Source: an uncultured Tenacibaculum sp.
GTDB lineage: Bacteria; Bacteroidota; Bacteroidia; Flavobacteriales; Flavobacteriaceae
DNA: 64,000 nucleotides
Reading direction: 5' to 3'
Assembly: GCA_947498055.1 (NCBI GenBank)
Contig: CANMJA010000019.1
Coordinates: forward strand, 4,524-68,523
In this document: positions 1 through 64,000 of the stretch, piece after piece
Layout of the letters: each line of letters opens with the position of its first letter
Position numbering within the stretch: position 1 is the first letter of the stretch
Position numbers and translations under genes: made by a program
The notes under the pieces: model-generated
Told to the model about the DNA's origin: nothing
The model's input: the letters and a program-made list of their open reading frames with translations, nothing else
Databases searched by the model: none

Positions 1-2
1 AA

Positions 3-809
3 ATCAACATTGAGGCACAAGCGCAAAAAGAAGCTAGTGAAAAAGAAGCAGAAGCTCGTAAAACATTAGCGGAAGCAACTGCTAAAGAAGAAGCAACTAT
101 TGGTATGTCGGAAGCACAAGTGATGCATGCAAAAGCAGATGCTAACGAACGTCAAGGAATTGTAGAAGCTAGTATTATTGAGAAAAAAGCCAAAGCAGAA
201 GCTGCTGGTATTTTAGCTAAAGCAGAAGCTATTAAAGAAGAAGGTTTAGCAGAAGCTGCTGTTATTAAAGAAAAAGCAATTGCAGATGCGGCTGGTATTG
301 AAGAAAAAGCAGAAGCAATGAAAAAATTAGATGGTGTTGGTAAAGAACATGAAGAGTTTAAACTACGCTTAGAGAAAGAATTACAGGTAGATTTAGCGCA
401 TATTAATGTTCAGAAAGATATAGCAGATGCACAAGCTCAAGTAATTGGTGATGCATTAAAAGCTGCTAATATTGATATTGTTGGTGGTGAAACCATGTTC
501 TTCGATCAAATTATTGGTCAAATTACCAAAGCTAAAGGAGTAGATAGATTAGTACAACATAGTACTAATATTCAAGATGTAAAAGATGCTATTTTAGGTA
601 GCGATGATGTAAAAGGAAACTTACTAGGTAAAATTAAAGAGTTTGCTACACAGTATGGTATTTCTTCTGAGGATATTAAGAATTTAACGATTGCGAATCT
701 GTTAGTAGATTTAAAACAAAAAGCTGCTAATAACGAGGAACAAACTTTGTTTGGTAATCTTTTCAATCTTGCTAAAGGATTAGGGTTGTCAGATAAGAAA
801 TTATCGTAA
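3..809 (+). CDS. Flotillin/SPFH-family (YqiK-like) protein, C-terminal part; 5' end lies outside the window
   Basis: The frame is open from position 3, upstream of the track's ATG at 105. It has Ala/Glu/Lys-rich AEA coiled-coil repeats and a C-terminal 'ANIDIVGGETMFFDQI' segment typical of bacterial flotillins. Confidence 0.75.
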   Translation: MNIEAQAQKEASEKEAEARKTLAEATAKEEATIGMSEAQVMHAKADANERQGIVEASIIEKKAKAEAAGILAKAEAIKEEGLAEAAVIKEKAIADAAGIEEKAEAMKKLDGVGKEHEEFKLRLEKELQVDLAHINVQKDIADAQAQVIGDALKAANIDIVGGETMFFDQIIGQITKAKGVDRLVQHSTNIQDVKDAILGSDDVKGNLLGKIKEFATQYGISSEDIKNLTIANLLVDLKQKAANNEEQTLFGNLFNLAKGLGLSDKKLS

Positions 810-848
810 TTATTTCATTTGAATATTTGAAAGAATAATAATTACAAA

Positions 849-1563
849 ATGTCGGTTCAAGTGGTTTTTATGAAGTGTAACGGAATAAAAAATTGTATCG
901 AGAAAAATTCATAACAACGAAAACTTCTCGATAAAAAATTATTTTCCATTGCATTACAAATATTTTCACTCGAATTGATAAATAAAAACAAAAATGTCGG
1001 TTCGAGTAGTTTTTATGAAGTGTAACGGAATAAAAATTGTATCGAGAACAGTTCACAACAAACGAAGACTTCTCGATAAAAAATTATTTTTCATTGCATT
1101 ACAAATATTTTCACTCGAAGTGATAAATAAAAACAAAAATGTCAGTTCGAGTGGTTTTTATGAAGTGCCAACGGAATAAAAATTGTATCGAGAACAGTTC
1201 ACAACAAACGAAGACTTCTCGATAAAAAATTATTTTTCATTGCATTACAAATATTTTCACTCGAAGTGATAAATAAAAACAAAAATGTCAGTTCGAGTGG
1301 TTTTTATGAAGTGCCAACGGAATAAAAATTGTATCGAGAACAATTCACAACAAACGAAGACTTCTCGATAAAAAATTATTTTTCATTGCATTACAAATAA
1401 TTTCACTCGAAGTGATAAATAAAAACAAAAATGTCAGTTCGAGTGGTTTTTATGAAGTGCCAACGGAATAAAAATTGTATCGAGAACAATTCACAACAAA
1501 CGAAGACTTCTCGATAAAAAATTATTTTTCATTGCATTACAAATAATTTCACTCGAAGTGACA
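849..1563. repeat. Five tandem ~145-bp repeat units, each bounded by ~14-bp inverted repeats (REP/MITE-like)
   Basis: Units start at 849, 994, 1139, 1285 and 1431. The ends TGTC(A/G)GTTCGAGTG ... CACTCGAAGTGA(C/T)A are inverted, and each unit has an inner TATCGAGAA/TTCTCGATA pair. The linker AATAAAAACAAAA is constant. Confidence 0.95.
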
Positions 1564-1581
1564 TTATTAAACAAATAAGTT

Positions 1582-1878
1582 ATGAAAGTGTACTATGTTT
1601 ATATATTAAAATGTTCTGATAAAACATACTATACTGGAGTAACTTCAAATTTAGAAAGACGAATAGCAGAACATTCTAATGGATTAGTTAAAGGAAGTTA
1701 CACATATTTCAGAAGACCTTTACAATTAGTTTTTTATTGTGAGTTTACGAACATAAACATTGCAATTGAAAAAGAAAAACAAATTAAAAAATGGTCTAAA
1801 GCTAAAAAAGAAGCTTTAATAAATGATAAACATGAGTTATTACCAAATTTAGCTAAGAAAAAATTTGATAAAACCTAA
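1582..1878 (+). CDS. GIY-YIG nuclease family protein (UPF0213/YhbQ-like)
   Basis: YVYILKC..YYTG.TSNLERR...H and 'AIEKEKQIKKWSKAKKEALI' motifs in a 98-aa protein. Confidence 0.9.
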   Translation: MKVYYVYILKCSDKTYYTGVTSNLERRIAEHSNGLVKGSYTYFRRPLQLVFYCEFTNINIAIEKEKQIKKWSKAKKEALINDKHELLPNLAKKKFDKT

Positions 1879-1879
1879 A

Positions 1880-2011
1880 ATGTCGGTTCGAGTGGTTTTT
1901 ATGAAGTGCAACGGAATAAAAATTGTATCGAGAACAGTTCACAACAACGATGGCTTCTCGATAAAAAAATTATTCTCCATTGCATTACAAATAATTTCAC
2001 TCAAAGTGACA
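1880..2011. repeat. Sixth copy of the repeat unit, immediately after the GIY-YIG stop codon
   Basis: ATGTCGGTTCGAGTGG...CACTCAAAGTGACA; colinear with the 849-1563 units. Confidence 0.95.
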
Positions 2012-2022
2012 AATAAAAATAT

Positions 2023-5000
2023 ATGGAAAACCAAAACACACAACAATTAGACGGAGGTACTTATGAAATCATTCAAGGTAGATTGCAAAAGCAAAAGCAA
2101 GAACTACAAGAACGATTGCATAAATTAAACGATGCTAGAAAACATGTTTTTGGAAGTATAGAAACCAAATTAATTGCTAACGATAGAATTAATACGGAAA
2201 ATAATTGTATTGCTAGAGATATTATTTCACTAGGAAACACTTCTATTTTTGGTTATAATGTGCACTTCGGTTTACGAACTGATATTCAATTATCGGATGT
2301 TTTTAGTATTTATGAATTTAAAGACAATCACTTTCATATTCAGTCGTTAGATGTATTAAACGATACTACTTTTATAAACGATTTCACCAATCTTTATAAA
2401 TATTATAGAAATACCATTTTTTCAAAATTCGCTGTTATTGATAACTATTTACACATGGTTTTTCAATTGAGTGAAAACATTAGCGACATTAAAACCTTTA
2501 AGTGGTTAATAAAAGAAAATACCCTTCAGTACATTGATAATCGTAGTGAACACGAATACCAATTTCCTAAACAACATGAGTTTAAATGGCAAGAAGCTAC
2601 TAGAGACATGCACCGTTATGGTACACATTCTCATATTTCTATTCTCGACAAGATTTTTGTAGAAACGATTGGTGGCGATTTAACCATTAAAATTGAAGAC
2701 AATACCGATGACGGTAAAGGAATTCTTTCTGAACCTGTAGAACAGATAGATCAAACCTTAGATGATGGTCAATTTCGATATGGAGATTTAGGTAATTTAA
2801 TAACGCTCGAAATAAAGCCTTTTCAAGAAGATCCTAGATACTTTATTTACAATCATAAATTACAAGAAGTACAACGTGTAGAAAGTATTAAAGACACCGC
2901 AGTACTACTTCCAGATGGTCATGGACTTATATTTCCTAACGGATATTACCTACAAACCGGAGAACATAAAATTTTTGAAAGCGATGTAAAAGAAGTCAAA
3001 TTTCAAAAGAAAATAAGCTCGCCTAACGGAGAAGATTTCCTGTATATTTTTTATGCAACTATTCGCGGATTGTATGTTTTAATGTCTTATAATATTATAG
3101 AACAAGAAGTAAAAACTCCTATTATTTGTAATGGTTTTACATTGCTAGAAGACGGAGAATTATGTTATTTCCGTACAGAAGATGAGCAAACCAAACATCA
3201 TGTGGTACAAATATGGCAAACCCCTTATTTAAAAGGTTCTTTTATACCATCGCAACACACAGATAGTTTATTGTATAAAATAGGAAATAAAGATATTGTT
3301 CGTGCTATGGCAGAATGTCACGAATTAATCAACCTTTTAAATAAAGAAGATAATTATACGGGACTTTATAACGACATTGCCAAAATATCGAAAGATATTA
3401 ACGATACCTATTATTGGTTACCCGAAGAAGATACACACCAACTAAATCTTCCTGTACTTCAAATAAATGAAGCTGCAAATGCGGCTATAGATGAATTTGA
3501 AAAAGTAGTTCAACTAAAAAAACAAGCGGAAAAAGAAACCAAAGAAATCAATAAAAAATCAGAAGAACTTTTTAACAAAATTAAAAGTACTTCTTTTAAA
3601 TCTATCGACGATTTTGTTGGTTTACTAAGTCAGTTACGTAGTTTACGAGGAGAAGTTATTAGTTTACATGATATTCGATACATTCAACAAGAACACTTAA
3701 CTGCTTTAGAAGAACAAGTAACAGAACAAAATACCTTAATTTCTAAACGATGTGTTCAATTTTTATTGAATGACAAAGCATTAGCGCCTTATCACGAACG
3801 TGTTGCAGAAAAACAGAAAGAGTTACCAGCTATAAAAAAGGTAATAGATGCAAAAGCTTTAGAAAAAGAAGTAATACAAATTACTACCGATTTAGAAATG
3901 CTAATAGATATTGTGTCTAACCTTGAAATTGAAGACACTTCTCAATCTACCAAAATCATTGATAACATTTCTTTAATTTTTGCAACCTTAAATCAATTAA
4001 AAGCAGGCATTAAAAATGCTATTAAAAGCTTAGGAAGTACCGAAGCAAAAGCGGACTTTATTGCACAATTAAAATTGATAGATCAAAGTATTATCAATTA
4101 TATAGACATGGCTACTACGCCAGAAAAATGTGATGAATTTCTTACTAAAACCGCTATTCAATTAGAAGAATTAGAAGGAAAATTTGCAGATTTTGAAGAA
4201 TTTATTGTGCAAATTATTGAAAAGCGAGAAGAAATTCACAGTGCTTTCGATACTCGTAAAAACAACTTAGTTGAAAAACGAAATAAAAAAGCAGTTGCAC
4301 TACAAACTGCTTCTGAACGTATTTTAAAAGGCGTTGCTAAAAAGGCACAAACTTTTGATAGTATTGAAGATATTAACGGCTATTTTGCTGCCGATTTAAT
4401 GATTAATAAGGTTAGAGACATTATTAATCAATTAAAAGAATTAGACGATGCTGGAAAAGCAGAAGCTATTGAAACGCAATTAAAAGTTGCCAAAGAAGAT
4501 GCTTTACGTAAACTAAAAGACAAGCAAGATTTATATGAAGATGGTGAGAATGTTATTAAATTTGGCAAACATAAATTTGGTGTAAATAAACAAGTGTTAG
4601 ATTTAACGATTGTTTATAAAAATGAAGAGTTAAATTACCATTTAACAGGTACCGATTTTTACGAAACTATTCATAATGAAACACTTTTACAATCTAAAAA
4701 ATACTGGAACCAAGAATTAGTTTCTGAAAACAACCTTGTATATCGTTCTGCTTATTTAGCCTATACCATTTTCAAAAATAATTCTGTTGATACCCTTCTT
4801 AACTTTACTGAAAAAGAGCTGTTACAATTCGTACAAAAAGAAAGTAGTAATTTATATTCTGAAGGATATGTTAAAGGAGTACATGATGTAGATGCTAGTA
4901 TTATTTTACACACTTTAGTTCACAAACATCATGAATTAGGAATACTTACCTATTCTCCTACTACACGAGCTTATGCACAGTATTTTTGGAATGCTCTTAC

Positions 5001-6876
5001 TAAGGAAGAACAAGATAATTTAAACACCAATATAAAAGCTTCTGGAGAAGTATTAAGTGTTTTTCCAGATAGTAAAACCTTTACTTTTATCATAGATAAT
5101 TTAACAAAATTAACTACCAATTTTGCTAATGAATCTTATTTGTTTTCAGAAGAAAACACCAATGAAATAGCTAATTATTTATTTAAAGAATTACAACATA
5201 ACAATACCTTTCAAATAAGTACCGATGCTTTTACTTTAAAGGAAGAATTTACAAAAGCATTAAAAAAACAAGATGCTTTACATAAGTTTAAAAAAGGCAT
5301 TGAAAAAGTAGAGAACTATGTAGATAAAATTCATTTAGTAAAACAATGGGTTTCTTCTTTTTTAACGCATAAAGAAGCTATTTATGCATCTTATGAAGAT
5401 GAAATTGTATGTACTTTATTATTTGAACACGAAGCAACTTCAAAAATAAAAGCAGTGCATCCTGTAGAAACTATTAAAAATTTAAAAGGAACACATGCAA
5501 CTATTATTGATGGAACATACGAATTTAATTACCACAATTTCATAGGAAAGCTACAACAATTTAGCACTGTAGAAGTTCCTAATTTTATTACCTATAAAGA
5601 AACCAAACAGCAAGTTACCGAAGAACTTAAAGAAGACTTAAAACTAGAAGAATTTAAACCTAGAGTACTTTCTTCTTTTGTAAGAAATAAACTAATAGAT
5701 CAGGTATATTTTCCTTTAATCGGAGACAATTTAGCCAAACAATTAGGTACTGTTGGCGATAATAAACGTACCGACAGAATGGGAATGCTTTTATTAATTT
5801 CTCCTCCTGGATATGGTAAAACTACCTTAATGGAATACATATCGAATCGTTTAGGTTTGGTATTTATGAAAATTAATGGTCCAGCAATTGGTCACGAAGT
5901 TACTTCTGTAGATCCAATGGCGGCAAATAACTCTGCTTCTAGAGAAGAGTTAAAGAAACTAAATTTAGCTTTTGAAATGGGAGACAATGTCATGTTATAT
6001 TTAGACGATATACAACATTGTAATCCTGAGTTTTTACAAAAATTCATCTCTCTTTCTGATGGTACCAGAAAAATTGAAGGAGTGTATAATGGAAAATCAA
6101 AAACCTATGATTTACGCGGAAAGAAATTCTGTGTTATTATGGCAGGAAATCCATATACTGAAAGCGGAGATCGTTTTCAAATTCCAGATATGTTAGCCAA
6201 TAGGGCAGATATTTACAATTTAGGAGATATTATTGGTGATACCGCACACTTATTTAAATTGAGTTTAATTGAAAACGCCTTAACTTCTAATCCGGTTTTA
6301 CACCAATTAAGTAGTAAGTATTTTGAAGATGTATATGCTTTAGTAGACAAAGTAGAAAATAATACTGCGGAAGTTACTTTAAAAGGAAATCATACCAAAC
6401 AAGAAATTCAAGATTACACAGCCATTTTAGAAAAAGTGATTACGGTTAGAGATACGATTATAAAGGTGAATCAAGCTTATATAAATTCTGCTGCCATGGA
6501 AGATGATTATCGTATTGAACCTTCTTTTAAGCTACAAGGTTCGTATCGTGATATGAATAAATTAGTTGCCAAGATTGTTCCTATTATGAACGATGAAGAA
6601 TTAGATCGTTTGTTATTATCTCATTATGAAAGTGAATCGCAAACCCTTACTTCTGCCGCAGAAGCCAATCTTTTAAAGTATAAAGAACTGATTGAAAATT
6701 TATCGGAAGAAGAGATTTCTAGATGGACAACCATTAAAGAAACTTTTTTGAAAAACAATAAACTAAAAGGTTTTGGAGATAAGAATGAAATGGCACAGAT
6801 ATTAAGTCAGATGATGGCTTTTTCAGATAATTTAGAAGGGATTAAAAATGCTTTACAAAAAGGATTGGAGAAGTAA
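2023..6876 (+). CDS. Large AAA-family ATPase ('DNA repair ATPase'/DUF3686-like)
   Basis: 1617 aa. Walker A SPPGYGKT (~5800-5826), Walker B MLYLDD, long coiled-coil middle. This family usually lies next to flotillin genes. Confidence 0.8.
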   Translation: MENQNTQQLDGGTYEIIQGRLQKQKQELQERLHKLNDARKHVFGSIETKLIANDRINTENNCIARDIISLGNTSIFGYNVHFGLRTDIQLSDVFSIYEFKDNHFHIQSLDVLNDTTFINDFTNLYKYYRNTIFSKFAVIDNYLHMVFQLSENISDIKTFKWLIKENTLQYIDNRSEHEYQFPKQHEFKWQEATRDMHRYGTHSHISILDKIFVETIGGDLTIKIEDNTDDGKGILSEPVEQIDQTLDDGQFRYGDLGNLITLEIKPFQEDPRYFIYNHKLQEVQRVESIKDTAVLLPDGHGLIFPNGYYLQTGEHKIFESDVKEVKFQKKISSPNGEDFLYIFYATIRGLYVLMSYNIIEQEVKTPIICNGFTLLEDGELCYFRTEDEQTKHHVVQIWQTPYLKGSFIPSQHTDSLLYKIGNKDIVRAMAECHELINLLNKEDNYTGLYNDIAKISKDINDTYYWLPEEDTHQLNLPVLQINEAANAAIDEFEKVVQLKKQAEKETKEINKKSEELFNKIKSTSFKSIDDFVGLLSQLRSLRGEVISLHDIRYIQQEHLTALEEQVTEQNTLISKRCVQFLLNDKALAPYHERVAEKQKELPAIKKVIDAKALEKEVIQITTDLEMLIDIVSNLEIEDTSQSTKIIDNISLIFATLNQLKAGIKNAIKSLGSTEAKADFIAQLKLIDQSIINYIDMATTPEKCDEFLTKTAIQLEELEGKFADFEEFIVQIIEKREEIHSAFDTRKNNLVEKRNKKAVALQTASERILKGVAKKAQTFDSIEDINGYFAADLMINKVRDIINQLKELDDAGKAEAIETQLKVAKEDALRKLKDKQDLYEDGENVIKFGKHKFGVNKQVLDLTIVYKNEELNYHLTGTDFYETIHNETLLQSKKYWNQELVSENNLVYRSAYLAYTIFKNNSVDTLLNFTEKELLQFVQKESSNLYSEGYVKGVHDVDASIILHTLVHKHHELGILTYSPTTRAYAQYFWNALTKEEQDNLNTNIKASGEVLSVFPDSKTFTFIIDNLTKLTTNFANESYLFSEENTNEIANYLFKELQHNNTFQISTDAFTLKEEFTKALKKQDALHKFKKGIEKVENYVDKIHLVKQWVSSFLTHKEAIYASYEDEIVCTLLFEHEATSKIKAVHPVETIKNLKGTHATIIDGTYEFNYHNFIGKLQQFSTVEVPNFITYKETKQQVTEELKEDLKLEEFKPRVLSSFVRNKLIDQVYFPLIGDNLAKQLGTVGDNKRTDRMGMLLLISPPGYGKTTLMEYISNRLGLVFMKINGPAIGHEVTSVDPMAANNSASREELKKLNLAFEMGDNVMLYLDDIQHCNPEFLQKFISLSDGTRKIEGVYNGKSKTYDLRGKKFCVIMAGNPYTESGDRFQIPDMLANRADIYNLGDIIGDTAHLFKLSLIENALTSNPVLHQLSSKYFEDVYALVDKVENNTAEVTLKGNHTKQEIQDYTAILEKVITVRDTIIKVNQAYINSAAMEDDYRIEPSFKLQGSYRDMNKLVAKIVPIMNDEELDRLLLSHYESESQTLTSAAEANLLKYKELIENLSEEEISRWTTIKETFLKNNKLKGFGDKNEMAQILSQMMAFSDNLEGIKNALQKGLEK

Positions 6877-6991
6877 TCTAATTACGATCTAAAATTTATT
6901 TTACATGATATATTAATCAAGGGGTTTAAACCTAGGAGTAGTCGAAAAAAAACAACATGTTGTTTTTAATATACTTATTAATGTAAAAGGA

Positions 6992-7424
6992 TGTCAGTTC
7001 GAGACCCCCAACAAAAAATTTGTGAAACGGCTGTAATGATATAAAATAAGATACTACTATTTTAATTAAAAAGTAAAAATAGGATTATGACTCGACTTAT
7101 TGCTAAAAATTTTGAAAATCAAGGCAGCAGCGTTGGCATAGAGATAAAAAGCTGTTTGAGCGGCAGCGAGTTCTTTTTATCTGTGGCTGGTGGTGCCGTA
7201 GCATTTTTTAAATTTTTAGCATCGGTCTTGATTTTTGCTTCTTTGCATCAAGGCAAAGAAGATAGGAATTACGATTTTTTAAGTGATTGAAAAATAAATA
7301 AAAAGATGTCAATGTAGTAAAATTATTCGTAATAAAATGAAGAATAGTTTTCGAGAATCTTATTTTCGTTTTGTAATTATCGCTTCTCGATACAATTTTC
7401 TACCGAAAATCACTCGAAGTGACA
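6992..7424. repeat. Expanded member of the 849-2011 repeat family (same terminal inverted repeats)
   Basis: Left end TGTCAGTTCGAG at 6992; right end ...TTCTCGATACAATTT...CACTCGAAGTGACA ending at 7424. Confidence 0.7.
7101..7261 (+). ncRNA. Putative structured RNA or repeat element with nested stems and a 3' pseudoknot
   Basis: Perfect pairings 7101-7112/7210-7221, 7142-7151/7173-7182 and 7238-7246/7253-7261. The loop 7247-7252 is complementary to 7227-7232. GC-rich relative to the flanks. The strand is a guess. Confidence 0.4.
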
Positions 7425-7584
7425 ATTACAAGATTGTAAACAATACAAAATAAATATATTAACTCTAAAATAAATTTTCCGACTACCCTTGGGTTTCCCC
7501 CCCTTGTTTAAATACGAAATTTTAATCATGAAAATCATATAAAATATCTTATAACAAGTAAATCATTTAAACAATCACCAAGCT

Positions 7585-8688
7585 ATGAAAAAGACAACGC
7601 TATGTTTATCATTAATTATACTTCTATTATTCATAACATTAACAAGCTATAAAACCAAGGTAAACACAAGTAGTTTACTTGGGATTTGGGTTTTAGAATA
7701 TAAAGTTAATAACAACTATAAAGAAAAAAAGCCACTTATTCTTGACTTTCAAAAAAACAATATATTAACAATAAAAATATATGGAGTTAAAGATACTACG
7801 TTGTATAAAAAGTGGTTTTTAAAATCAGATTCTATACTTATTATTGATGACTTAGACTGTAAAATAGGTAAACTAGAAAAAAACAAATTAAAACTTATAG
7901 ATTATAATAAAACAGATACATCACGGTATCATTTTAAAAGACCTAAAAAAATAAACTTACAGCAAAATAAAAAACAAATTGAAAGTATTTTATTATCCAA
8001 TGTTTGGAAAAAAAAGAACCTTTTAAATCATGAAAGAATAGTTTATTATGAATATTTCGATAATAAATCAATGATTTATAAAAATAACATTAACGACTCA
8101 CTAAATAACTTACAAATAGAAAACTGGGGGTTAACTGAATATAAAAATTATTATTTTTTATATCATTATACAAAAATGACTCCTGATGGTGGAAGCTGGG
8201 AACACATAAACCAAATATTAACAATTAACTCTAACTCTTTTTCTCTTTCTAGTGCTGAATATCAAACTTACGATAGTATTTTCTACACTGTAAACAATTA
8301 CAAAAAAGAGACTTATCAACAAATTTTGGGTAATTGGAGAAGTAAAAATTCAAAAGATAAATTTTATGGAGATTATCTTAACCATATCAATAATCTCGTT
8401 TTTTTTGATGGTGAATTGGAATTTAATATCACAAAAGAAAAACTTGTTTGCAAAATGGATGCATTAAAAAAGAGTTATAATTGGATTCTTGGAAAAGATG
8501 GGAAAACATTAATTTTAACATATAAAGATGACTTAGGCATGGATATTTTTATTAGATACGCCGATATTATTGAACTCTCTGAAAGTAAATTAAAACTACA
8601 TTTATTTGGAAATAGGTTTTCAACAGGGGTAGAAACCCCACGTACTTATGTTGTAAATAAAATTCAAGAATTCAAAAGAACGGAATAA
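7585..8688 (+). CDS. Secreted hypothetical protein with lipocalin-like repeats
   Basis: N-terminal hydrophobic signal; repeated 'LLGIW', 'LSNVW' and 'ILGNW' starts typical of lipocalin-like barrels. Confidence 0.55.
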   Translation: MKKTTLCLSLIILLLFITLTSYKTKVNTSSLLGIWVLEYKVNNNYKEKKPLILDFQKNNILTIKIYGVKDTTLYKKWFLKSDSILIIDDLDCKIGKLEKNKLKLIDYNKTDTSRYHFKRPKKINLQQNKKQIESILLSNVWKKKNLLNHERIVYYEYFDNKSMIYKNNINDSLNNLQIENWGLTEYKNYYFLYHYTKMTPDGGSWEHINQILTINSNSFSLSSAEYQTYDSIFYTVNNYKKETYQQILGNWRSKNSKDKFYGDYLNHINNLVFFDGELEFNITKEKLVCKMDALKKSYNWILGKDGKTLILTYKDDLGMDIFIRYADIIELSESKLKLHLFGNRFSTGVETPRTYVVNKIQEFKRTE

Positions 8689-8757
8689 AAGTATTCAATA
8701 AAAGAGTTCAAAATACATGATTAAATTAATATCTATCTTTCAAAAAATTTATTTTAA

Positions 8758-8789
8758 AGACCCACAGGTTTTAAAAACCTGTGGGGTCT
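8758..8789. repeat. REP-like palindrome / bidirectional terminator
   Basis: AGACCCACAGGTTTTAAAAACCTGTGGGGTCT is a near-perfect inverted repeat in an intergenic position. Confidence 0.65.
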
Positions 8790-8829
8790 AAGCGCTAAAC
8801 ATTTGTCATTTATTTAACAAGAGTTAATC

Positions 8830-8837
8830 TATTTTTG
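8830..8837 (+). promoter_or_regulatory. Bacteroidota sigma-A -7 element
   Basis: TATTTTTG fits TAnnTTTG and lies ~30 nt upstream of the ATG at 8866. Confidence 0.4.
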
Positions 8838-8865
8838 TCATATTCTATACAAACTATTAAAAAAC

Positions 8866-9369
8866 ATGATTCTAGCATTCGATACGTACTATTATGAAGA
8901 CAAAGCAAGAACTATTGCTTTGCAATTTGAAAATTGGCAAGACTTAGAAGAATCTCAAGTTTTTGACGAAACATTATCTGGTATTAACGAGTATGTTTCT
9001 GGTGAATTCTATAAACGAGAATTGCCTTGTATTTTAAGCTTACTAAAACAAATAGATTTAACCCATTGTGAAGCAATAATTGTAGACGGATTTGTTGTTT
9101 TAGATGATGAAGGTAAACTTGGACTTGGTGGTTATTTATACAAAGCTTTAAACTCTAAAATTCCGATTATTGGAGTCGCTAAAAATAATTTTTCTAAAAT
9201 AGAGAAACTTAAAGAACCTGTTTTACGAGGTGAAAGTAAAAAACCTTTATATGTTACTGCTATGGGTATTGATTTAGAATTTGCCGCTAAAAAAATAAGA
9301 GAAATGAGTGGTGAATATCGATTTCCTAATATTTTAAAACGAGTAGATTCTTTTGGTAGAGACCTTTAA
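8866..9369 (+). CDS. Endonuclease V family protein
   Basis: AFD..Y, ELPCIL, IIVDG, GLG and IGVAK motifs of EndoV. Confidence 0.8.
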   Translation: MILAFDTYYYEDKARTIALQFENWQDLEESQVFDETLSGINEYVSGEFYKRELPCILSLLKQIDLTHCEAIIVDGFVVLDDEGKLGLGGYLYKALNSKIPIIGVAKNNFSKIEKLKEPVLRGESKKPLYVTAMGIDLEFAAKKIREMSGEYRFPNILKRVDSFGRDL

Positions 9370-9513
9370 TTAATTGTCTTTTTTTAATTGTAAATTTTCT
9401 GAGAAATTCATTTTCAAAAAAAAACGCACTAAATTCAAAATCTGTGCTATCAAATTCAATAATTAACAACCATTAACTTATTATCTAGCTTAAATTAGTA
9501 GTAAAAACACCAA

Positions 9514-20100: not shown

Positions 20101-23100
20101 GAACAAAAATAGCTTGTGGGTCTCCTTGCTGATTGGTAGCAGAAAAAGGTTTTAACAAATTATTTTTAGAAATATTTATAAATGAGATTAAATCAAATGG
20201 TTTTAAATCTTCACTTTTTTCTGTTTGACTATTAAATCCCCATTTAAGCTTTTGCTTTGCATTAATTAAATAGTCTGGAGTAACTTTTGTGTCTACACTT
20301 TTATAAAAATCATTTGAATTATAAGTGGCAATACCAGGTACTATTTTTCTTATACTCGTACCTAAATTAGTCCAACTTCTTCTAAAAATATTTTGATAGT
20401 CATTTTTATAGGTATACAAATTGTCATGCACCGATTTTACATCTTCAAAAGTCATTGATTTTAAAACCTCAACATCTACACTATTTTTTAATTGGTCAAC
20501 GAAATTTTCAGACCCTATAAATATTTTTCCTATAGATTTTACAATGCTTTGTCTATTATCGTTTCCAAAAATAAATATCTCATCTTGTATATTATTAAAT
20601 AGAGCATGCCAAAGTGGTTCTGTTTTAGTAACTACTCTATTTCCTCTAGGCGTCCATTTATAAGTTATTTTTTCATTTTCTAATGCGTCAATAGTTTTCT
20701 GGTAATTTGCTGAATTGCCATTAGATATTGCTTCTAAAATTCTTGCTACTTGTATTTCTTCTTTATCTGTTATTGCACCACCACTTGTAGACCCTAATAA
20801 AATCTTTTTAATTCCTTCTATTTGTTTACTTTGCGGTAGATTTATAAGATCATATTCGCTTGCTTTAGCAATACATTCATATACTTCTTTACTTGATTTT
20901 GTAGCGAAATCTGCTGCTAAACAAGCTTTGTTTTCTGTAGCTTTTTGGTTAGTATATGCTAATAATTCAATTAAGAAATTTTGATAAAAATCATACAATT
21001 CATCATTAGAATCTCCTAATTTTAAATTATCCTTCCATATTTTGTATGCCTGGCTAGTTTTTCCTACTAATGGAATATTTTCGCGATCCCATGTACCATA
21101 ATCTGAAAATGTTTTTACAGCTAAAGATTGGTCCCAATTATTAAAAAACTTCGTAAAACTTTCAAAAATTCTAGGATATCTGTTATAAATTTCTGCTATT
21201 TTAACAATTAAAAAGACTTCTCTTCTTTCATTATGACTTATGCTTACTTTTGTGTTTTTAACTCTTCCTACATTATTCTTTTTTACTTGTACAAACTCAC
21301 TATTAAAATCACCACTTAATAATTTAATTTCTAGTTCTGTAATATCTATTTGTTTATCCCCTAACATCTCTGGGTGATTCGCAAACTCTTCTGTTTTACT
21401 TGGTTTTAAAGCATTAAACAATCCGATATTTTGAAAACTATCGGAAGTTATTGCCATTATTTCCTTCTCTCTATTTTTATATTCAGAAATATTTTCTCCT
21501 GTAAACTTATAATTTTTCCATGTTGCTTTATTCGATTTAGGCTCTCCAAAAGGAAGTCCCATTACAAAAGATGCATTATCTTCTCCTTTAAGTTTTGGTT
21601 GCTCGTAAACAAAGTTTTCATATCCTAAAAATCTATTATTTACAATTTTTGCTTTATAGGTTATGTCTTCAACTTTTACTTCTTTTGTCGCTTCCTTTTC
21701 ATTTATTTTTCTTTGTTTAAAGCCTATTAATGTACCTGGTACAACGGTATTATATTTATCATCCTCTATTCCATGAAAAAAAACTGGCGTGTATTCTTCC
21801 GATAAGACAATACGCTCTCCAGATGGTGTTAAATAACCATAATAGTATTTACCATCGTATTTTTTTTCATTAATTGCTAAAGTAGCAGGCATGGTAGTTG
21901 CTACACTTTGTCCTTCGCTATCTCTATCAAAAACACCAATTCGTAAACTTGGGTTATGAATTTGCACCCAATGTACAAATGGTAACTTTACAGCATCTCC
22001 ATAATCCATTAACCAATCGGTTTCTTTTTCTGAATATCCATAACTTTGTTTAGAAAACGGATGTTTTAACTGAAAAGCTCCATGCCCTAATTCGTGAGCA
22101 ACTGTTTTTTCATCTGCTCCATTATTCATGTACACATACCCAAATTGTCTACCCAAAGGCATGAGTCCTTTTTCGTTTTTTGTAGAAGGTGTTTTATTAG
22201 TTAATAAGATATAATATGCTTCTTTTTTGAAATCATTCCTTCCTTTTAGTGCTTTATTAATTTGTTTTTGTTGCTTAGAATACTGCGATACAAATCCGCT
22301 TTTACCACTTTCTATGATCGAACCTGACACAATACTTTCTAAACTATTAGAAAAATCATTTAATTCTGTAACAGAGATATTTACCAATGCCTCAGCATAA
22401 ACCTTCTTAAGGGTTTCTTTTATTTTTTGAGTACTCTTATTTGTAGTATTTACCAATACTACCTCTACATTTTTAATAGCTGCTTGGTATTGTATAAATG
22501 CTCCTGCTATTTCATATTTATCCGATTGTTTTACTACCGCTTGCGTTTCTACTTTAGCATCTGTAAAAAGTCCTTTTAATTCTAGAGTGTATGAGGTTGC
22601 AGTACTGTCTATTTTCTTTATTTCTATCCCTTCCTTTGTTTTAAAAACAATATCTCTAGGCTTAATATTTTTATCTGTAATATCTAAATTTGCAATAATG
22701 GTTGCTGTTTTTCCTTTTGCTACCGATTTATAAGGAATTCTATAGCCATCACTAAGACTTTTATATAGATTTTTAGTTTTCTTTTGCTTCTTTTTATATG
22801 CGTCAAATCCGTAGATATCTCTTGTATCTTTTGTAAAAGTAACCGTAACTCCTTCTGCAGTTATTGCAGTAGCTTCTCCTTGATTATTTACGCCATTGGT
22901 ATTTTCAGAATTAGTCGCACCTCCCTCTGCTACTGTTCCTGATTCGGCTACATTCCCATCTTCATCTACAGTCCAAGTTTCTCCGTTAGCATCTGTTATC
23001 ACATAATCTTCTCCTCCTGGTAACTCTACTATTTCTCCATTAGTTCCGATAATGATGATATCTCCATTCGGATCTATTTGTACATCTTCTATAGAAAAAT

Positions 23101-24598
23101 CTACCGTTGTTGTTTCTGTATTTCCGTTACCTCCTAAAACTACATCATTTACATCTTCTACACCAGACCAAGCAGGATCGTACGTGGTTTTCACCATTCC
23201 CTCAATCAACTGATAATGAGAATTCAATCGGATATTTGAGAAAGTAACTGCTATTTTTGTATCTGATAAATAAGGCACTACAATGTAACCAGCACCAGTA
23301 AAAACACCCTCTCCTCCGTATATTTCTTTTACAGTAACTGAAAAATCTCCTGCTGTAAATGTTTCATTTACTCCTATATTTTTAAGTGGCTCTCTACCTT
23401 TTATGTTAATATCTGGAACAATACCACAATTATAAGAAGCTATTTCTTCCTTATTAGGCATTGTAAATTGATTTACACTACTGTATGAATACGTTTCATT
23501 TAATTCATAATAATCGTTACACGAACCTCCTACACGAAATAAATAAGGCTTCCCTTCTTGTAAATTTCCTATTTGTGCAAAGTTGTTATAAGTGTATACT
23601 TCAAACCATTTTGCTTCAGGAACATCTGCTCTTTTATATTGTATATGAAACTTTTTATGTTCAAAATTCATTTGCCACGAAATTTTAACTGTACTGCCAT
23701 TTAAAGCTTCAGATAAAACATACGTTGGTGTTTCACATGGATTTGCATAGGTAAAATAAAATATTTCGCTATATCCATTATTTTTAAAAATTGAATTCTC
23801 TGAAATTCCTGTTACTGATTTTGCTTTAACCCGCCAACCATATGTTCTTTTAGGTAGTAATACTGGTTTGCTTATATCGTAAAGTAATGTAGTATTACTT
23901 AGCGTTTCAGTATAATAGTTTGGTGCAGCTAAAAATGCTGCTCTAGGATCCATTGTAACATCCCATAATTCTCGTAACTCAAAATCGTAGCTAACATTTG
24001 TTGCATTAGTATGTCTTGGTGTCCATTGAAAAATAATATTCATAGGATCTTTCGCTACAATATAATCTCCTAGATATGGTAGATTTAAAAATGGAGGGTC
24101 GTTTAATAATAAGAAAATGTTGGCACATCCGGTAGCAGGATTATTAACTTGCAAATTGGTAACTGCATCATACACTTCCCAACAAACTGTATACATTCCT
24201 TCTGGCAAAGGTCTGTTATATTGCTGCGGAGTAATTCCTATTAAATTATTTGGTTGAAAATATGCTGCTAAATCTAAATTGGTAAATTGTTGTAAAACAC
24301 CACCTGTTAAAAATATTTGCGGTGCGCCAGCTACAATATCTGTCGACTGCATTTCGAAGCCATTCCCTTTAATACGTAACTTTAAACGTACTTCTTCGCT
24401 ATTTGCTATCACATCTGTTAATGCAATATTTAAACGAAACTTTATATTACTTGAAGTTACATAATCACTTAATTTAGATGAATATGGAGGAAAAACGGTA
24501 TGCGTTACTTGAACGGGATATCGTTGTGCTTGTATAGCTCCTACTAATACTAATAAACTTATTATTAGTATGCGGTGAATGTATTTTTTAATTTTCAT
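14138..24598 (-). CDS. Giant secreted multi-domain putative toxin: TANFOR-like N-terminus, FN3, HExxH metallopeptidase, ParB-like x2, His/Cys protease-like x2, GNAT-like x3, C-terminal ADP-ribosyltransferase
   Basis: Signal peptide ending AIQA|Q; YPVQV...PPYS..LSDY N-terminus; HELGHGAFQLKH..LMDY; DGMHR twice; IIHY..RLLSC twice; a threefold repeated domain; YRG..STS..ESEVLF at the C-terminus. Confidence 0.75.
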   Translation of the reverse strand: MKIKKYIHRILIISLLVLVGAIQAQRYPVQVTHTVFPPYSSKLSDYVTSSNIKFRLNIALTDVIANSEEVRLKLRIKGNGFEMQSTDIVAGAPQIFLTGGVLQQFTNLDLAAYFQPNNLIGITPQQYNRPLPEGMYTVCWEVYDAVTNLQVNNPATGCANIFLLLNDPPFLNLPYLGDYIVAKDPMNIIFQWTPRHTNATNVSYDFELRELWDVTMDPRAAFLAAPNYYTETLSNTTLLYDISKPVLLPKRTYGWRVKAKSVTGISENSIFKNNGYSEIFYFTYANPCETPTYVLSEALNGSTVKISWQMNFEHKKFHIQYKRADVPEAKWFEVYTYNNFAQIGNLQEGKPYLFRVGGSCNDYYELNETYSYSSVNQFTMPNKEEIASYNCGIVPDINIKGREPLKNIGVNETFTAGDFSVTVKEIYGGEGVFTGAGYIVVPYLSDTKIAVTFSNIRLNSHYQLIEGMVKTTYDPAWSGVEDVNDVVLGGNGNTETTTVDFSIEDVQIDPNGDIIIIGTNGEIVELPGGEDYVITDANGETWTVDEDGNVAESGTVAEGGATNSENTNGVNNQGEATAITAEGVTVTFTKDTRDIYGFDAYKKKQKKTKNLYKSLSDGYRIPYKSVAKGKTATIIANLDITDKNIKPRDIVFKTKEGIEIKKIDSTATSYTLELKGLFTDAKVETQAVVKQSDKYEIAGAFIQYQAAIKNVEVVLVNTTNKSTQKIKETLKKVYAEALVNISVTELNDFSNSLESIVSGSIIESGKSGFVSQYSKQQKQINKALKGRNDFKKEAYYILLTNKTPSTKNEKGLMPLGRQFGYVYMNNGADEKTVAHELGHGAFQLKHPFSKQSYGYSEKETDWLMDYGDAVKLPFVHWVQIHNPSLRIGVFDRDSEGQSVATTMPATLAINEKKYDGKYYYGYLTPSGERIVLSEEYTPVFFHGIEDDKYNTVVPGTLIGFKQRKINEKEATKEVKVEDITYKAKIVNNRFLGYENFVYEQPKLKGEDNASFVMGLPFGEPKSNKATWKNYKFTGENISEYKNREKEIMAITSDSFQNIGLFNALKPSKTEEFANHPEMLGDKQIDITELEIKLLSGDFNSEFVQVKKNNVGRVKNTKVSISHNERREVFLIVKIAEIYNRYPRIFESFTKFFNNWDQSLAVKTFSDYGTWDRENIPLVGKTSQAYKIWKDNLKLGDSNDELYDFYQNFLIELLAYTNQKATENKACLAADFATKSSKEVYECIAKASEYDLINLPQSKQIEGIKKILLGSTSGGAITDKEEIQVARILEAISNGNSANYQKTIDALENEKITYKWTPRGNRVVTKTEPLWHALFNNIQDEIFIFGNDNRQSIVKSIGKIFIGSENFVDQLKNSVDVEVLKSMTFEDVKSVHDNLYTYKNDYQNIFRRSWTNLGTSIRKIVPGIATYNSNDFYKSVDTKVTPDYLINAKQKLKWGFNSQTEKSEDLKPFDLISFINISKNNLLKPFSATNQQGDPQAIFVPAFTLHYASKTEALQTKSDIIQTSVDLLAFLPTGGTAALNTFGKFLYYTDKMSSVSSMAGIAFREVDPSLATYMNQLSLVTGVASLATLSKKLTVKEEFLQSKVGEIIHPDVLKETNNQITNVNKLVDDILQDEVHLQKLTSSDLQANIRIVKEEIELLKTFSDFNLEKANKAVEKLKNLDAAKMLYKNVRIVGDYTESYIDVEIAKLTTIHPVPRKSKLGGVEETVKDIQENGFKIAGEERIGGNPVRVIELPNGAQMVIDGMHRVEAMHRLKETHIPVAYNTYEEVLNSVQSGGIDIRNLENIYYAVHVGKRTGHYTEEWMPFNIAWVGNRRNEVFKAVDDFMKKEFPDLAESPEGLLASLQGLISNTKLKTVFESEFKGDIVKLKEFTENPNLVNAWLDIQRVLDKNADAFPKNVDFTGFNFDTGDNYIDVIIHYENGKFLSKVETEEKVISIEKLAEVINSLPSDQKIRLLSCSTEQAAIELSKLTEKPFYANDGRVKLYPDGEVVHVTPFTRYHKGARSDLEEIPPNIKLRKETPIILGRDANIKSKIERILNNNSLQEAIVALKLSSEKRIAFIKYIASLDEIMLEEVLVKPSLLEPIKVQHDTAPKERFDLSLMDLQQIQRILKKIGGYVKWKTTAKGEANQLWNSIEIDSKDHAYVILLDGIKTDEIGGFTLSKQGTFISTIDLPSYLRQQKIATEIFERGIKKYQPIKIEETWGDTNLNHSDVSTNLEVYLSELRNGRTREQAAFATPSGKLARQNGYTGTPIFKVDTKTKVHVFFIKPVNDEGIYKNVQIVTNPKGTEYPEKVRDVKISELTMMHPVNANEVDEVVNKIKEKGFLVDNSNLVDIVELPNNTKLVLDGMHRVEAMGNRLKENYIPVYYNTYNDFKHDEDEIEKIYFSLLLARRTGYYNKEWMPEAPWMSTETKIRLLESVNESIKRDFSNLIESKENILESLKVLVPSDLQKIFKNTFKENTAKLLAFAEKPALVNAWVNTRKVFKENATAFPKNINFVGFNFNTKDDYIDVIIHYGEGNFVSIIEGKQEIIPIENVAEIINSIPETKKVRLLSCNTNEAALALSKIIERPFYASDGVVKIYTNGIVKHNTPFKKYHRGARSDLEEIPPSSEKGRGESISLGKEESNKTKIDEVFKENADEIKRIIEELDFSKKEIEAFTNYAVGKNKIIHTIEKNPSLVAAWKAYYNINREEPFEIKIEELEKVNEVLNGIGGYKKWKLTEAGEKNRLWDKITLNKNDADVVLLNGNTVDIGSFGVTSFGILGLNLELPKYLQKQRIVSDLYSKVVRKLTPKEVKSVWLEDDLYEEGMSTNLLEYLKYLDQGMNRRDAALMTPAGKLATKNEFTGEPIFLVDKKNRVEVIFTKKENEIRTEVRKLFEGVEAHELFRKVNGIIQKIESLKVNVAKEFIEEFKGKTSNLEKFLEDVNLIDNWVSNRILTKDPVQPNSYRKKEIEKIFKKQSSLIENKVNELNFSEEVFRDFIENFSKVEKEVVLEMENNPRLIDSWRAYYDINKKEPFKIEVDNLKDIDAVLKSIGGYTKWKATEAGKENRLWSDIKVSESEFQLVYLNGEELKIGNFNISEINTLSFDIILPSVLQKQKVTTKIFKEIFKKHKPVEIQCHWVRADTYEDNISTNLLEYFKYKDKGRAMAAFMTPSGKIARRNGFTQAPVFIKDNDYEVKVIFTKSNETKRRELRKLFSYLQEDTDLTMNTFIGKVESFDKQVQDDFINDCKKSSKQFLEVVFKNPQLLDNWKLMHEVKSVNRTDVNFLRFLNINLVIDSRNKVKEKYTLLIKKYPNISLEELTTVYHYTSSLYTVENFNKALRERSITDKKLKIFDNVLRKSLEKFPKYLKTTYRGISTKKSALKKYEKAYENKTEIEELGYISTSKERFVAEVFLDKNEDIGNVKVLFTIESKKGLDIEDISLHGPTFSSVTESEVLFISGQKFKVSEYKVTKGEDQEELVLITLTD

Positions 24599-24599
24599 T

Positions 24600-26087
24600 T
24601 TAAGGCAGCTTTTGAATTTTTATATCACAAATGATATGTGAATTGGTTCCTTTATCAACAAACTCTTTTATTTTAATGGCTCCTTTTCGTCCATCTTCCG
24701 TTTGAAATAATACAATACGTGGTAGTACATCTTTATTAAAATGTAATAAACCGTTAGTGGTTTCTGTAATAAGAATACTTTGCAATGGAAGATCGTTATT
24801 CATTGCATTAAATTGTGTTTCTGTAAAACGCACACCACAATTACAGTTTTCTTGTGTGTTTATAAACTTTGTATGTGTTGCGTTTGGTATTTCTAAAAAT
24901 CCGTTAGATTTTACTTCCCTGGGACTTAAAAACTTATTAAAATTAAATGTCTTATTTAAACTCAAAAAAGCAATATCTATTTCGCTCTTATCTGTTACTT
25001 CGTTTGCTGTAAATACTTTTCTTAATGAAGCTGAAAAAAAAGCTCCAATAGCATTTGAGTTATGCGCTGAATTGATCCCTAATTTTATATTCTCAAAGGT
25101 TCTTAAATTAGTATTTGGTAATACTTCTATTGTTTTAGTTATGCGTTTTGTTTCTTTATCGTTAGAAGCTTCTAATACCATTTTATGAATTCCTGCTTCT
25201 GTAAATGTTACCTTTGGAGCTTCTTCTGTACTGGTACTTGGATTTCCCTTTTCAAACGTCCATTGGTAAGAAGTAGCACTTATAGATTCATTAAATAATG
25301 TAATGGAAACTGGTGCTTGATCATCATCGTCAAAAAAAGCTACTTCCCAATTAAAATCAGGAAGTAATTTTGGTAATACTTCTATTTTTTTTTCGCTTGT
25401 AAACGATTCGAATTCGTTAGAAACGGTTACTTTTATCGTATGTTCCCCTTCCTTTGTAAAAACTATATTTTCTGGATGTCTTTCTGTTGAAGTATTTGGA
25501 ATTCCTCCTTCAAACTCCCATAAATAACTTAAGGTATTGCCCTCTGTACTATTCTTAATTTCAACTTCAACTGGCGAAAAATTACTAGCTGCTATTTCTG
25601 TTGAAAAATCGATATCTATAGCTTCAAAAAGTGTGATTTCTTTTTCGATAACATCTTCTTCTCCATCTACATTAATTGCTTTTAATGTTATCGTATAATT
25701 TCCTGCATGTATATATTTTATTGCTCCTGGGTTTTTATCTTTTGAACTACTTATTTGTGCTCCTTCAAAACTCCATTCATAGGTATCTGCTCCTTCTGTT
25801 TTATTAGCTACTTTAATTCTAACAGGTACTGATTTATCTTCATTGACAAAAGTGATATCAAAATCGGTAACTATAGGTATAGATGTTTCTTGATAACAAG
25901 AATAAATTACTATTAATGATAATAACGATACGATTTTTAGAGTAGAATTTAGTTTGTTTACTTTGCTAAATAATGGAGATTTTTCAACCATATTTAAGCA
26001 ACAAACAGTACCATAATAAATACCTAACCGTATCTTATATAATGCCCCTCTTACTAAATCTTTTATATATGTTTTCATCTTTCTCAT
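24600..26087 (-). CDS. PKD-domain lipoprotein
   Basis: Lipobox-like VIYSC; three PKD repeats (Y.W.FEGG.P.TS...P..I.F...G.H.I.L.VSN). The true start may be downstream of 26087. Confidence 0.75.
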   Translation of the reverse strand: MRKMKTYIKDLVRGALYKIRLGIYYGTVCCLNMVEKSPLFSKVNKLNSTLKIVSLLSLIVIYSCYQETSIPIVTDFDITFVNEDKSVPVRIKVANKTEGADTYEWSFEGAQISSSKDKNPGAIKYIHAGNYTITLKAINVDGEEDVIEKEITLFEAIDIDFSTEIAASNFSPVEVEIKNSTEGNTLSYLWEFEGGIPNTSTERHPENIVFTKEGEHTIKVTVSNEFESFTSEKKIEVLPKLLPDFNWEVAFFDDDDQAPVSITLFNESISATSYQWTFEKGNPSTSTEEAPKVTFTEAGIHKMVLEASNDKETKRITKTIEVLPNTNLRTFENIKLGINSAHNSNAIGAFFSASLRKVFTANEVTDKSEIDIAFLSLNKTFNFNKFLSPREVKSNGFLEIPNATHTKFINTQENCNCGVRFTETQFNAMNNDLPLQSILITETTNGLLHFNKDVLPRIVLFQTEDGRKGAIKIKEFVDKGTNSHIICDIKIQKLP

Positions 26088-29000
26088 TAATGCACTATCA
26101 TTCTTTTTACTCTTGTTTCTTTAGCCGTTTCTAAAACAACAACATACATACCTGAAGGTTGATTAATTGTAAAAGGTTTGGTATATTCTTCTACTATTTC
26201 TACTGGTGTATAACTTTTTATAAGTTCTCCTTGCATGTTAAAAATTCGAATTGCTATTTCGCTTGGTTTTATCAATTTTATATCTGCCGTAAAGTTTCCA
26301 TTATTAGGGTTTGGAGAGATTCTAAATAATTCAATAAAAGATTCTGATACTCCTTGTGAATCTGCTAATTCACTAGGTTCTTCTATGACTATTGTTTTAA
26401 ACAACTCTTCTATACAATCTCCTACATGAGAGCGTAAGCCTATTTCATAACTTGTTACTTCTTTGAATTTTAGAGTGATGGTTCTTTCTGTTTTCTCTAC
26501 AATAATTACGTCTTCTGGTAATATCCATTCAAAAACACTTTGTTGCAAGCTACTTTTGTTTAGAAGAACAATTTCTTCATCGAGATACGCTTGAGAAGAC
26601 ATTAAAAAATTAGATTCTATATCTTCATCATTATATTGAATGGTAATAGAATCGGTTATAGTACAACCTTTAGAAGAAGTAGCTTCTATTGTATACACGC
26701 CAGATTTTTGAACTTCTACAATAGCGTCTGTAGAAGAAAAACCATTATCTGAGGTCCATAAATAAGTAGTATTTGTATCTTCAATAGTTGCATTTAAAAC
26801 ATAAGATTGGTCTTTACAAAGTGTTTTATCTTCTCCTAAATCGATAGTAATTTCTTCTGGCTCTTCTAAATCAACTTTTACAAAAGCTTTACACTTATTA
26901 GCATCTGTTAATGTAAAAATGTATGTTCCTTCTTTTAAATTCTTTATAGAAGTTCCTGTTTCTCCTGTGTTCCAAGAGTGAGTGTATGGTGGTACTCCAC
27001 CAGAAATACTAACCTCAATTGCTCCATCATTTCCTTTAAAACAAGATGGGGCTTTTTTTATTACATCTATTTGTAAACTTCCTGGAGGCATTAATGTAAT
27101 ATTTCCTGTAACCTCACAACCTCTTGCGTCTGTAACAAAAACCACATAATTTCCTGCAATTAAATCCACTGCTTTAGTTTCTATACTTCCATTAGACCAT
27201 TGAATGTTATAAGGAGGGATTCCTCCTAAAATATTTACTGTAGCTGTACCATTATTTCCTTGGTCACAAGAAATTTCGGTAGCACTTAGTTGTACTTCTA
27301 ATAAATCTGGTTCATTAAACTGAAATATTACGTCTGTGGATTTTATTAATAGCGAACTATTATATTCTCCAATTACAATTCCTCTGCTATCTTCTACATT
27401 TAAAGAGTAACTACCATGTGAAAGATTTGTTATTCTGTTACTATTAATATTTAAATCTTCATACACCCCGGCACTATTTTCTTTTTTCCAGAAATATGTA
27501 TATGGATTTCCTGTTTCAAAAGGAAGTCCTCCCGTAACTTCTACTTGCAATATTCCATCAGAAAAAGGATTGTTAAAAACATTATTCTGATTACACGAAA
27601 TAGGCGTATCTATAGTTATAACTGCTTCTACAGGGTCGTATAATATAAATTCTTTTTCTATATACGTACATCCTTTTTTAGTTGTTGCTTTTTGGTAATT
27701 TGCATCTTCAATTGTAAGTACATAGGTATCTTTTGGTATATTATTTAGCCTAATTTGAAATTTTCCGTTACGAACATTTGTTGTTGTTTGTGCATTTATT
27801 ATTTCTCCCTTTTCATTTTGCCAGTAATAGGTATAACTACCGTCTGCGAAAGTAGTACCTCCGTCTATTTCTGCAAGTATCCAACCAGTAGATTCTCCTC
27901 CTTTTTTTGGTGTAGAAAATTCTATAAAATCTATAGTAATTTCATTTTCTGGCTGGTTAATTTCTATATTTTCAACAACCTCACAACCTCTTGTATCTGT
28001 TATTGTTACAGTATACTGACCTTTTATTAGGTTATTTATTCTAGAAACTGTACTTCCTGTATTCCATTCGATATGGTAAGGTGGAGTTCCTCCTTTTATA
28101 AAAACCTCTGCCCAGCCATCACTTCCTTCATAACAAAATACATCTTGCTTTTTAAAACTTACTTCAATAACCTCTGGTTCTCTAATTTCTTGTAGTAAAT
28201 CTTTCGCTTTAACTAATGCATTATTTTGGTATTCACCTATGACAATTCCATTAGCATCTTTTATATTAACAGCATAGTTTCCTTGATCTAAACCTGTTGC
28301 TATATTACTTGTTTGTGTTGGTAAGACGGTCCATACGCCAGGAGCTGTCTCTTTTTTCCATGTATAATAATAAGAAAGTCCAGCATTTTCATTCGGTTGT
28401 AAACGAACACCTCCTGTTACTTTTATTTCTAATTCTCCATCTGAAAATGGATTTCCTACATTATTTCTATTACAAGATATGGGTGTTTTAATCGTAACAT
28501 CTGCTACTAAAGGTTCTGGTTCATTTAAAAAATATTCACTCTCGGTTATTGTACAATTAGAAAGATCTATAGCTAAAGGATAATTTTTATCCTGCACTGT
28601 CAACTTATAATTTCCTTCTCCAATTCCATTTAACCTTATTATATGGCTTGCCGTTGTTGCCGAAGAAGTTACTTTATTATTTAAATTATGTCCATTAGCA
28701 TCTTTCCAAACAAAAGTATATTCATTTGAATTTAAAGGTGTACCTCCTGTTATAGTAGCTTCAATCCACCCGTTAGTTGCCCCTGCAAACGTAGGTTCAA
28801 AAAACTGATAGGATATTTTTAAAGGTGCATTCGGTTCTTCTATTTCTATGGTTGCCTCTGCTTCACACCCTTTCTCATCTACTACCTTTACTTGATACGT
28901 ACCTGCCGTTAATTGTGAAATATCTTCTGTAGTTTCATTATTACTCCACAAGATGGTGTAAGCTCCTGTACCTCCTTTAATTGTTAAATCGATACTTCCA

Positions 29001-31174
29001 TCTGTTCCTTTATAACAAAAAACATCTTGTTTTGTATAGGATAAATCAAGTAAGGGAGGTGCTACTAAATCATAAGTTGCATCTGTCGCTCTTCTTAAAA
29101 TATTCTTTTCATAAACACCTACGGTAATTCCGTTAGCATCTTTTATGTTCACTGCATATTCTCCTTCTTCTAAATTTTTAAGAATCCTTCCTTTTTCTCC
29201 TCGAATTACTTCGTAATTACCAAAAAAATCTTTCCTTTTCCATGTATAATCGTATGCATATTTCCCGTCTAAAAGTGGGCTAAAAGGTATTCCTCCATTT
29301 GCTGTGACCGTTAGTTCTCCATCATTAGCCGAATTACCATGAATATTAGAAGGATTACATGATATTGGATTGGTTCTATCTAATTGGATAGATAGTTTGG
29401 GAGGCTCTACTAATTCTATTTTATCTCTCCGTAAAACGCAACCTAATCTATTACTAGCTCTACCATAATTATCATCTCTAACTCTAATAGAATAATTTCC
29501 ATCAATTCCATTTGTAAGGGTTACGAATGCTCCTTCTTCTCCAGGAACAATTTCTTGTTTCACATTTATTCTATTCCAATTTCTGGTAACACCGTTTTTC
29601 TCATAGATCCAAAGAATATCGTATTCTCCCTTAGAATCGGGAGTTCCTCCTGTAATATGTGCTGTAATTTCACCATCTGAAAAACCAAATCCAAGAGGAT
29701 TTTTCTTATGTACAATTTTTATATTTAAAGGTTTTTTAGGTTGTTTTATTTTTATTCGTACTTCTTTTTCTCTTCCTAAACCTACTATTCTTCCACCACT
29801 CCTCCTAATATCCTTAGCAATACAATCATTAAAATCTTTTACTTTTAACGTATACTCTCCTACATCTAATCTCCTTATATAGTGTGTTGGATTTCTTGCA
29901 GAAGCAAAAGAAACCCAATCACTTCTATATACAGGTGATCTATCTCCTGCTTTTCTGAGTAGATATTTATATTTTTTTCCTTCTTTTCCTCCGCTAGCTG
30001 TTATTTTTATACTTCCATCTTTTCCTCCATAACAAAGAATATCTGAGCTAGAAAAAGAAAATTCAACGGGTTTAGGACGTTTAATCTCTATTTCTATCTT
30101 ATGTTTTGTTGATTCAACATAGGTATTTGCTCCTCTGAAAAAACCAACTAACTCTATAGGATATTTTCCTGGCGCAAGTCCTTTTATTAAAATAGAATTA
30201 TCTGAAAGTCTAAAATTATGCCATTTTAAATTATCATAATCTCCAGGAAAATTCCCATTTGTACTACTAATACTTAAAGATTCTGATGGTCCAAGTCTTC
30301 TATCAAAAAAAAGACGTACTTCTCCATCTTTTGAATCATAACATTCTGTTATTCCTGAGTTATTGGTGGCATTATTTGTAATACGAGGTGCATCTCTAAA
30401 AAAACGATATGAAATTGTGTTAGATACAGATCCTTGACAGCCTGTATTTACTCTAAAAAAAATCGTCTTCCCATGATCTCTTACAGGATCTAAAAAATCT
30501 TTTCCTTTAACTCGTAAAAAGTTTTTTTGAGAGGTATAATTTGGTAGTGGTCTATAGGGTCCCGTAGCACTAAATGCATATTCCCAATTAAAATATCTAT
30601 TATTAATACCTCTAATTGCAGGTATTGTTAAATAACCTTCAGAACCAAAATTATTATTAACCCCTGGATTTGCTAACCTAACAACTGGTTTTATAACAAT
30701 TTTAGCCTGTCCTTCTACATCAGAGGCCTCTGAACCTCTTTTTATTCTTGCATTTCCTAAACTTGAAAAAGTATTATGAGTCTTAAAATCAAAAGTATAA
30801 TTTACACAAGTGCTATTATTTATCAATTCTACTTGAAACCACCTTCTATATCTTGATTGACAATTTCCTCTTTTCCTTCTTCTAAAATTGGTATGAAAAT
30901 TTATTTGTTTTATTTTATTGCTCTCATTAAACTTAACTGTGTTCGTAATTATTGGCCTGTTTCGATATCTTCCTGGGCTAAAATATCTATCATCCAAAAA
31001 ACCATTTTCATACTGTAAATGTATGTATTGCAACCCATTACTTCTTGAGCCACAACTACTTCTAGTTCTACCAACATACCCTGATATATCCAACTCATAA
31101 TGTGCTTCTTGCGAATACACTTCGCTTACAAAAAGGAACAATAAAAACGTAATTATAAAAAACTTTTTTTGCAT
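26087..31174 (-). CDS. SprB-repeat surface protein with a T9SS type A C-terminal sorting domain
   Basis: Signal peptide; repeated 'DV.CY.G.DG.I.L.I.GG..PY...W' units; C-terminal ISPNP.NG.F...IRIFNMQG...GMYVV...KRMIVH. Confidence 0.85.
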   Translation of the reverse strand: MQKKFFIITFLLFLFVSEVYSQEAHYELDISGYVGRTRSSCGSRSNGLQYIHLQYENGFLDDRYFSPGRYRNRPIITNTVKFNESNKIKQINFHTNFRRRKRGNCQSRYRRWFQVELINNSTCVNYTFDFKTHNTFSSLGNARIKRGSEASDVEGQAKIVIKPVVRLANPGVNNNFGSEGYLTIPAIRGINNRYFNWEYAFSATGPYRPLPNYTSQKNFLRVKGKDFLDPVRDHGKTIFFRVNTGCQGSVSNTISYRFFRDAPRITNNATNNSGITECYDSKDGEVRLFFDRRLGPSESLSISSTNGNFPGDYDNLKWHNFRLSDNSILIKGLAPGKYPIELVGFFRGANTYVESTKHKIEIEIKRPKPVEFSFSSSDILCYGGKDGSIKITASGGKEGKKYKYLLRKAGDRSPVYRSDWVSFASARNPTHYIRRLDVGEYTLKVKDFNDCIAKDIRRSGGRIVGLGREKEVRIKIKQPKKPLNIKIVHKKNPLGFGFSDGEITAHITGGTPDSKGEYDILWIYEKNGVTRNWNRINVKQEIVPGEEGAFVTLTNGIDGNYSIRVRDDNYGRASNRLGCVLRRDKIELVEPPKLSIQLDRTNPISCNPSNIHGNSANDGELTVTANGGIPFSPLLDGKYAYDYTWKRKDFFGNYEVIRGEKGRILKNLEEGEYAVNIKDANGITVGVYEKNILRRATDATYDLVAPPLLDLSYTKQDVFCYKGTDGSIDLTIKGGTGAYTILWSNNETTEDISQLTAGTYQVKVVDEKGCEAEATIEIEEPNAPLKISYQFFEPTFAGATNGWIEATITGGTPLNSNEYTFVWKDANGHNLNNKVTSSATTASHIIRLNGIGEGNYKLTVQDKNYPLAIDLSNCTITESEYFLNEPEPLVADVTIKTPISCNRNNVGNPFSDGELEIKVTGGVRLQPNENAGLSYYYTWKKETAPGVWTVLPTQTSNIATGLDQGNYAVNIKDANGIVIGEYQNNALVKAKDLLQEIREPEVIEVSFKKQDVFCYEGSDGWAEVFIKGGTPPYHIEWNTGSTVSRINNLIKGQYTVTITDTRGCEVVENIEINQPENEITIDFIEFSTPKKGGESTGWILAEIDGGTTFADGSYTYYWQNEKGEIINAQTTTNVRNGKFQIRLNNIPKDTYVLTIEDANYQKATTKKGCTYIEKEFILYDPVEAVITIDTPISCNQNNVFNNPFSDGILQVEVTGGLPFETGNPYTYFWKKENSAGVYEDLNINSNRITNLSHGSYSLNVEDSRGIVIGEYNSSLLIKSTDVIFQFNEPDLLEVQLSATEISCDQGNNGTATVNILGGIPPYNIQWSNGSIETKAVDLIAGNYVVFVTDARGCEVTGNITLMPPGSLQIDVIKKAPSCFKGNDGAIEVSISGGVPPYTHSWNTGETGTSIKNLKEGTYIFTLTDANKCKAFVKVDLEEPEEITIDLGEDKTLCKDQSYVLNATIEDTNTTYLWTSDNGFSSTDAIVEVQKSGVYTIEATSSKGCTITDSITIQYNDEDIESNFLMSSQAYLDEEIVLLNKSSLQQSVFEWILPEDVIIVEKTERTITLKFKEVTSYEIGLRSHVGDCIEELFKTIVIEEPSELADSQGVSESFIELFRISPNPNNGNFTADIKLIKPSEIAIRIFNMQGELIKSYTPVEIVEEYTKPFTINQPSGMYVVVLETAKETRVKRMIVH

Positions 31175-31177
31175 GTT

Positions 31178-33259
31178 TTAATAGTTTATTTCAACTTTTT
31201 TAACTTTCGAATACGAGGCATCTACTAGTATGGCTCTTATGTGATATATGTAAGTTTCGTTGGGACTTACTTCGGTGTCTATTATTTTTTTTATTTTACT
31301 AGGAAGTACTTTCCATGTACTAAGCGATTTTCCTTTTAATTGCTTGTAAATAGTATACTCCGCTACTTTTTTTTCATCTGCTCTCCAAAAAAGTTCTATC
31401 TCGTGTGTTTGTCTGTTTACTAAGTAATTAAATCCTTTAACTGCTTCGTTTGTTTTCAAAGAAACTGCTTTAATAGTAAGAGGTGAAGAAGGCTTAGAAC
31501 TTAAGTTTGCTTTGTCTATTGCTTTAATTTTATAGCGATACACATGGTTGTTTTCTAATTCAGTATCTGTAAAACTTTTAATGGTATCTTGAGTTGTTAA
31601 TACCATTTTCCATTCTGACTTTTCTGTAATATTTTTTCTTAATAGTACATGTTTTACTTCTTCTTCTGGAGAACGAACCCAATGTAAAATGATTTTACCT
31701 TCTTGTACTTTATAATCTTTAAAAACAGGAGCTATTGGCGGAATTAGATCTGGTTTTTCTACAACTAATACTTCAGATTTATTGGAATGGTTATGTCTTT
31801 TATCTACAGCTACTATTTGATAGTATACTTTTGCATTCAAATTTTTTACCTCTACTGTATCTATGAATTGATTTTGTGTTATAGGTGATATAGTAATCTG
31901 AGATGGCTCTTCTTCTTTTGTAAATCCTCTAAAAACTCTATATCCTAATAAATCTTTTTCTACATTTTGTTTCCACGATATTTTTACAATTCCTAATGTA
32001 TCTATTTTTCCTTCTAAAATTGTTGGTGTTTCTGGCGGTGTTGTATCTGCTAATTGTACCAAGCTTGAAAAAGAGGTTTTTTGTTGTTTTCCGTCTTTAC
32101 CTATAGCTATTATTTTCACATAATTTGATGCTTTGAGTTGCTGTAACTTAAAACTTCGTTGGGTAGGCAAAATATTATCTGCAACAACTGTATAATTACC
32201 ACTATCTTCAGAAGCGCTAATTATTTGAAACTTCTGAATTAATTTTTCTCCTTTTTTAGGAAAATCCCATAATACAACGGCTTCCTCTGCTTTGTCTGTT
32301 AATTTAACATCTATAATTCTAGGGGTAAAAGGTAAAATTGGCGTTCCTTTCCCTGAAATAATATCGCTCATAACTCCTTTTTCTCCAAAAGAAGAAATTC
32401 CTTGTAGCCTGTAATAATATTTTTTGGTATTATTCGCCAATGTATCTATATAAAACATTCGTTTTGCTTGTGCCCCTGGCTTATCATTTAAATTAACTAA
32501 AGGTTCTTTACTTATTGGAGTAAAGTTTTTGCCATCTTCTGAACGTTCTAAATAATAAGACGTGTATATGCTTTTTAACAACTGATATTCCCAAGTTAGA
32601 GTTACACTTTTATCTCCAAATATTCCTCTAAAGTCTAATGGTTTTGGTAGCGGTTCATACTTTTTAATGGTAGCTATTACTGCATTTCCTTTTATTGTAT
32701 TCTTACTAGAAATAACAGCTGATTGAATTTTATACACGTACGTTTCATTCTTTTTCACTTCCTTATCTATATATCCCCAACCTGCTTTTTTTGCAGCTTC
32801 AAAATTCGTTTCAGCAGCAAGTAATGAAAACGAAAACCGTTGTTCTATCTCATTTGCTAGGTTATAAATATCTGCTAATTGTGTGCTATTTCCTCCATCT
32901 ACAAAAAAACTTTCTCCATATAATGCCTGTGCTATAATTGCTGCATTGTCGTTATTTTGCACTATGTTTTCCCATGTTTCTAGCGGGTCAGCTTTTATGT
33001 TTTCTTCCCAAACTTTTTCAGGATCTGATAGTCTTTTCCCATCTCTAAACAAAACATATTTTTGTAATAAAAATCCTGTTTCATTTGTTTTTTTCCAAGC
33101 TCTAGATGTGGTTGCACCCCATCTTAATAGTATTTGATTTTTTTGTGCTCTTGAAACTATTTTCACCTCTTCTTTTACTTCTTGCGCAAAATTATTTTGT
33201 GCAAGAAAGACTAAGAATACGATGTTAAAAATTTTTATATATGTACTAAAACTCTTCAT
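31178..33259 (-). CDS. Fibronectin type III repeat protein
   Basis: Signal peptide; repeated 'L.W', 'Y.LER', 'YID', 'YYYRLQG' FN3-like units. Confidence 0.75.
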   Translation of the reverse strand: MKSFSTYIKIFNIVFLVFLAQNNFAQEVKEEVKIVSRAQKNQILLRWGATTSRAWKKTNETGFLLQKYVLFRDGKRLSDPEKVWEENIKADPLETWENIVQNNDNAAIIAQALYGESFFVDGGNSTQLADIYNLANEIEQRFSFSLLAAETNFEAAKKAGWGYIDKEVKKNETYVYKIQSAVISSKNTIKGNAVIATIKKYEPLPKPLDFRGIFGDKSVTLTWEYQLLKSIYTSYYLERSEDGKNFTPISKEPLVNLNDKPGAQAKRMFYIDTLANNTKKYYYRLQGISSFGEKGVMSDIISGKGTPILPFTPRIIDVKLTDKAEEAVVLWDFPKKGEKLIQKFQIISASEDSGNYTVVADNILPTQRSFKLQQLKASNYVKIIAIGKDGKQQKTSFSSLVQLADTTPPETPTILEGKIDTLGIVKISWKQNVEKDLLGYRVFRGFTKEEEPSQITISPITQNQFIDTVEVKNLNAKVYYQIVAVDKRHNHSNKSEVLVVEKPDLIPPIAPVFKDYKVQEGKIILHWVRSPEEEVKHVLLRKNITEKSEWKMVLTTQDTIKSFTDTELENNHVYRYKIKAIDKANLSSKPSSPLTIKAVSLKTNEAVKGFNYLVNRQTHEIELFWRADEKKVAEYTIYKQLKGKSLSTWKVLPSKIKKIIDTEVSPNETYIYHIRAILVDASYSKVKKVEINY

Positions 33260-33272
33260 TAATCTTTACTTT

Positions 33273-36200
33273 TTAGTATCTAAATTTATTTGGGTTTTTA
33301 AACTTGTATATTACTTCTGTTCCTTTTCTTTCCCCTGGTAACATGTAACGAAGTTTTGTCTTATAAAATCCGTAGCGCATAAAAAGATAATCTTCGTCTA
33401 AAAAGTTTAGTATCGAGTTTCCTTTTTGAAGTTTTCCTTCTAATAAAGCATTTACTATTTGCGATTGTATATCTACCCAATCTGATTTATAAATCAATCC
33501 TAAATTATACCTGAAAGGAAATGTTGTTTCTAGCATATCTTGATCTACCTCATACTCTAAATTTTGTAAATATTTTTCTATAATTGGTAGTGCTAATTTT
33601 GGAGGAGTTCCTAACTCATTCGCATCTCTATTTTCTATTTGATATTCCTCTACTGGAAATTTTGAATACAATGGCGGATTCATATCTTTTTTAAAATAAT
33701 CATCTTCTAATGTAGCTTCAATAGTTACTAAAGGTTTTTTATTAGTATAACTAGAGCCTAATAAATCGGTAAGATCAAAAGGTTCATGCTTTTTTATAGA
33801 ATTTCCTAAATAAATTACATCTGAGTAAAGAGAACTCCATCTATAATCTACCGTTTTAATGGCTTTAATTTTTTGTTTAAATGTTTTGTAGCTTGAAGTT
33901 GCAAAGCCATAAGCTAGTCTTTCTATTACTCCTTCTTTTTGCAAACTCTCCGATTGTTTGTCTTGTATACTAACCGTATTTCCTTCTGTTTCTTTTCCTA
34001 GATTTATATCTTTATATGATGCTTCTTTAGTAGAAGATGCATTACTAGTATTTTTAGCTTCACTAACAATACTTATTTTATAGGTTGATGTTTGTGATAA
34101 GTTGGGTAAATTATATCTTACTATATTATCACTTGTATTGTATGTAAAGTCATGTTTTTTAAAAGGTTCTTCCTCTTTTTGGTAGGTTAAAAAACTTTTC
34201 CATTGATTGTCATCAAATAAATAATCTTGCCCTCTTCTTAATTGAATATATCCTTGATTATATTCTTTTTCTAAAAAGTATTTTTGATTTAATACAGGAT
34301 AGGCATATGTAATATTATGTAACGGAATTACATTAGGAGCACCTCCTGTAGTAAAGGTTCTTTCTTCGTACTCTTTTGCTGGTTTCCCATCAATTTCTAT
34401 AGTTCTAAAAATTCCTTTAATTTTTTCTTTAAAGCTTACTTCTACCTTTACTTTTAATTCTTCATAAGGAGGTAAAATATCTTTCGATATAAAATTGGCT
34501 CTATCTTTATATTTAGACCATTCTATGCTTCCTTCAATTTCTTTTCCTTTATGTAGTACTTGAAATTTTTCTAAGATAATTTTGTATACTTTATCTCCAT
34601 CATCTTCTGGTATGATAATAGGTTCTCCTACTTTCATACTAAAAGTTGCTTGCGGAATTGCAAATACATCTATGTCTTTAGCATTTTTCCCTGGAGTTAC
34701 GTCTGCAATTATTTTTAATCCACCTAAAGGAGAAGCATTTTCAAAAACACACTCTTCTCCTATTGTTAATTTAAATCGGAAATTTCCTTTTACCAAACCA
34801 CCTAATAAATCAAAATCTCCAGCTAAATATCCTCGCATCCAAATAGGGTTAGGCGCTTTTGCTTGTAAAAGCACAGCTGCACCACCTTTTATGATTGAAA
34901 TTTTCTTTTTTATAAAAAACAACTTTATTCTAAGTCCTAATTCTCCTTGTAAATAAGCATAAGCTTGTCCGTTTGCATACCAACCATTAATACCTACTTG
35001 GTCTCCTGTATTACTACAAGTTGCTTTTCCATAATTTCTCAACATCATGTCAAAACCTGCTCCTGCTTTAAACCTAGCATAAAAAATAAGAAAACGTAAA
35101 TCTCCTGTATCTATTTCTATATTAGATCCAAAAGCAAAACCTGCACCACTTTTTAAAGCGTTTTCATCACGCATGTAGTCTAGTTTATTAGGCTCTAATT
35201 TTAATATATTGGCAACTTCTATTGGAGGTGGAGGAGAACCTGGTAATTTTGATCCCGTCATAAAATACCCACCTGTTTCAACGCTTAGAGATCCTACTCC
35301 CATACGTAATCCTAATCGATCTTCTGGGGTTCCTACATATATATACCATTCTTTGGGAGAAAAGTGTAATACAGCCCATCCTGCTCTTCCATAACTCCCT
35401 ATTCCTCTTATAACACCTCCTGCTACATTTACATAGGCATCTAATTCTCCGTGTAAAACATTATTCTGAAAATCGTATGTAATAGATGCCTTGGCACTCA
35501 TTGCAACATTATCTGGTGGTGTTTGAGGAAAATCGTTAGAAGCTTTATCTAACAAATTTCTACCAACAAAAGAATTTTTTGTATTTTCTTCAGTTACTCC
35601 TAAAAACTTTTCCTTCACATTTGCATTTTCTTTTACCTTTGCCATTAAATCACTCACCTTCTCCATTCCTGGTATTTTTATAGCTAAAAATGTTGCCTGC
35701 CCGTAGTATCCTAAAAAGTTTATTCCACCACTTTTATTAAATATAATTTCAAAACCAGCTCCTCCTTTTAATACTTCTCTTTTTACCACATTAAACATTA
35801 CCATTGCTTTTACACCTAAACCAACATTTGCATCTGGTGTATATCCTAATCCTGAAGGTGAAAAAGAAGAACTAAAATCTGTACGACGCATTTTATAGGA
35901 AGCTCCACCTGCAAAACCTTCTAAATTTAAAATACCTGTTCCTGTGCCTGGCGGTAAATTATCTACTAGTACATCAAACTGCCAATACCTAAAATCTTTT
36001 TTCCCAAAAATTCCTTTAGCTCCTACTTTTATTCCATTTCCTGATTTAAATTCTGCTTCTAAACTGGCGGCAAAACCGTTTCCGTATTCCGGATGGTCGT
36101 CCATTATTAAAAGGCTTCCCCTCATTGCAAACCCTCCTAAATCGGCATCTAAACTTATAGCTTCTAATGAAACACTTCTAAACTTCCACTTCTGTCTTTT

Positions 36201-38012
36201 ATTTTCTTCTTTAAAATACCCTATAATTGCTAAACTAGATTGTGCTGCAAACCCATTATTTTCTCCCATTAGGTTAATACCTAAATCAAAATATAGATTT
36301 GCTTCTGTTTTATTTGCTGTAATTCCTATTCTAGAAATAGATACTGGAAAATTACCTAAAAGACTTTGCCCTTCATACCCCATATAGTCTACCGAAAAAA
36401 CAGGAGACTCTGTTTGTAAAACTAAATTTTGAAATACTATTCCTTTAAATTCTACAAATCGTTTTTTTAGAGAACCGGTTTCTGTTGCACTATCTTCAGC
36501 TTCTGCTTTTTTACTAGCACTTATTGCTAATCTCCCATGTAATGTGGCCTTGGGTCTAAATTCTCCGTCTTTTACCTTTAATGTTATAGCACTGTTTGGT
36601 AATAGTTCTCCTTTTGCCTTCCATAAATTAAAATCTACTACTGAGGTATTACTTACGGTTAATGAATATTCGTCTTCTGAGATTAATCCTTCATAACGTA
36701 ATCCTAGTTTTTCTTTTTGTTTAGAAATAGGTAGTAATATTTCTCCATCAAAAGAAGCTCTAGTAAGTTCGTTTGCAGCTAAAGAGACTTCTATTTTATC
36801 TAATGAATATGCCCAAGCTCGTTTTTCATTGGTTCTTCCTTCATCGAGAGAAAAAACATTATTCGCATAAAAATCTCCAGAAACACCATAGTTATCTACT
36901 AATAAGTGATGGGCTCCAAAAGCAATCCGTTTTTGTTCCGAAATACTACTCTGAGTTTTAAATTCTTTTGGTAATTTAACTTCTAGTGTGTTTACATATA
37001 CCCCTCGCCATGCTTGTTCATTTGGAAATAATAAGTTGTTTTCGTAATAATGACTTGGAAATACCATACTCGGAATATTATGTAAATCACTAAGATCTAA
37101 TGTTGCTTGGTTTACATAAAATTGAAAATTACCATCGTAATTTTTTTTGTTTCTTTTTTTAGATAATACAAAAGGCTGTAAATCGATACTTATTAATAAA
37201 TCATTCCAATCTTTTGCTTTTGTTGTAAAACCTCCTTTTACTCTATTTGGCACTTGCATTGTTTGTGTACCATTTTCTGTAGTTATTCGTTTGGTTATAT
37301 GTGTTCTGTTTTCGTTTACTTTTCCATTATCTTCTATCGGAATTAAAAGTTCTCTTGAAAATTCTACCTCTCCTTCTACACTAAATCCTTTAACTCCATC
37401 ACAAGTAATTGTTACATAACTTTTATTGGTAGTATTTCCTGATGTATAATCAAACCCTCCTTTTAAAGTAAATAGCCATTTTCCTGCATTAATAGGTAAA
37501 TGTACATCTCCTAACAATACTAAATTCGCTTCTCCTATGATACCTCCATAATGAGATAACCTTACGTTATTTGCTCCAAAAAAAAGTTCTATTGGCAAAC
37601 CGTTTTCATCTGTTTGAGGTAGTTTTAATCGAGCAAAAACAGTTAACTCTGTGTAGTTTTGAAAAATTCTAGCCTGTGTAATTCCTATAGCATATTGTGT
37701 ATTTTCTCTTGTATATTTAACTCCTACTGGCAATTCTTGAATATCTTCATTAGAAAAAGTATCTACCCAATTATTTCGGTCTTCTATCACTTTAAAAGAG
37801 CCTTTTGCTTCTCCTCTTTTATTAATTACACTAGTTTTTTCAGGATACCAAGCTGCTATATTTTCCCATGAGAAGTTTTGATTTTTTGTTTTAGCAATAT
37901 CTACAAATCTATTTTTCTCAACCCCATGCATTATAGAGTCTTTTGAAAATAGAACTTTTCCGTGGCTTACATAACACAGAAAATAAAGGATTATTAATAA
38001 TCTTTTTTTCAT
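33273..38012 (-). CDS. Large secreted beta-rich hypothetical protein (first gene of the six-gene operon)
   Basis: 1579 aa; signal peptide; long Gly/aromatic-rich beta-strand pattern; no family recognised with confidence. Confidence 0.6.
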   Translation of the reverse strand: MKKRLLIILYFLCYVSHGKVLFSKDSIMHGVEKNRFVDIAKTKNQNFSWENIAAWYPEKTSVINKRGEAKGSFKVIEDRNNWVDTFSNEDIQELPVGVKYTRENTQYAIGITQARIFQNYTELTVFARLKLPQTDENGLPIELFFGANNVRLSHYGGIIGEANLVLLGDVHLPINAGKWLFTLKGGFDYTSGNTTNKSYVTITCDGVKGFSVEGEVEFSRELLIPIEDNGKVNENRTHITKRITTENGTQTMQVPNRVKGGFTTKAKDWNDLLISIDLQPFVLSKKRNKKNYDGNFQFYVNQATLDLSDLHNIPSMVFPSHYYENNLLFPNEQAWRGVYVNTLEVKLPKEFKTQSSISEQKRIAFGAHHLLVDNYGVSGDFYANNVFSLDEGRTNEKRAWAYSLDKIEVSLAANELTRASFDGEILLPISKQKEKLGLRYEGLISEDEYSLTVSNTSVVDFNLWKAKGELLPNSAITLKVKDGEFRPKATLHGRLAISASKKAEAEDSATETGSLKKRFVEFKGIVFQNLVLQTESPVFSVDYMGYEGQSLLGNFPVSISRIGITANKTEANLYFDLGINLMGENNGFAAQSSLAIIGYFKEENKRQKWKFRSVSLEAISLDADLGGFAMRGSLLIMDDHPEYGNGFAASLEAEFKSGNGIKVGAKGIFGKKDFRYWQFDVLVDNLPPGTGTGILNLEGFAGGASYKMRRTDFSSSFSPSGLGYTPDANVGLGVKAMVMFNVVKREVLKGGAGFEIIFNKSGGINFLGYYGQATFLAIKIPGMEKVSDLMAKVKENANVKEKFLGVTEENTKNSFVGRNLLDKASNDFPQTPPDNVAMSAKASITYDFQNNVLHGELDAYVNVAGGVIRGIGSYGRAGWAVLHFSPKEWYIYVGTPEDRLGLRMGVGSLSVETGGYFMTGSKLPGSPPPPIEVANILKLEPNKLDYMRDENALKSGAGFAFGSNIEIDTGDLRFLIFYARFKAGAGFDMMLRNYGKATCSNTGDQVGINGWYANGQAYAYLQGELGLRIKLFFIKKKISIIKGGAAVLLQAKAPNPIWMRGYLAGDFDLLGGLVKGNFRFKLTIGEECVFENASPLGGLKIIADVTPGKNAKDIDVFAIPQATFSMKVGEPIIIPEDDGDKVYKIILEKFQVLHKGKEIEGSIEWSKYKDRANFISKDILPPYEELKVKVEVSFKEKIKGIFRTIEIDGKPAKEYEERTFTTGGAPNVIPLHNITYAYPVLNQKYFLEKEYNQGYIQLRRGQDYLFDDNQWKSFLTYQKEEEPFKKHDFTYNTSDNIVRYNLPNLSQTSTYKISIVSEAKNTSNASSTKEASYKDINLGKETEGNTVSIQDKQSESLQKEGVIERLAYGFATSSYKTFKQKIKAIKTVDYRWSSLYSDVIYLGNSIKKHEPFDLTDLLGSSYTNKKPLVTIEATLEDDYFKKDMNPPLYSKFPVEEYQIENRDANELGTPPKLALPIIEKYLQNLEYEVDQDMLETTFPFRYNLGLIYKSDWVDIQSQIVNALLEGKLQKGNSILNFLDEDYLFMRYGFYKTKLRYMLPGERKGTEVIYKFKNPNKFRY

Positions 38013-38343
38013 AAATTTACTTTATTGAGATGTCAAAATTCCCACTAAAAAAGAGTTAACACAACCCTATATTCAGGGATTTATACTATTATCCGTTTTT
38101 TTCTATAAAATAAAACATGCTAAAAAAGACTTTAAGGAAGTTATTTTAACAGGTTTTAAAAACTGACAAAAAATAAACCCAAAACACTAACAAACAAACA
38201 CATAAACCTATTTTCACTTCACTAGAAACTATTCTTATTTTCTGTGTATTTTTACTTATAAAAAGCATAGATTATTAATTACTAGCTTTATATTTATCTT
38301 TTTAAATTTCGTTCTTATTTAGTTCGATTAAAAAATAACATAC

Positions 38344-38979
38344 TTGGAAAAAACGGTAAATTATTTAAGCACCAATTCTTACGATACTTTAAATACATAC
38401 ACAAATACCACTAAAAATGTATGGTTAGTTTTTCATGGTATAGGTTATTTGAGTCGTTTTTTTATTAGACATTTCTCTCAGTTATCTGCTGAAGAAAATT
38501 ATATTATTTGTCCACAAGCACCATCAAAATATTATAAAGACAATACTTATAAACGTGTAGGCGCTTCGTGGTTAACTCGTGAAAATACTGCAGTAGAAAC
38601 TGAAAATGTGCTTAACTATATAGATGCGGTTATACAGAATGAGAACATCGATTTTAATACTGTTCGTTTTATTGTTTTAGGATACTCACAGGGAGTTAGT
38701 ATCGCTACTCGTTGGTTAGCTTTGCGTAAACAGTTTTGTCATCAATTAGTTATGATTTCAGGAGTTTTTCCTAAGGAATTAGGTCGTACCAATTTTCTTC
38801 ATTTACCAAATTTAAAAACAGTGCATAGTGTGGGACTAAATGATGAAATATTTGATCCTGAAAACGTAAAACTACAAGAAAATAGAATTTGCTCTTACTT
38901 TCCTAAAACACAGATAATAAATCATAATGGCGGACATATTTTAGAAGTAAAATTATTGGAGAAATATATAAATATTTAA
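38344..38979 (+). CDS. Alpha/beta hydrolase (phospholipase/carboxylesterase family)
   Basis: FHGIG, GYSQG nucleophile elbow, C-terminal GGH; TTG start. Confidence 0.8.
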   Translation: MEKTVNYLSTNSYDTLNTYTNTTKNVWLVFHGIGYLSRFFIRHFSQLSAEENYIICPQAPSKYYKDNTYKRVGASWLTRENTAVETENVLNYIDAVIQNENIDFNTVRFIVLGYSQGVSIATRWLALRKQFCHQLVMISGVFPKELGRTNFLHLPNLKTVHSVGLNDEIFDPENVKLQENRICSYFPKTQIINHNGGHILEVKLLEKYINI

Positions 38980-39749
38980 TCTTCTTTTAAAGAAGATACT
39001 TTAATATAATCAATAATAAACTCTTGCGGAAATATTGTGTCATCTACTTTAGGACCTCCAAAATTACCACCAATAGCCATATTTAAAATTAAATAAAAGG
39101 GCTTGTTATAAGGCCAATTTTTTATATTTTTTTTCTTTGGTGAATAGGTATATACTTTTTTAGTATCTATATAAAAAATAATAGCTTCTTTAGTCCATTT
39201 CATTTTATAGACATGAAACCCATTTTCAATAGAATTAATAATTGTTTTTTTAGAATAAATCGTATTTCCATAACTAGCAGCATTATGTATAGAGGTGTAA
39301 ATTTTATGAGGTTCTCGTCCTACATATTCCATCATATCGATTTCTCCGCAAGACGGCCAAGTATTTGTATCTATATCATTTCCTAGCATCCATATTGCTG
39401 GCCATAAGCCGTATCCTTTTGGAAGTTTTGCTTTCACCTCAACAATCCCATACATAAATTCGAATTTTTCTTTTGTATGTATTTTTCCAGAAAAATATAA
39501 AGTGTCTTTTTTAGAAGCTTTTATTACTAATTTTCCATTTTTTATACTGATGTTCTCTTTAGTATAAAGTTGTCTTTCCTTATTTCCCCATCCACAAAGG
39601 TTTGGACATCCATTTTCTAGATCATAATTCCAAATATCCGTATTCAATGTATTAGAAGTAAAATCTTCAAATAACATAAATGTTTTTTCTTCTTCTTTAC
39701 ACCCAATAAACAAGAAACAACTCACTGTTATTATTTTAAAATATTTCAT
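38976..39749 (-). CDS. GH16 beta-1,3-glucanase (laminarinase-like) lipoprotein
   Basis: WPAIWMLG and GEIDMME catalytic motif; lipobox FIGC. Confidence 0.9.
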   Translation of the reverse strand: MKYFKIITVSCFLFIGCKEEEKTFMLFEDFTSNTLNTDIWNYDLENGCPNLCGWGNKERQLYTKENISIKNGKLVIKASKKDTLYFSGKIHTKEKFEFMYGIVEVKAKLPKGYGLWPAIWMLGNDIDTNTWPSCGEIDMMEYVGREPHKIYTSIHNAASYGNTIYSKKTIINSIENGFHVYKMKWTKEAIIFYIDTKKVYTYSPKKKNIKNWPYNKPFYLILNMAIGGNFGGPKVDDTIFPQEFIIDYIKVSSLKED

Positions 39750-39764
39750 CTTTTTTTTATCATT

Positions 39765-39802
39765 AAAAAAGAGACTAATAACATTGCGTTATTAGCCTCT
39801 TT
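39765..39802 (-). terminator. Intrinsic terminator after the 39828-41477 gene
   Basis: On the minus strand AAAGAGGCTAATAAC-GCAAT-GTTATTAGTCTCTTT, followed by a U-run. Confidence 0.6.
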
Positions 39803-39827
39803 ACTTCAATACTAATAATCCCTACTA

Positions 39828-41477
39828 TTATTGATATATTTTTACATAATCTATTTCCATTGTAGATTCAGAAAAACCAGCATCTATGGCACCTCCTAAT
39901 GTTCCTCCCATTGCTACATTTAGTAATAAGAAAAAATCTTCGTTAAAAGGCAATATCGCTGAATTTGCTAACTTATAATATTCTACATTATCTAAATAAA
40001 TGGTAATAAACTCCTCTGTCCATTCCATGGTATATGTATGAAATTCTGAAGCTACATTAGCAACTGAAGTAGTTAACCCATAATCTGCTTTCGCCCCTCT
40101 TGCAGCATCAAACCAATGACAAGTAGCTAAAACAGTATTTTTATCTGCTCCCGTTTGCTCCATAATATCAATTTCACCCGTTTGTGGCCATCCTACTACA
40201 GGAAAATTTTCACCTAGCATCCAAATCGCTGGCCATGTACCTGCTTCTCCTGGTAATTTTGCTCTTACCTCTACTCTACCATATTTAAAATTATATAAGC
40301 CTTGTGTTTTTAATCGAGCAGAAGTATAGGCACTTCCCATAAAATCTTCTTTTTGGGCTGTTATTATTAGATTTCCATTATCTACCACTACATTTTCGGG
40401 TCTATCGGTATAATACTGTACTTCATTATTTCCCCAACCATTAGTTCCCGTACCAATATCGTATGTCCATTTTGTGGGATCTGGAGTACCATTAGTTAAA
40501 AAATCATCTTCCCAAACCAAATTATTAAAGATATAAGAAGTTCCGCCTACTTGAGGCTCCTCTGAAGTTAGGGTAAACCACCAATCAAATTCATTATTTC
40601 CATCGGTAATTTTTAACACTAATTCATTGTCTTTTTGCCTATCTACTATTTGATAAGTATGGTTTGCTACATAATACCCTATAAATCCAACACCAGAAAG
40701 CGTTAAGGTTTCTATGCCTTGCGGAGCAGTTAAAGTCCAGTTCTCAACATAATCATTAAACATATAATTTAGTACATCTGCGTTATCAATAGCACCGCCA
40801 GAACCTCCAAAAGCAGCTAATTCATCAATTAATCCATTTCTACCAAAAATAGTTCCTCCTGTAGCATGCTCAATAGTTCCATCTGATTTAAAAGTAATAC
40901 GATCATCGTACATTCCAACTCCATTTTTATCATTTGCAGGTGCACTAAAAAACTCTCCAAAAGTAGTTCCACCAACTGGTCCTAATCCGAAATGTTTATC
41001 TGATTCTGATTTTATTCTCCATGTTTTAGAGATAGTAGCTGTAGCATTATTAGGATCGAAACCAAATAATTTTGTTTTTAAATCATCTGGTGCTGTATAT
41101 AGAGCTAAAACATCTACTTGTACTGTTTTACTCGAAGAAACTCCACCAGTACCATATGCTATAACTGTTATAGTATATCTGTTTACTCCTAAAGAACTAA
41201 AATTATATGTTTTTCTTCCTGTTACTTCTGTAGATTCTGTACCTTCATAAACAAATTTATACGAAAGTGTATTATCTGCTGTAGCAGTAAAGTGTACCAT
41301 TCCGCTTCCATCTCCATTAGGATTCGCAGCATCTTTACCCACTATATCTGCTGTAATTTCAATATTAGAAGGAGCTATAATTGCTCCAAATTCTTCATTA
41401 TTTTCTTCGCAGCTATTCAGCATAAATAGCATTAAAATAATTCCTGTTATTTTTAATATATATATTTTAAATTTCAT
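39828..41477 (-). CDS. GH16 laminarinase lipoprotein with an N-terminal PKD-like domain
   Basis: Lipobox LNSC; WPAIWMLG..GEIDIME. Confidence 0.9.
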   Translation of the reverse strand: MKFKIYILKITGIILMLFMLNSCEENNEEFGAIIAPSNIEITADIVGKDAANPNGDGSGMVHFTATADNTLSYKFVYEGTESTEVTGRKTYNFSSLGVNRYTITVIAYGTGGVSSSKTVQVDVLALYTAPDDLKTKLFGFDPNNATATISKTWRIKSESDKHFGLGPVGGTTFGEFFSAPANDKNGVGMYDDRITFKSDGTIEHATGGTIFGRNGLIDELAAFGGSGGAIDNADVLNYMFNDYVENWTLTAPQGIETLTLSGVGFIGYYVANHTYQIVDRQKDNELVLKITDGNNEFDWWFTLTSEEPQVGGTSYIFNNLVWEDDFLTNGTPDPTKWTYDIGTGTNGWGNNEVQYYTDRPENVVVDNGNLIITAQKEDFMGSAYTSARLKTQGLYNFKYGRVEVRAKLPGEAGTWPAIWMLGENFPVVGWPQTGEIDIMEQTGADKNTVLATCHWFDAARGAKADYGLTTSVANVASEFHTYTMEWTEEFITIYLDNVEYYKLANSAILPFNEDFFLLLNVAMGGTLGGAIDAGFSESTMEIDYVKIYQ

Positions 41478-41501
41478 CTCTTAAGTATTTAATTGTAACA
41501 A

Positions 41502-43550
41502 TTAATTTGTTAATGTAAATTCATCAAAATAATATGAACTATCATCTCCTGCATTTCCGAAATCAAAGAAGACTACCACTTTAACATAATCGGCGGTTGG
41601 TGCTCCGCTAAAATCATACACTAACTCTTCCCAACTATTTTCTACTGCAGTAGTAAGATCGATTTCGTGTGTAATACTTGCATCTTGATTCTCTAGTTTT
41701 AGTTTTACAACTATTCCTTGTTTTGGAGACCATGTTTTCATACTTATTTTTGAAAAACTATTTAAATCTAGTGCTGCGTTTACTTCGAAAAATGCACCTG
41801 CCCATGTTTCTGAACCGCTTGTTTTTATCATTTTAGCCACATTAAAAGTTGTATTTCCTCCTGTTTTATCTGGATTTTCAACTCCAATGATACCTGCTAT
41901 ATTTCCAAAAGAAGTAAATGCTGGTACTGTTCCTTCAAAATCTTGAAAAATCATTGATAAAGGTGGTTCTGAAACATCAGTTACCAAAGTAATATCATCA
42001 TAATAATACTCTGAGTCGTCTCCTACATTGCCAAAATCGAAAAAGATTACCACTTTAACATAATCGGCAGCTGGAGCACCACTAAAATCATAGATTAATT
42101 CTTCCCATTTATTTGCTAATGTTGTATTTACATCTATCTCATGAGTAATACTTGCATCTTGATTTTCTAGTTTTAATTTTACTACTGCTCCTTGTTTTGG
42201 AGACCATGTTTTTACACTTATTTTTGAAAAATTATTTAAATCTAATGCTGGTGATACTTCAAAAAACGCACCTGCCCATACTTCTGCTCCAGCACTTTTA
42301 GTTAATCTTGTTACTTTGGTACTTGTGTTTACACCAGACATATCTGGATTTGAAATTACTTCTGCTCCTGCACCTCCAAAACTCGTAAGTACTGGTGCTA
42401 CTCCTTCAAAATCTTGAATTAATTTATCTGTTATATTAGTTGCATCTTTCCAGAAATAAATATTATCTATAAAAACCGTTCCTACTGCCCAAGGAGTTCC
42501 TACAAATTTTAATTGTAAAATTTCATTAATCGTTAATCCCTGTGAGGTATAATCAGAAATAGGAATATCAATACTTGTCCACTCTCCAGCAGTTAAATCA
42601 CTATTCACAGGTTTCTCTGTTGTTTCCCCTATACTTGTGATATTAATTAAAGAAGTTTCTAAAGCAGTAACATCTTTGGTCCAAACATCTAAATGTAAAT
42701 ACTCCATACTAGAAACGTCTTGTGGTTCTCCTATTTGAATACCTTGATAACTTAATTTAATGTATTGAAGCATTTTATCTCCATTTAAATCAAACTCTGT
42801 CCAGCTACTACCTTCTCCTCCTTGTCCCCAATCTGGAAAAGTATCTGTTCCTGGGACATTCGCATATGCACTTCCGTAAATGGAAATTACATCTGTTTCT
42901 TCTCTAACTGGAGGCGTAGGTGCTGATGTTATAGGCTGTAAAATTTCTGCTACTATAAAACTTTCTGTATATTCTGTAATTGCAATAGCTGCACCTTTTG
43001 CTATTATTTTTACTTCATAAGTTCCTGCATTTGCATATTGGTAAGAAATAGGATCGCCTATATTAGCTGTTGCAACGGGTTGATCTACCCCTGTTTCTCC
43101 TGAGTAAAACTCATACATCGTTGCAAAATCTGCTGTAGCTGTTATATCTACTTGTTTGCTTATCGATTCATTATTCTTTAAAGTTACCATTACGTTTTCT
43201 GGTGCTTTAAAAGAAACTACTAATTCTTGCGTTGCTTCCGATTTTTCTCCTCCTATATTATAGGCTTGTATTTTTATAGTATAAGTACCTTCCGCATATA
43301 TATGTTCTATACTTTCTCCAACTTTTAATGCTATTGGTTCTGTTGTTGTATCCCCTAAAAACACTTCAAAATTAGTAGCTCCATCTGCTGTAGGCGTTAT
43401 AGTTACCAATCCTGAATTATCTTGTGCTATATTATACGTTGCAGCCACATTTTTAGGAGCTTCAATTTCATCTATAAAAGAAACATCTCTATTCTTTTCA
43501 CATCCACTAAAAATTACAATAGCTATTATTATTTTATATATATATTTCAT
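41502..43550 (-). CDS. PUL surface glycan-binding lipoprotein (PKD plus tandem carbohydrate-binding-like modules)
   Basis: Lipobox FSGC; position after susD; two near-identical C-terminal modules offset by 474 nt. Confidence 0.75.
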   Translation of the reverse strand: MKYIYKIIIAIVIFSGCEKNRDVSFIDEIEAPKNVAATYNIAQDNSGLVTITPTADGATNFEVFLGDTTTEPIALKVGESIEHIYAEGTYTIKIQAYNIGGEKSEATQELVVSFKAPENVMVTLKNNESISKQVDITATADFATMYEFYSGETGVDQPVATANIGDPISYQYANAGTYEVKIIAKGAAIAITEYTESFIVAEILQPITSAPTPPVREETDVISIYGSAYANVPGTDTFPDWGQGGEGSSWTEFDLNGDKMLQYIKLSYQGIQIGEPQDVSSMEYLHLDVWTKDVTALETSLINITSIGETTEKPVNSDLTAGEWTSIDIPISDYTSQGLTINEILQLKFVGTPWAVGTVFIDNIYFWKDATNITDKLIQDFEGVAPVLTSFGGAGAEVISNPDMSGVNTSTKVTRLTKSAGAEVWAGAFFEVSPALDLNNFSKISVKTWSPKQGAVVKLKLENQDASITHEIDVNTTLANKWEELIYDFSGAPAADYVKVVIFFDFGNVGDDSEYYYDDITLVTDVSEPPLSMIFQDFEGTVPAFTSFGNIAGIIGVENPDKTGGNTTFNVAKMIKTSGSETWAGAFFEVNAALDLNSFSKISMKTWSPKQGIVVKLKLENQDASITHEIDLTTAVENSWEELVYDFSGAPTADYVKVVVFFDFGNAGDDSSYYFDEFTLTN

Positions 43551-43564
43551 CTTCTTAGTTTTTA

Positions 43565-45037
43565 TTAATAATTAGGATTTTGTTTCCATCTATTACCCGT
43601 TAATTCTATTTCTATTCTTGGCAATGGAAATAAATTATTTTTTGATGGTGTATATCCTGGAATTGTAGTCGTTTCTCCAGTTCTTACTTGATCGAAAAAA
43701 CGATGTCCTTCTCCTGCTAATTCTAATCTTCTTTCTTTAAAAATAGCACCTGTTAAAGTAGCTCCAGAAGAGGTAATATCAAGACTTGTGTCACTAACAT
43801 TAAAAGCTCTCCTTCTTACTAAATTCAAATAATTTCTAGCAGTAGCATCATTAATGCCTCCTCTATTATAAGCTTCTGCTGCCATTAGCAAAACATCTGC
43901 ATATCTTATTGCTCTGTAATTATTACTATGTGTTAAATTAACATCTGATGCATTACCTTCTGCATATGGAATGTATTTTAAATTATAGAAACCATTATGA
44001 TCATGACCTTGCGAAAAAGTAACATCTGGGTTTGCAGATACAAAAGTGTTCATATCTAAAAAAGTAGCTGCTTTTCTGGTGTCACCTACTTCAAAAGCAT
44101 TTACAATAGCTAACGTAGGAATATTAAAACTAAATCCACTTGTATAAGGTGCATGATTTCCTCCAGTAAATCGTGGTCCAATAAAACCTACTGCTATATT
44201 TCCTTCTACACATACAAAACAATCAAAACTACCTCCTTCTTGTCCAAAATATTGAACTTCAAAAACAGATTCTGAATTATTCTCATTCTGATTTAAAAAA
44301 ATGGATGAAAAATCTGACACTAAGCTATATTGACCTGAGTTAATTACCTTATCTAAAGTTTGACTTGCTTGGGCAAATTTTTCTTGATATAAATAAATTT
44401 TTCCTAAAAGTGCCAATGCCGCTCCTTTAGTTGCTCTTCCCGATTGAGACTGCTGCCAAGGTAATACTGCAACAACTTCTAATAAATCTTTTTCTAACTG
44501 TTCATATATTTGAGTGGTTGTAGATTTATTAATGGACTGAGATTCTGCTAACGTGATACGTTTGTCTAAATACATTGGTACCTCTCCAAAAAATTTCACC
44601 AATTCAAAGTAGTAATAACTTCTTAAAAATTTTGTCTCTGCTATTACTTGAGGCTTTCTGTCGAAGTTTGTTTTATCTTTAAATTCTAAAATATAATTAG
44701 CTCTACTTATCCCTGCATACATCCACTGAAAAATATTTCTTAACGCACCATTATCTGGGTTATGCGTCATATCGTCTATTTGTTGCCAATCTAAAACATC
44801 GGTAGCATTTTCACCTCCGCATAAGCTATTATCTGAAGCTATTTCCCCTAAGATATTATTTAAATATGTGGTAGAAAGTAAATCGTACACACCTACTAAT
44901 GCATTTTCGTAATCGTCGGCAGAATTAAAAAAGTTTTCTGTATTTTCTTGTCCTTTAGGTAATATTTCTAAGTAGTCATCACAACCAAATATTGCAAAAA
45001 ACAACACTATAACTATTAATTTTATTTTTGTTTTCAT
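43565..45037 (-). CDS. susD: SusD/RagB family nutrient-uptake lipoprotein
   Basis: Lipobox IFGC; RYADVLLMAAEA and ERRLELAGEGHRFFD motifs. Confidence 0.92.
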   Translation of the reverse strand: MKTKIKLIVIVLFFAIFGCDDYLEILPKGQENTENFFNSADDYENALVGVYDLLSTTYLNNILGEIASDNSLCGGENATDVLDWQQIDDMTHNPDNGALRNIFQWMYAGISRANYILEFKDKTNFDRKPQVIAETKFLRSYYYFELVKFFGEVPMYLDKRITLAESQSINKSTTTQIYEQLEKDLLEVVAVLPWQQSQSGRATKGAALALLGKIYLYQEKFAQASQTLDKVINSGQYSLVSDFSSIFLNQNENNSESVFEVQYFGQEGGSFDCFVCVEGNIAVGFIGPRFTGGNHAPYTSGFSFNIPTLAIVNAFEVGDTRKAATFLDMNTFVSANPDVTFSQGHDHNGFYNLKYIPYAEGNASDVNLTHSNNYRAIRYADVLLMAAEAYNRGGINDATARNYLNLVRRRAFNVSDTSLDITSSGATLTGAIFKERRLELAGEGHRFFDQVRTGETTTIPGYTPSKNNLFPLPRIEIELTGNRWKQNPNY

Positions 45038-45048
45038 AATTATTTTAA

Positions 45049-48000
45049 TTAAAATGACACTTTGATTCCTGTAATAAACATTCTTGCTTGTGGATATTGT
45101 CCTAAATCTACTCCTGCTCCTATTGGGCTTGCATTTGTTATATCTGGATCATACCCTCTGTACTTTGTAAAAGTGAATACATTATTAGCTGCCAAATAAA
45201 TTCTTAGTTTATTGATTCCTTTAATTTGTGTATCGTTTAAAGTATATCCTAATTGTATATTTTGAATTCTGAGGAAAGAACCATCTTCCACATAAAAAGA
45301 AGAAAATAATTGATTATTTGCAGCATTTGTAGAGGCTCTTGGTATTTCATTCGACGTTCCTGGGCCTGTCCATCTACCATTATACAAAGACAGTTTATTA
45401 CTGTACGTTATAAATCGTTCGTACCCTCTTACAATTTCATTTCCTATAGAAGCATAAAAAGAAGCTCCAAAGTCGAAGTTATACACCTTCAAATTAAAAC
45501 CTCCACCCATGGTAAAATCTGGAATTGGATTTCCTATGGAAGTTAAATCATTATCGCTACCAAATTCTATATACCCATTTCCATCAACATCTACATATTT
45601 TAAATCTCCAGGCGCTGCTCCTATTTGATATTCATCTAATGAACCATTTCCATCTCTATCTACTGCCAAAGCATCTATTTCTGCTTGTGACTGAAAAACA
45701 CCATCTGTTTTTAATCCGTAAAATACTCCTAAAGGCAACCCTGCTTGCATTCTTGAAGGCTGTTGATTTAAGTTAAATAATCCACCAGATATAAAACCTG
45801 CTTGATTATTTACTTCTATTACTTCGTTCTTTATGTTTGTTACATTATAATTTACATTTAAAGACACATTTTCTGAAAATTCATGTGTGTAATTTATATC
45901 AAATTCGAATCCTTTATTTTCAACAGTTCCTGCATTTACAACTGGTGCTTGTCCGCCTCCTGCAGAAGCTCCTAAGAGTGCAGATACTTCTGGTACAATT
46001 AATAAATCTTCTGTACGCTTATTAAAATAATCGAAAGTTACATTCAAATTATTATCGAAAAAACCAAGATCAAAACCTATGTTTGCTTGTGTATTTGTTT
46101 CCCATTGCAGGTCTAAATTAGATAATGCTCCTACTGCATTTCCAAAAGATAATACATCTCCAAATGGGTAGGTTGCTTCTCTATTAGTTCCTTGTAAAGC
46201 TCCTATCCATCTATAAGACCCTATTTTATCATTACCCGTAATACCCCAGCTACCTCTAATTTTAAAATTAGAAATAATTGCACTGTTCATAAAGTCTTCG
46301 TTATGTATTACCCATGCTCCAGAAAATGAAGGAAAGTATCCCACTCTATTACTAGGTCCAAATCTGGTAGAAGCATCTCTTCGTAGCATCGCCGAAAATA
46401 TATACTTCTCTTTATAATCGTATTGTAATCTACCGAAAGTAGAAGCCCATCTATCTTCTACAGAAAAAGAGGTTGCATTAATGGTTTCCCTTATATCATT
46501 AGTACCTACATCGTCATCATCTATAATAAATGATTGTGTATTAAATAGAAATGCATTTTCCCAGGTATCATTTCCTAACAGAAAACCTGCTCCAAAAAGC
46601 CCTTTACTTTGTTCGCTTCTAACTGAAAGACCTAACAGTGATTGAAAATTATGATCATCTCCTATATTAAAATCATAATTAATAAAGTTTTCAAAAGTAA
46701 AGTCGAAAAAGTTTTGCGTGCTTTCGTTTACCCTACTATATACATCTCTATCTCCGTCGTTATTTCTATCTAAATCAAAAAGTCCAGTTAAAGGATTCAA
46801 TTGTACCGTATTCACAACTTTATTTTGCCCATAATAAGCTAATGGAGAATAAGTTCTACCAATTACATCTGAATAATTAAAATTAAATCTAGAAGTTAAT
46901 TTCAGTCTTTCTAAAAGATCATATTCTAACTCTATTTTTCCTGTAAATCTATTTACTTTAGTTTTATTATGTGTATTATGTATTACGGCAAACGGATTTA
47001 CAATTTCATTTCCTTGCTCTGTTCCTAAATAAATAAATCCTCTTGAAGGACTAGTTCTACCCGTTCCATCTGATATAGATGTTAATGGAGAAGCATTGGT
47101 AGCGTAATATAATATAGAGCCTCTATTTCCTTCTGGAATTGCCCTTCTTACATTATTTGTGTATAACAGTAAAGTGTTTAATTTTAATTTATTGGTTAGG
47201 TTTACTCCTAAATTACTTTTAACAGTCCACCTAGTATAATTAGATTTATTAGGAGCTATAATTCCTTTCTGATCTAAAATACTACCACTAATATTAAAAT
47301 TATAATTTTCTCCTCCTCCAGAAGCACCAACATGGTGTGTTATCATTGGAGAAGTTTCAAACAATTCGTTTTGCCAATCTGTATTTGCAGTAATATTTCC
47401 TAGCTGAAAAGGAATTGTTCCGCCATCTGCGGCTACTGTTTCATTTACCAAAGCGGCATATTCAAGACCTCCAAGTAAATTTAATTTTTTAGAGGTTTCT
47501 TGTAGCGTTAAAGAAGAACTATAAGTAAACTGTGTTTTTGATTTTACACTCCCAGATTTGGTAGTTATTAAAATAATTCCGTTAGCACCTTGTACCCCAT
47601 AAATTGCTGTACTTGCATCTTTTATAATGTCAATTTTTTCAATATCGTTCGGATCTATAATACTTAAATCTGTTCCTATCTGAATACCATCTACAATAAC
47701 CAAAGGAGAGTTATCTCCATTAGTAGTTGTTCCTCGTATTCGTATATTAAATGCAGATCCTGGTGAACCAGAATTAGAAGATACTTGAACTCCTGCACTT
47801 CTTCCTTGTAAAGCTTGTTCTAATCTTACTGGATTATTTTTTTCAATATCTTTAACCTCTAAACTAGAATAGGAACCAGAGACTAATTCTCTACGCTTTT
47901 CGCCATATCCAATAATTACAATTTCATTTAAAAAACTTAACTCTGTGTCTTGCTCTAATTCTACATCTATAATAGAACTGGTTATTATTACATTTTTAGT

Positions 48001-48231
48001 AATATAGCCAACATAACTAATTTGTACTATTTTACCTATGCTTGCTTTAATGGCATAAGTTCCATCAAAGTCTGTTTCTGAAATAACAGAAGTTCCTTTA
48101 AGTAAAATAAAAGCGCCAGGAATAGGCTCTCTAGTTTCTTTGTCTAAAACCCTACCCTTGACTTCTATTTCTTGGGTATTGGCTACAAATAAAATGAATA
48201 ACAAATTAAATAGTGTAAGTAGTTTTCTCAT
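45049..48231 (-). CDS. susC: SusC-like TonB-dependent transporter
   Basis: IVIIGYG, LQGRSAGV, IRIRG, IKDASTAIYGVQGANGIILITTK plug motif; C-terminal YPQAR...GIKVSF. Confidence 0.95.
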   Translation of the reverse strand: MRKLLTLFNLLFILFVANTQEIEVKGRVLDKETREPIPGAFILLKGTSVISETDFDGTYAIKASIGKIVQISYVGYITKNVIITSSIIDVELEQDTELSFLNEIVIIGYGEKRRELVSGSYSSLEVKDIEKNNPVRLEQALQGRSAGVQVSSNSGSPGSAFNIRIRGTTTNGDNSPLVIVDGIQIGTDLSIIDPNDIEKIDIIKDASTAIYGVQGANGIILITTKSGSVKSKTQFTYSSSLTLQETSKKLNLLGGLEYAALVNETVAADGGTIPFQLGNITANTDWQNELFETSPMITHHVGASGGGENYNFNISGSILDQKGIIAPNKSNYTRWTVKSNLGVNLTNKLKLNTLLLYTNNVRRAIPEGNRGSILYYATNASPLTSISDGTGRTSPSRGFIYLGTEQGNEIVNPFAVIHNTHNKTKVNRFTGKIELEYDLLERLKLTSRFNFNYSDVIGRTYSPLAYYGQNKVVNTVQLNPLTGLFDLDRNNDGDRDVYSRVNESTQNFFDFTFENFINYDFNIGDDHNFQSLLGLSVRSEQSKGLFGAGFLLGNDTWENAFLFNTQSFIIDDDDVGTNDIRETINATSFSVEDRWASTFGRLQYDYKEKYIFSAMLRRDASTRFGPSNRVGYFPSFSGAWVIHNEDFMNSAIISNFKIRGSWGITGNDKIGSYRWIGALQGTNREATYPFGDVLSFGNAVGALSNLDLQWETNTQANIGFDLGFFDNNLNVTFDYFNKRTEDLLIVPEVSALLGASAGGGQAPVVNAGTVENKGFEFDINYTHEFSENVSLNVNYNVTNIKNEVIEVNNQAGFISGGLFNLNQQPSRMQAGLPLGVFYGLKTDGVFQSQAEIDALAVDRDGNGSLDEYQIGAAPGDLKYVDVDGNGYIEFGSDNDLTSIGNPIPDFTMGGGFNLKVYNFDFGASFYASIGNEIVRGYERFITYSNKLSLYNGRWTGPGTSNEIPRASTNAANNQLFSSFYVEDGSFLRIQNIQLGYTLNDTQIKGINKLRIYLAANNVFTFTKYRGYDPDITNASPIGAGVDLGQYPQARMFITGIKVSF

Positions 48232-48290
48232 ATAAGAACTATTTATTGATTTATAAATTAATAAGGTTCAGGGGAAAATAAGATCAAGAG

Positions 48291-48324
48291 ATAAATGACA
48301 TCCATTGCTTTAGATGTCATTTAT
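48291..48324. terminator. Stem-loop between the tonB-like gene and susC
   Basis: ATAAATGACATC-N10-GATGTCATTTAT, a perfect 12-bp stem. Confidence 0.55.
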
Positions 48325-48348
48325 TTTTATAAAATTTCAAGTGTTTTT

Positions 48349-49446
48349 TTAGTCTAATTGGAAATTTATTGGGATTGAATAAGAAGTATTAACATTCTTT
48401 CCTCCCTTTTTTCCTGGTTTAAGTGCTGGTAATTTTTCAATAAATCTTATAGCAGCTAGTTCTAGTATTTTTCCATTTTGAGGTCCTTTACTAGTAATAT
48501 TTATAATGTCTCCATCTTTATTTACTACAAAATTTACAACTACATTTCCTTCAATATTATTCACTTTTGCTTGTTCTGGATAGGCAAAATAATTTTGAAC
48601 GTGTTCTATTAAACTATTATTAAAGCAGCTAAGTGAGCTATCTTTTGATTTTCTACACGCATCAAATTGAGGTATTTGATCTAGAGAAGAAAAGCTATAT
48701 ATCATTTCTTTGATATCTGTCTTATTTGATGATTTTCGTACGTTGCTTGGTTTTACACCCGGAATTTTAAACGTTATTGGCATTCCATATTTAACAGCAA
48801 CTCTAGAACCTTTGTGTTCTCCAGCAGATAATTTTGGTAATTTTTTTATAATTCGTTCTGCTTCTTTTCCTAATATTTCTCCTTTGTAAGGGGAAATTAC
48901 TTTTAATTCGTCTACATTACCCTCTTTGTTTATCACAAAATGAACATATACTTTACCTTGTAGGCGCCTTTGGTAGGCACTTGATGGATATTTTAAGTTT
49001 CTTTTAATGTGATTTAAAACTTGTAATTTAAAACAATGTTCTTGACCTGCTATAGGAACAGATTGACATTTTTTAAAAAGAGGTATTTGATCTACATAAT
49101 CAAAAGGTAAAACATCTGGAAGTTCTTCTTTAGTAACATCTATAATATTATTTACTAAATCAACTTTCTTTTTAATAGTGTTTAATTTATGAGAATGATT
49201 GTTGGAAGCTAAGCCATTTGCTTTATTTCTTTTTCTAACAATTCTACTTCGTCTTCTTTTAGAAGTTATTTGAACAGTTACTTTTTGCTGTTTGTTATCT
49301 TTTGAGTTTTCGATAGAACATTTAGTAATGCTATTAAGATCAAAAACAGGATCGTCTACAGAGTTGTTACATGTTTTTTTAGACTGTGATTCAACATTTG
49401 CTATTATAAATAGCCACAGAAGCAATGACAATTTTAGTTTATTCAT
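48349..49446 (-). CDS. Energy transducer TonB-family protein with two TonB C-terminal domains
   Basis: Two YP..A....(L/I)(Q/E)G.V.V.FV(I/V)NK.G units, each ending P(I)(T/N)F. Confidence 0.85.
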   Translation of the reverse strand: MNKLKLSLLLWLFIIANVESQSKKTCNNSVDDPVFDLNSITKCSIENSKDNKQQKVTVQITSKRRRSRIVRKRNKANGLASNNHSHKLNTIKKKVDLVNNIIDVTKEELPDVLPFDYVDQIPLFKKCQSVPIAGQEHCFKLQVLNHIKRNLKYPSSAYQRRLQGKVYVHFVINKEGNVDELKVISPYKGEILGKEAERIIKKLPKLSAGEHKGSRVAVKYGMPITFKIPGVKPSNVRKSSNKTDIKEMIYSFSSLDQIPQFDACRKSKDSSLSCFNNSLIEHVQNYFAYPEQAKVNNIEGNVVVNFVVNKDGDIINITSKGPQNGKILELAAIRFIEKLPALKPGKKGGKNVNTSYSIPINFQLD

Positions 49447-49759
49447 ATTGGGGGGCTTTGATTAAAACTAATTGTTTCTTTATTTAATTAAAATAAAAAG
49501 AACTTATAAAAGATGTTTTAGTGAGAAACACCTTTATTTAGGGCTCACTAAGTTATTAATTATTAATTGATTATCCAAGAAAACAAATAAAAAACAGGTT
49601 GCTAATTTATATAAAATCTTTTTTCACTCTTTAAAAAGAGCTTTCAACTTTTTACTGTTTCGTAGTAAAATTACATTGTACAAGACTCATTTATGTTCTT
49701 ACTTTGGTTAATAAAAAGTGTTCATAAAAAAATGCAGCTATATTTTATTTCTATGTTTT

Positions 49760-51025
49760 TTAAATTAAAAACTCAAATAAATTAGGCTTATCATTTAAAT
49801 ACTCTCCATAAAAGTTTAATGCTTTCATTCTTTTTATTAGAGGATCTAAATCTTGTTTTTTTTCTAATTCTATACCAACTACTGCAGGGCCATTTTCTCT
49901 ACTTGTTTTTTTTGAATATTCAAAAAAACTAATATCATCATTTTCTCCTAAAACATCTATCACAAACTCTTTTAATGCTCCCGAGCGTTGTGGAAAACGC
50001 ACTATAAAATAATGCTTTAATCCGCCATATAATAATGCACGTTCTTTTATCTCTGCAGTTCTGGTGATATCATTATTACTACCACTTACAATACATACTA
50101 CATTTTTTCCTTCAATTTCATCTTTAAAACTATCTAAAGCACTTATTGTTAAAGCTCCTGCTGGCTCTACAACAATCGCCTCTTTATTATACATTTCTAA
50201 AATTGTTTGACATACTTTTCCTTCTTCTACAGTTACCATTTCATCTAGGTTTTCTGTACAAATTTTATAGGTTAAATCTCCTACTTGTTGTACGGCTGCT
50301 CCATCAATAAATTTATCAATACTATCTAATTTTATATTTTTTTTATGCTGAATTGCCATTTGCATAGATGGTGCCCCGGCTGGCTCTACTCCTATTATTT
50401 TTGTTTTGGGAGATATTTGTTTAAAAATACTAGATAAGCCAGAAGCTAAACCACCTCCACCAACTGGAACAAATACATAATCTATTGGTGTATTTGTTTG
50501 TTCTATGATTTCTAAACCTACTGTTGCCTGACCTTCAATTATTTTTTCGTCATTAAAAGGGTGCACAAACGTTTTGTTACTAATTTTTTCTTCTTCTTTT
50601 GCTGCATGGTAGGCATCGTCAAATGTATCTCCTATCAATTGTATTTCTACAAACGTACCTCCAAACATTTTTACTTGTTCAATTTTTTGTTTTGGTGTAG
50701 GTGCTGGCATAAAAATAGTGCCATAAATTTCTTTTTTTCTACATGCCAAAGCTACTCCTTGCGCATGGTTTCCTGCACTTGCACAAACAATACCATTTAC
50801 TAACTCTTCTTTTGTTAAAGAATGAATTTTATTATATGCTCCTCTAATTTTATACGACCGAACTTGTTGTAAATCTTCTCTTTTTAAATTAATTTTTGCT
50901 TTAAATTGTGAAGATAAATTGTAGTTTTCTTGTAAAGGTGTTACGGATGTTATTTGTTTTAAAACAACGGCTGCCTTTTTTATATCGGATACTTTTGGAA
51001 AATAGGTATGTATGGTATCTTTCAT
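49760..51025 (-). CDS. ilvA: Threonine ammonia-lyase (biosynthetic)
   Basis: KREDLQ.VRSYKIRGA PLP lysine motif, SAGNHAQG, VGGGGL, one ACT-like C-terminal domain. Confidence 0.95.
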   Translation of the reverse strand: MKDTIHTYFPKVSDIKKAAVVLKQITSVTPLQENYNLSSQFKAKINLKREDLQQVRSYKIRGAYNKIHSLTKEELVNGIVCASAGNHAQGVALACRKKEIYGTIFMPAPTPKQKIEQVKMFGGTFVEIQLIGDTFDDAYHAAKEEEKISNKTFVHPFNDEKIIEGQATVGLEIIEQTNTPIDYVFVPVGGGGLASGLSSIFKQISPKTKIIGVEPAGAPSMQMAIQHKKNIKLDSIDKFIDGAAVQQVGDLTYKICTENLDEMVTVEEGKVCQTILEMYNKEAIVVEPAGALTISALDSFKDEIEGKNVVCIVSGSNNDITRTAEIKERALLYGGLKHYFIVRFPQRSGALKEFVIDVLGENDDISFFEYSKKTSRENGPAVVGIELEKKQDLDPLIKRMKALNFYGEYLNDKPNLFEFLI

Positions 51026-51046
51026 CTATAGACTATTAAATTTTCT

Positions 51047-51077
51047 AAAAAAACAAGGAGCTGAAACTCCTTGTTTT
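51047..51077 (-). terminator. Intrinsic terminator-like hairpin between ilvC and ilvA
   Basis: On the minus strand AAAACAAGGAG-TTTCAG-CTCCTTGTTTTTTT, about 20 nt before the ilvA start. Confidence 0.55.
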
Positions 51078-51229
51078 GTTTTATTCAGATTTTTATAGAG
51101 AATTTTTTAAACTAAAAATTATTGCTTCTTTGTTAACTAGATTAAGTAGAAAAATATATTTTACTGATTAAAGATGAGTAAACAATCTTTTTACTCTCAT
51201 TTTGCCAATTCTTTATAACTATAAATCCT

Positions 51230-52732
51230 TTAAATTAAAACTGGTTCTTCTAATCTTTCTGCTTTTAAAGATTTCATAGAAACCATTGCTTCTCTAAGTT
51301 GTTCTCCTATTTTTTCTATCGGATGATTTCTTATTGCTTTATTTACTTTTATTAACTCTAAATTATCTACCGACTTAGCATCTGTATACGCCTCTCCTAT
51401 AATACTTGTTTCTACCGATTTCATGAAATTTGTTAATAGAGGTTTTGCAGCATGGTCAAATAAGTAACATCCATACTCTGCGGTATCAGAAATAATTCGA
51501 TTCATTTCAAATAATTTCTTTCGTGCTACGGTATTTGCTATTAATGGTAGTTCGTGTAACGATTCGTAATAAGCAGATTCTGATATAATACCAGATGCTA
51601 CCATGGTTTCAAAAGCCAATTCTACTCCTGCTTTTACAAAAGCAACTAGTAACACTCCTTTATCAAAATATTCTTGCTCTGTAATCTCAGATACAGTAGC
51701 CTTTGATTTTTCAAAATTCGTTTCTCCAGTTGCTGCTCTCCAACTTAATAAGTTCACATCATCATTTGCCCAATCTTCCATCATTGTTTTAGAAAAATGA
51801 CCAGACATTATATCGTCCATATGTTTTTCAAACAAAGGCTTTAATAACTCTCTTAATTCTTCTGAAAGTTGATATGCTTTAATTTTCGCTGCATTAGATA
51901 AACGATCCATCATATTGGTAATACCTCCATGTTTTAATGCTTCTGTAATCGTTTCCCATCCATACTGTACCAATTTACTTGCATAATCTGGTGCTATTCC
52001 TTCTGCTACCATTTTGTCAAACGATAAAATAGAGGCTGTTTGTAACACTCCACATAAAATGGTCTGCTCTCCCATTAAATCAGATTTCACCTCTGCCACA
52101 AAAGACGATTCTAATACTCCTGCCTTATGCCCTCCGGTTGCAAATGCATATGCTTTTGCTTCTTCTAAACCTTTATTTTCTGGGTCGTTTTCTGGATGTA
52201 CAGCAATTAATGTTGGCACACCAAATCCACGTTTATACTCTTCTCTTACTTCACTCCCAGGACATTTAGGTGCTACCATAATTACAGTTATATCTTTACG
52301 CACTTGCATCCCTTCTTCTACAATATTAAAACCATGTGAATATGATAATGTCGCTCCTTGCTTCATTAAGGGCATAATCGCATTTACCACATTGGTATGC
52401 TGCTTATCTGGTGTTAAATTACAAACCACATCTGCCGTAGGTATTAACTCGTCATACGTACCTACTACAAACTCATTTTGTTTTGCATTTTTATAAGAAG
52501 CTCGCTGTTCTTTAATTGCTCCTTCTCTTAGTGCATAAGATACATCTAAACCAGAATCACGCATATTTAAACCTTGATTTAAACCTTGTGCTCCACAACC
52601 TACTATCACTACTTTTTTATTTTTTAATACTGAAATTCCTTCTGAGAATTCTGTAGAATCCATTAATCTACATTTTCCAAGTTGCTCTAATTTTCCTGCT
52701 AATGATAGTGTATTGAAATAATTTGTTGCCAT
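51230..52732 (-). CDS. ilvC: Ketol-acid reductoisomerase, long (class II) form
   Basis: [41 protein letters not shown]. Confidence 0.97.
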
Positions 52733-52761
52733 TATTATTTGTTTTTAAGCTTTTCGCTTTT

Positions 52762-53595
52762 TTATTTTGTTTTTTCTAACAGATAAAAGTTTTCATTCAA
52801 AATATCTGTTTCTCTTTTGTTTACTGAATGATTTACTTCTTTAGAATACGTAAAGTAATCTTTGTGTTCTTTTATTTTGTACGCTAGTTTTTCTTTATAA
52901 AAATTAGTTTGTAGTGTTAAATAATCTTCTTTTGTTGTTTTTGAAATTCTTGCATTAAAAAAATGTAATAACCTAGAAAAAGCATTGGTTTCTTTTATAG
53001 AATGGCTAAAAGATACGCTTCCTAAATAATCTCCTTTATTTTGAATATTATTAAAGAAATCAAATAATTTCTCAGCTTTATCTCTGTGCAAAAAGAACAA
53101 TACTCCTTCTATTAAAACAAATGACTTTTTATTGTTTTTTATAGTTTGAATTTTGGTATATAATTCTTCTTCATAATTTTCTTCAAAATCAGCTCCTAAA
53201 AAATGAATTTTACGTTTTGGTAATTCGCCTACCTTCATCCAATTCGATATTCTATTTTTCTTATGCTCAATAATATCTGATTTATCTATTTCTATATGCT
53301 CTAATGATGCATTTAATAAAAAAGGATACATACTAAAACCTGCACCAAAATTGATTAGAATTTCTATGTTGTGCTCTTTAAAAAGTTGTTGAATTTTGTC
53401 TAAAAAAAATCTATTTCGTACACAGTGGGTAGATATTTCTTCTTCAGAAACTTCTTTTAAGTAATCGGTTACCCATGCTTTTGTTTTTCTATTGTTCCAG
53501 AGTTTTGAATATGAATCTTTACTTAAAGAGACATTCATAGCCCTAAACATAGAGGTCATAAAAGCTGTTTCGTGTATTTCTATATTTTTTTCCAC
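52762..53595 (-). CDS. Class I SAM-dependent methyltransferase (LCM/O-methyltransferase-like)
   Basis: 'ETAFMT..RA', 'VRNRFF', NFGAGF, 'EID', LIEGVLFFL; GTG start 3 nt after the ilvN stop. Confidence 0.75.
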   Translation of the reverse strand: MEKNIEIHETAFMTSMFRAMNVSLSKDSYSKLWNNRKTKAWVTDYLKEVSEEEISTHCVRNRFFLDKIQQLFKEHNIEILINFGAGFSMYPFLLNASLEHIEIDKSDIIEHKKNRISNWMKVGELPKRKIHFLGADFEENYEEELYTKIQTIKNNKKSFVLIEGVLFFLHRDKAEKLFDFFNNIQNKGDYLGSVSFSHSIKETNAFSRLLHFFNARISKTTKEDYLTLQTNFYKEKLAYKIKEHKDYFTYSKEVNHSVNKRETDILNENFYLLEKTK

Positions 53596-53598
53596 TTT

Positions 53599-54114
53599 TT
53601 AATCTAACATAGTTGATATTTTCATTGCTTCTTTAGTAATAGCTATACGTCCAGAACGTACAAATTGCATAATACCATGTTTATCTAAAATGTTATATAA
53701 TTCTTCCAATTCTTCTTTAGAACCTGATTTCTCTAATACAAAAAAGTCTTTATTTATATTAATTACTCTCGATTTACTTTGATTAATAATCATTTGAATT
53801 TCATCATTCTCTATTAGTAAATCAGAACTCAACTTAAACAAACAAGACTCTTGATAAATAGTTTCTTCATCAGAATGATAAAATGCTTTAATTACCTCTA
53901 CTTGCTTTTCAATTTGACCAATTATTTTTTTCATTTGATCTTCAGGAATCTTCACTAAAATAGTAATCCTAGATACATTTTTAATTTCTGACTTTGAACT
54001 ATTTATACTTTCTATATTTATATGTCTACGTTGAAATATTGCAGAAATACGATTCAATAATCCTACATTATTTTCGGTATAAATAGATACTGTATAGGTG
54101 TTTTTTGTACTCAT
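53599..54114 (-). CDS. ilvN: Acetolactate synthase small subunit
   Basis: EN.VGLLNRI..IFQRR.INIES ACT domain; FVRSGRIA. Confidence 0.95.
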   Translation of the reverse strand: MSTKNTYTVSIYTENNVGLLNRISAIFQRRHINIESINSSKSEIKNVSRITILVKIPEDQMKKIIGQIEKQVEVIKAFYHSDEETIYQESCLFKLSSDLLIENDEIQMIINQSKSRVININKDFFVLEKSGSKEELEELYNILDKHGIMQFVRSGRIAITKEAMKISTMLD

Positions 54115-54119
54115 AATTA

Positions 54120-55853
54120 TTAACTTAATCTAACTTCTGAAACCGACGAACCAGTAGCAATCATTGGAAATACATTATCTTCTTTTTCTACACATACTTC
54201 TAAAAAATATGCCTCTTCAGATTCTATCATTTCTTTTATTGATTTTTCTAAATCTTCCCGCTTTGTTACTCTATTTGCTTTTAAATGATATCCTTTTGCT
54301 ATAGCTACAAAATCTGGATTTGTCATTTCTGTGGAAGCATATCGTTTATCAAAAAACAACTGTTGCCATTGACGAACCATTCCTAGATATTCATTATTTA
54401 AAACTACTATTTTAACTGCCGCTTTAGTTTGTAAAATAGTTCCTAATTCTTGAATCGTCATTTGGTAACCTCCATCTCCAATTACTGCTACCACTTCTCT
54501 ATCTGGCGCTCCCATTTTTGCTCCAATAGCAGCTGGTAATGCAAATCCCATGGTACCTAAACCACCAGATGTAATATTACTTTTTGTTTGACTAAATTCA
54601 GCATAACGACAGGCAATCATTTGATGTTGACCAACATCACTAACTATAATGGCTTTTCCTTCAGAAGCATTGTTGATTTCTTTTATTACTTCTCCCATTG
54701 TTAAGCCTTCTTTAGTAGGATATAAATCTTTTTTTATCACCTTATCGAACTCTATAGCATCATAATCTCTAAATTTCTGTAACCAATCTTTATGCATATT
54801 CTCTTTTACAAAAGGTGCTATTGCTTTTAATGTTTCTTTTGCATTTCCTAAAACAGCTACATCTGCTTTTACATTTTTATCTATCTCTGCCGGATCTATT
54901 TCAAAATGAATCACTTTTGCTTGCTTTGCATACCTACTTAAATCACCAGTAACTCGATCATCAAAACGCATTCCTATAGCAATTAGTAAATCACATTCGT
55001 TGGTTAATTTATTGGGACCATAATTACCATGCATACCTACCATACCAACATGCAATGGATGTTTTGTAGGTAATGCAGACAATCCTAATAAGGTACTTGC
55101 AGATGGTATTCCTGTTTTTTCTATAAAGCTTTCAAACTCTTTTTCTGCTTCTCCTAATACGATACCTTGCCCCCATATTATAAATGGTTTTTTAGCTTCA
55201 TTAATTAAATTTGCAGCCTCTTTTATTGCTTCTATATTTAATTCTGGTACCGCTTTATAACTTCTAACTGAAGTACACTTTTCATATGAAAAATCGAATT
55301 GTTCAAATTGCGCATCTTTTGTTATATCTATTAACACAGGACCTGGCCTACCTGAACGCGCTATATAAAATGCTTTTGCAAATATTTCTGGTATTTCGCT
55401 TGCTTTTGTTATTTGATAATTCCATTTTGTTACTGGAGTAGAAATTCCTACTATATCTGTTTCTTGAAAAGCATCTGACCCTAGTAAATGAGATGCAACC
55501 TGACCTGTAATACACACCATTGGTGTAGAATCTATTTGTGCGTCTGCAATACCTGTTATTAAATTAGTAGCTCCAGGTCCAGAAGTTGCCATGGCTACTC
55601 CCACTTTTCCTGTTGCTCTTGCATACCCTTGCGCGGAATGTGTTGCTCCTTGTTCGTGACGTGTAAGTACATGATTCAATTTATCTTCGTACTTATATAA
55701 CTCGTCATATACTGGCATAATAGCTCCTCCTGGGTAACCATATAAAATATCTACTCCTTCTGCCAATAAACATTTTACAACTGCTTCAGCACCAGAAATA
55801 GTTATATTGGTTTGTATCTCTTCTTTTTTTGATTTTTTTTCTCTAGTTTCCAT
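54120..55853 (-). CDS. ilvB: Acetolactate synthase large subunit
   Basis: YGYPGGAIM, RHEQGA, TSGPGATN, GDGGYQM...NN ThDP motif. Confidence 0.96.
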   Translation of the reverse strand: METREKKSKKEEIQTNITISGAEAVVKCLLAEGVDILYGYPGGAIMPVYDELYKYEDKLNHVLTRHEQGATHSAQGYARATGKVGVAMATSGPGATNLITGIADAQIDSTPMVCITGQVASHLLGSDAFQETDIVGISTPVTKWNYQITKASEIPEIFAKAFYIARSGRPGPVLIDITKDAQFEQFDFSYEKCTSVRSYKAVPELNIEAIKEAANLINEAKKPFIIWGQGIVLGEAEKEFESFIEKTGIPSASTLLGLSALPTKHPLHVGMVGMHGNYGPNKLTNECDLLIAIGMRFDDRVTGDLSRYAKQAKVIHFEIDPAEIDKNVKADVAVLGNAKETLKAIAPFVKENMHKDWLQKFRDYDAIEFDKVIKKDLYPTKEGLTMGEVIKEINNASEGKAIIVSDVGQHQMIACRYAEFSQTKSNITSGGLGTMGFALPAAIGAKMGAPDREVVAVIGDGGYQMTIQELGTILQTKAAVKIVVLNNEYLGMVRQWQQLFFDKRYASTEMTNPDFVAIAKGYHLKANRVTKREDLEKSIKEMIESEEAYFLEVCVEKEDNVFPMIATGSSVSEVRLS

Positions 55854-55864
55854 ATTACTGATAT

Positions 55865-57541
55865 TTAAAATTCATCTGTAACACATCCGTTAGATGCTGA
55901 TGCTACTGTTTTTGCATATTTATATAATACACCTCTTTTTACTTTTAATGGTGGTGCAACCCATTTGCTTTTTCTATCTTCTATTTCTTCTGGTGAAATT
56001 TCTAAATTAATCGTATTCGTTTCTGCATTAATAGAAATAATGTCTCCATCTTTTACCAAGGCTATTACGCCTCCTTCTTGTGCTTCTGGAGTTATATGAC
56101 CTACCACAAAACCATGCGTTCCACCAGAAAAACGACCATCTGTAATTAACGCAACATCATTACCTAAACCAGCTCCCATAATAGCTGCAGTTGGCTTTAA
56201 CATTTCCGGCATTCCTGGTCCTCCTTTTGGACCTTCATAACGAATTACTACCACATCTCCTTTTTCTACTTCTCCGTTTTTTATTCCTTCATTGGCTTTA
56301 AATTCTCCTTCAAACACTTTTGCTTTTCCAGAAAAATACAACCCCTCTTTTCCTGTTATTTTAGCTACAGAACCTTCTTTTGCCAAATTGCCATATAACA
56401 TTCGTAAGTGCCCTGTTTCTTTTATTGGGTCATCTATCGATTTAATAACTTCTTGTCCGGTAAGCAAACTAGGTACTCCTTGTAAATTTTCTGCTAAAGT
56501 TTTTCCTGTTACTGTTAAACAATCGCCATGTAATAAGCCTTTTTCTAATAAGTACTTTAAAACTGCTGGCGTACCTCCTACTCGGTGTACATCTTCCATT
56601 AAGTATTTTCCGCTTGGTTTTAAATCTGCTAAAAATGGAGTTTCATCTGAAATACGTTGAAAATCTTTCAATGTAAATGCGACATCAGCTGCTTTTGCAA
56701 TGGCTAAAAAGTGTAAAACAGCATTTGTAGAACCTCCCATTATGGTTACCAAACGAACTGCATTTTCTAATGATTTTTTAGTTACTATATCTGATGGTTT
56801 AATATCTTTTTCTAGTAATACTCGTAAAGCTTCTCCTGCTTTTACACACTCTTTTTCTTTGTTTTTACTAATTGCTGGGTTAGAAGAATTATATGGCAAG
56901 CTCATACCCAATGCTTCTATTGCAGAAGCCATTGTATTGGCAGTATACATACCACCACAAGCTCCTGCTCCTGGAATAGCTTTTTCTATTACACTTTGAT
57001 ATTCTTTTTGTGTTATAGTACCGGCTACTTTACTACCCCAAGCTTCAAAGGCAGAAACAATATCTAATTTTTTTCCTTGATGGCAACCAGAAGCTATTGT
57101 CCCTCCATATACTAAGACAGAAGGTCTATTTAATCGTAACATAGCCATTAAAGCACCTGGCATATTTTTATCGCAACCTACTACGGTAACCAAACCATCG
57201 TATGCCATAGCTTCTACAACCGTTTCCATAGAATCTGCAATAACATCGCGAGAAGGTAATGAAAATCGCATTCCTGGTGTTCCCATAGAAATACCATCAG
57301 AGACGCCTATTGTATTAAAAATAAGTCCGATTAAATCGACATTTTGTGTTCCTTCTTTAACCAATTTGGCTAAATCGTTTAAATGCATGTTACACGGATT
57401 TCCTTCGTATCCGGTACTTGCAATTCCTACCAATGGTTTTTGTAAATCTTCTTTTGTTAAACCAATAGCATGCAACATTGCTTGTGCTGCTGGTTGTGTA
57501 TCGTCTTGCGTTACTTGTTTACTAAACTTATTTAATTCCAT
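55865..57541 (-). CDS. ilvD: Dihydroxy-acid dehydratase
   Basis: [32 protein letters not shown]. Confidence 0.97.
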
Positions 57542-57901
57542 GTTAAACTGCTTTCGCTTTAATTCTTAATTTTAAAACTTCTTCTTTATATAAATTATAT
57601 GTATGCATTCTTTAATCTTTTAAAATTTCAAAGGTTTTAAAACCTTTCTTCATTTTCTACATTAATAAGATCTTACATCTTCAAAAACACCATTTTCATA
57701 CTATAAATTTTTATTATAAAAAACTATAGTTTTCTCGTTGAAATACATTTTTAGTTCTTTTTATGATTCTAAATTATTTTATTCGTTTTTTTATTTTTTT
57801 ATTTTGTTTTAAACCAAATGATTTCCAGCGCAAATTAATATCACTTAAACAACTGAAAAACAATTAATTAAACCTATCTCAAATATCACATTCACAGAAA
57901 T

Positions 57902-57938
57902 AAAAAAAGCCTGTATTAATACGTTGATACAGGCTTTT
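57902..57938 (-). terminator. Attenuator terminator (proximal) of the ilvD leader
   Basis: On the minus strand AAAAGCCTGTATCAA-CGTA-TTAATACAGGCTTTTTTT. Its 5' arm CTGTATCAAC is also complementary to GTTGATACAG across the leader stop codon. Confidence 0.85.
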
Positions 57939-57961
57939 ATAGGATAATATTATATTCTGTA

Positions 57962-58024
57962 TCAACTCGGTGACGAACTGATAATGACTGTAATAATTAT
58001 AATTCTGTTTATTATTTTATTCAT
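57962..58024 (-). CDS. Proximal ilv leader peptide MNKIINRIIIITVIISSSPS
   Basis: 20 codons including 8 Ile and 1 Val, directly followed by antiterminator/terminator sequences. Confidence 0.85.
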   Translation of the reverse strand: MNKIINRIIIITVIISSSPS

Positions 58025-58032
58025 TTTATCTC

Positions 58033-58065
58033 AAAAAAAAAGCTTCCTAAATTTAGGAAGCTTTT
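58033..58065 (-). terminator. Attenuator terminator (distal)
   Basis: On the minus strand AAAAAGCTTCCTAA-AT-TTAGGAAGCTTTTTTTTT. AGGAAG just after the distal leader stop can pair with CTTCCT of the 5' arm. Confidence 0.8.
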
Positions 58066-58096
58066 TGATTATATTTTAGTTTAAACATACTTCCTT

Positions 58097-58159
58097 TTAT
58101 CCTTGTAATATAATTACAAAGACAATAATAGAAATGATATTTAAAATCTGTTCTTTCAT
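58097..58159 (-). CDS. Distal ilv leader peptide MKEQILNIISIIVFVIILQG
   Basis: 20 codons including 7 Ile, 2 Val and 2 Leu, followed by a terminator hairpin. Confidence 0.75.
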   Translation of the reverse strand: MKEQILNIISIIVFVIILQG

Positions 58160-58892
58160 GTATATGTGCAAATATTGCTTATTATTTTTGAATTATCCTA
58201 ATTATTTTAAACAAAAAAATAAAATATTTTTTTATTTAAAATAACACCATCTATAAATTAAATTATGAGAATAAATAAGTCTTTTTCTTCTATATATTTA
58301 ATTAGAAAAAAAATTAAAGTATCGTTTAAATGTACTTAGTCTATTTATAAAAAATAGTTTTTACACAAAGTAATTTTAATGAAAATACAATAAAGTTAAA
58401 CACAATTTTGTTTAGCTAATTGTTGGCTTTAACTACCCAAAAAATTGCAAAATTGAATGAAACTGGCTGAATTTGAAAAAAACTCAAGAATTACGAAAAG
58501 TCAAGACTTCTTATTTGCGAAGGAAATTCATTAGAAGGCAGAATATTAAGTATAAACTCTAATTATTAGCTTCTCTAAACTATACACTAATTACCACAGT
58601 ATTGCTAAAATATTTACTATACCAAAAACTAATTTTTATACAAGACTTCTAGCAACAATAATTCTATTAGTTTTTTTAAATTTTTAACATTTGTATAATT
58701 GATTATAGATACAAGTTTTCGAAATAAGAGAAATGAATCTAGTTAATTTTCTAAAAAAACCAGAAGGTTATGTAGTATATTTACTATTTAATATATACAA
58801 TATAAAAAAAACCATTGAAATGGTATCTACATAAAAAAAGATCATAAACACTTGTATAATAAATTCTTTAAAAATTAAAAAATAGATTTAAA

Positions 58893-59468
58893 ATGAATTT
58901 AGATAATTTTAAAATTCAGATTAGAAAAATAACCGATTTTTCTGAAGAAGACTGCTCTATGTTTATTCCATATTTGAATCGAAAAAAAATTAAAAAAGGA
59001 GATTTTCTCTTAAAAGAAGGTCAAAAATCAAATGAAATAGCATTTATTGAAAAAGGTATACTTAGGTTATTTTATTTATCAGATGGAAAAGAAATTAATA
59101 ATCATTTTTTTTTGAAAAATGATTATGCTGTTTCTTACTTAGATTTTCTGAAAAATAGACCAAGCCGATATTACATTCAAGCATTAGAAGATTGTGAATT
59201 GTTTACTTTTAGTGCTGAAGCTCTTAAAAATGCCTATGATAAATCTAAAAATTGGGAACGATTTGGAAGAATAATCGCTGAAAGCGTTTATGCAATTGCT
59301 ACCAACCGCTTTGAATCTTTTTTATTTCTCTCTGCTAAAGAAAGATATTTACAAATGATTAATGATTACCCTAAATTTATTAAACGAATCCCCCTCTATC
59401 ATCTTGCTTCTTATTTAGGAATCGAAAGAGAAAGCTTAAGTCGTATTAGAAAGGAAATTATAAAATAA
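58893..59468 (+). CDS. Crp/Fnr family transcriptional regulator
   Basis: cNMP-binding domain (LLKEGQ..IAFIEKG.LR) and C-terminal HTH (LASYLGIERESLSRIR). Confidence 0.9.
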   Translation: MNLDNFKIQIRKITDFSEEDCSMFIPYLNRKKIKKGDFLLKEGQKSNEIAFIEKGILRLFYLSDGKEINNHFFLKNDYAVSYLDFLKNRPSRYYIQALEDCELFTFSAEALKNAYDKSKNWERFGRIIAESVYAIATNRFESFLFLSAKERYLQMINDYPKFIKRIPLYHLASYLGIERESLSRIRKEIIK

Positions 59469-59513
59469 TATACGAGTGTAACATACATCAATTTTTAATC
59501 ATTGACTTCGATA

Positions 59514-59521
59514 TACTTTTG
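59514..59521 (+). promoter_or_regulatory. Bacteroidota -7 promoter element for the 59560 gene
   Basis: TACTTTTG fits TAnnTTTG; an FNR-like GTAAC-N4-ATCAA lies upstream at 59478-59491. Confidence 0.5.
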
Positions 59522-59559
59522 TAGTGTTAATTAATTATTCACTTTAAAAGTAAAATATC

Positions 59560-60189
59560 ATGAAAAAAACAGTAATTTATTTTGCCTTTGCCTTGGCAAC
59601 TTTATTAAGCTCTTGTAAAACACCAAATAAAATTATTATTCCACCAAGTAAAACACTCCCAACAGTTAAAGATAACTATTCAATTATTTGGGTTGGAAGT
59701 GGTGAAGCTTATGTTTTTAATGCTGGAGAGTATATAAGAAACGAATCAAATGATTATTCCTTTGAAGTAGTGCAAAGAAGATATGGGAATCTTTGGAAAT
59801 CTATCAAAAATATGCACCGAATTCATCCTGATTATGATGGAAAAGCTGGAAAGAGAGAGCAAACTATGTTTTTTGAAATTGACTTCTCTAAACAAGATGA
59901 AAAAATCGTATCTAAAATAAATTCTTCTTTAGGTAACGGAACTGGTGTTACAGATAATGAATTTAGAAAGCAAGTAATTCAATTTTCAGTTGATAATATT
60001 AGCTCATTTGCTCCATACAATACAATGAGAATTTCTCAGAAATATAAATATGAAGAAGGAATATTACTAGAAACCGTTGAATTATTTAAACTCTTGGATG
60101 GTAAAGAAACACCTTTTGCAAAAATTGAGGAAAGAGCAGTAATTTTTAGACCTGTAGCTTTAAAAGATGCTCCAAATAAATTTGAATAA
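59560..60189 (+). CDS. Hypothetical lipoprotein
   Basis: Lipobox LLSSC. Confidence 0.7.
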   Translation: MKKTVIYFAFALATLLSSCKTPNKIIIPPSKTLPTVKDNYSIIWVGSGEAYVFNAGEYIRNESNDYSFEVVQRRYGNLWKSIKNMHRIHPDYDGKAGKREQTMFFEIDFSKQDEKIVSKINSSLGNGTGVTDNEFRKQVIQFSVDNISSFAPYNTMRISQKYKYEEGILLETVELFKLLDGKETPFAKIEERAVIFRPVALKDAPNKFE

Positions 60190-60192
60190 AAC

Positions 60193-60633
60193 ATGTGGTT
60201 ATACTCAATAGGAACTTATTTACATTTTATATCCATTTTCATTTTGTTTTCTGTATTAGTTATTGAACTCTGTATTATAAAAAGAAAAATGACTTATAGT
60301 AATTTTTTAATCCTTAAAAAAGCTGACTTATTTTTCGGTGTATTTGCAGCGTTAACAGTTATTACAGGTTTATTTAGAATCTATTATTTTGGTAAAGGAA
60401 AAGATTATTATTTAACAAATTATATATTTATCTTAAAATTTTCTCTATTCATTTTAGTTGGTTTGTTGTCAATTTATCCTACACTTCAATTTTTAAAATT
60501 AGGAAAATTAAAGGTTAAGTTTATCGAGTTAAAACAGTTTAAAATAATAGTGTTTCTACTTAAGATCGAATTAATTTTACTTTTAATAATTCCATTTTTA
60601 GCTGTTTTAGTAGCAAAAGGAGTTGAAATATGA
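60193..60633 (+). CDS. DUF2214-like membrane protein
   Basis: Four hydrophobic segments; 'AD..(F/Y)G..A...TG..R..YFGKG..YY..N..F..K..LF..VGLLSIYPT' pattern. Confidence 0.75.
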   Translation: MWLYSIGTYLHFISIFILFSVLVIELCIIKRKMTYSNFLILKKADLFFGVFAALTVITGLFRIYYFGKGKDYYLTNYIFILKFSLFILVGLLSIYPTLQFLKLGKLKVKFIELKQFKIIVFLLKIELILLLIIPFLAVLVAKGVEI

Positions 60634-60659
60634 TAAATTATTAAACTATAATTGAGTTG

Positions 60660-61175
60660 ACGGGGCTTATTATAACTAAACTACCATCGAATGAAGATCG
60701 ATGAGTTTGGTTGCTCCTAAAGGCGACTAATGATAACAAAAAAAGAAGTTAAAGAGTTAGAGTAATTAAAAAGGAGTTTTTTTACATTTATTAAGGAATT
60801 CTTAGAGTTTTGTGAACTTCCTTTTTATAACTCACTCTAATTGGAATCTCTAATGTACCAATTTCGACATCATTTGTAGTATAAGCAGTAATTTTATCCT
60901 TTGTTAAGATGGTTATCTCTTTAGTATGTATTTGTATATAATCCTTTTTAGAATATGAACATTCTCAGATTCACAAACCTGCTTCAAGATGGTACGACAC
61001 CTTAATTTTTATATCTCCATTCAAAACATCATATCTGTACTTAGTATTCCAAACTATATGAACTGTTAAACGACTTACTGAATGGCTATTGCTTCTTTGA
61101 ATAACTGATATATTATAAATGTAACGAAAGTTTTTAGAAGCTAAAGCGAGATGCACTAAAGTGCACAGTTTTAAC
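60660..61175 (-). mobile_element. Degenerate IS200/IS605-family element
   Basis: tnpA relic flanked by subterminal hairpins (GTGCAC-TAAA-GTGCAC region near 61150-61173; AAACTACCATCGA..TCGATGAGTTT near 60680-60711). Confidence 0.6.
60740..61111 (-). pseudogene. tnpA: IS200/IS605 Y1 transposase pseudogene
   Basis: QRSNSHSVSRLTVHIVWNTKYRYDVLNGDIK, then a frameshift to CRTILKQVCESENVHILK, then eroded KG.SS.KL.EF-like sequence. The start codon is lost. Confidence 0.75.
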
Positions 61176-61203
61176 TATTTTTGAGACCAATAAAAGTACA
61201 GTT

Positions 61204-61353
61204 ATGCCTTTTGGTTTAAAGAATACAAAGGCTAACAACAAAAGTCTAAAAAAATCTTTCAAGAAACATTTAGTTATTTTTCTTGGCGAATTAGATAATG
61301 CAAATGAAAAAGGTGGCAGACTTGGTACATTATTTTTTCTATACAATTATTGA
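61204..61353 (+). pseudogene. Possible truncated gene fragment (MPFGLKNT...VIFLGELDNANEKGG)
   Basis: A 49-codon protein-like frame abutting the IS end; family not confidently assigned. Confidence 0.25.
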
Positions 61354-61459
61354 GTAAATTAATCTTTTAATTAACTTTATAATTGATAAAATTATTAAAA
61401 AAAGCACTATTTTTAGTTCATATTTTATGATACAACTAAACTATATTTAAAAATAAATT

Positions 61460-61804
61460 ATGCCACATTTTATCATTGATTGCTCTGAAAATATTTTAAA
61501 ATTAAAAACACCTCAAGAAATTATACAAAAAGTATATAACACAGCAGAATCAACCAACCTTTTTAAAAAAGAAGATATTAAAGCACGAATTAATTCTTTT
61601 GAGTATTACACTACAGGTAACACTAAAGATGATTTTATACATATTTTCGCCAATATTATGGAAGGACGAACTGTTTCTCAAAAAAAGAATCTTTCAGAAA
61701 AAATTATTACTGAATTAAAGTTACTATTTCCTAATGTTCCCATTATATCAATAAATATTAGAGACTTTGAAAAAGCCACTTATTGTAACAAATCAATGAT
61801 ATAA
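61460..61804 (+). CDS. 5-carboxymethyl-2-hydroxymuconate isomerase (tautomerase) family protein
   Basis: N-terminal MPHFII (catalytic Pro-1), 'DIKAR', FIHIF..IMEGRT. Confidence 0.85.
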   Translation: MPHFIIDCSENILKLKTPQEIIQKVYNTAESTNLFKKEDIKARINSFEYYTTGNTKDDFIHIFANIMEGRTVSQKKNLSEKIITELKLLFPNVPIISINIRDFEKATYCNKSMI

Positions 61805-62061
61805 ACTAAAATACAAGACATTGTAAGAGAGAATTTCGAAAACATTTTATACCGAAATTGCCGATATAATTGAAGCCTTTTTATTTTATAAAATTAAAAA
61901 AATATAACACTCTTGTGAAGTTAAAACCTTTCTTTTTAAATAGAGTAAACTTAATTCATATATAACATCTTATTTTAAAATAAGATAAGAAACCTTGGAT
62001 AGAATTCGAAAATATTTTTAACTATATTTACTTTAAAGGCACATAAAAACCCCCTATAAAA

Positions 62062-62397
62062 ATGAATGAAATTAATTGGAATGATTTTCAAAAAATAGAT
62101 ATGAGAATTGGTACCGTAATATCCGCTGAAAACTTTAAAGAAGCAAAGAAACCTGCTTATAAATTAATAGTAGATTTTGGAGAGTTTGGTAAACGAAAAA
62201 CTTCTGCACAAATAACGAAGCGATACAAACCAGAAAACTTAATAGGTAAGCAAGTTGTTGCTGTTATCAATTTTCCTCCTAAACAAATTGCCAATATAAT
62301 GAGTGAATGTTTAATTTTAGGCGCCGTTGGTAACGATAATGATATTATATTAATTCAACCAGAAAACACTATTGAAAACGGATTAAAAATAGGGTAA
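62062..62397 (+). CDS. csaA: tRNA-binding / chaperone CsaA-family protein
   Basis: DMRIGTV, KPAYKL..DFG, SAQIT, NFPPKQIA...SECLILG. Confidence 0.85.
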   Translation: MNEINWNDFQKIDMRIGTVISAENFKEAKKPAYKLIVDFGEFGKRKTSAQITKRYKPENLIGKQVVAVINFPPKQIANIMSECLILGAVGNDNDIILIQPENTIENGLKIG

Positions 62398-62399
62398 CC

Positions 62400-62717
62400 A
62401 TGATACTAGAAGTTGCAATATTATACATTAAAAAAGGACTTGAAAAGGAATTTGAAAGAGACTTTGAAATTGCAGGAAAATACATAAGCTCTATTAAAGG
62501 ATATAAAGGTCATACCTTAAAAAAATGTATCGAAGAAGATCATAAATATATTTTACTTGTTAACTGGAAAACTTTGGAAGATCATAATATAGGTTTTAGA
62601 AAATCCAAAGAATATTTAATATGGAAAGAATTACTACATCATTATTACGAACCTTTTCCTACTGTTCAACATTATGAAACAGTAATTGAAAACGAAAGTC
62701 TCGTTGAAAATAAGTAA
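62400..62717 (+). CDS. Antibiotic biosynthesis monooxygenase (ABM) family protein
   Basis: MILEVA.L.IK.G.E..FE..F; Y.LLV.W.TLEDH..GFR.S.EY..WK.LLH. Confidence 0.85.
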   Translation: MILEVAILYIKKGLEKEFERDFEIAGKYISSIKGYKGHTLKKCIEEDHKYILLVNWKTLEDHNIGFRKSKEYLIWKELLHHYYEPFPTVQHYETVIENESLVENK

Positions 62718-62937
62718 TATTAGTCTAACTTTCTTTTCGCTATCTTTCTGTTTATTTGTAGTAAATATTACATTCATTTTAAGAATAAAAACGAAAATAA
62801 TTTAGACTAAAATATTTATAAAACCCTAAGCACAGTAGCTACTAAATCTATTTTTAATAAAATTTTTATCCTCTAAAAAAACTACATATATAAGTGTAAC
62901 TTTATGCACTTATATATCATTAAAATAAAAACAGACA

Positions 62938-63513
62938 GTGAAAGAACAAATTTTGAGACAGGTTTACCAACATCCTGAATTATCTGATAGCGATTTGGAA
63001 AAAATTTTTAGTATTCATGAAAAAATTCAATTAAAAAAAGGAGATTTCATTCTAAAAGAAGGGCAAACTGCCAATAATTATATGGTTTTAGAAAAAGGAA
63101 TTATGAGATCTTTTGTATATGATTATAATGGAGATGATATTACAACCAACTTTTTTATTGAAAATGAAATTGTTATTGAAGTTTCTTCTTTATTTCAAAG
63201 AATACCAGCTAAAGAATATATGCAATCGCTAACAGATTGCAGTTGTTATAAAATTGATTTTGATAAATTTCAGGAACTTTTTCATTCTATAGAAAATTTT
63301 AGAGAATGGGGACGTGCTTGGTTATCTAATAGCTTATTTGAATTTAAACAACGATCTGTTTCTATAATTAAAGAAAGTGCTACTGACAGATATTTAACTC
63401 TTCTCAAAAGAAAACCACAAATTATACAACAAGCTCCTTTAAAAAATATTGCCTCATTTTTAGGTGTTACAGATTCTTCTCTTAGTAGAATACGTAAATC
63501 CATTAATTTGTAA
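62938..63513 (+). CDS. Crp/Fnr family transcriptional regulator
   Basis: cNMP-binding domain and C-terminal IASFLGVTDSSLSRIR; GTG start. Confidence 0.9.
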   Translation: MKEQILRQVYQHPELSDSDLEKIFSIHEKIQLKKGDFILKEGQTANNYMVLEKGIMRSFVYDYNGDDITTNFFIENEIVIEVSSLFQRIPAKEYMQSLTDCSCYKIDFDKFQELFHSIENFREWGRAWLSNSLFEFKQRSVSIIKESATDRYLTLLKRKPQIIQQAPLKNIASFLGVTDSSLSRIRKSINL

Positions 63514-63553
63514 TTTCTTGCCATAAGACAAGTTTTCTAATAATAAGTCGTAC

Positions 63554-63561
63554 TAATTTTG
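63554..63561 (+). promoter_or_regulatory. Bacteroidota -7 promoter element for the 63593 gene
   Basis: TAATTTTG fits TAnnTTTG and lies ~30 nt before the ATG. Confidence 0.45.
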
Positions 63562-63592
63562 AGGTACTATTAATATTTAAAACAAGTTTATT

Positions 63593-63940
63593 ATGGCAAA
63601 TTTACAAGAATTCATGTTTATCTTCAGATACGAACCAACTGAAAATCAACAACCAAATAAAGAAGAGTTAGCACAAGAAGCAAATGAATGGGGTAAATTT
63701 ATCGGAGGAATTGCTTCTCAAGCAAAATTAGTTAGTGTATATCAATTAGGTTTTGATGCAGTGCAAATTTCTTCTGATGAAACAGAAAATGAAGGAATAT
63801 ATATTTCTGATAAAAAAACAGTTGGTGGAACAATGGTAGTAAAAGCAACAAGTATTGAAGAGGCTACCACATTATCTAAACAATGTCCTATCTTAAAAAT
63901 TGGTGGTACTATCGAGGTTCGTTCTATTATACCAATGTAA
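63593..63940 (+). CDS. YciI/DGPF-like protein
   Basis: FMFIFR, W..FI, VGG.MVVKA.S.EEA....K.CP.L..GG.IEVR. Confidence 0.8.
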   Translation: MANLQEFMFIFRYEPTENQQPNKEELAQEANEWGKFIGGIASQAKLVSVYQLGFDAVQISSDETENEGIYISDKKTVGGTMVVKATSIEEATTLSKQCPILKIGGTIEVRSIIPM

Positions 63941-63958
63941 TTTAAACTTAATTTTAAA

Positions 63959-64000
63959 ATGAAAAAAATGATTTTTTTAACCATAGGAACAGCCATTTTA
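63959..64000 (+). CDS. Start of a probable secreted protein, truncated by the window end
   Basis: MKKMIFLTIGTAIL; signal-peptide-like, with an AT-rich translation initiation region. Confidence 0.5.
   Translation, partial: MKKMIFLTIGTAIL

What the first reader, a model, noticed from the sequence alone, without database searches (positions are those of the whole stretch)
849..2011. GIY-YIG nuclease gene embedded in its own array of hairpin repeats
Seen: five tandem ~145-bp units, then the GIY-YIG ORF, then a sixth unit starting 2 nt after its stop codon. Each unit has 14-bp terminal inverted repeats and an inner TATCGAGAA/TTCTCGATA pair. Units 3-5 are nearly identical, suggesting recent amplification, while 1, 2 and 6 are more diverged. 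Related ends recur at 6992/7424 and 11527/11598. Known: REP/REPIN elements flank their RAYT HUH transposase in this way. Inferred: a RAYT-analogous system in which a GIY-YIG nuclease mobilises or amplifies its repeats.
Basis: partly seen in the sequence, partly recalled or inferred. Interest (0 to 1): 0.68.

Follow-up and report, generated by a model that had tools for sequence, protein, structure and literature searches.

The report
Ssn-type nuclease gene amid hairpin repeats
A tiny DNA-cutting enzyme gene in a marine Tenacibaculum sits inside a tandem array of the 131-bp hairpin repeat that accompanies this gene across the Flavobacteriaceae, which makes it a new repeat variant of the Ssn nuclease/hairpin-repeat pairing described in 2025, not a new kind of system.

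Summary
Five tandem 145/146-bp units (850-1563) are followed by a 98-aa single-domain GIY-YIG ORF (1582-1878) and a sixth unit (1881-2011). About 65 further intergenic copies lie elsewhere in the genome.

The gene-repeat link is real. In 76 of 80 relatives (66-91% identity, many Flavobacteriaceae genera) the gene is flanked by halves of this repeat. It usually sits in the unit's inner loop, giving a ~413-bp element. These elements occupy at least 34 genomic contexts. The flotillin/DUF3686 site is empty in five congeners.

Each unit is an inverted doublet of a ~55-nt motif: [T/C]GTCA tag, conserved TTCGAGTG, a covarying hairpin, then GTATCGAGAAC.

This matches the published Ssn/SRM system (Chenal 2025, site-specific ssDNA nucleases flanked by CGTC-tagged hairpins). 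That paper already draws the IS and RAYT/REP analogy. The repeat here fails the published SRM search pattern.

Repeat abundance does not follow the gene: genomes without it hold 33-47 model matches.

Verdict: a real Ssn-like nuclease/repeat pair and a new variant of a known kind. Mobilisation by the nuclease remains inferred.

The parts
850..980 (+). Repeat unit 1, the most diverged copy (88.6-92.4% identical to the others)
995..1125 (+). Repeat unit 2
1140..1271 (+). Repeat unit 3
1286..1417 (+). Repeat unit 4 (98.5-99.2% identical to units 3 and 5)
1432..1563 (+). Repeat unit 5. Left end TGTCAGTTCGAGTG 1432-1445; arm hairpin P2 about 1446-1476; GTATCGAGAAC 1477-1487; loop; CTTCTCGATAA 1507-1517; arm hairpin P4; right end CACTCGAAGTGACA 1550-1563
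1582..1878 (+). 98-aa single-domain GIY-YIG nuclease gene (Ssn-like), intact and under purifying selection
1881..2011 (+). Repeat unit 6, 2 nt after the stop codon and 11 nt before the DUF3686 start codon
3..809 (+). Context: 3' part of a flotillin-like gene. In five congeners it lies 120-160 bp from the next gene with no repeat between them
2023..6876 (+). Context: 1617-aa DUF3686/AAA ATPase gene, the normal downstream neighbour of the flotillin-like gene
6992..7005 (+). Isolated left end of the same repeat family (TGTCAGTTCGAGAC)
7303..7426 (-). Dispersed copy of the repeat family, degenerate at one end

Best explanation
The ORF encodes an Ssn-like, single-domain GIY-YIG nuclease. The 131-bp units are its cognate DNA motif arranged as inverted doublets, analogous to REPINs. 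Each half is a ~55-nt motif: a [T/C]GTCA tag, one variable base, conserved TTCGAGTG, a hairpin of variable but covarying sequence, then T-GTATCGAGAAC. Because the two halves are inverted, the conserved segments can also pair. A single strand can then fold into a four-way (cloverleaf-like) structure.

The basic form of the element, seen in most relatives, is about 413 bp: left half, ORF, right half. Units without the ORF look like non-autonomous derivatives. In the Tenacibaculum sub-lineage of this window the ORF lies between complete units, and the units on either side have expanded and contracted in tandem.

By analogy with characterised Ssn enzymes, the protein most likely binds the tag plus hairpin on single-stranded DNA and nicks close to the tag. 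Host replication or repair would then do the rest: copying into new intergenic sites and local tandem duplication.

Shown here: the specific gene-repeat association, nesting, many insertion contexts, empty sites, hairpin covariation and purifying selection. Inferred: binding and cleavage of these units by this protein, and any role of that cleavage in spread or amplification.
For: Protein and genome inventory:
- The ORF matches GIY-YIG at E 2.5e-17 as its only strong domain hit. The nearest solved structures are the small UPF0213 proteins.
- There is one intact copy in the genome, plus one truncated paralogue with a different hairpin repeat.

Association with the repeat:
- The three closest same-genus homologues sit inside a repeat unit.
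- Of 80 loci at 66-91% identity from many Flavobacteriaceae genera, 76 have the inner repeat halves on both sides. In 57 all four motifs lie within 200 bp.
- In 40 loci the ORF is cleanly nested, with the stop codon 0-30 nt from TTCTCGATA. Median element size is 413 bp, and TGTCA or CGTCA tags match at both ends.

Mobility:
- The loci fall into at least 34 distinct flanking-gene contexts.
- The flotillin/DUF3686 site is empty in five congeners.
- Two ORF-less units have clear empty sites in the closest relative, G015.

Structure:
- The arm hairpins covary: 96% of cells are paired against 33-51% in slid controls, and all 11 arm pairs show changes on both sides (independent fixed-register counts).

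Other support:
- dN/dS is 0.04-0.2.
- More distant paralogues carry other tagged hairpins, including Neisseria-NTS-like TGTCATTCCTGCGTAGGCAGGAATC, and protein similarity follows repeat type.
- Published biochemistry shows that Ssn proteins cut ssDNA next to their own flanking hairpin repeat (PMC11893778).
- 46 of 80 loci have at least one ORF-less unit within 2.5 kb, 13 have three or more, and the maximum is 10. Copy numbers at the window's locus differ between four genomes.
Against: - Repeat abundance does not follow the gene. G036 (47 matches, no homologue), G011 (46) and the complete genome G006 (33) lack the cognate clade, yet their copies are very alike and include tandem arrays. Clade-bearing G017, G014 and G004 have 10, 11 and 0 matches.
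- GIY-YIG enzymes hydrolyse DNA and are not known to join strands, so a transposase role needs host functions (my knowledge).
- No target-site duplication could be defined, and the inserted segments at empty sites are longer than the TGTC...GACA core.
- The units do not match the published SRM pattern.
- CDD assignment (cd10448, Ssn, versus cd10456, UPF0213) could not be tested. The PDB matches are UPF0213 proteins.
- In this window the ORF lies between units, not within one.
Confidence: 0.6

Rival explanations
1. Rider (homing) model. The hairpin doublets are an independent repeat family, spread by host processes or an unrelated enzyme. The GIY-YIG ORF is a selfish gene that cuts these repeats and is copied into their loops by recombinational repair, as homing endonuclease genes are. 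The nuclease would then depend on the repeats, not the repeats on the nuclease.
For: The distribution fits this model. The repeats are widespread and abundant without the gene (G036, G011, G006), whereas the gene is almost never found without the repeats (76 of 80 loci). The ORF usually sits in the apical loop and leaves the hairpin arms intact. In L002 the ORF-bearing left half is identical to that of the adjacent ORF-less unit. Homing is the established mobility mode of GIY-YIG genes (my knowledge).
Against: The protein is a bare 98-aa catalytic domain without the DNA-binding domain of known GIY-YIG homing enzymes. Characterised Ssn proteins cut only ssDNA, which does not give the double-strand break that homing needs (PMC11893778). 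The junctions between ORF and repeat arms vary in length: 8-50 nt upstream and 0-30 nt downstream. One ORF-less loop (L002) keeps TTTAGATAA, the last codons of the ORF at the same locus in L003, which suggests ORF loss by deletion and not ORF gain. That match is short and could be chance.
Confidence: 0.2
2. Domesticated host function. The nuclease and its motifs serve the cell, for example by limiting recombination of incoming single-stranded DNA as shown for SsnA/NTS in Neisseria, or by processing replication or repair intermediates. The repeats would spread and form arrays by ordinary recombination and slippage.
For: The gene is under strong purifying selection and is single-copy. The same flanking context is kept across several genera: upstream of recJ in 11 loci, and between moeA and moaC in 9 loci plus L002-L004. 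A Neisseria precedent exists (PMC11893778). Tandem arrays also occur in genomes without the gene.
Against: The distribution within the genus is patchy: the clade is in 4 of 25 Tenacibaculum genomes, one of them with an in-frame stop. The many different contexts fit a selfish element better than a core function. All units are intergenic and none marks particular gene classes in this genome. Natural transformation is not established for this genus (my knowledge).
Confidence: 0.15
3. The units are structured RNA elements, such as terminators or mRNA stabilisers in the manner of REPs. The nuclease gene merely happens to lie among them.
For: The plus strand folds better as RNA than the minus strand (-37.6 against -29.7 kcal/mol). 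Units lie mostly after genes: 43 between co-directional genes, 16 between convergent genes and only 2 between divergent genes.
Against: There is no Rfam match. Across 148 units there is no strand bias of G:T over A:C pairs (133 against 127). Unit orientation relative to flanking genes is not fixed (27 same, 16 opposite). A chance association cannot explain 76 of 80 flanked orthologues.
Confidence: 0.03

Closest known systems
Ssn nucleases with NTS/SRM hairpin repeats (SsnA of Neisseria meningitidis; CDD cd10448; Chenal et al. 2025, Nat Commun 16:2388, PMC11893778)
   Same: Both are ~94-98-aa single-domain GIY-YIG proteins whose gene is flanked on both sides by a tagged hairpin repeat ([C/T]GTCA at the outer end) that is also dispersed in intergenic regions. 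Paralogues in the same genus carry near-NTS repeats (TGTCATTCCTGCGTAGGCAGGAATC). Protein and repeat type vary together.
   Different: The repeat here is not a 20-50-nt simple hairpin. Each half has a 9-nt conserved segment between tag and hairpin, a hairpin of free sequence, and an 11-nt conserved 3' segment. The halves form 131-bp inverted doublets that can fold as a four-way junction. The repeat fails the published SRM search pattern, which finds 1 match in the whole genome against about 2.7 in shuffles. The ORF is usually nested in the doublet's loop. Cleavage activity and CDD family were not tested.
REP/REPIN elements with RAYT transposases (Nunvar 2010; Bertels and Rainey 2011; reviewed in Di Nocera 2013, PMC3733652)
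   Same: A single-copy nuclease-type gene is flanked by its own tagged palindromic repeats. The repeats occur as inverted doublets and clusters, are intergenic, and number tens to hundreds of copies. Syntenic retention is long-term.
   Different: The enzyme is GIY-YIG, not an HUH/Y1 transposase. The tag is TGTC/CGTC, not GTAG. Di Nocera et al. reported that CGTC-tagged REPs, mostly head-to-head dimers and also present in Bacteroidetes, lack a dedicated transposase. Here repeat numbers do not follow presence of the gene.
Bacterial MITEs and their parent insertion sequences
   Same: Short ORF-less copies share the terminal inverted repeats of a longer coding copy. Presence or absence differs between related species at the same site.
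   Different: There is no DDE or other recognised transposase. No target-site duplication could be defined. The whole coding element is only about 413 bp.
UPF0213 / YhbQ-type small GIY-YIG proteins (PDB 1zg2 BH0048, 1ywl EF2693)
   Same: These are the closest solved structures by sequence (E 7.5e-13 and 8.5e-9) and have the same size and single-domain build.
   Different: No repeat association is known to me for those proteins. Whether the window's protein falls in that CDD family or in cd10448 could not be decided here.

Membership tests
Ssn family (Chenal et al. 2025) | Single-domain GIY-YIG protein of about 90-100 aa | tested here: met
   The protein is 98 aa and PF01541 covers residues 4-76. 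The only other Pfam hit is a weak one to the related T5orf172 model (E 0.0011, score just below its cut-off) on the same stretch. GIY, YIG, Arg and Glu motifs align with UPF0213 structures.
Ssn family (Chenal et al. 2025) | Assignment to CDD cd10448 (GIY-YIG_unchar_3), or blastp E<1e-10 to N. meningitidis SsnA over at least 75% of its length | not testable with these tools
   No CDD library or SsnA sequence was available. Indirect evidence: E 5e-15 to 3e-13, near full length, to same-genus paralogues flanked by NTS-like repeats. Similarity to UPF0213 structures is equally strong.
Ssn family (Chenal et al. 2025) | Gene flanked on both sides by its hairpin repeat | tested here: met
   The window has five units upstream and one downstream. 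76 of 80 relatives have repeat halves on both sides.
Ssn family (Chenal et al. 2025) | Repeat fits the published SRM pattern HGTCWYN(0-2)YYVSBRHN(0-5)WNVSBRGN(0-2)RNCYNB | tested here: not met
   No match in 800-2050 on either strand. The whole genome has 1 match against about 2.7 in shuffles. Only the [T/C]GTC tag is shared.
Ssn family (Chenal et al. 2025) | Site-specific cleavage of single-stranded DNA next to the repeat, with no activity on dsDNA or RNA | not testable with these tools
   This needs a biochemical assay.
Ssn family (Chenal et al. 2025) | Genomes rich in the repeat usually carry the gene (81% of genomes with more than 200 SRMs in the paper) | tested here: not met
   Of 17 genomes with model matches, only G000, G014 (in-frame stop) and G017 have the cognate clade. 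G036 (47 matches), G011 (46) and G006 (33) lack it. Counts are rough: both strands are counted and only 82 candidates per genome were scored.
REPIN/RAYT system | HUH/Y1 (IS200/IS605-like) transposase | tested here: not met
   The only protein is GIY-YIG.
REPIN/RAYT system | Repeats occur as inverted doublets of a tagged palindrome, dispersed and intergenic | tested here: met
   Doublet anatomy is shown. All 65 copies are intergenic. The tag is TGTC/CGTC, not GTAG.
MITE / insertion sequence pair | Target-site duplication and a recognised transposase in the long copy | tested here: inconclusive
   Empty sites were found, but the flanks are AT-rich and diverged, so no duplication could be defined. 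No recognised transposase class is present.
GIY-YIG homing endonucleases (I-TevI type) | Catalytic domain joined to a DNA-binding domain; gene lies in an intron or is free-standing in a phage | tested here: not met
   The 98-aa protein has no second domain. The setting is a chromosomal intergenic region.

The most novel reading that the evidence does not exclude
The ~413-bp unit (left half-repeat, 95-98-aa GIY-YIG ORF, right half-repeat) is an autonomous transposable element whose only protein is the nuclease. It would act on the element's own folded single-stranded ends. The 131-bp doublets would be its non-autonomous derivatives, which can outlive it. That would make a GIY-YIG nuclease the enzyme of a prokaryotic DNA transposon class not yet recognised, and would give the CGTC-tagged REPs, so far without a transposase, their mobilising enzyme.
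Probability: 0.2. Interest if true: 0.85.

Novelty: new variant of a known kind. Interest (0 to 1): 0.5.

Why it matters
Ssn nucleases are the only known site-specific nucleases that cut single-stranded DNA alone, and their role outside Neisseria is open.

This locus shows that the family extends into Flavobacteriaceae with a recognition element of a different build: conserved single-stranded flanks around a free-sequence hairpin, arranged as inverted doublets. The published motif search misses it, so such systems are under-counted.

The nested ~413-bp coding form, its many insertion contexts and the empty sites give a concrete, small substrate for asking whether a bare GIY-YIG domain can mobilise DNA. 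The orphan repeat populations are a useful warning that the dependence may run the other way.

A new enzyme/motif pair could also widen the ssDNA-cutting toolbox.

Tried and rejected
- Rfam at gathering thresholds over the whole window gave no match.
- NCBIfam gave no family for the protein.
- RNA-level function: the plus strand of the window's unit folds better than the minus strand. Across 148 oriented units, however, G:T and A:C pairs are balanced (133 against 127), so I dropped strand-specific RNA selection.
- One long hairpin as the unit's fold: rejected in favour of local arm hairpins. In relatives such as L004 the arms cannot pair with each other, and the arm stems covary.
- First attempt to separate the two arm hairpins by scanning both strands mixed them, because the anchors are nearly palindromic. 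I redid the count with oriented units.
- Orthologous moeA/moaC locus in the window's genome: absent, so no filled/empty comparison was possible there.
- Target-site duplication: empty sites were found but the boundaries are not resolvable.
- Published SRM pattern: no match.
- Anchor to N. meningitidis SsnA: no sequence or CDD was available, the paper's supplements are not held, and the control genomes of the genome search do not include Neisseria.
- Literature searches found no description of this Flavobacteriaceae repeat or of a GIY-YIG transposase in bacteria.

Full report
**What is there**

The window is C19:4524-68523 of a 4.74-Mb, 29% G+C draft genome. Close relatives of its genes come from Tenacibaculum.

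Between a flotillin-like gene (ends at 809) and a 1617-aa DUF3686/AAA ATPase gene (starts at 2023) lie three things:
- five head-to-tail units of 145/146 bp (850-1563; TRF period 146, 4.9 copies, 97% matches);
- a 98-aa ORF (1582-1878) that matches GIY-YIG (PF01541, E 2.5e-17) as its only strong domain hit;
- a sixth unit (1881-2011) starting 2 nt after the stop codon.

The units are separated by the constant spacer AATAAAAACAAAAA. Units 3-5 are 97.7-99.2% identical, and identity between neighbours rises towards the ORF: 92.4, 97.0, 98.5 and 99.2%.

**The repeat in the genome**

- A profile of the six units, iterated, finds about 65 copies in the genome, 32 of them full length, in several subfamilies.
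- All copies are intergenic. 43 lie between co-directional genes, 16 between convergent genes and 2 between divergent genes. Orientation relative to neighbouring genes is not fixed.
- The genome has one intact small GIY-YIG gene (this one), one truncated paralogue on C8 with a different tagged hairpin (TGTCACTTCGAGCGCAGTCGAGAAGC), UvrC, and one further partial hit.

**Anatomy of a unit**

The conserved parts are:
- the ends TGTCA-N-TTCGAGTG and CACTCGAA-N-TGACA;
- the inner pair GTATCGAGAA(C) and TTCTCGATA(C).

Between them, each arm holds a local hairpin whose sequence differs between subfamilies and genomes but keeps pairing.

On 148 distinct units aligned to a covariance model, 96.2% of cells are paired against 33-51% when partners are slid. 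All 11 arm-hairpin pairs show changes on both sides. The end and inner helices are almost invariant. That alignment is fitted to the model and includes both strands. Counts made at fixed distances from the anchors, without any fitting, agree with it.

The unit is best read as an inverted doublet of a ~55-nt motif: tag, conserved segment, free-sequence hairpin, conserved segment. On a single strand it can fold into a four-way junction. The sixth base differs between the two halves in most units (G:G or C:C in 109 of 148; 31 of 35 nested elements), which gives a conserved mismatch in the outer helix. The tag is TGTCA or CGTCA and matches at both ends.

G:T and A:C pairs are balanced overall (133 against 127). 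The better RNA fold of the window's plus strand is therefore not a general sign of RNA-level selection. Rfam has no match.

**The gene and the repeat go together**

In 41 related genomes the protein family is patchy and often multi-copy. The three closest same-genus homologues (76, 71 and 66% identity) lie inside a unit, in the order left half, ORF, right half. All three are at one orthologous site between moeA and moaC.

A scan of 185,579 species genomes returned 80 loci at 66-91% identity from Tenacibaculum, Polaribacter, Maribacter, Flavobacterium, Aquimarina, Winogradskyella and others. Among these loci:
- 76 have the inner halves on both sides within 200 bp, and 57 have all four motifs.
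- 40 are cleanly nested, with the stop codon 0-30 nt from TTCTCGATA.
- Median tag-to-tag size is 413 bp.
- They fall into 11 shared contexts plus 23 singleton contexts that have genes on both sides, so at least 34 distinct contexts.
- 46 have at least one ORF-less unit within 2.5 kb, 13 have three or more, and the maximum is 10.

A gene embedded in an array of its own repeat is thus a recurrent picture, not a peculiarity of this window. The protein is under purifying selection (dN/dS 0.04-0.2).

**This locus is an insertion**

- In five congeners, including one whose DUF3686 protein is 95% identical, the flotillin-DUF3686 spacer is 120-160 bp. It holds a simple terminator-like hairpin, no unit and no GIY-YIG gene.
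- The site is filled in T. agarivorans HZ1, Tenacibaculum sp. ZS6-P6, an uncultured Flavobacteriaceae genome and one more distant MAG. In the first three the ORF also lies between complete units.
- Unit numbers differ: 5+1 here, about 1.6+1, 1+2, and 1+ at least 4 in the others. The arrays on both sides of the gene therefore change quickly.
- ORF-less units are also polymorphic. The units at C59:1793 and C18:47994 are missing from the orthologous spacers of close relatives.
- The boundaries are not sharp enough to define a target-site duplication, and the extra DNA exceeds the TGTC...GACA core.

**What is known**

Chenal et al. 2025 (PMC11893778) describe the Ssn family. Its members are ~94-aa single-domain GIY-YIG proteins (CDD cd10448) that cut only single-stranded DNA next to a tagged hairpin repeat (NTS, CGTCATTCCCGCGMAVGCGGGAATCYRG; more generally SRM). 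That repeat flanks their own gene in most cases and is dispersed in the genome. Their discussion compares NTS-ssnA-NTS with insertion sequences and with RAYT/REP/BIME.

Di Nocera et al. 2013 (PMC3733652) had found CGTC-tagged REPs, mostly head-to-head dimers and also present in Bacteroidetes, without a dedicated transposase.

In this genus, more distant paralogues of the window's protein are flanked by near-NTS repeats (TGTCATTCCTGCGTAGGCAGGAATC) or by other tagged hairpins, and protein similarity follows repeat type. The window's system is therefore an Ssn-like pair.

Three points limit that assignment:
- The repeat fails the published SRM pattern (0 matches in the array; 1 in the genome against about 2.7 in shuffles).
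- The CDD family could not be tested.
- The nearest solved structures are UPF0213 proteins.

**Does the nuclease drive the repeats?**

It does not.

| Genome | Model matches | Cognate GIY-YIG clade |
|---|---|---|
| G036 | 47 | no homologue at all |
| G011 | 46 | only a distant paralogue with another repeat |
| G006 (complete genome) | 33 | only distant paralogues |
| G017 | 10 | present |
| G014 | 11 | present, with an in-frame stop |
| G004 | 0 | present |

Copies in G011 and G036 are very alike and include tandem arrays. The counts are rough: both strands are counted and only 82 candidates per genome were scored. Small repeat-flanked contigs can also be lost from drafts, but G006 is complete.

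Three readings fit this distribution:
- frequent loss of the coding copy, with long-lived orphan repeats, as happens with MITEs;
- cross-action by other Ssn-like paralogues;
- the reverse dependence, in which the ORF rides on a pre-existing repeat family.

One hint favours derivation of ORF-less units by deletion. The loop of an ORF-less unit in L002 retains TTTAGATAA, the last codons of the ORF at the same locus in L003. That match is short.

**Verdict**

- The gene-repeat association is strongly supported and extends across a bacterial family.
- The kind of system and the RAYT analogy are already published.
- The repeat architecture (inverted doublet with covarying arm hairpins, ORF nested in the loop, arrays next to the gene) is a new variant.
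- Action of this protein on these units is likely by homology. Mobilisation or amplification by it is possible but untested, and the distribution data weigh against a simple dependence.

Noticed in passing
G000 C8:70700-71000 (outside the window): A second small GIY-YIG gene is cut off after about 42 codons by a direct copy of its own upstream tagged hairpin (TGTCACTTCGAGC(GCAG)TCGAGAAGC). It belongs to a different paralogue/repeat pair, the same type as L007 and L009. The core GAGCGNAGTCGA occurs 39 times in the genome.
   Followed up: partly
Copies at G000 C1:10905, C4:22002, C7:22801, C40:21715, C35:3010: Some units carry a second ~27-nt module (GTTCTGCTGAGCGACAGTCGAAGTAC) inserted beside the inner stem. 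Different hairpin repeats therefore nest within one another, as in BIME-like mosaics.
   Followed up: no
L028 (G005:C20, about 55100-56150): A tandem array with a 420-bp period. Each period holds one 131-bp doublet, a near-Neisseria-NTS hairpin (TGTCATTCCCGCGCAGGTGGGAATC) and about 250 bp of further repeated sequence.
   Followed up: no
window 7100-7260 and L028 about 2530-2700: The GC-richer segment enclosed by repeat ends at 6992/7424 has a clearly related copy in another Tenacibaculum genome, again next to hairpin repeats. It is itself a repeated element or a conserved structured sequence.
   Followed up: no
L072, L077, L082, L088, L090, L103, L109, L118, L119, L122, L131: Eleven of the 80 related loci, from at least four genera, share one flanking-gene context. 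In L088, the only one I inspected, the GIY-YIG element lies directly upstream of recJ (a single-strand-specific exonuclease) and after an OsmC-like gene. This could be long syntenic retention or a preferred site.
   Followed up: partly
L186 (G007:C104) compared with G000 C40:21715: The same intergenic spacer holds a doublet of the window's family in one species and a different tagged hairpin (GTCACCTTGAGCGCAGTCGAAAGG type) in another. Some spacers are therefore colonised repeatedly.
   Followed up: no
window 11527-11598: A 72-bp hairpin with TGTC...GACA ends (TGTCTAATTGAGTGAAGTT...AACTTCGCTCAAACCGACA) is only loosely like the family and is not found by the profile or the covariance model.
   Followed up: partly

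Follow-up and report, generated by a model that had tools for sequence, protein, structure and literature searches.

Tandem predicted leader-peptide attenuators upstream of the ilv operon in Tenacibaculum and other Flavobacteriaceae

The ilv operon and its upstream region

The 64,000-nt stretch of DNA analysed here (the window), from an uncultured Tenacibaculum sp., carries on its minus strand an ilv operon (49760..57541) whose genes were assigned by Pfam matches with full domain coverage. These are ilvD (57541..55865), ilvB (55853..54120), ilvN (54114..53599), an LCM-type methyltransferase-like gene (53595..52762), ilvC (52732..51230) and ilvA (51025..49760). Preceding ilvD on the same strand is a pseudogene remnant of ilvE (57748..57543), which retains the N-terminal MYFNEKTIVFYNKNL* and a C-terminal stretch and stands where relatives carry an intact 296-aa ilvE. 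This comparison indicates that ilvE, not ilvD, is the ancestral first gene of the operon and that it has decayed in the window's genome.

An earlier reading made from the sequence alone (hereafter the sequence-only reading) had described two complete attenuators in tandem upstream of ilvD. Every element that it described was seen when the reverse complement (minus strand) was read, with the exception that the attenuators do not adjoin ilvD: a 360-nt spacer containing the decayed ilvE separates the second terminator from that gene. This spacer (57543..57901, minus strand) consists of approximately 155 nt of conserved 5' UTR followed by the ilvE remnant. Comparison with relatives revealed three conserved minus-strand boxes within it, GTGAATGTGAT (57895..57885), GGAAATCAT (57826..57818) and the -7-like TAATTTAG (57776..57769). 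RNAalifold applied to the relatives gave no consensus structure in the 155 nt that follow terminator 2, and folding of the window's own spacer gave a z-score of +0.4.

A putative sigma-A promoter of the leader transcript lies upstream of both attenuators (58169..58201, minus strand), proposed from box matches and from the position of the corresponding promoter in Flavobacterium psychrophilum. It comprises a -33-like TTAGG (58201..58197) and a -7-like AATATTTG (58176..58169), and a box of the AATATTTG type is found 16-19 nt 5' of the first leader ATG in 10 of 14 tandem loci. In F. psychrophilum the TAnnTTTG element spans -12 to -5 relative to the transcription start site (TSS) (PMC9723704). The window's transcript is predicted to start near 58164, leaving leader 1 a 5' UTR of about 5 nt. 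Such a short 5' UTR is unusual, those under 10 nt accounting for approximately 4-5% of Bacteroidetes mRNAs. A sigma-70 promoter scan returned 15 sites against 13 expected, using a consensus that is wrong for Bacteroidetes.

Anatomy and covariation of the two units

Unit 1 opens with a 20-codon leader ORF (MKEQILNIISIIVFVIILQG plus stop; 58159..58097, minus strand), its ATG at 58159 and its stop at 58099..58097 in the reverse-complement read, which carries 7 Ile, 2 Val and 2 Leu codons as had been claimed. In the MFE fold region 1 (GATTTTAAATATCATTTCT, codons 4-10; 58130..58148, minus strand) pairs with region 2 (AGGAAGTATGTTTAAA; 58080..58095, minus strand), which begins 1 nt past the stop, to form the anti-antiterminator, and nearly all of the 24 relatives show this helix when folded one by one. 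An inner hairpin (TTGTCTTTGTAAT/ATTACAAGGATAA; 58097..58125, minus strand) extends from codon 12 to the stop in folds of the window and its relatives, and accounts for the conserved ..SQG and ..ITT peptide tails. Terminator 1 (AAAAAGCTTCCTAAATTTAGGAAGC plus T9; 58066..58033, minus strand) has a 13-bp stem and a 4-nt loop and was recovered by a terminator scan (1 site against 0.1 expected). The antiterminator is formed by 7 bp between AGGAAGT (58095..58089) and GCTTCCT (58061..58055), a duplex of -9.9 kcal/mol compared with -3.6 in shuffles (p 0.007). Region 2 and the terminator arm covary in relatives (GGAAAG/CTTTCC, GGGAAG/CTTCCC, AAGAAG/CTTCTT). In constrained folds the antiterminator forms when codons 8-17 are occupied by a ribosome and disappears when the ribosome is placed on the stop codon.

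The folding of unit 1 gave a z-score of -5.9, with none of 200 shuffles equally good. In the unit-1 alignment (A4) helices 1-2 were 77-87% paired with double changes at 10 of 14 pairs, helix 3 (the inner hairpin) was 85% paired with compensatory changes at 9 of 11 and helix 4 (terminator 1) was 88.5% paired with double changes at 9 of 14; over the 46 sequences, which represent many genera, pairing reached 84.7% of cells (slid controls approximately 50%), with compensatory changes at 28 of 39 pairs and no equally good result in 500 shuffles, these pair counts being somewhat inflated as the covariance-model alignments are fitted to their models. Across relatives antiterminators were scored as register-free duplex energies against shuffles, the register in unit 1 shifting between subgroups. 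Of 45 unit-1 sequences 26 did better than their shuffles on this measure (mean z -2.0), as did 34 of 48 unit-2 sequences (mean z -2.2).

Leader 2 starts 8 nt past terminator 1, the spacer being GAGATAAA, again as described earlier. Its ORF (MNKIINRIIIITVIISSSPS plus stop; 58024..57962, minus strand) likewise has 20 codons, with the ATG at 58024 and the stop at 57964..57962 in the reverse-complement read, and includes 8 Ile, 1 Val and 1 Thr. It is kept in 14 Tenacibaculum loci and approximately 35 loci of other genera. Region 1 (ATCAGTTCG, codons 15-17; 57974..57982, minus strand) pairs with CGAGTTGAT, a helix that is 94.6% paired in alignment A1 compared with 15-38% in slid controls. In one relative (L007) the SSPPS of the leader 2 peptide is replaced by NFFKS and the RNA helix is retained; a role for the SSPPS tail as a stalling peptide was rejected on this evidence. 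Region 2 (CGAGTTGATACAG; 57957..57969, minus strand) includes the TGA stop codon. The perfect 10-bp antiterminator of the sequence-only reading was borne out: every base of GTTGATACAG (57966..57957) is complementary to CTGTATCAAC (57932..57923), a segment within the 5' arm of terminator 2. This pairing is 92.9% maintained in A1 and covaries in other genera (GATACGG/CCCGTATC and GATATAG/CCTATATC). Terminator 2 (AAAAGCCTGTAT..ATACAGGC plus T7; 57938..57902, minus strand) has a 12-bp stem that is 97.8% paired in A1, with compensatory changes at 2 pairs. Overall the unit 2 helices were 93-98% paired compared with 15-58% in slid controls, and folding of the unit gave a z-score of -4.2, with 0 of 200 shuffles equally good.

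In both units, then, a leader ORF rich in codons for the end products is followed by an intrinsic terminator ahead of the structural genes, an antiterminator (2:3; 7 bp in unit 1, 10 bp in unit 2) excludes the terminator, and an anti-antiterminator (1:2) overlaps the regulatory codons. The stop codon is placed such that a ribosome there could mask region 2, lying 1 nt before it in unit 1 and inside it in unit 2. That these are two classical four-region ribosome-dependent attenuators, independent of each other, unrelated in sequence and arranged in tandem, is strongly supported by the comparative data. Both terminators are more stable at equilibrium than their own antiterminators (in unit 1 about -8 to -10 kcal/mol for the 7-bp antiterminator and -16 for the 13-bp terminator), and switching would therefore have to rely on kinetics, as it does in classical attenuators.

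The claim that the units are unrelated in sequence also stood, each covariance model matching its own unit alone within the window. Across the 4.7-Mb genome the unit-1 model found a single match (E 5e-14) and so did the unit-2 model (E 1e-18); since each unit matches its own model once in this genome and both recur in many genera, a chance origin is excluded. Recent duplication was considered as the origin of units 1 and 2 and rejected for Tenacibaculum, as neither model detects the other unit. An Rfam scan of the region gave nothing above the gathering threshold, only sub-threshold matches to terminator-like families; the best scores were 29-32 bits compared with cut-offs of 55-59, and for the leader families (Thr_leader RF00506, Phe_leader RF01859 and others) 29.1-30.8 bits compared with 55. 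Neither unit therefore belongs to any curated Rfam family. The models and alignments obtained define two unannotated cis-regulatory RNA families, and with them Bacteroidota genomes would be better annotated, those of the fish pathogens Tenacibaculum and F. psychrophilum among them.

Distribution and copy number in the Flavobacteriaceae

What is directly observed is the anatomy of the units, together with its conservation, its covariation and the constant order in which the two types occur. Both units are present in the same order in all 12 close Tenacibaculum relatives, whose ilvD is 83% identical or more, and likewise in 2 Tenacibaculum at a greater distance, and in all of these the ATG, frame and stop of both leaders are kept. 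For leader 1 the same holds over 24 Tenacibaculum sequences and other genera, where indels are multiples of 3. Unit 1 is present alone in 11 other Tenacibaculum. Conservation across the Flavobacteriaceae, which the sequence-only reading had proposed as a check, was found with the covariance models: of 401 genomes, 132 gave a hit to unit 1 and 90 to unit 2. Adjacent pairs of units occur in at least 29 of these genomes and triples in 4, the latter confirmed by reading the ORFs and terminators, and in every pair or triple the unit-1 type is 5'. Where relatives have three units, B and C are paralogs that share 75-90% identity and the same codons, and for these two an origin by recent duplication does hold. 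Taken across the family, the distribution indicates that a chain of 1-3 units is a family-wide architecture and not a peculiarity of the window locus. Single leaders precede the his, trp and phe operons in the window's genome, so that the mechanism is in general use in this organism and its doubling is special to ilv. Candidate 'Leu' and 'Tyr' leaders from the genome-wide scan were false positives, one of them lying upstream of groEL.

Leader-peptide control of ilvE in F. psychrophilum has been noted, with a single 25-aa leader (Guerin et al., 2021; PMC9723704, SI D9, Table S7). The 437-nt 5' region is one transcribed segment with a mapped TSS 15 nt before the first leader, its signal lies 2-5 log2 units above that of ilvE (supplement), and the level of ilvE differs between conditions (PMC9723704). 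The annotated element is homologous to unit 1 of the window family: in Flavobacterium-like relatives (L061-L064) it is unit A that the unit-1 model recognises, and the leaders there (M..IIPSIIIA.VIITSAEG..) are similar to the published MRKFNIIPSIIIAIVIITTAKGML. The operon is likewise of the same type (ilvE-ilvD-ilvB-ilvH...). The published 437-nt sequence holds three units, of which only the first leader is annotated there. The two that are unmentioned, MTTNTIIIISIIIRSFE and MTTNTIIIIISIIIRSFE, each have GCCTTTCTCA..TGAGAAAGGC followed by a T-run, so that the published annotation is corrected to three units where one leader was listed. The window differs in having two units, the second with a different terminator sequence.

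Proposed mechanism, alternatives and known systems

The leader 1 family is made up of 37% Ile, 12% Val and 5% Leu, and the leader 2 family of 36% Ile, 11-12% Val and 3% Leu. Ile codons are preferentially ATT and less often ATA, the latter forming 16 of 101 Ile codons in leader 2 and 3 of 105 in leader 1. Of 67 Val codons in the leaders 32 are GTC, compared with 6 of 216 in neighbouring genes, and tRNA-Val(TAC) was the only tRNA-Val found in the assembly. The near-identical Ile and Val content makes serial attenuation by one signal likeliest, rather than two-signal logic.

It is probable that one transcript, from the promoter upstream of leader 1, passes two independent classical attenuators before reaching the ilv genes. 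From the sequence we infer a single promoter, translation of both leaders, dependence on Ile and Val and multiplicative action. This single transcript would start at a promoter of the Bacteroidetes type. When charged tRNA is scarce a ribosome would stall within the 20-codon leader at Ile (mainly ATT) or Val (often the rare GTC) and cover region 1, leaving region 2 free to pair with the terminator's 5' arm, so that RNA polymerase would read through. With plentiful Ile and Val the ribosome would get to the stop codon, which abuts region 2 in unit 1 and lies inside it in unit 2, and would there mask region 2 such that the terminator forms and transcription ends. As the regulatory codons of the two leaders are alike, read-through should be the product of two similar probabilities. 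Basal expression is predicted to be much lower than with one unit, the dynamic range larger and the response to a shortage of Ile/Val steeper, and in three-unit relatives the same effect would be pushed further.

A broader interpretation can be offered tentatively, namely that the Flavobacteriaceae possess a modular attenuator whose copy number of 1-3 may act as a gain control on branched-chain synthesis, with an ultrasensitive, time-averaging and codon-tuned response. Each extra unit would multiply the read-through probability and would need a fresh ribosome that samples tRNA charging moments later. The evolutionary knob would be duplication of units (B and C) or their loss (the single-unit Tenacibaculum), and sensitivity could also be tuned by Val GTC codons, whose cognate tRNA was not found in the assembly. 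Natural one-, two- and three-unit variants of one operon would allow a direct test of the effect of stacking on leak, dynamic range and steepness.

The sequence-only reading had proposed an AND-type or a sharpened response; the latter is the best-supported, and a gate on different amino acids is disfavoured by the almost identical compositions of the leaders given above. A true AND gate, in which unit 1 would read Ile and Leu and unit 2 would read Ile with Val/Thr or another tRNA pool, and in which a shortage in two separate pools would be required to open the operon, is unlikely. It would account for the nearly invariant Leu-6 (TTA) of leader 1, for the greater share of ATA in leader 2 and for the Thr in the window's leader 2, and it has a precedent in the two leader ORFs that read two signals in Salmonella mgtCBR (PMC3641672). 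However, the sole Leu codon lies within the region-1 helix (TTTTAAAT), such that RNA pairing explains its conservation, a single codon would confer little sensitivity, and the closely similar units B and C have the same codons.

Additional promoters bear on whether the units act in series for all transcripts. A box of the form TAATTT(T/A/C)G, downstream of both units and 22-30 nt before the first structural gene, is kept across genera. Five Tenacibaculum relatives (L004, L005, L006, L008 and L010) have it in perfect form (TAATTTTG), L006 being the locus of the cultivable T. discolor DSM 18842, which carries the tandem too. Being similar to a -7 promoter element, the box could give rise to some transcripts that escape the attenuators, in which case the tandem would govern only part of ilv output; a promoter overlapping terminator 1, which would provide leader 2 with a separate transcript, could be suggested by TTTTTTTG at the end of that terminator in the window. 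Additional low-confidence 5' ends also appear within the leader region in the F. psychrophilum TSS table, but these have a low sigma-motif score or none, and no TSS was mapped adjoining ilvE (PMC9723704). The downstream box lacks a -33 TTG partner and is imperfect in the window (TAATTTAG), while between the units no TAnnTTTG box is conserved in the 14 tandem loci, where ATG 2 follows the T-run of terminator 1 after just 8-22 nt. Departure of some transcripts from a strict series is regarded as rather improbable. That just one of the units works as a sensor, the other being a plain or vestigial terminator or yielding a short RNA or peptide that acts in trans, seems less probable still. The 11 Tenacibaculum species that manage with unit 1 alone fit such a view, as does the expected abundance of terminated leader RNAs, the F. 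psychrophilum 5' region being well above its coding sequence (PMC9723704), and a trans-acting role has been reported for the Sinorhizobium trpL attenuator RNA and peptide (bioRxiv 10.1101/606483). Against it, the ORFs, antiterminators and anti-antiterminators of both units are kept across many genera with compensatory changes, which would not be expected of a decaying or merely terminating element. A conserved peptide function is further countered by tails that vary where RNA pairing is kept, as in L007.

The enterobacterial ilvGMEDA (ilvL) and ilvBN (ivbL) operons are controlled by leader-peptide attenuators with one unit per operon, and to our knowledge textbook leader-peptide attenuation is always drawn as a single switch. 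The window units resemble these in the short Ile/Val(/Leu)-rich leader ORF, the four pairing regions, the intrinsic terminator before a branched-chain operon and the placing of the stop codon such that a terminating ribosome masks region 2. They differ in that two sequence-unrelated units lie in series (three in relatives), in having no Shine-Dalgarno sequence, a very short predicted 5' UTR and almost no Leu codons, and in showing no sequence or Rfam relationship to ilvL or ivbL. Two complete sensor-plus-terminator units in series have reportedly been described for riboswitches and T-boxes, and tandems that share a ligand give a more digital response and a lower leak. Those elements bind a metabolite or uncharged tRNA directly, whereas the proposed sensor of the window units is a translating ribosome, and each unit would therefore need a fresh ribosome-loading event.

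A literature search for tandem or serial attenuators, with subscription-only papers such as older comparative surveys outside its coverage, found only the Salmonella mgtCBR leader, in which the mgtM and mgtP ORFs read ATP and proline-charged tRNA (PMC3641672). As proposed for the window, two short translated ORFs share an mRNA leader, and each governs alternative stem-loops on which transcription into the coding region depends. The mgtCBR ORFs, however, read different signals and the operon is not one of amino-acid biosynthesis, while the window ORFs are predicted to read the same amino acids, each with its own canonical intrinsic terminator. Within the phylum, leader-peptide attenuation is established by the Bacteroid-trp leader motif, a tryptophan leader RNA of Bacteroidetes (cited in PMC9723704), and a Trp leader analogous to it, MKTIQLNNWWWKTLNLR, is present in the window's genome; the Bacteroid-trp motif is single, senses another amino acid and is unrelated in sequence to the window units. 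A chain of tandem leader-peptide attenuators before ilv in the Flavobacteriaceae thus appears to be undescribed. It would mean that ribosome-based sensors, in dozens of marine and freshwater genera of this family, are stacked in nature in the same way as riboswitches and T-boxes.

Anatomy and predicted switching of the two units

Two leader-peptide attenuators stand in series on the minus strand ahead of the ilv operon, and reading of the reverse complement found the leaders, terminators, 8-nt gap and exact antiterminator complement to be as the sequence-only reading had described them. In unit 1, on the 5' side, leader 1 (MKEQILNIISIIVFVIILQG) runs from an ATG at 58159 to a stop at 58099..58097 and is followed by terminator 1 (58066..58033), a 13-bp stem AAAAAGCTTCCTA/TAGGAAGCTTTTT with T9, identified by reading and by a terminator scan in which it was the sole terminator-like site in 1.65 kb (0.1 expected). 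Leader 2 (MNKIINRIIIITVIISSSPS) has its ATG at 58024, 8 nt past terminator 1, and its stop at 57964..57962. Terminator 2, read at 57938..57902 with T7, includes in its 5' arm CTGTATCAAC (57932..57923), the exact complement of GTTGATACAG (57966..57957), and these form the unit 2 antiterminator.

Compared with shuffled sequence the folds gave z -5.9 for unit 1 and z -4.2 for unit 2, and the layout is the same in both. The outer helix of unit 1 pairs region 1 (codons 4-10) with region 2 (AGGAAGTATGTTTAAA), which begins 1 nt past the stop, and encloses an inner hairpin made of codon 12 to the stop. The AGGAAGT of region 2 copies the terminator 3' arm and can therefore pair with GCTTCCT of the 5' arm. 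In unit 2, codons 15-17 (ATCAGTTCG) pair with CGAGTTGAT; this is overlapped by GTTGATACAG, which includes the stop codon and pairs with the terminator 5' arm. When the ribosome was modelled as an unpaired block and the transcript ended before the terminator 3' arm, the antiterminator was the minimum-energy structure with the A-site anywhere in codons 8-17 of unit 1 or 8-15 of unit 2, and in both units it was lost once the ribosome sat on the stop codon. At equilibrium the full-length RNA favours the terminator in both units, which means that control has to be kinetic, as it is in the classical cases. All sequence-testable defining features of a classical leader-peptide attenuator were found in both units and, judged on these, the mechanism is that of the ilvL, ivbL and trpL type. 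No Rfam family reached threshold for either unit.

Six operon genes were identified by Pfam on the minus strand: ilvD (57541..55865), ilvB (55853..54120), ilvN (54114..53599), an LCM-type methyltransferase-like gene (53595..52762), ilvC (52732..51230) and ilvA (51025..49760). The fourth, lying between ilvN and ilvC (52762..53595, minus strand), encodes 277 aa and carries an LCM (leucine carboxyl methyltransferase) domain. In relatives the operon's first gene, the next one after the attenuators, is ilvE (296 aa). In the window this is a pseudogene remnant (57543..57748, minus strand) with ~685 nt missing; about 15 N-terminal codons are kept (MYFNEKTIVFYNKNL, then a stop), followed by stops and deletions with the fragments YENGVFEDVRSY and RKVLKPLKF, and then the last 16 codons. 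Independent-looking decay of ilvE is also present at three other loci (L007, L009 and L067), and the window genome has two distant class-IV aminotransferase paralogs (27-28% identity) on other contigs.

Conservation and covariation

An IlvD search of 60 related genomes gave 30 loci. Both leaders were present in the same order at each of the 12 loci whose IlvD is at least 83% identical and also in two more distant species, with unit 1 alone in eleven species. The consensus is M(K/R)KQ(I/V)LNIISIIVIVIISQG for leader 1 and MNxxxNI(V/I)(V/I)IIIVIISSPPS for leader 2; ATG, frame and stop are preserved, and length differences are multiples of three. On this comparative evidence it is RNA pairing that the conserved peptide tails mirror, and not a function of the peptides: in leader 1, the ..SQG and ..ITT tails follow compensatory changes of the inner hairpin. 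A peptide function for the SSPPS tail of leader 2 was rejected, since locus L007 has NFFKS in its place with the helix retained.

Conservation across the Flavobacteriaceae, a check that the sequence-only reading had proposed, was observed. Among 401 family genomes, the covariance model of unit 2 matched in 90 (77 genera) and that of unit 1 in 132 (108 genera), with exactly one match per model in the window's own genome. From the combined coordinates, at least 29 genomes have two adjacent units and at least four have three, the unit-1 type always being 5'. Among the 29 best foreign unit-2 loci, direct ORF reading placed an Ile-rich leader and a terminator immediately upstream in 17. Named species with the strict unit-2 pattern number 72 and are all Flavobacteriaceae-type, from genera that include Tenacibaculum, Polaribacter, Flagellimonas/Allomuricauda, Gelidibacter, Lutibacter, Dokdonia and Kordia.

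In 46 unit-1 sequences, 84.7% of cells were paired against ~50% in slid controls, and 28 of 39 pairs had changes on both sides (0/500 shuffles as good), in an alignment fitted to the model that somewhat favours the structure. The unit 2 helices were 93-98% paired in a MAFFT alignment of 14 sequences. Register-free duplex tests found the stop-proximal segment complementary to the terminator 5' arm beyond shuffles in 26/45 unit-1 and 34/48 unit-2 sequences, and antiterminator covariation is clear (GGAAAG/CTTTCC, GGGAAG/CTTCCC, GATACGG/CCCGTATC, GATATAG/CCTATATC).

Three-unit loci and transcription

Three complete units stand ahead of ilvE-ilvD in four genera (L061-L064, ~240-650 in gene orientation). 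The unit-1 model matches unit A (M..IIPSIIIA.VIITSAEG..), while the unit-2 model matches units B and C (MTT.TNIIIISIII...), which are paralogs 75-90% identical. The same three units can be read in F. psychrophilum, where the 437-nt 5' transcribed region of ilvE was published with its first leader alone annotated, MRKFNIIPSIIIAIVIITTAKGML (Guerin et al., 2021, supplement; PMC9723704); in the printed sequence, GCCTTTCTCATTCACTTGAGAAAGGC and a T-run come after each of two more ATG..Ile-run..TGA frames. In the same dataset a sigma-A TSS lies 15 nt ahead of the first leader, 5'-region signal is 2-5 log2 units over ilvE in most conditions, and ilvE rises in some (PMC9723704). These three observations are as premature termination predicts, and constitute the experimental support, from a species other than the window's. 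One low-confidence 5' end in the TSS table falls inside the third leader's run of Ile codons (PMC9723704).

A AATATTTG-type box, preceded by a TT(T/A)GG -33-like element, was found 16-19 nt upstream of the leader-1 ATG in 10 of 14 tandem loci. In the window the -7-like box is only 9 nt before this ATG (58160..58176, minus strand; 7-12 nt in most relatives), which predicts a nearly leaderless leader mRNA. If the box stands at -12 to -5, as in F. psychrophilum, the TSS would fall near 58164, giving a 5' UTR of ~5 nt, an oddity. In the Trp leader of this genome, TAAATTTG precedes the ATG by only 6 nt. The units lie 8-22 nt apart, with no conserved TAnnTTTG in between in the 14 tandem loci. Anatomy, conservation and the F. 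psychrophilum dataset, which comes from a related genus, suggest a single promoter for the tandem, with both leaders putatively translated, attenuation probably tied to Ile/Val and the two units probably acting multiplicatively. Transcription independent of the attenuators may be supplied by a TAATTT(T/A/C)G box (57769..57776, minus strand), which lies 22-30 nt ahead of the operon's first structural gene, is kept across genera with a long spacer and resembles the Bacteroidetes -7 element, without a -33 partner. It is one of three conserved boxes past the last terminator, with those like GTGAATATCAT (57885..57895) and GAAAATCAT (57818..57826), both on the minus strand; no consensus RNA structure common to relatives was predicted for the three.

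Signal and comparison with known systems

Of the proposed "AND-type or sharpened response", an AND gate on two signals is not favoured: the leader families are near-equal in composition (leader 1 vs 2: Ile 37 vs 36%, Val 12 vs 12%, Leu 5 vs 3%) and Leu-6, which hardly varies in leader 1, falls within the region-1 helix. Serial control by the same signal is thus favoured. Codon choice was counted in the window leaders (58097..58159 and 57962..58024) and those of L002-L012, L020 and L028, and is non-random. ATT makes up 159/206 Ile codons, against equal use of ATT and ATA in neighbouring genes, and the rare GTC makes up 32/67 Val codons vs 6/216 (3%) in those genes; the draft assembly provisionally has TAC alone as tRNA-Val. 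Poorly decoded regulatory codons would give higher sensitivity, a known effect of the rare CUA codons in E. coli leuL.

A whole-assembly scan found single leaders, with one terminator each, before hisG (MSITKLHHHHHICTQAN), trpE (MKTIQLNNWWWKTLNLR) and pheA (MTLQNVWQGFYFYFYYFSKSRDFVI) on contigs C9, C18 and C3, outside the window, so that attenuation is general in the window genome and doubling particular to ilv. Leader-peptide attenuation itself is already known; what appears new here is their conserved chaining in series of one to three, of which earlier mention is possible. Tandem riboswitches and T-boxes are functional analogues of tandem attenuators. Full-text searches for tandem, serial or double attenuators, which did not cover older attenuator surveys, returned the Salmonella mgtCBR leader alone (PMC3641672). 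There the two leader ORFs read different signals (PMC3641672), whereas reading of the same signal is favoured for the ilv tandem.
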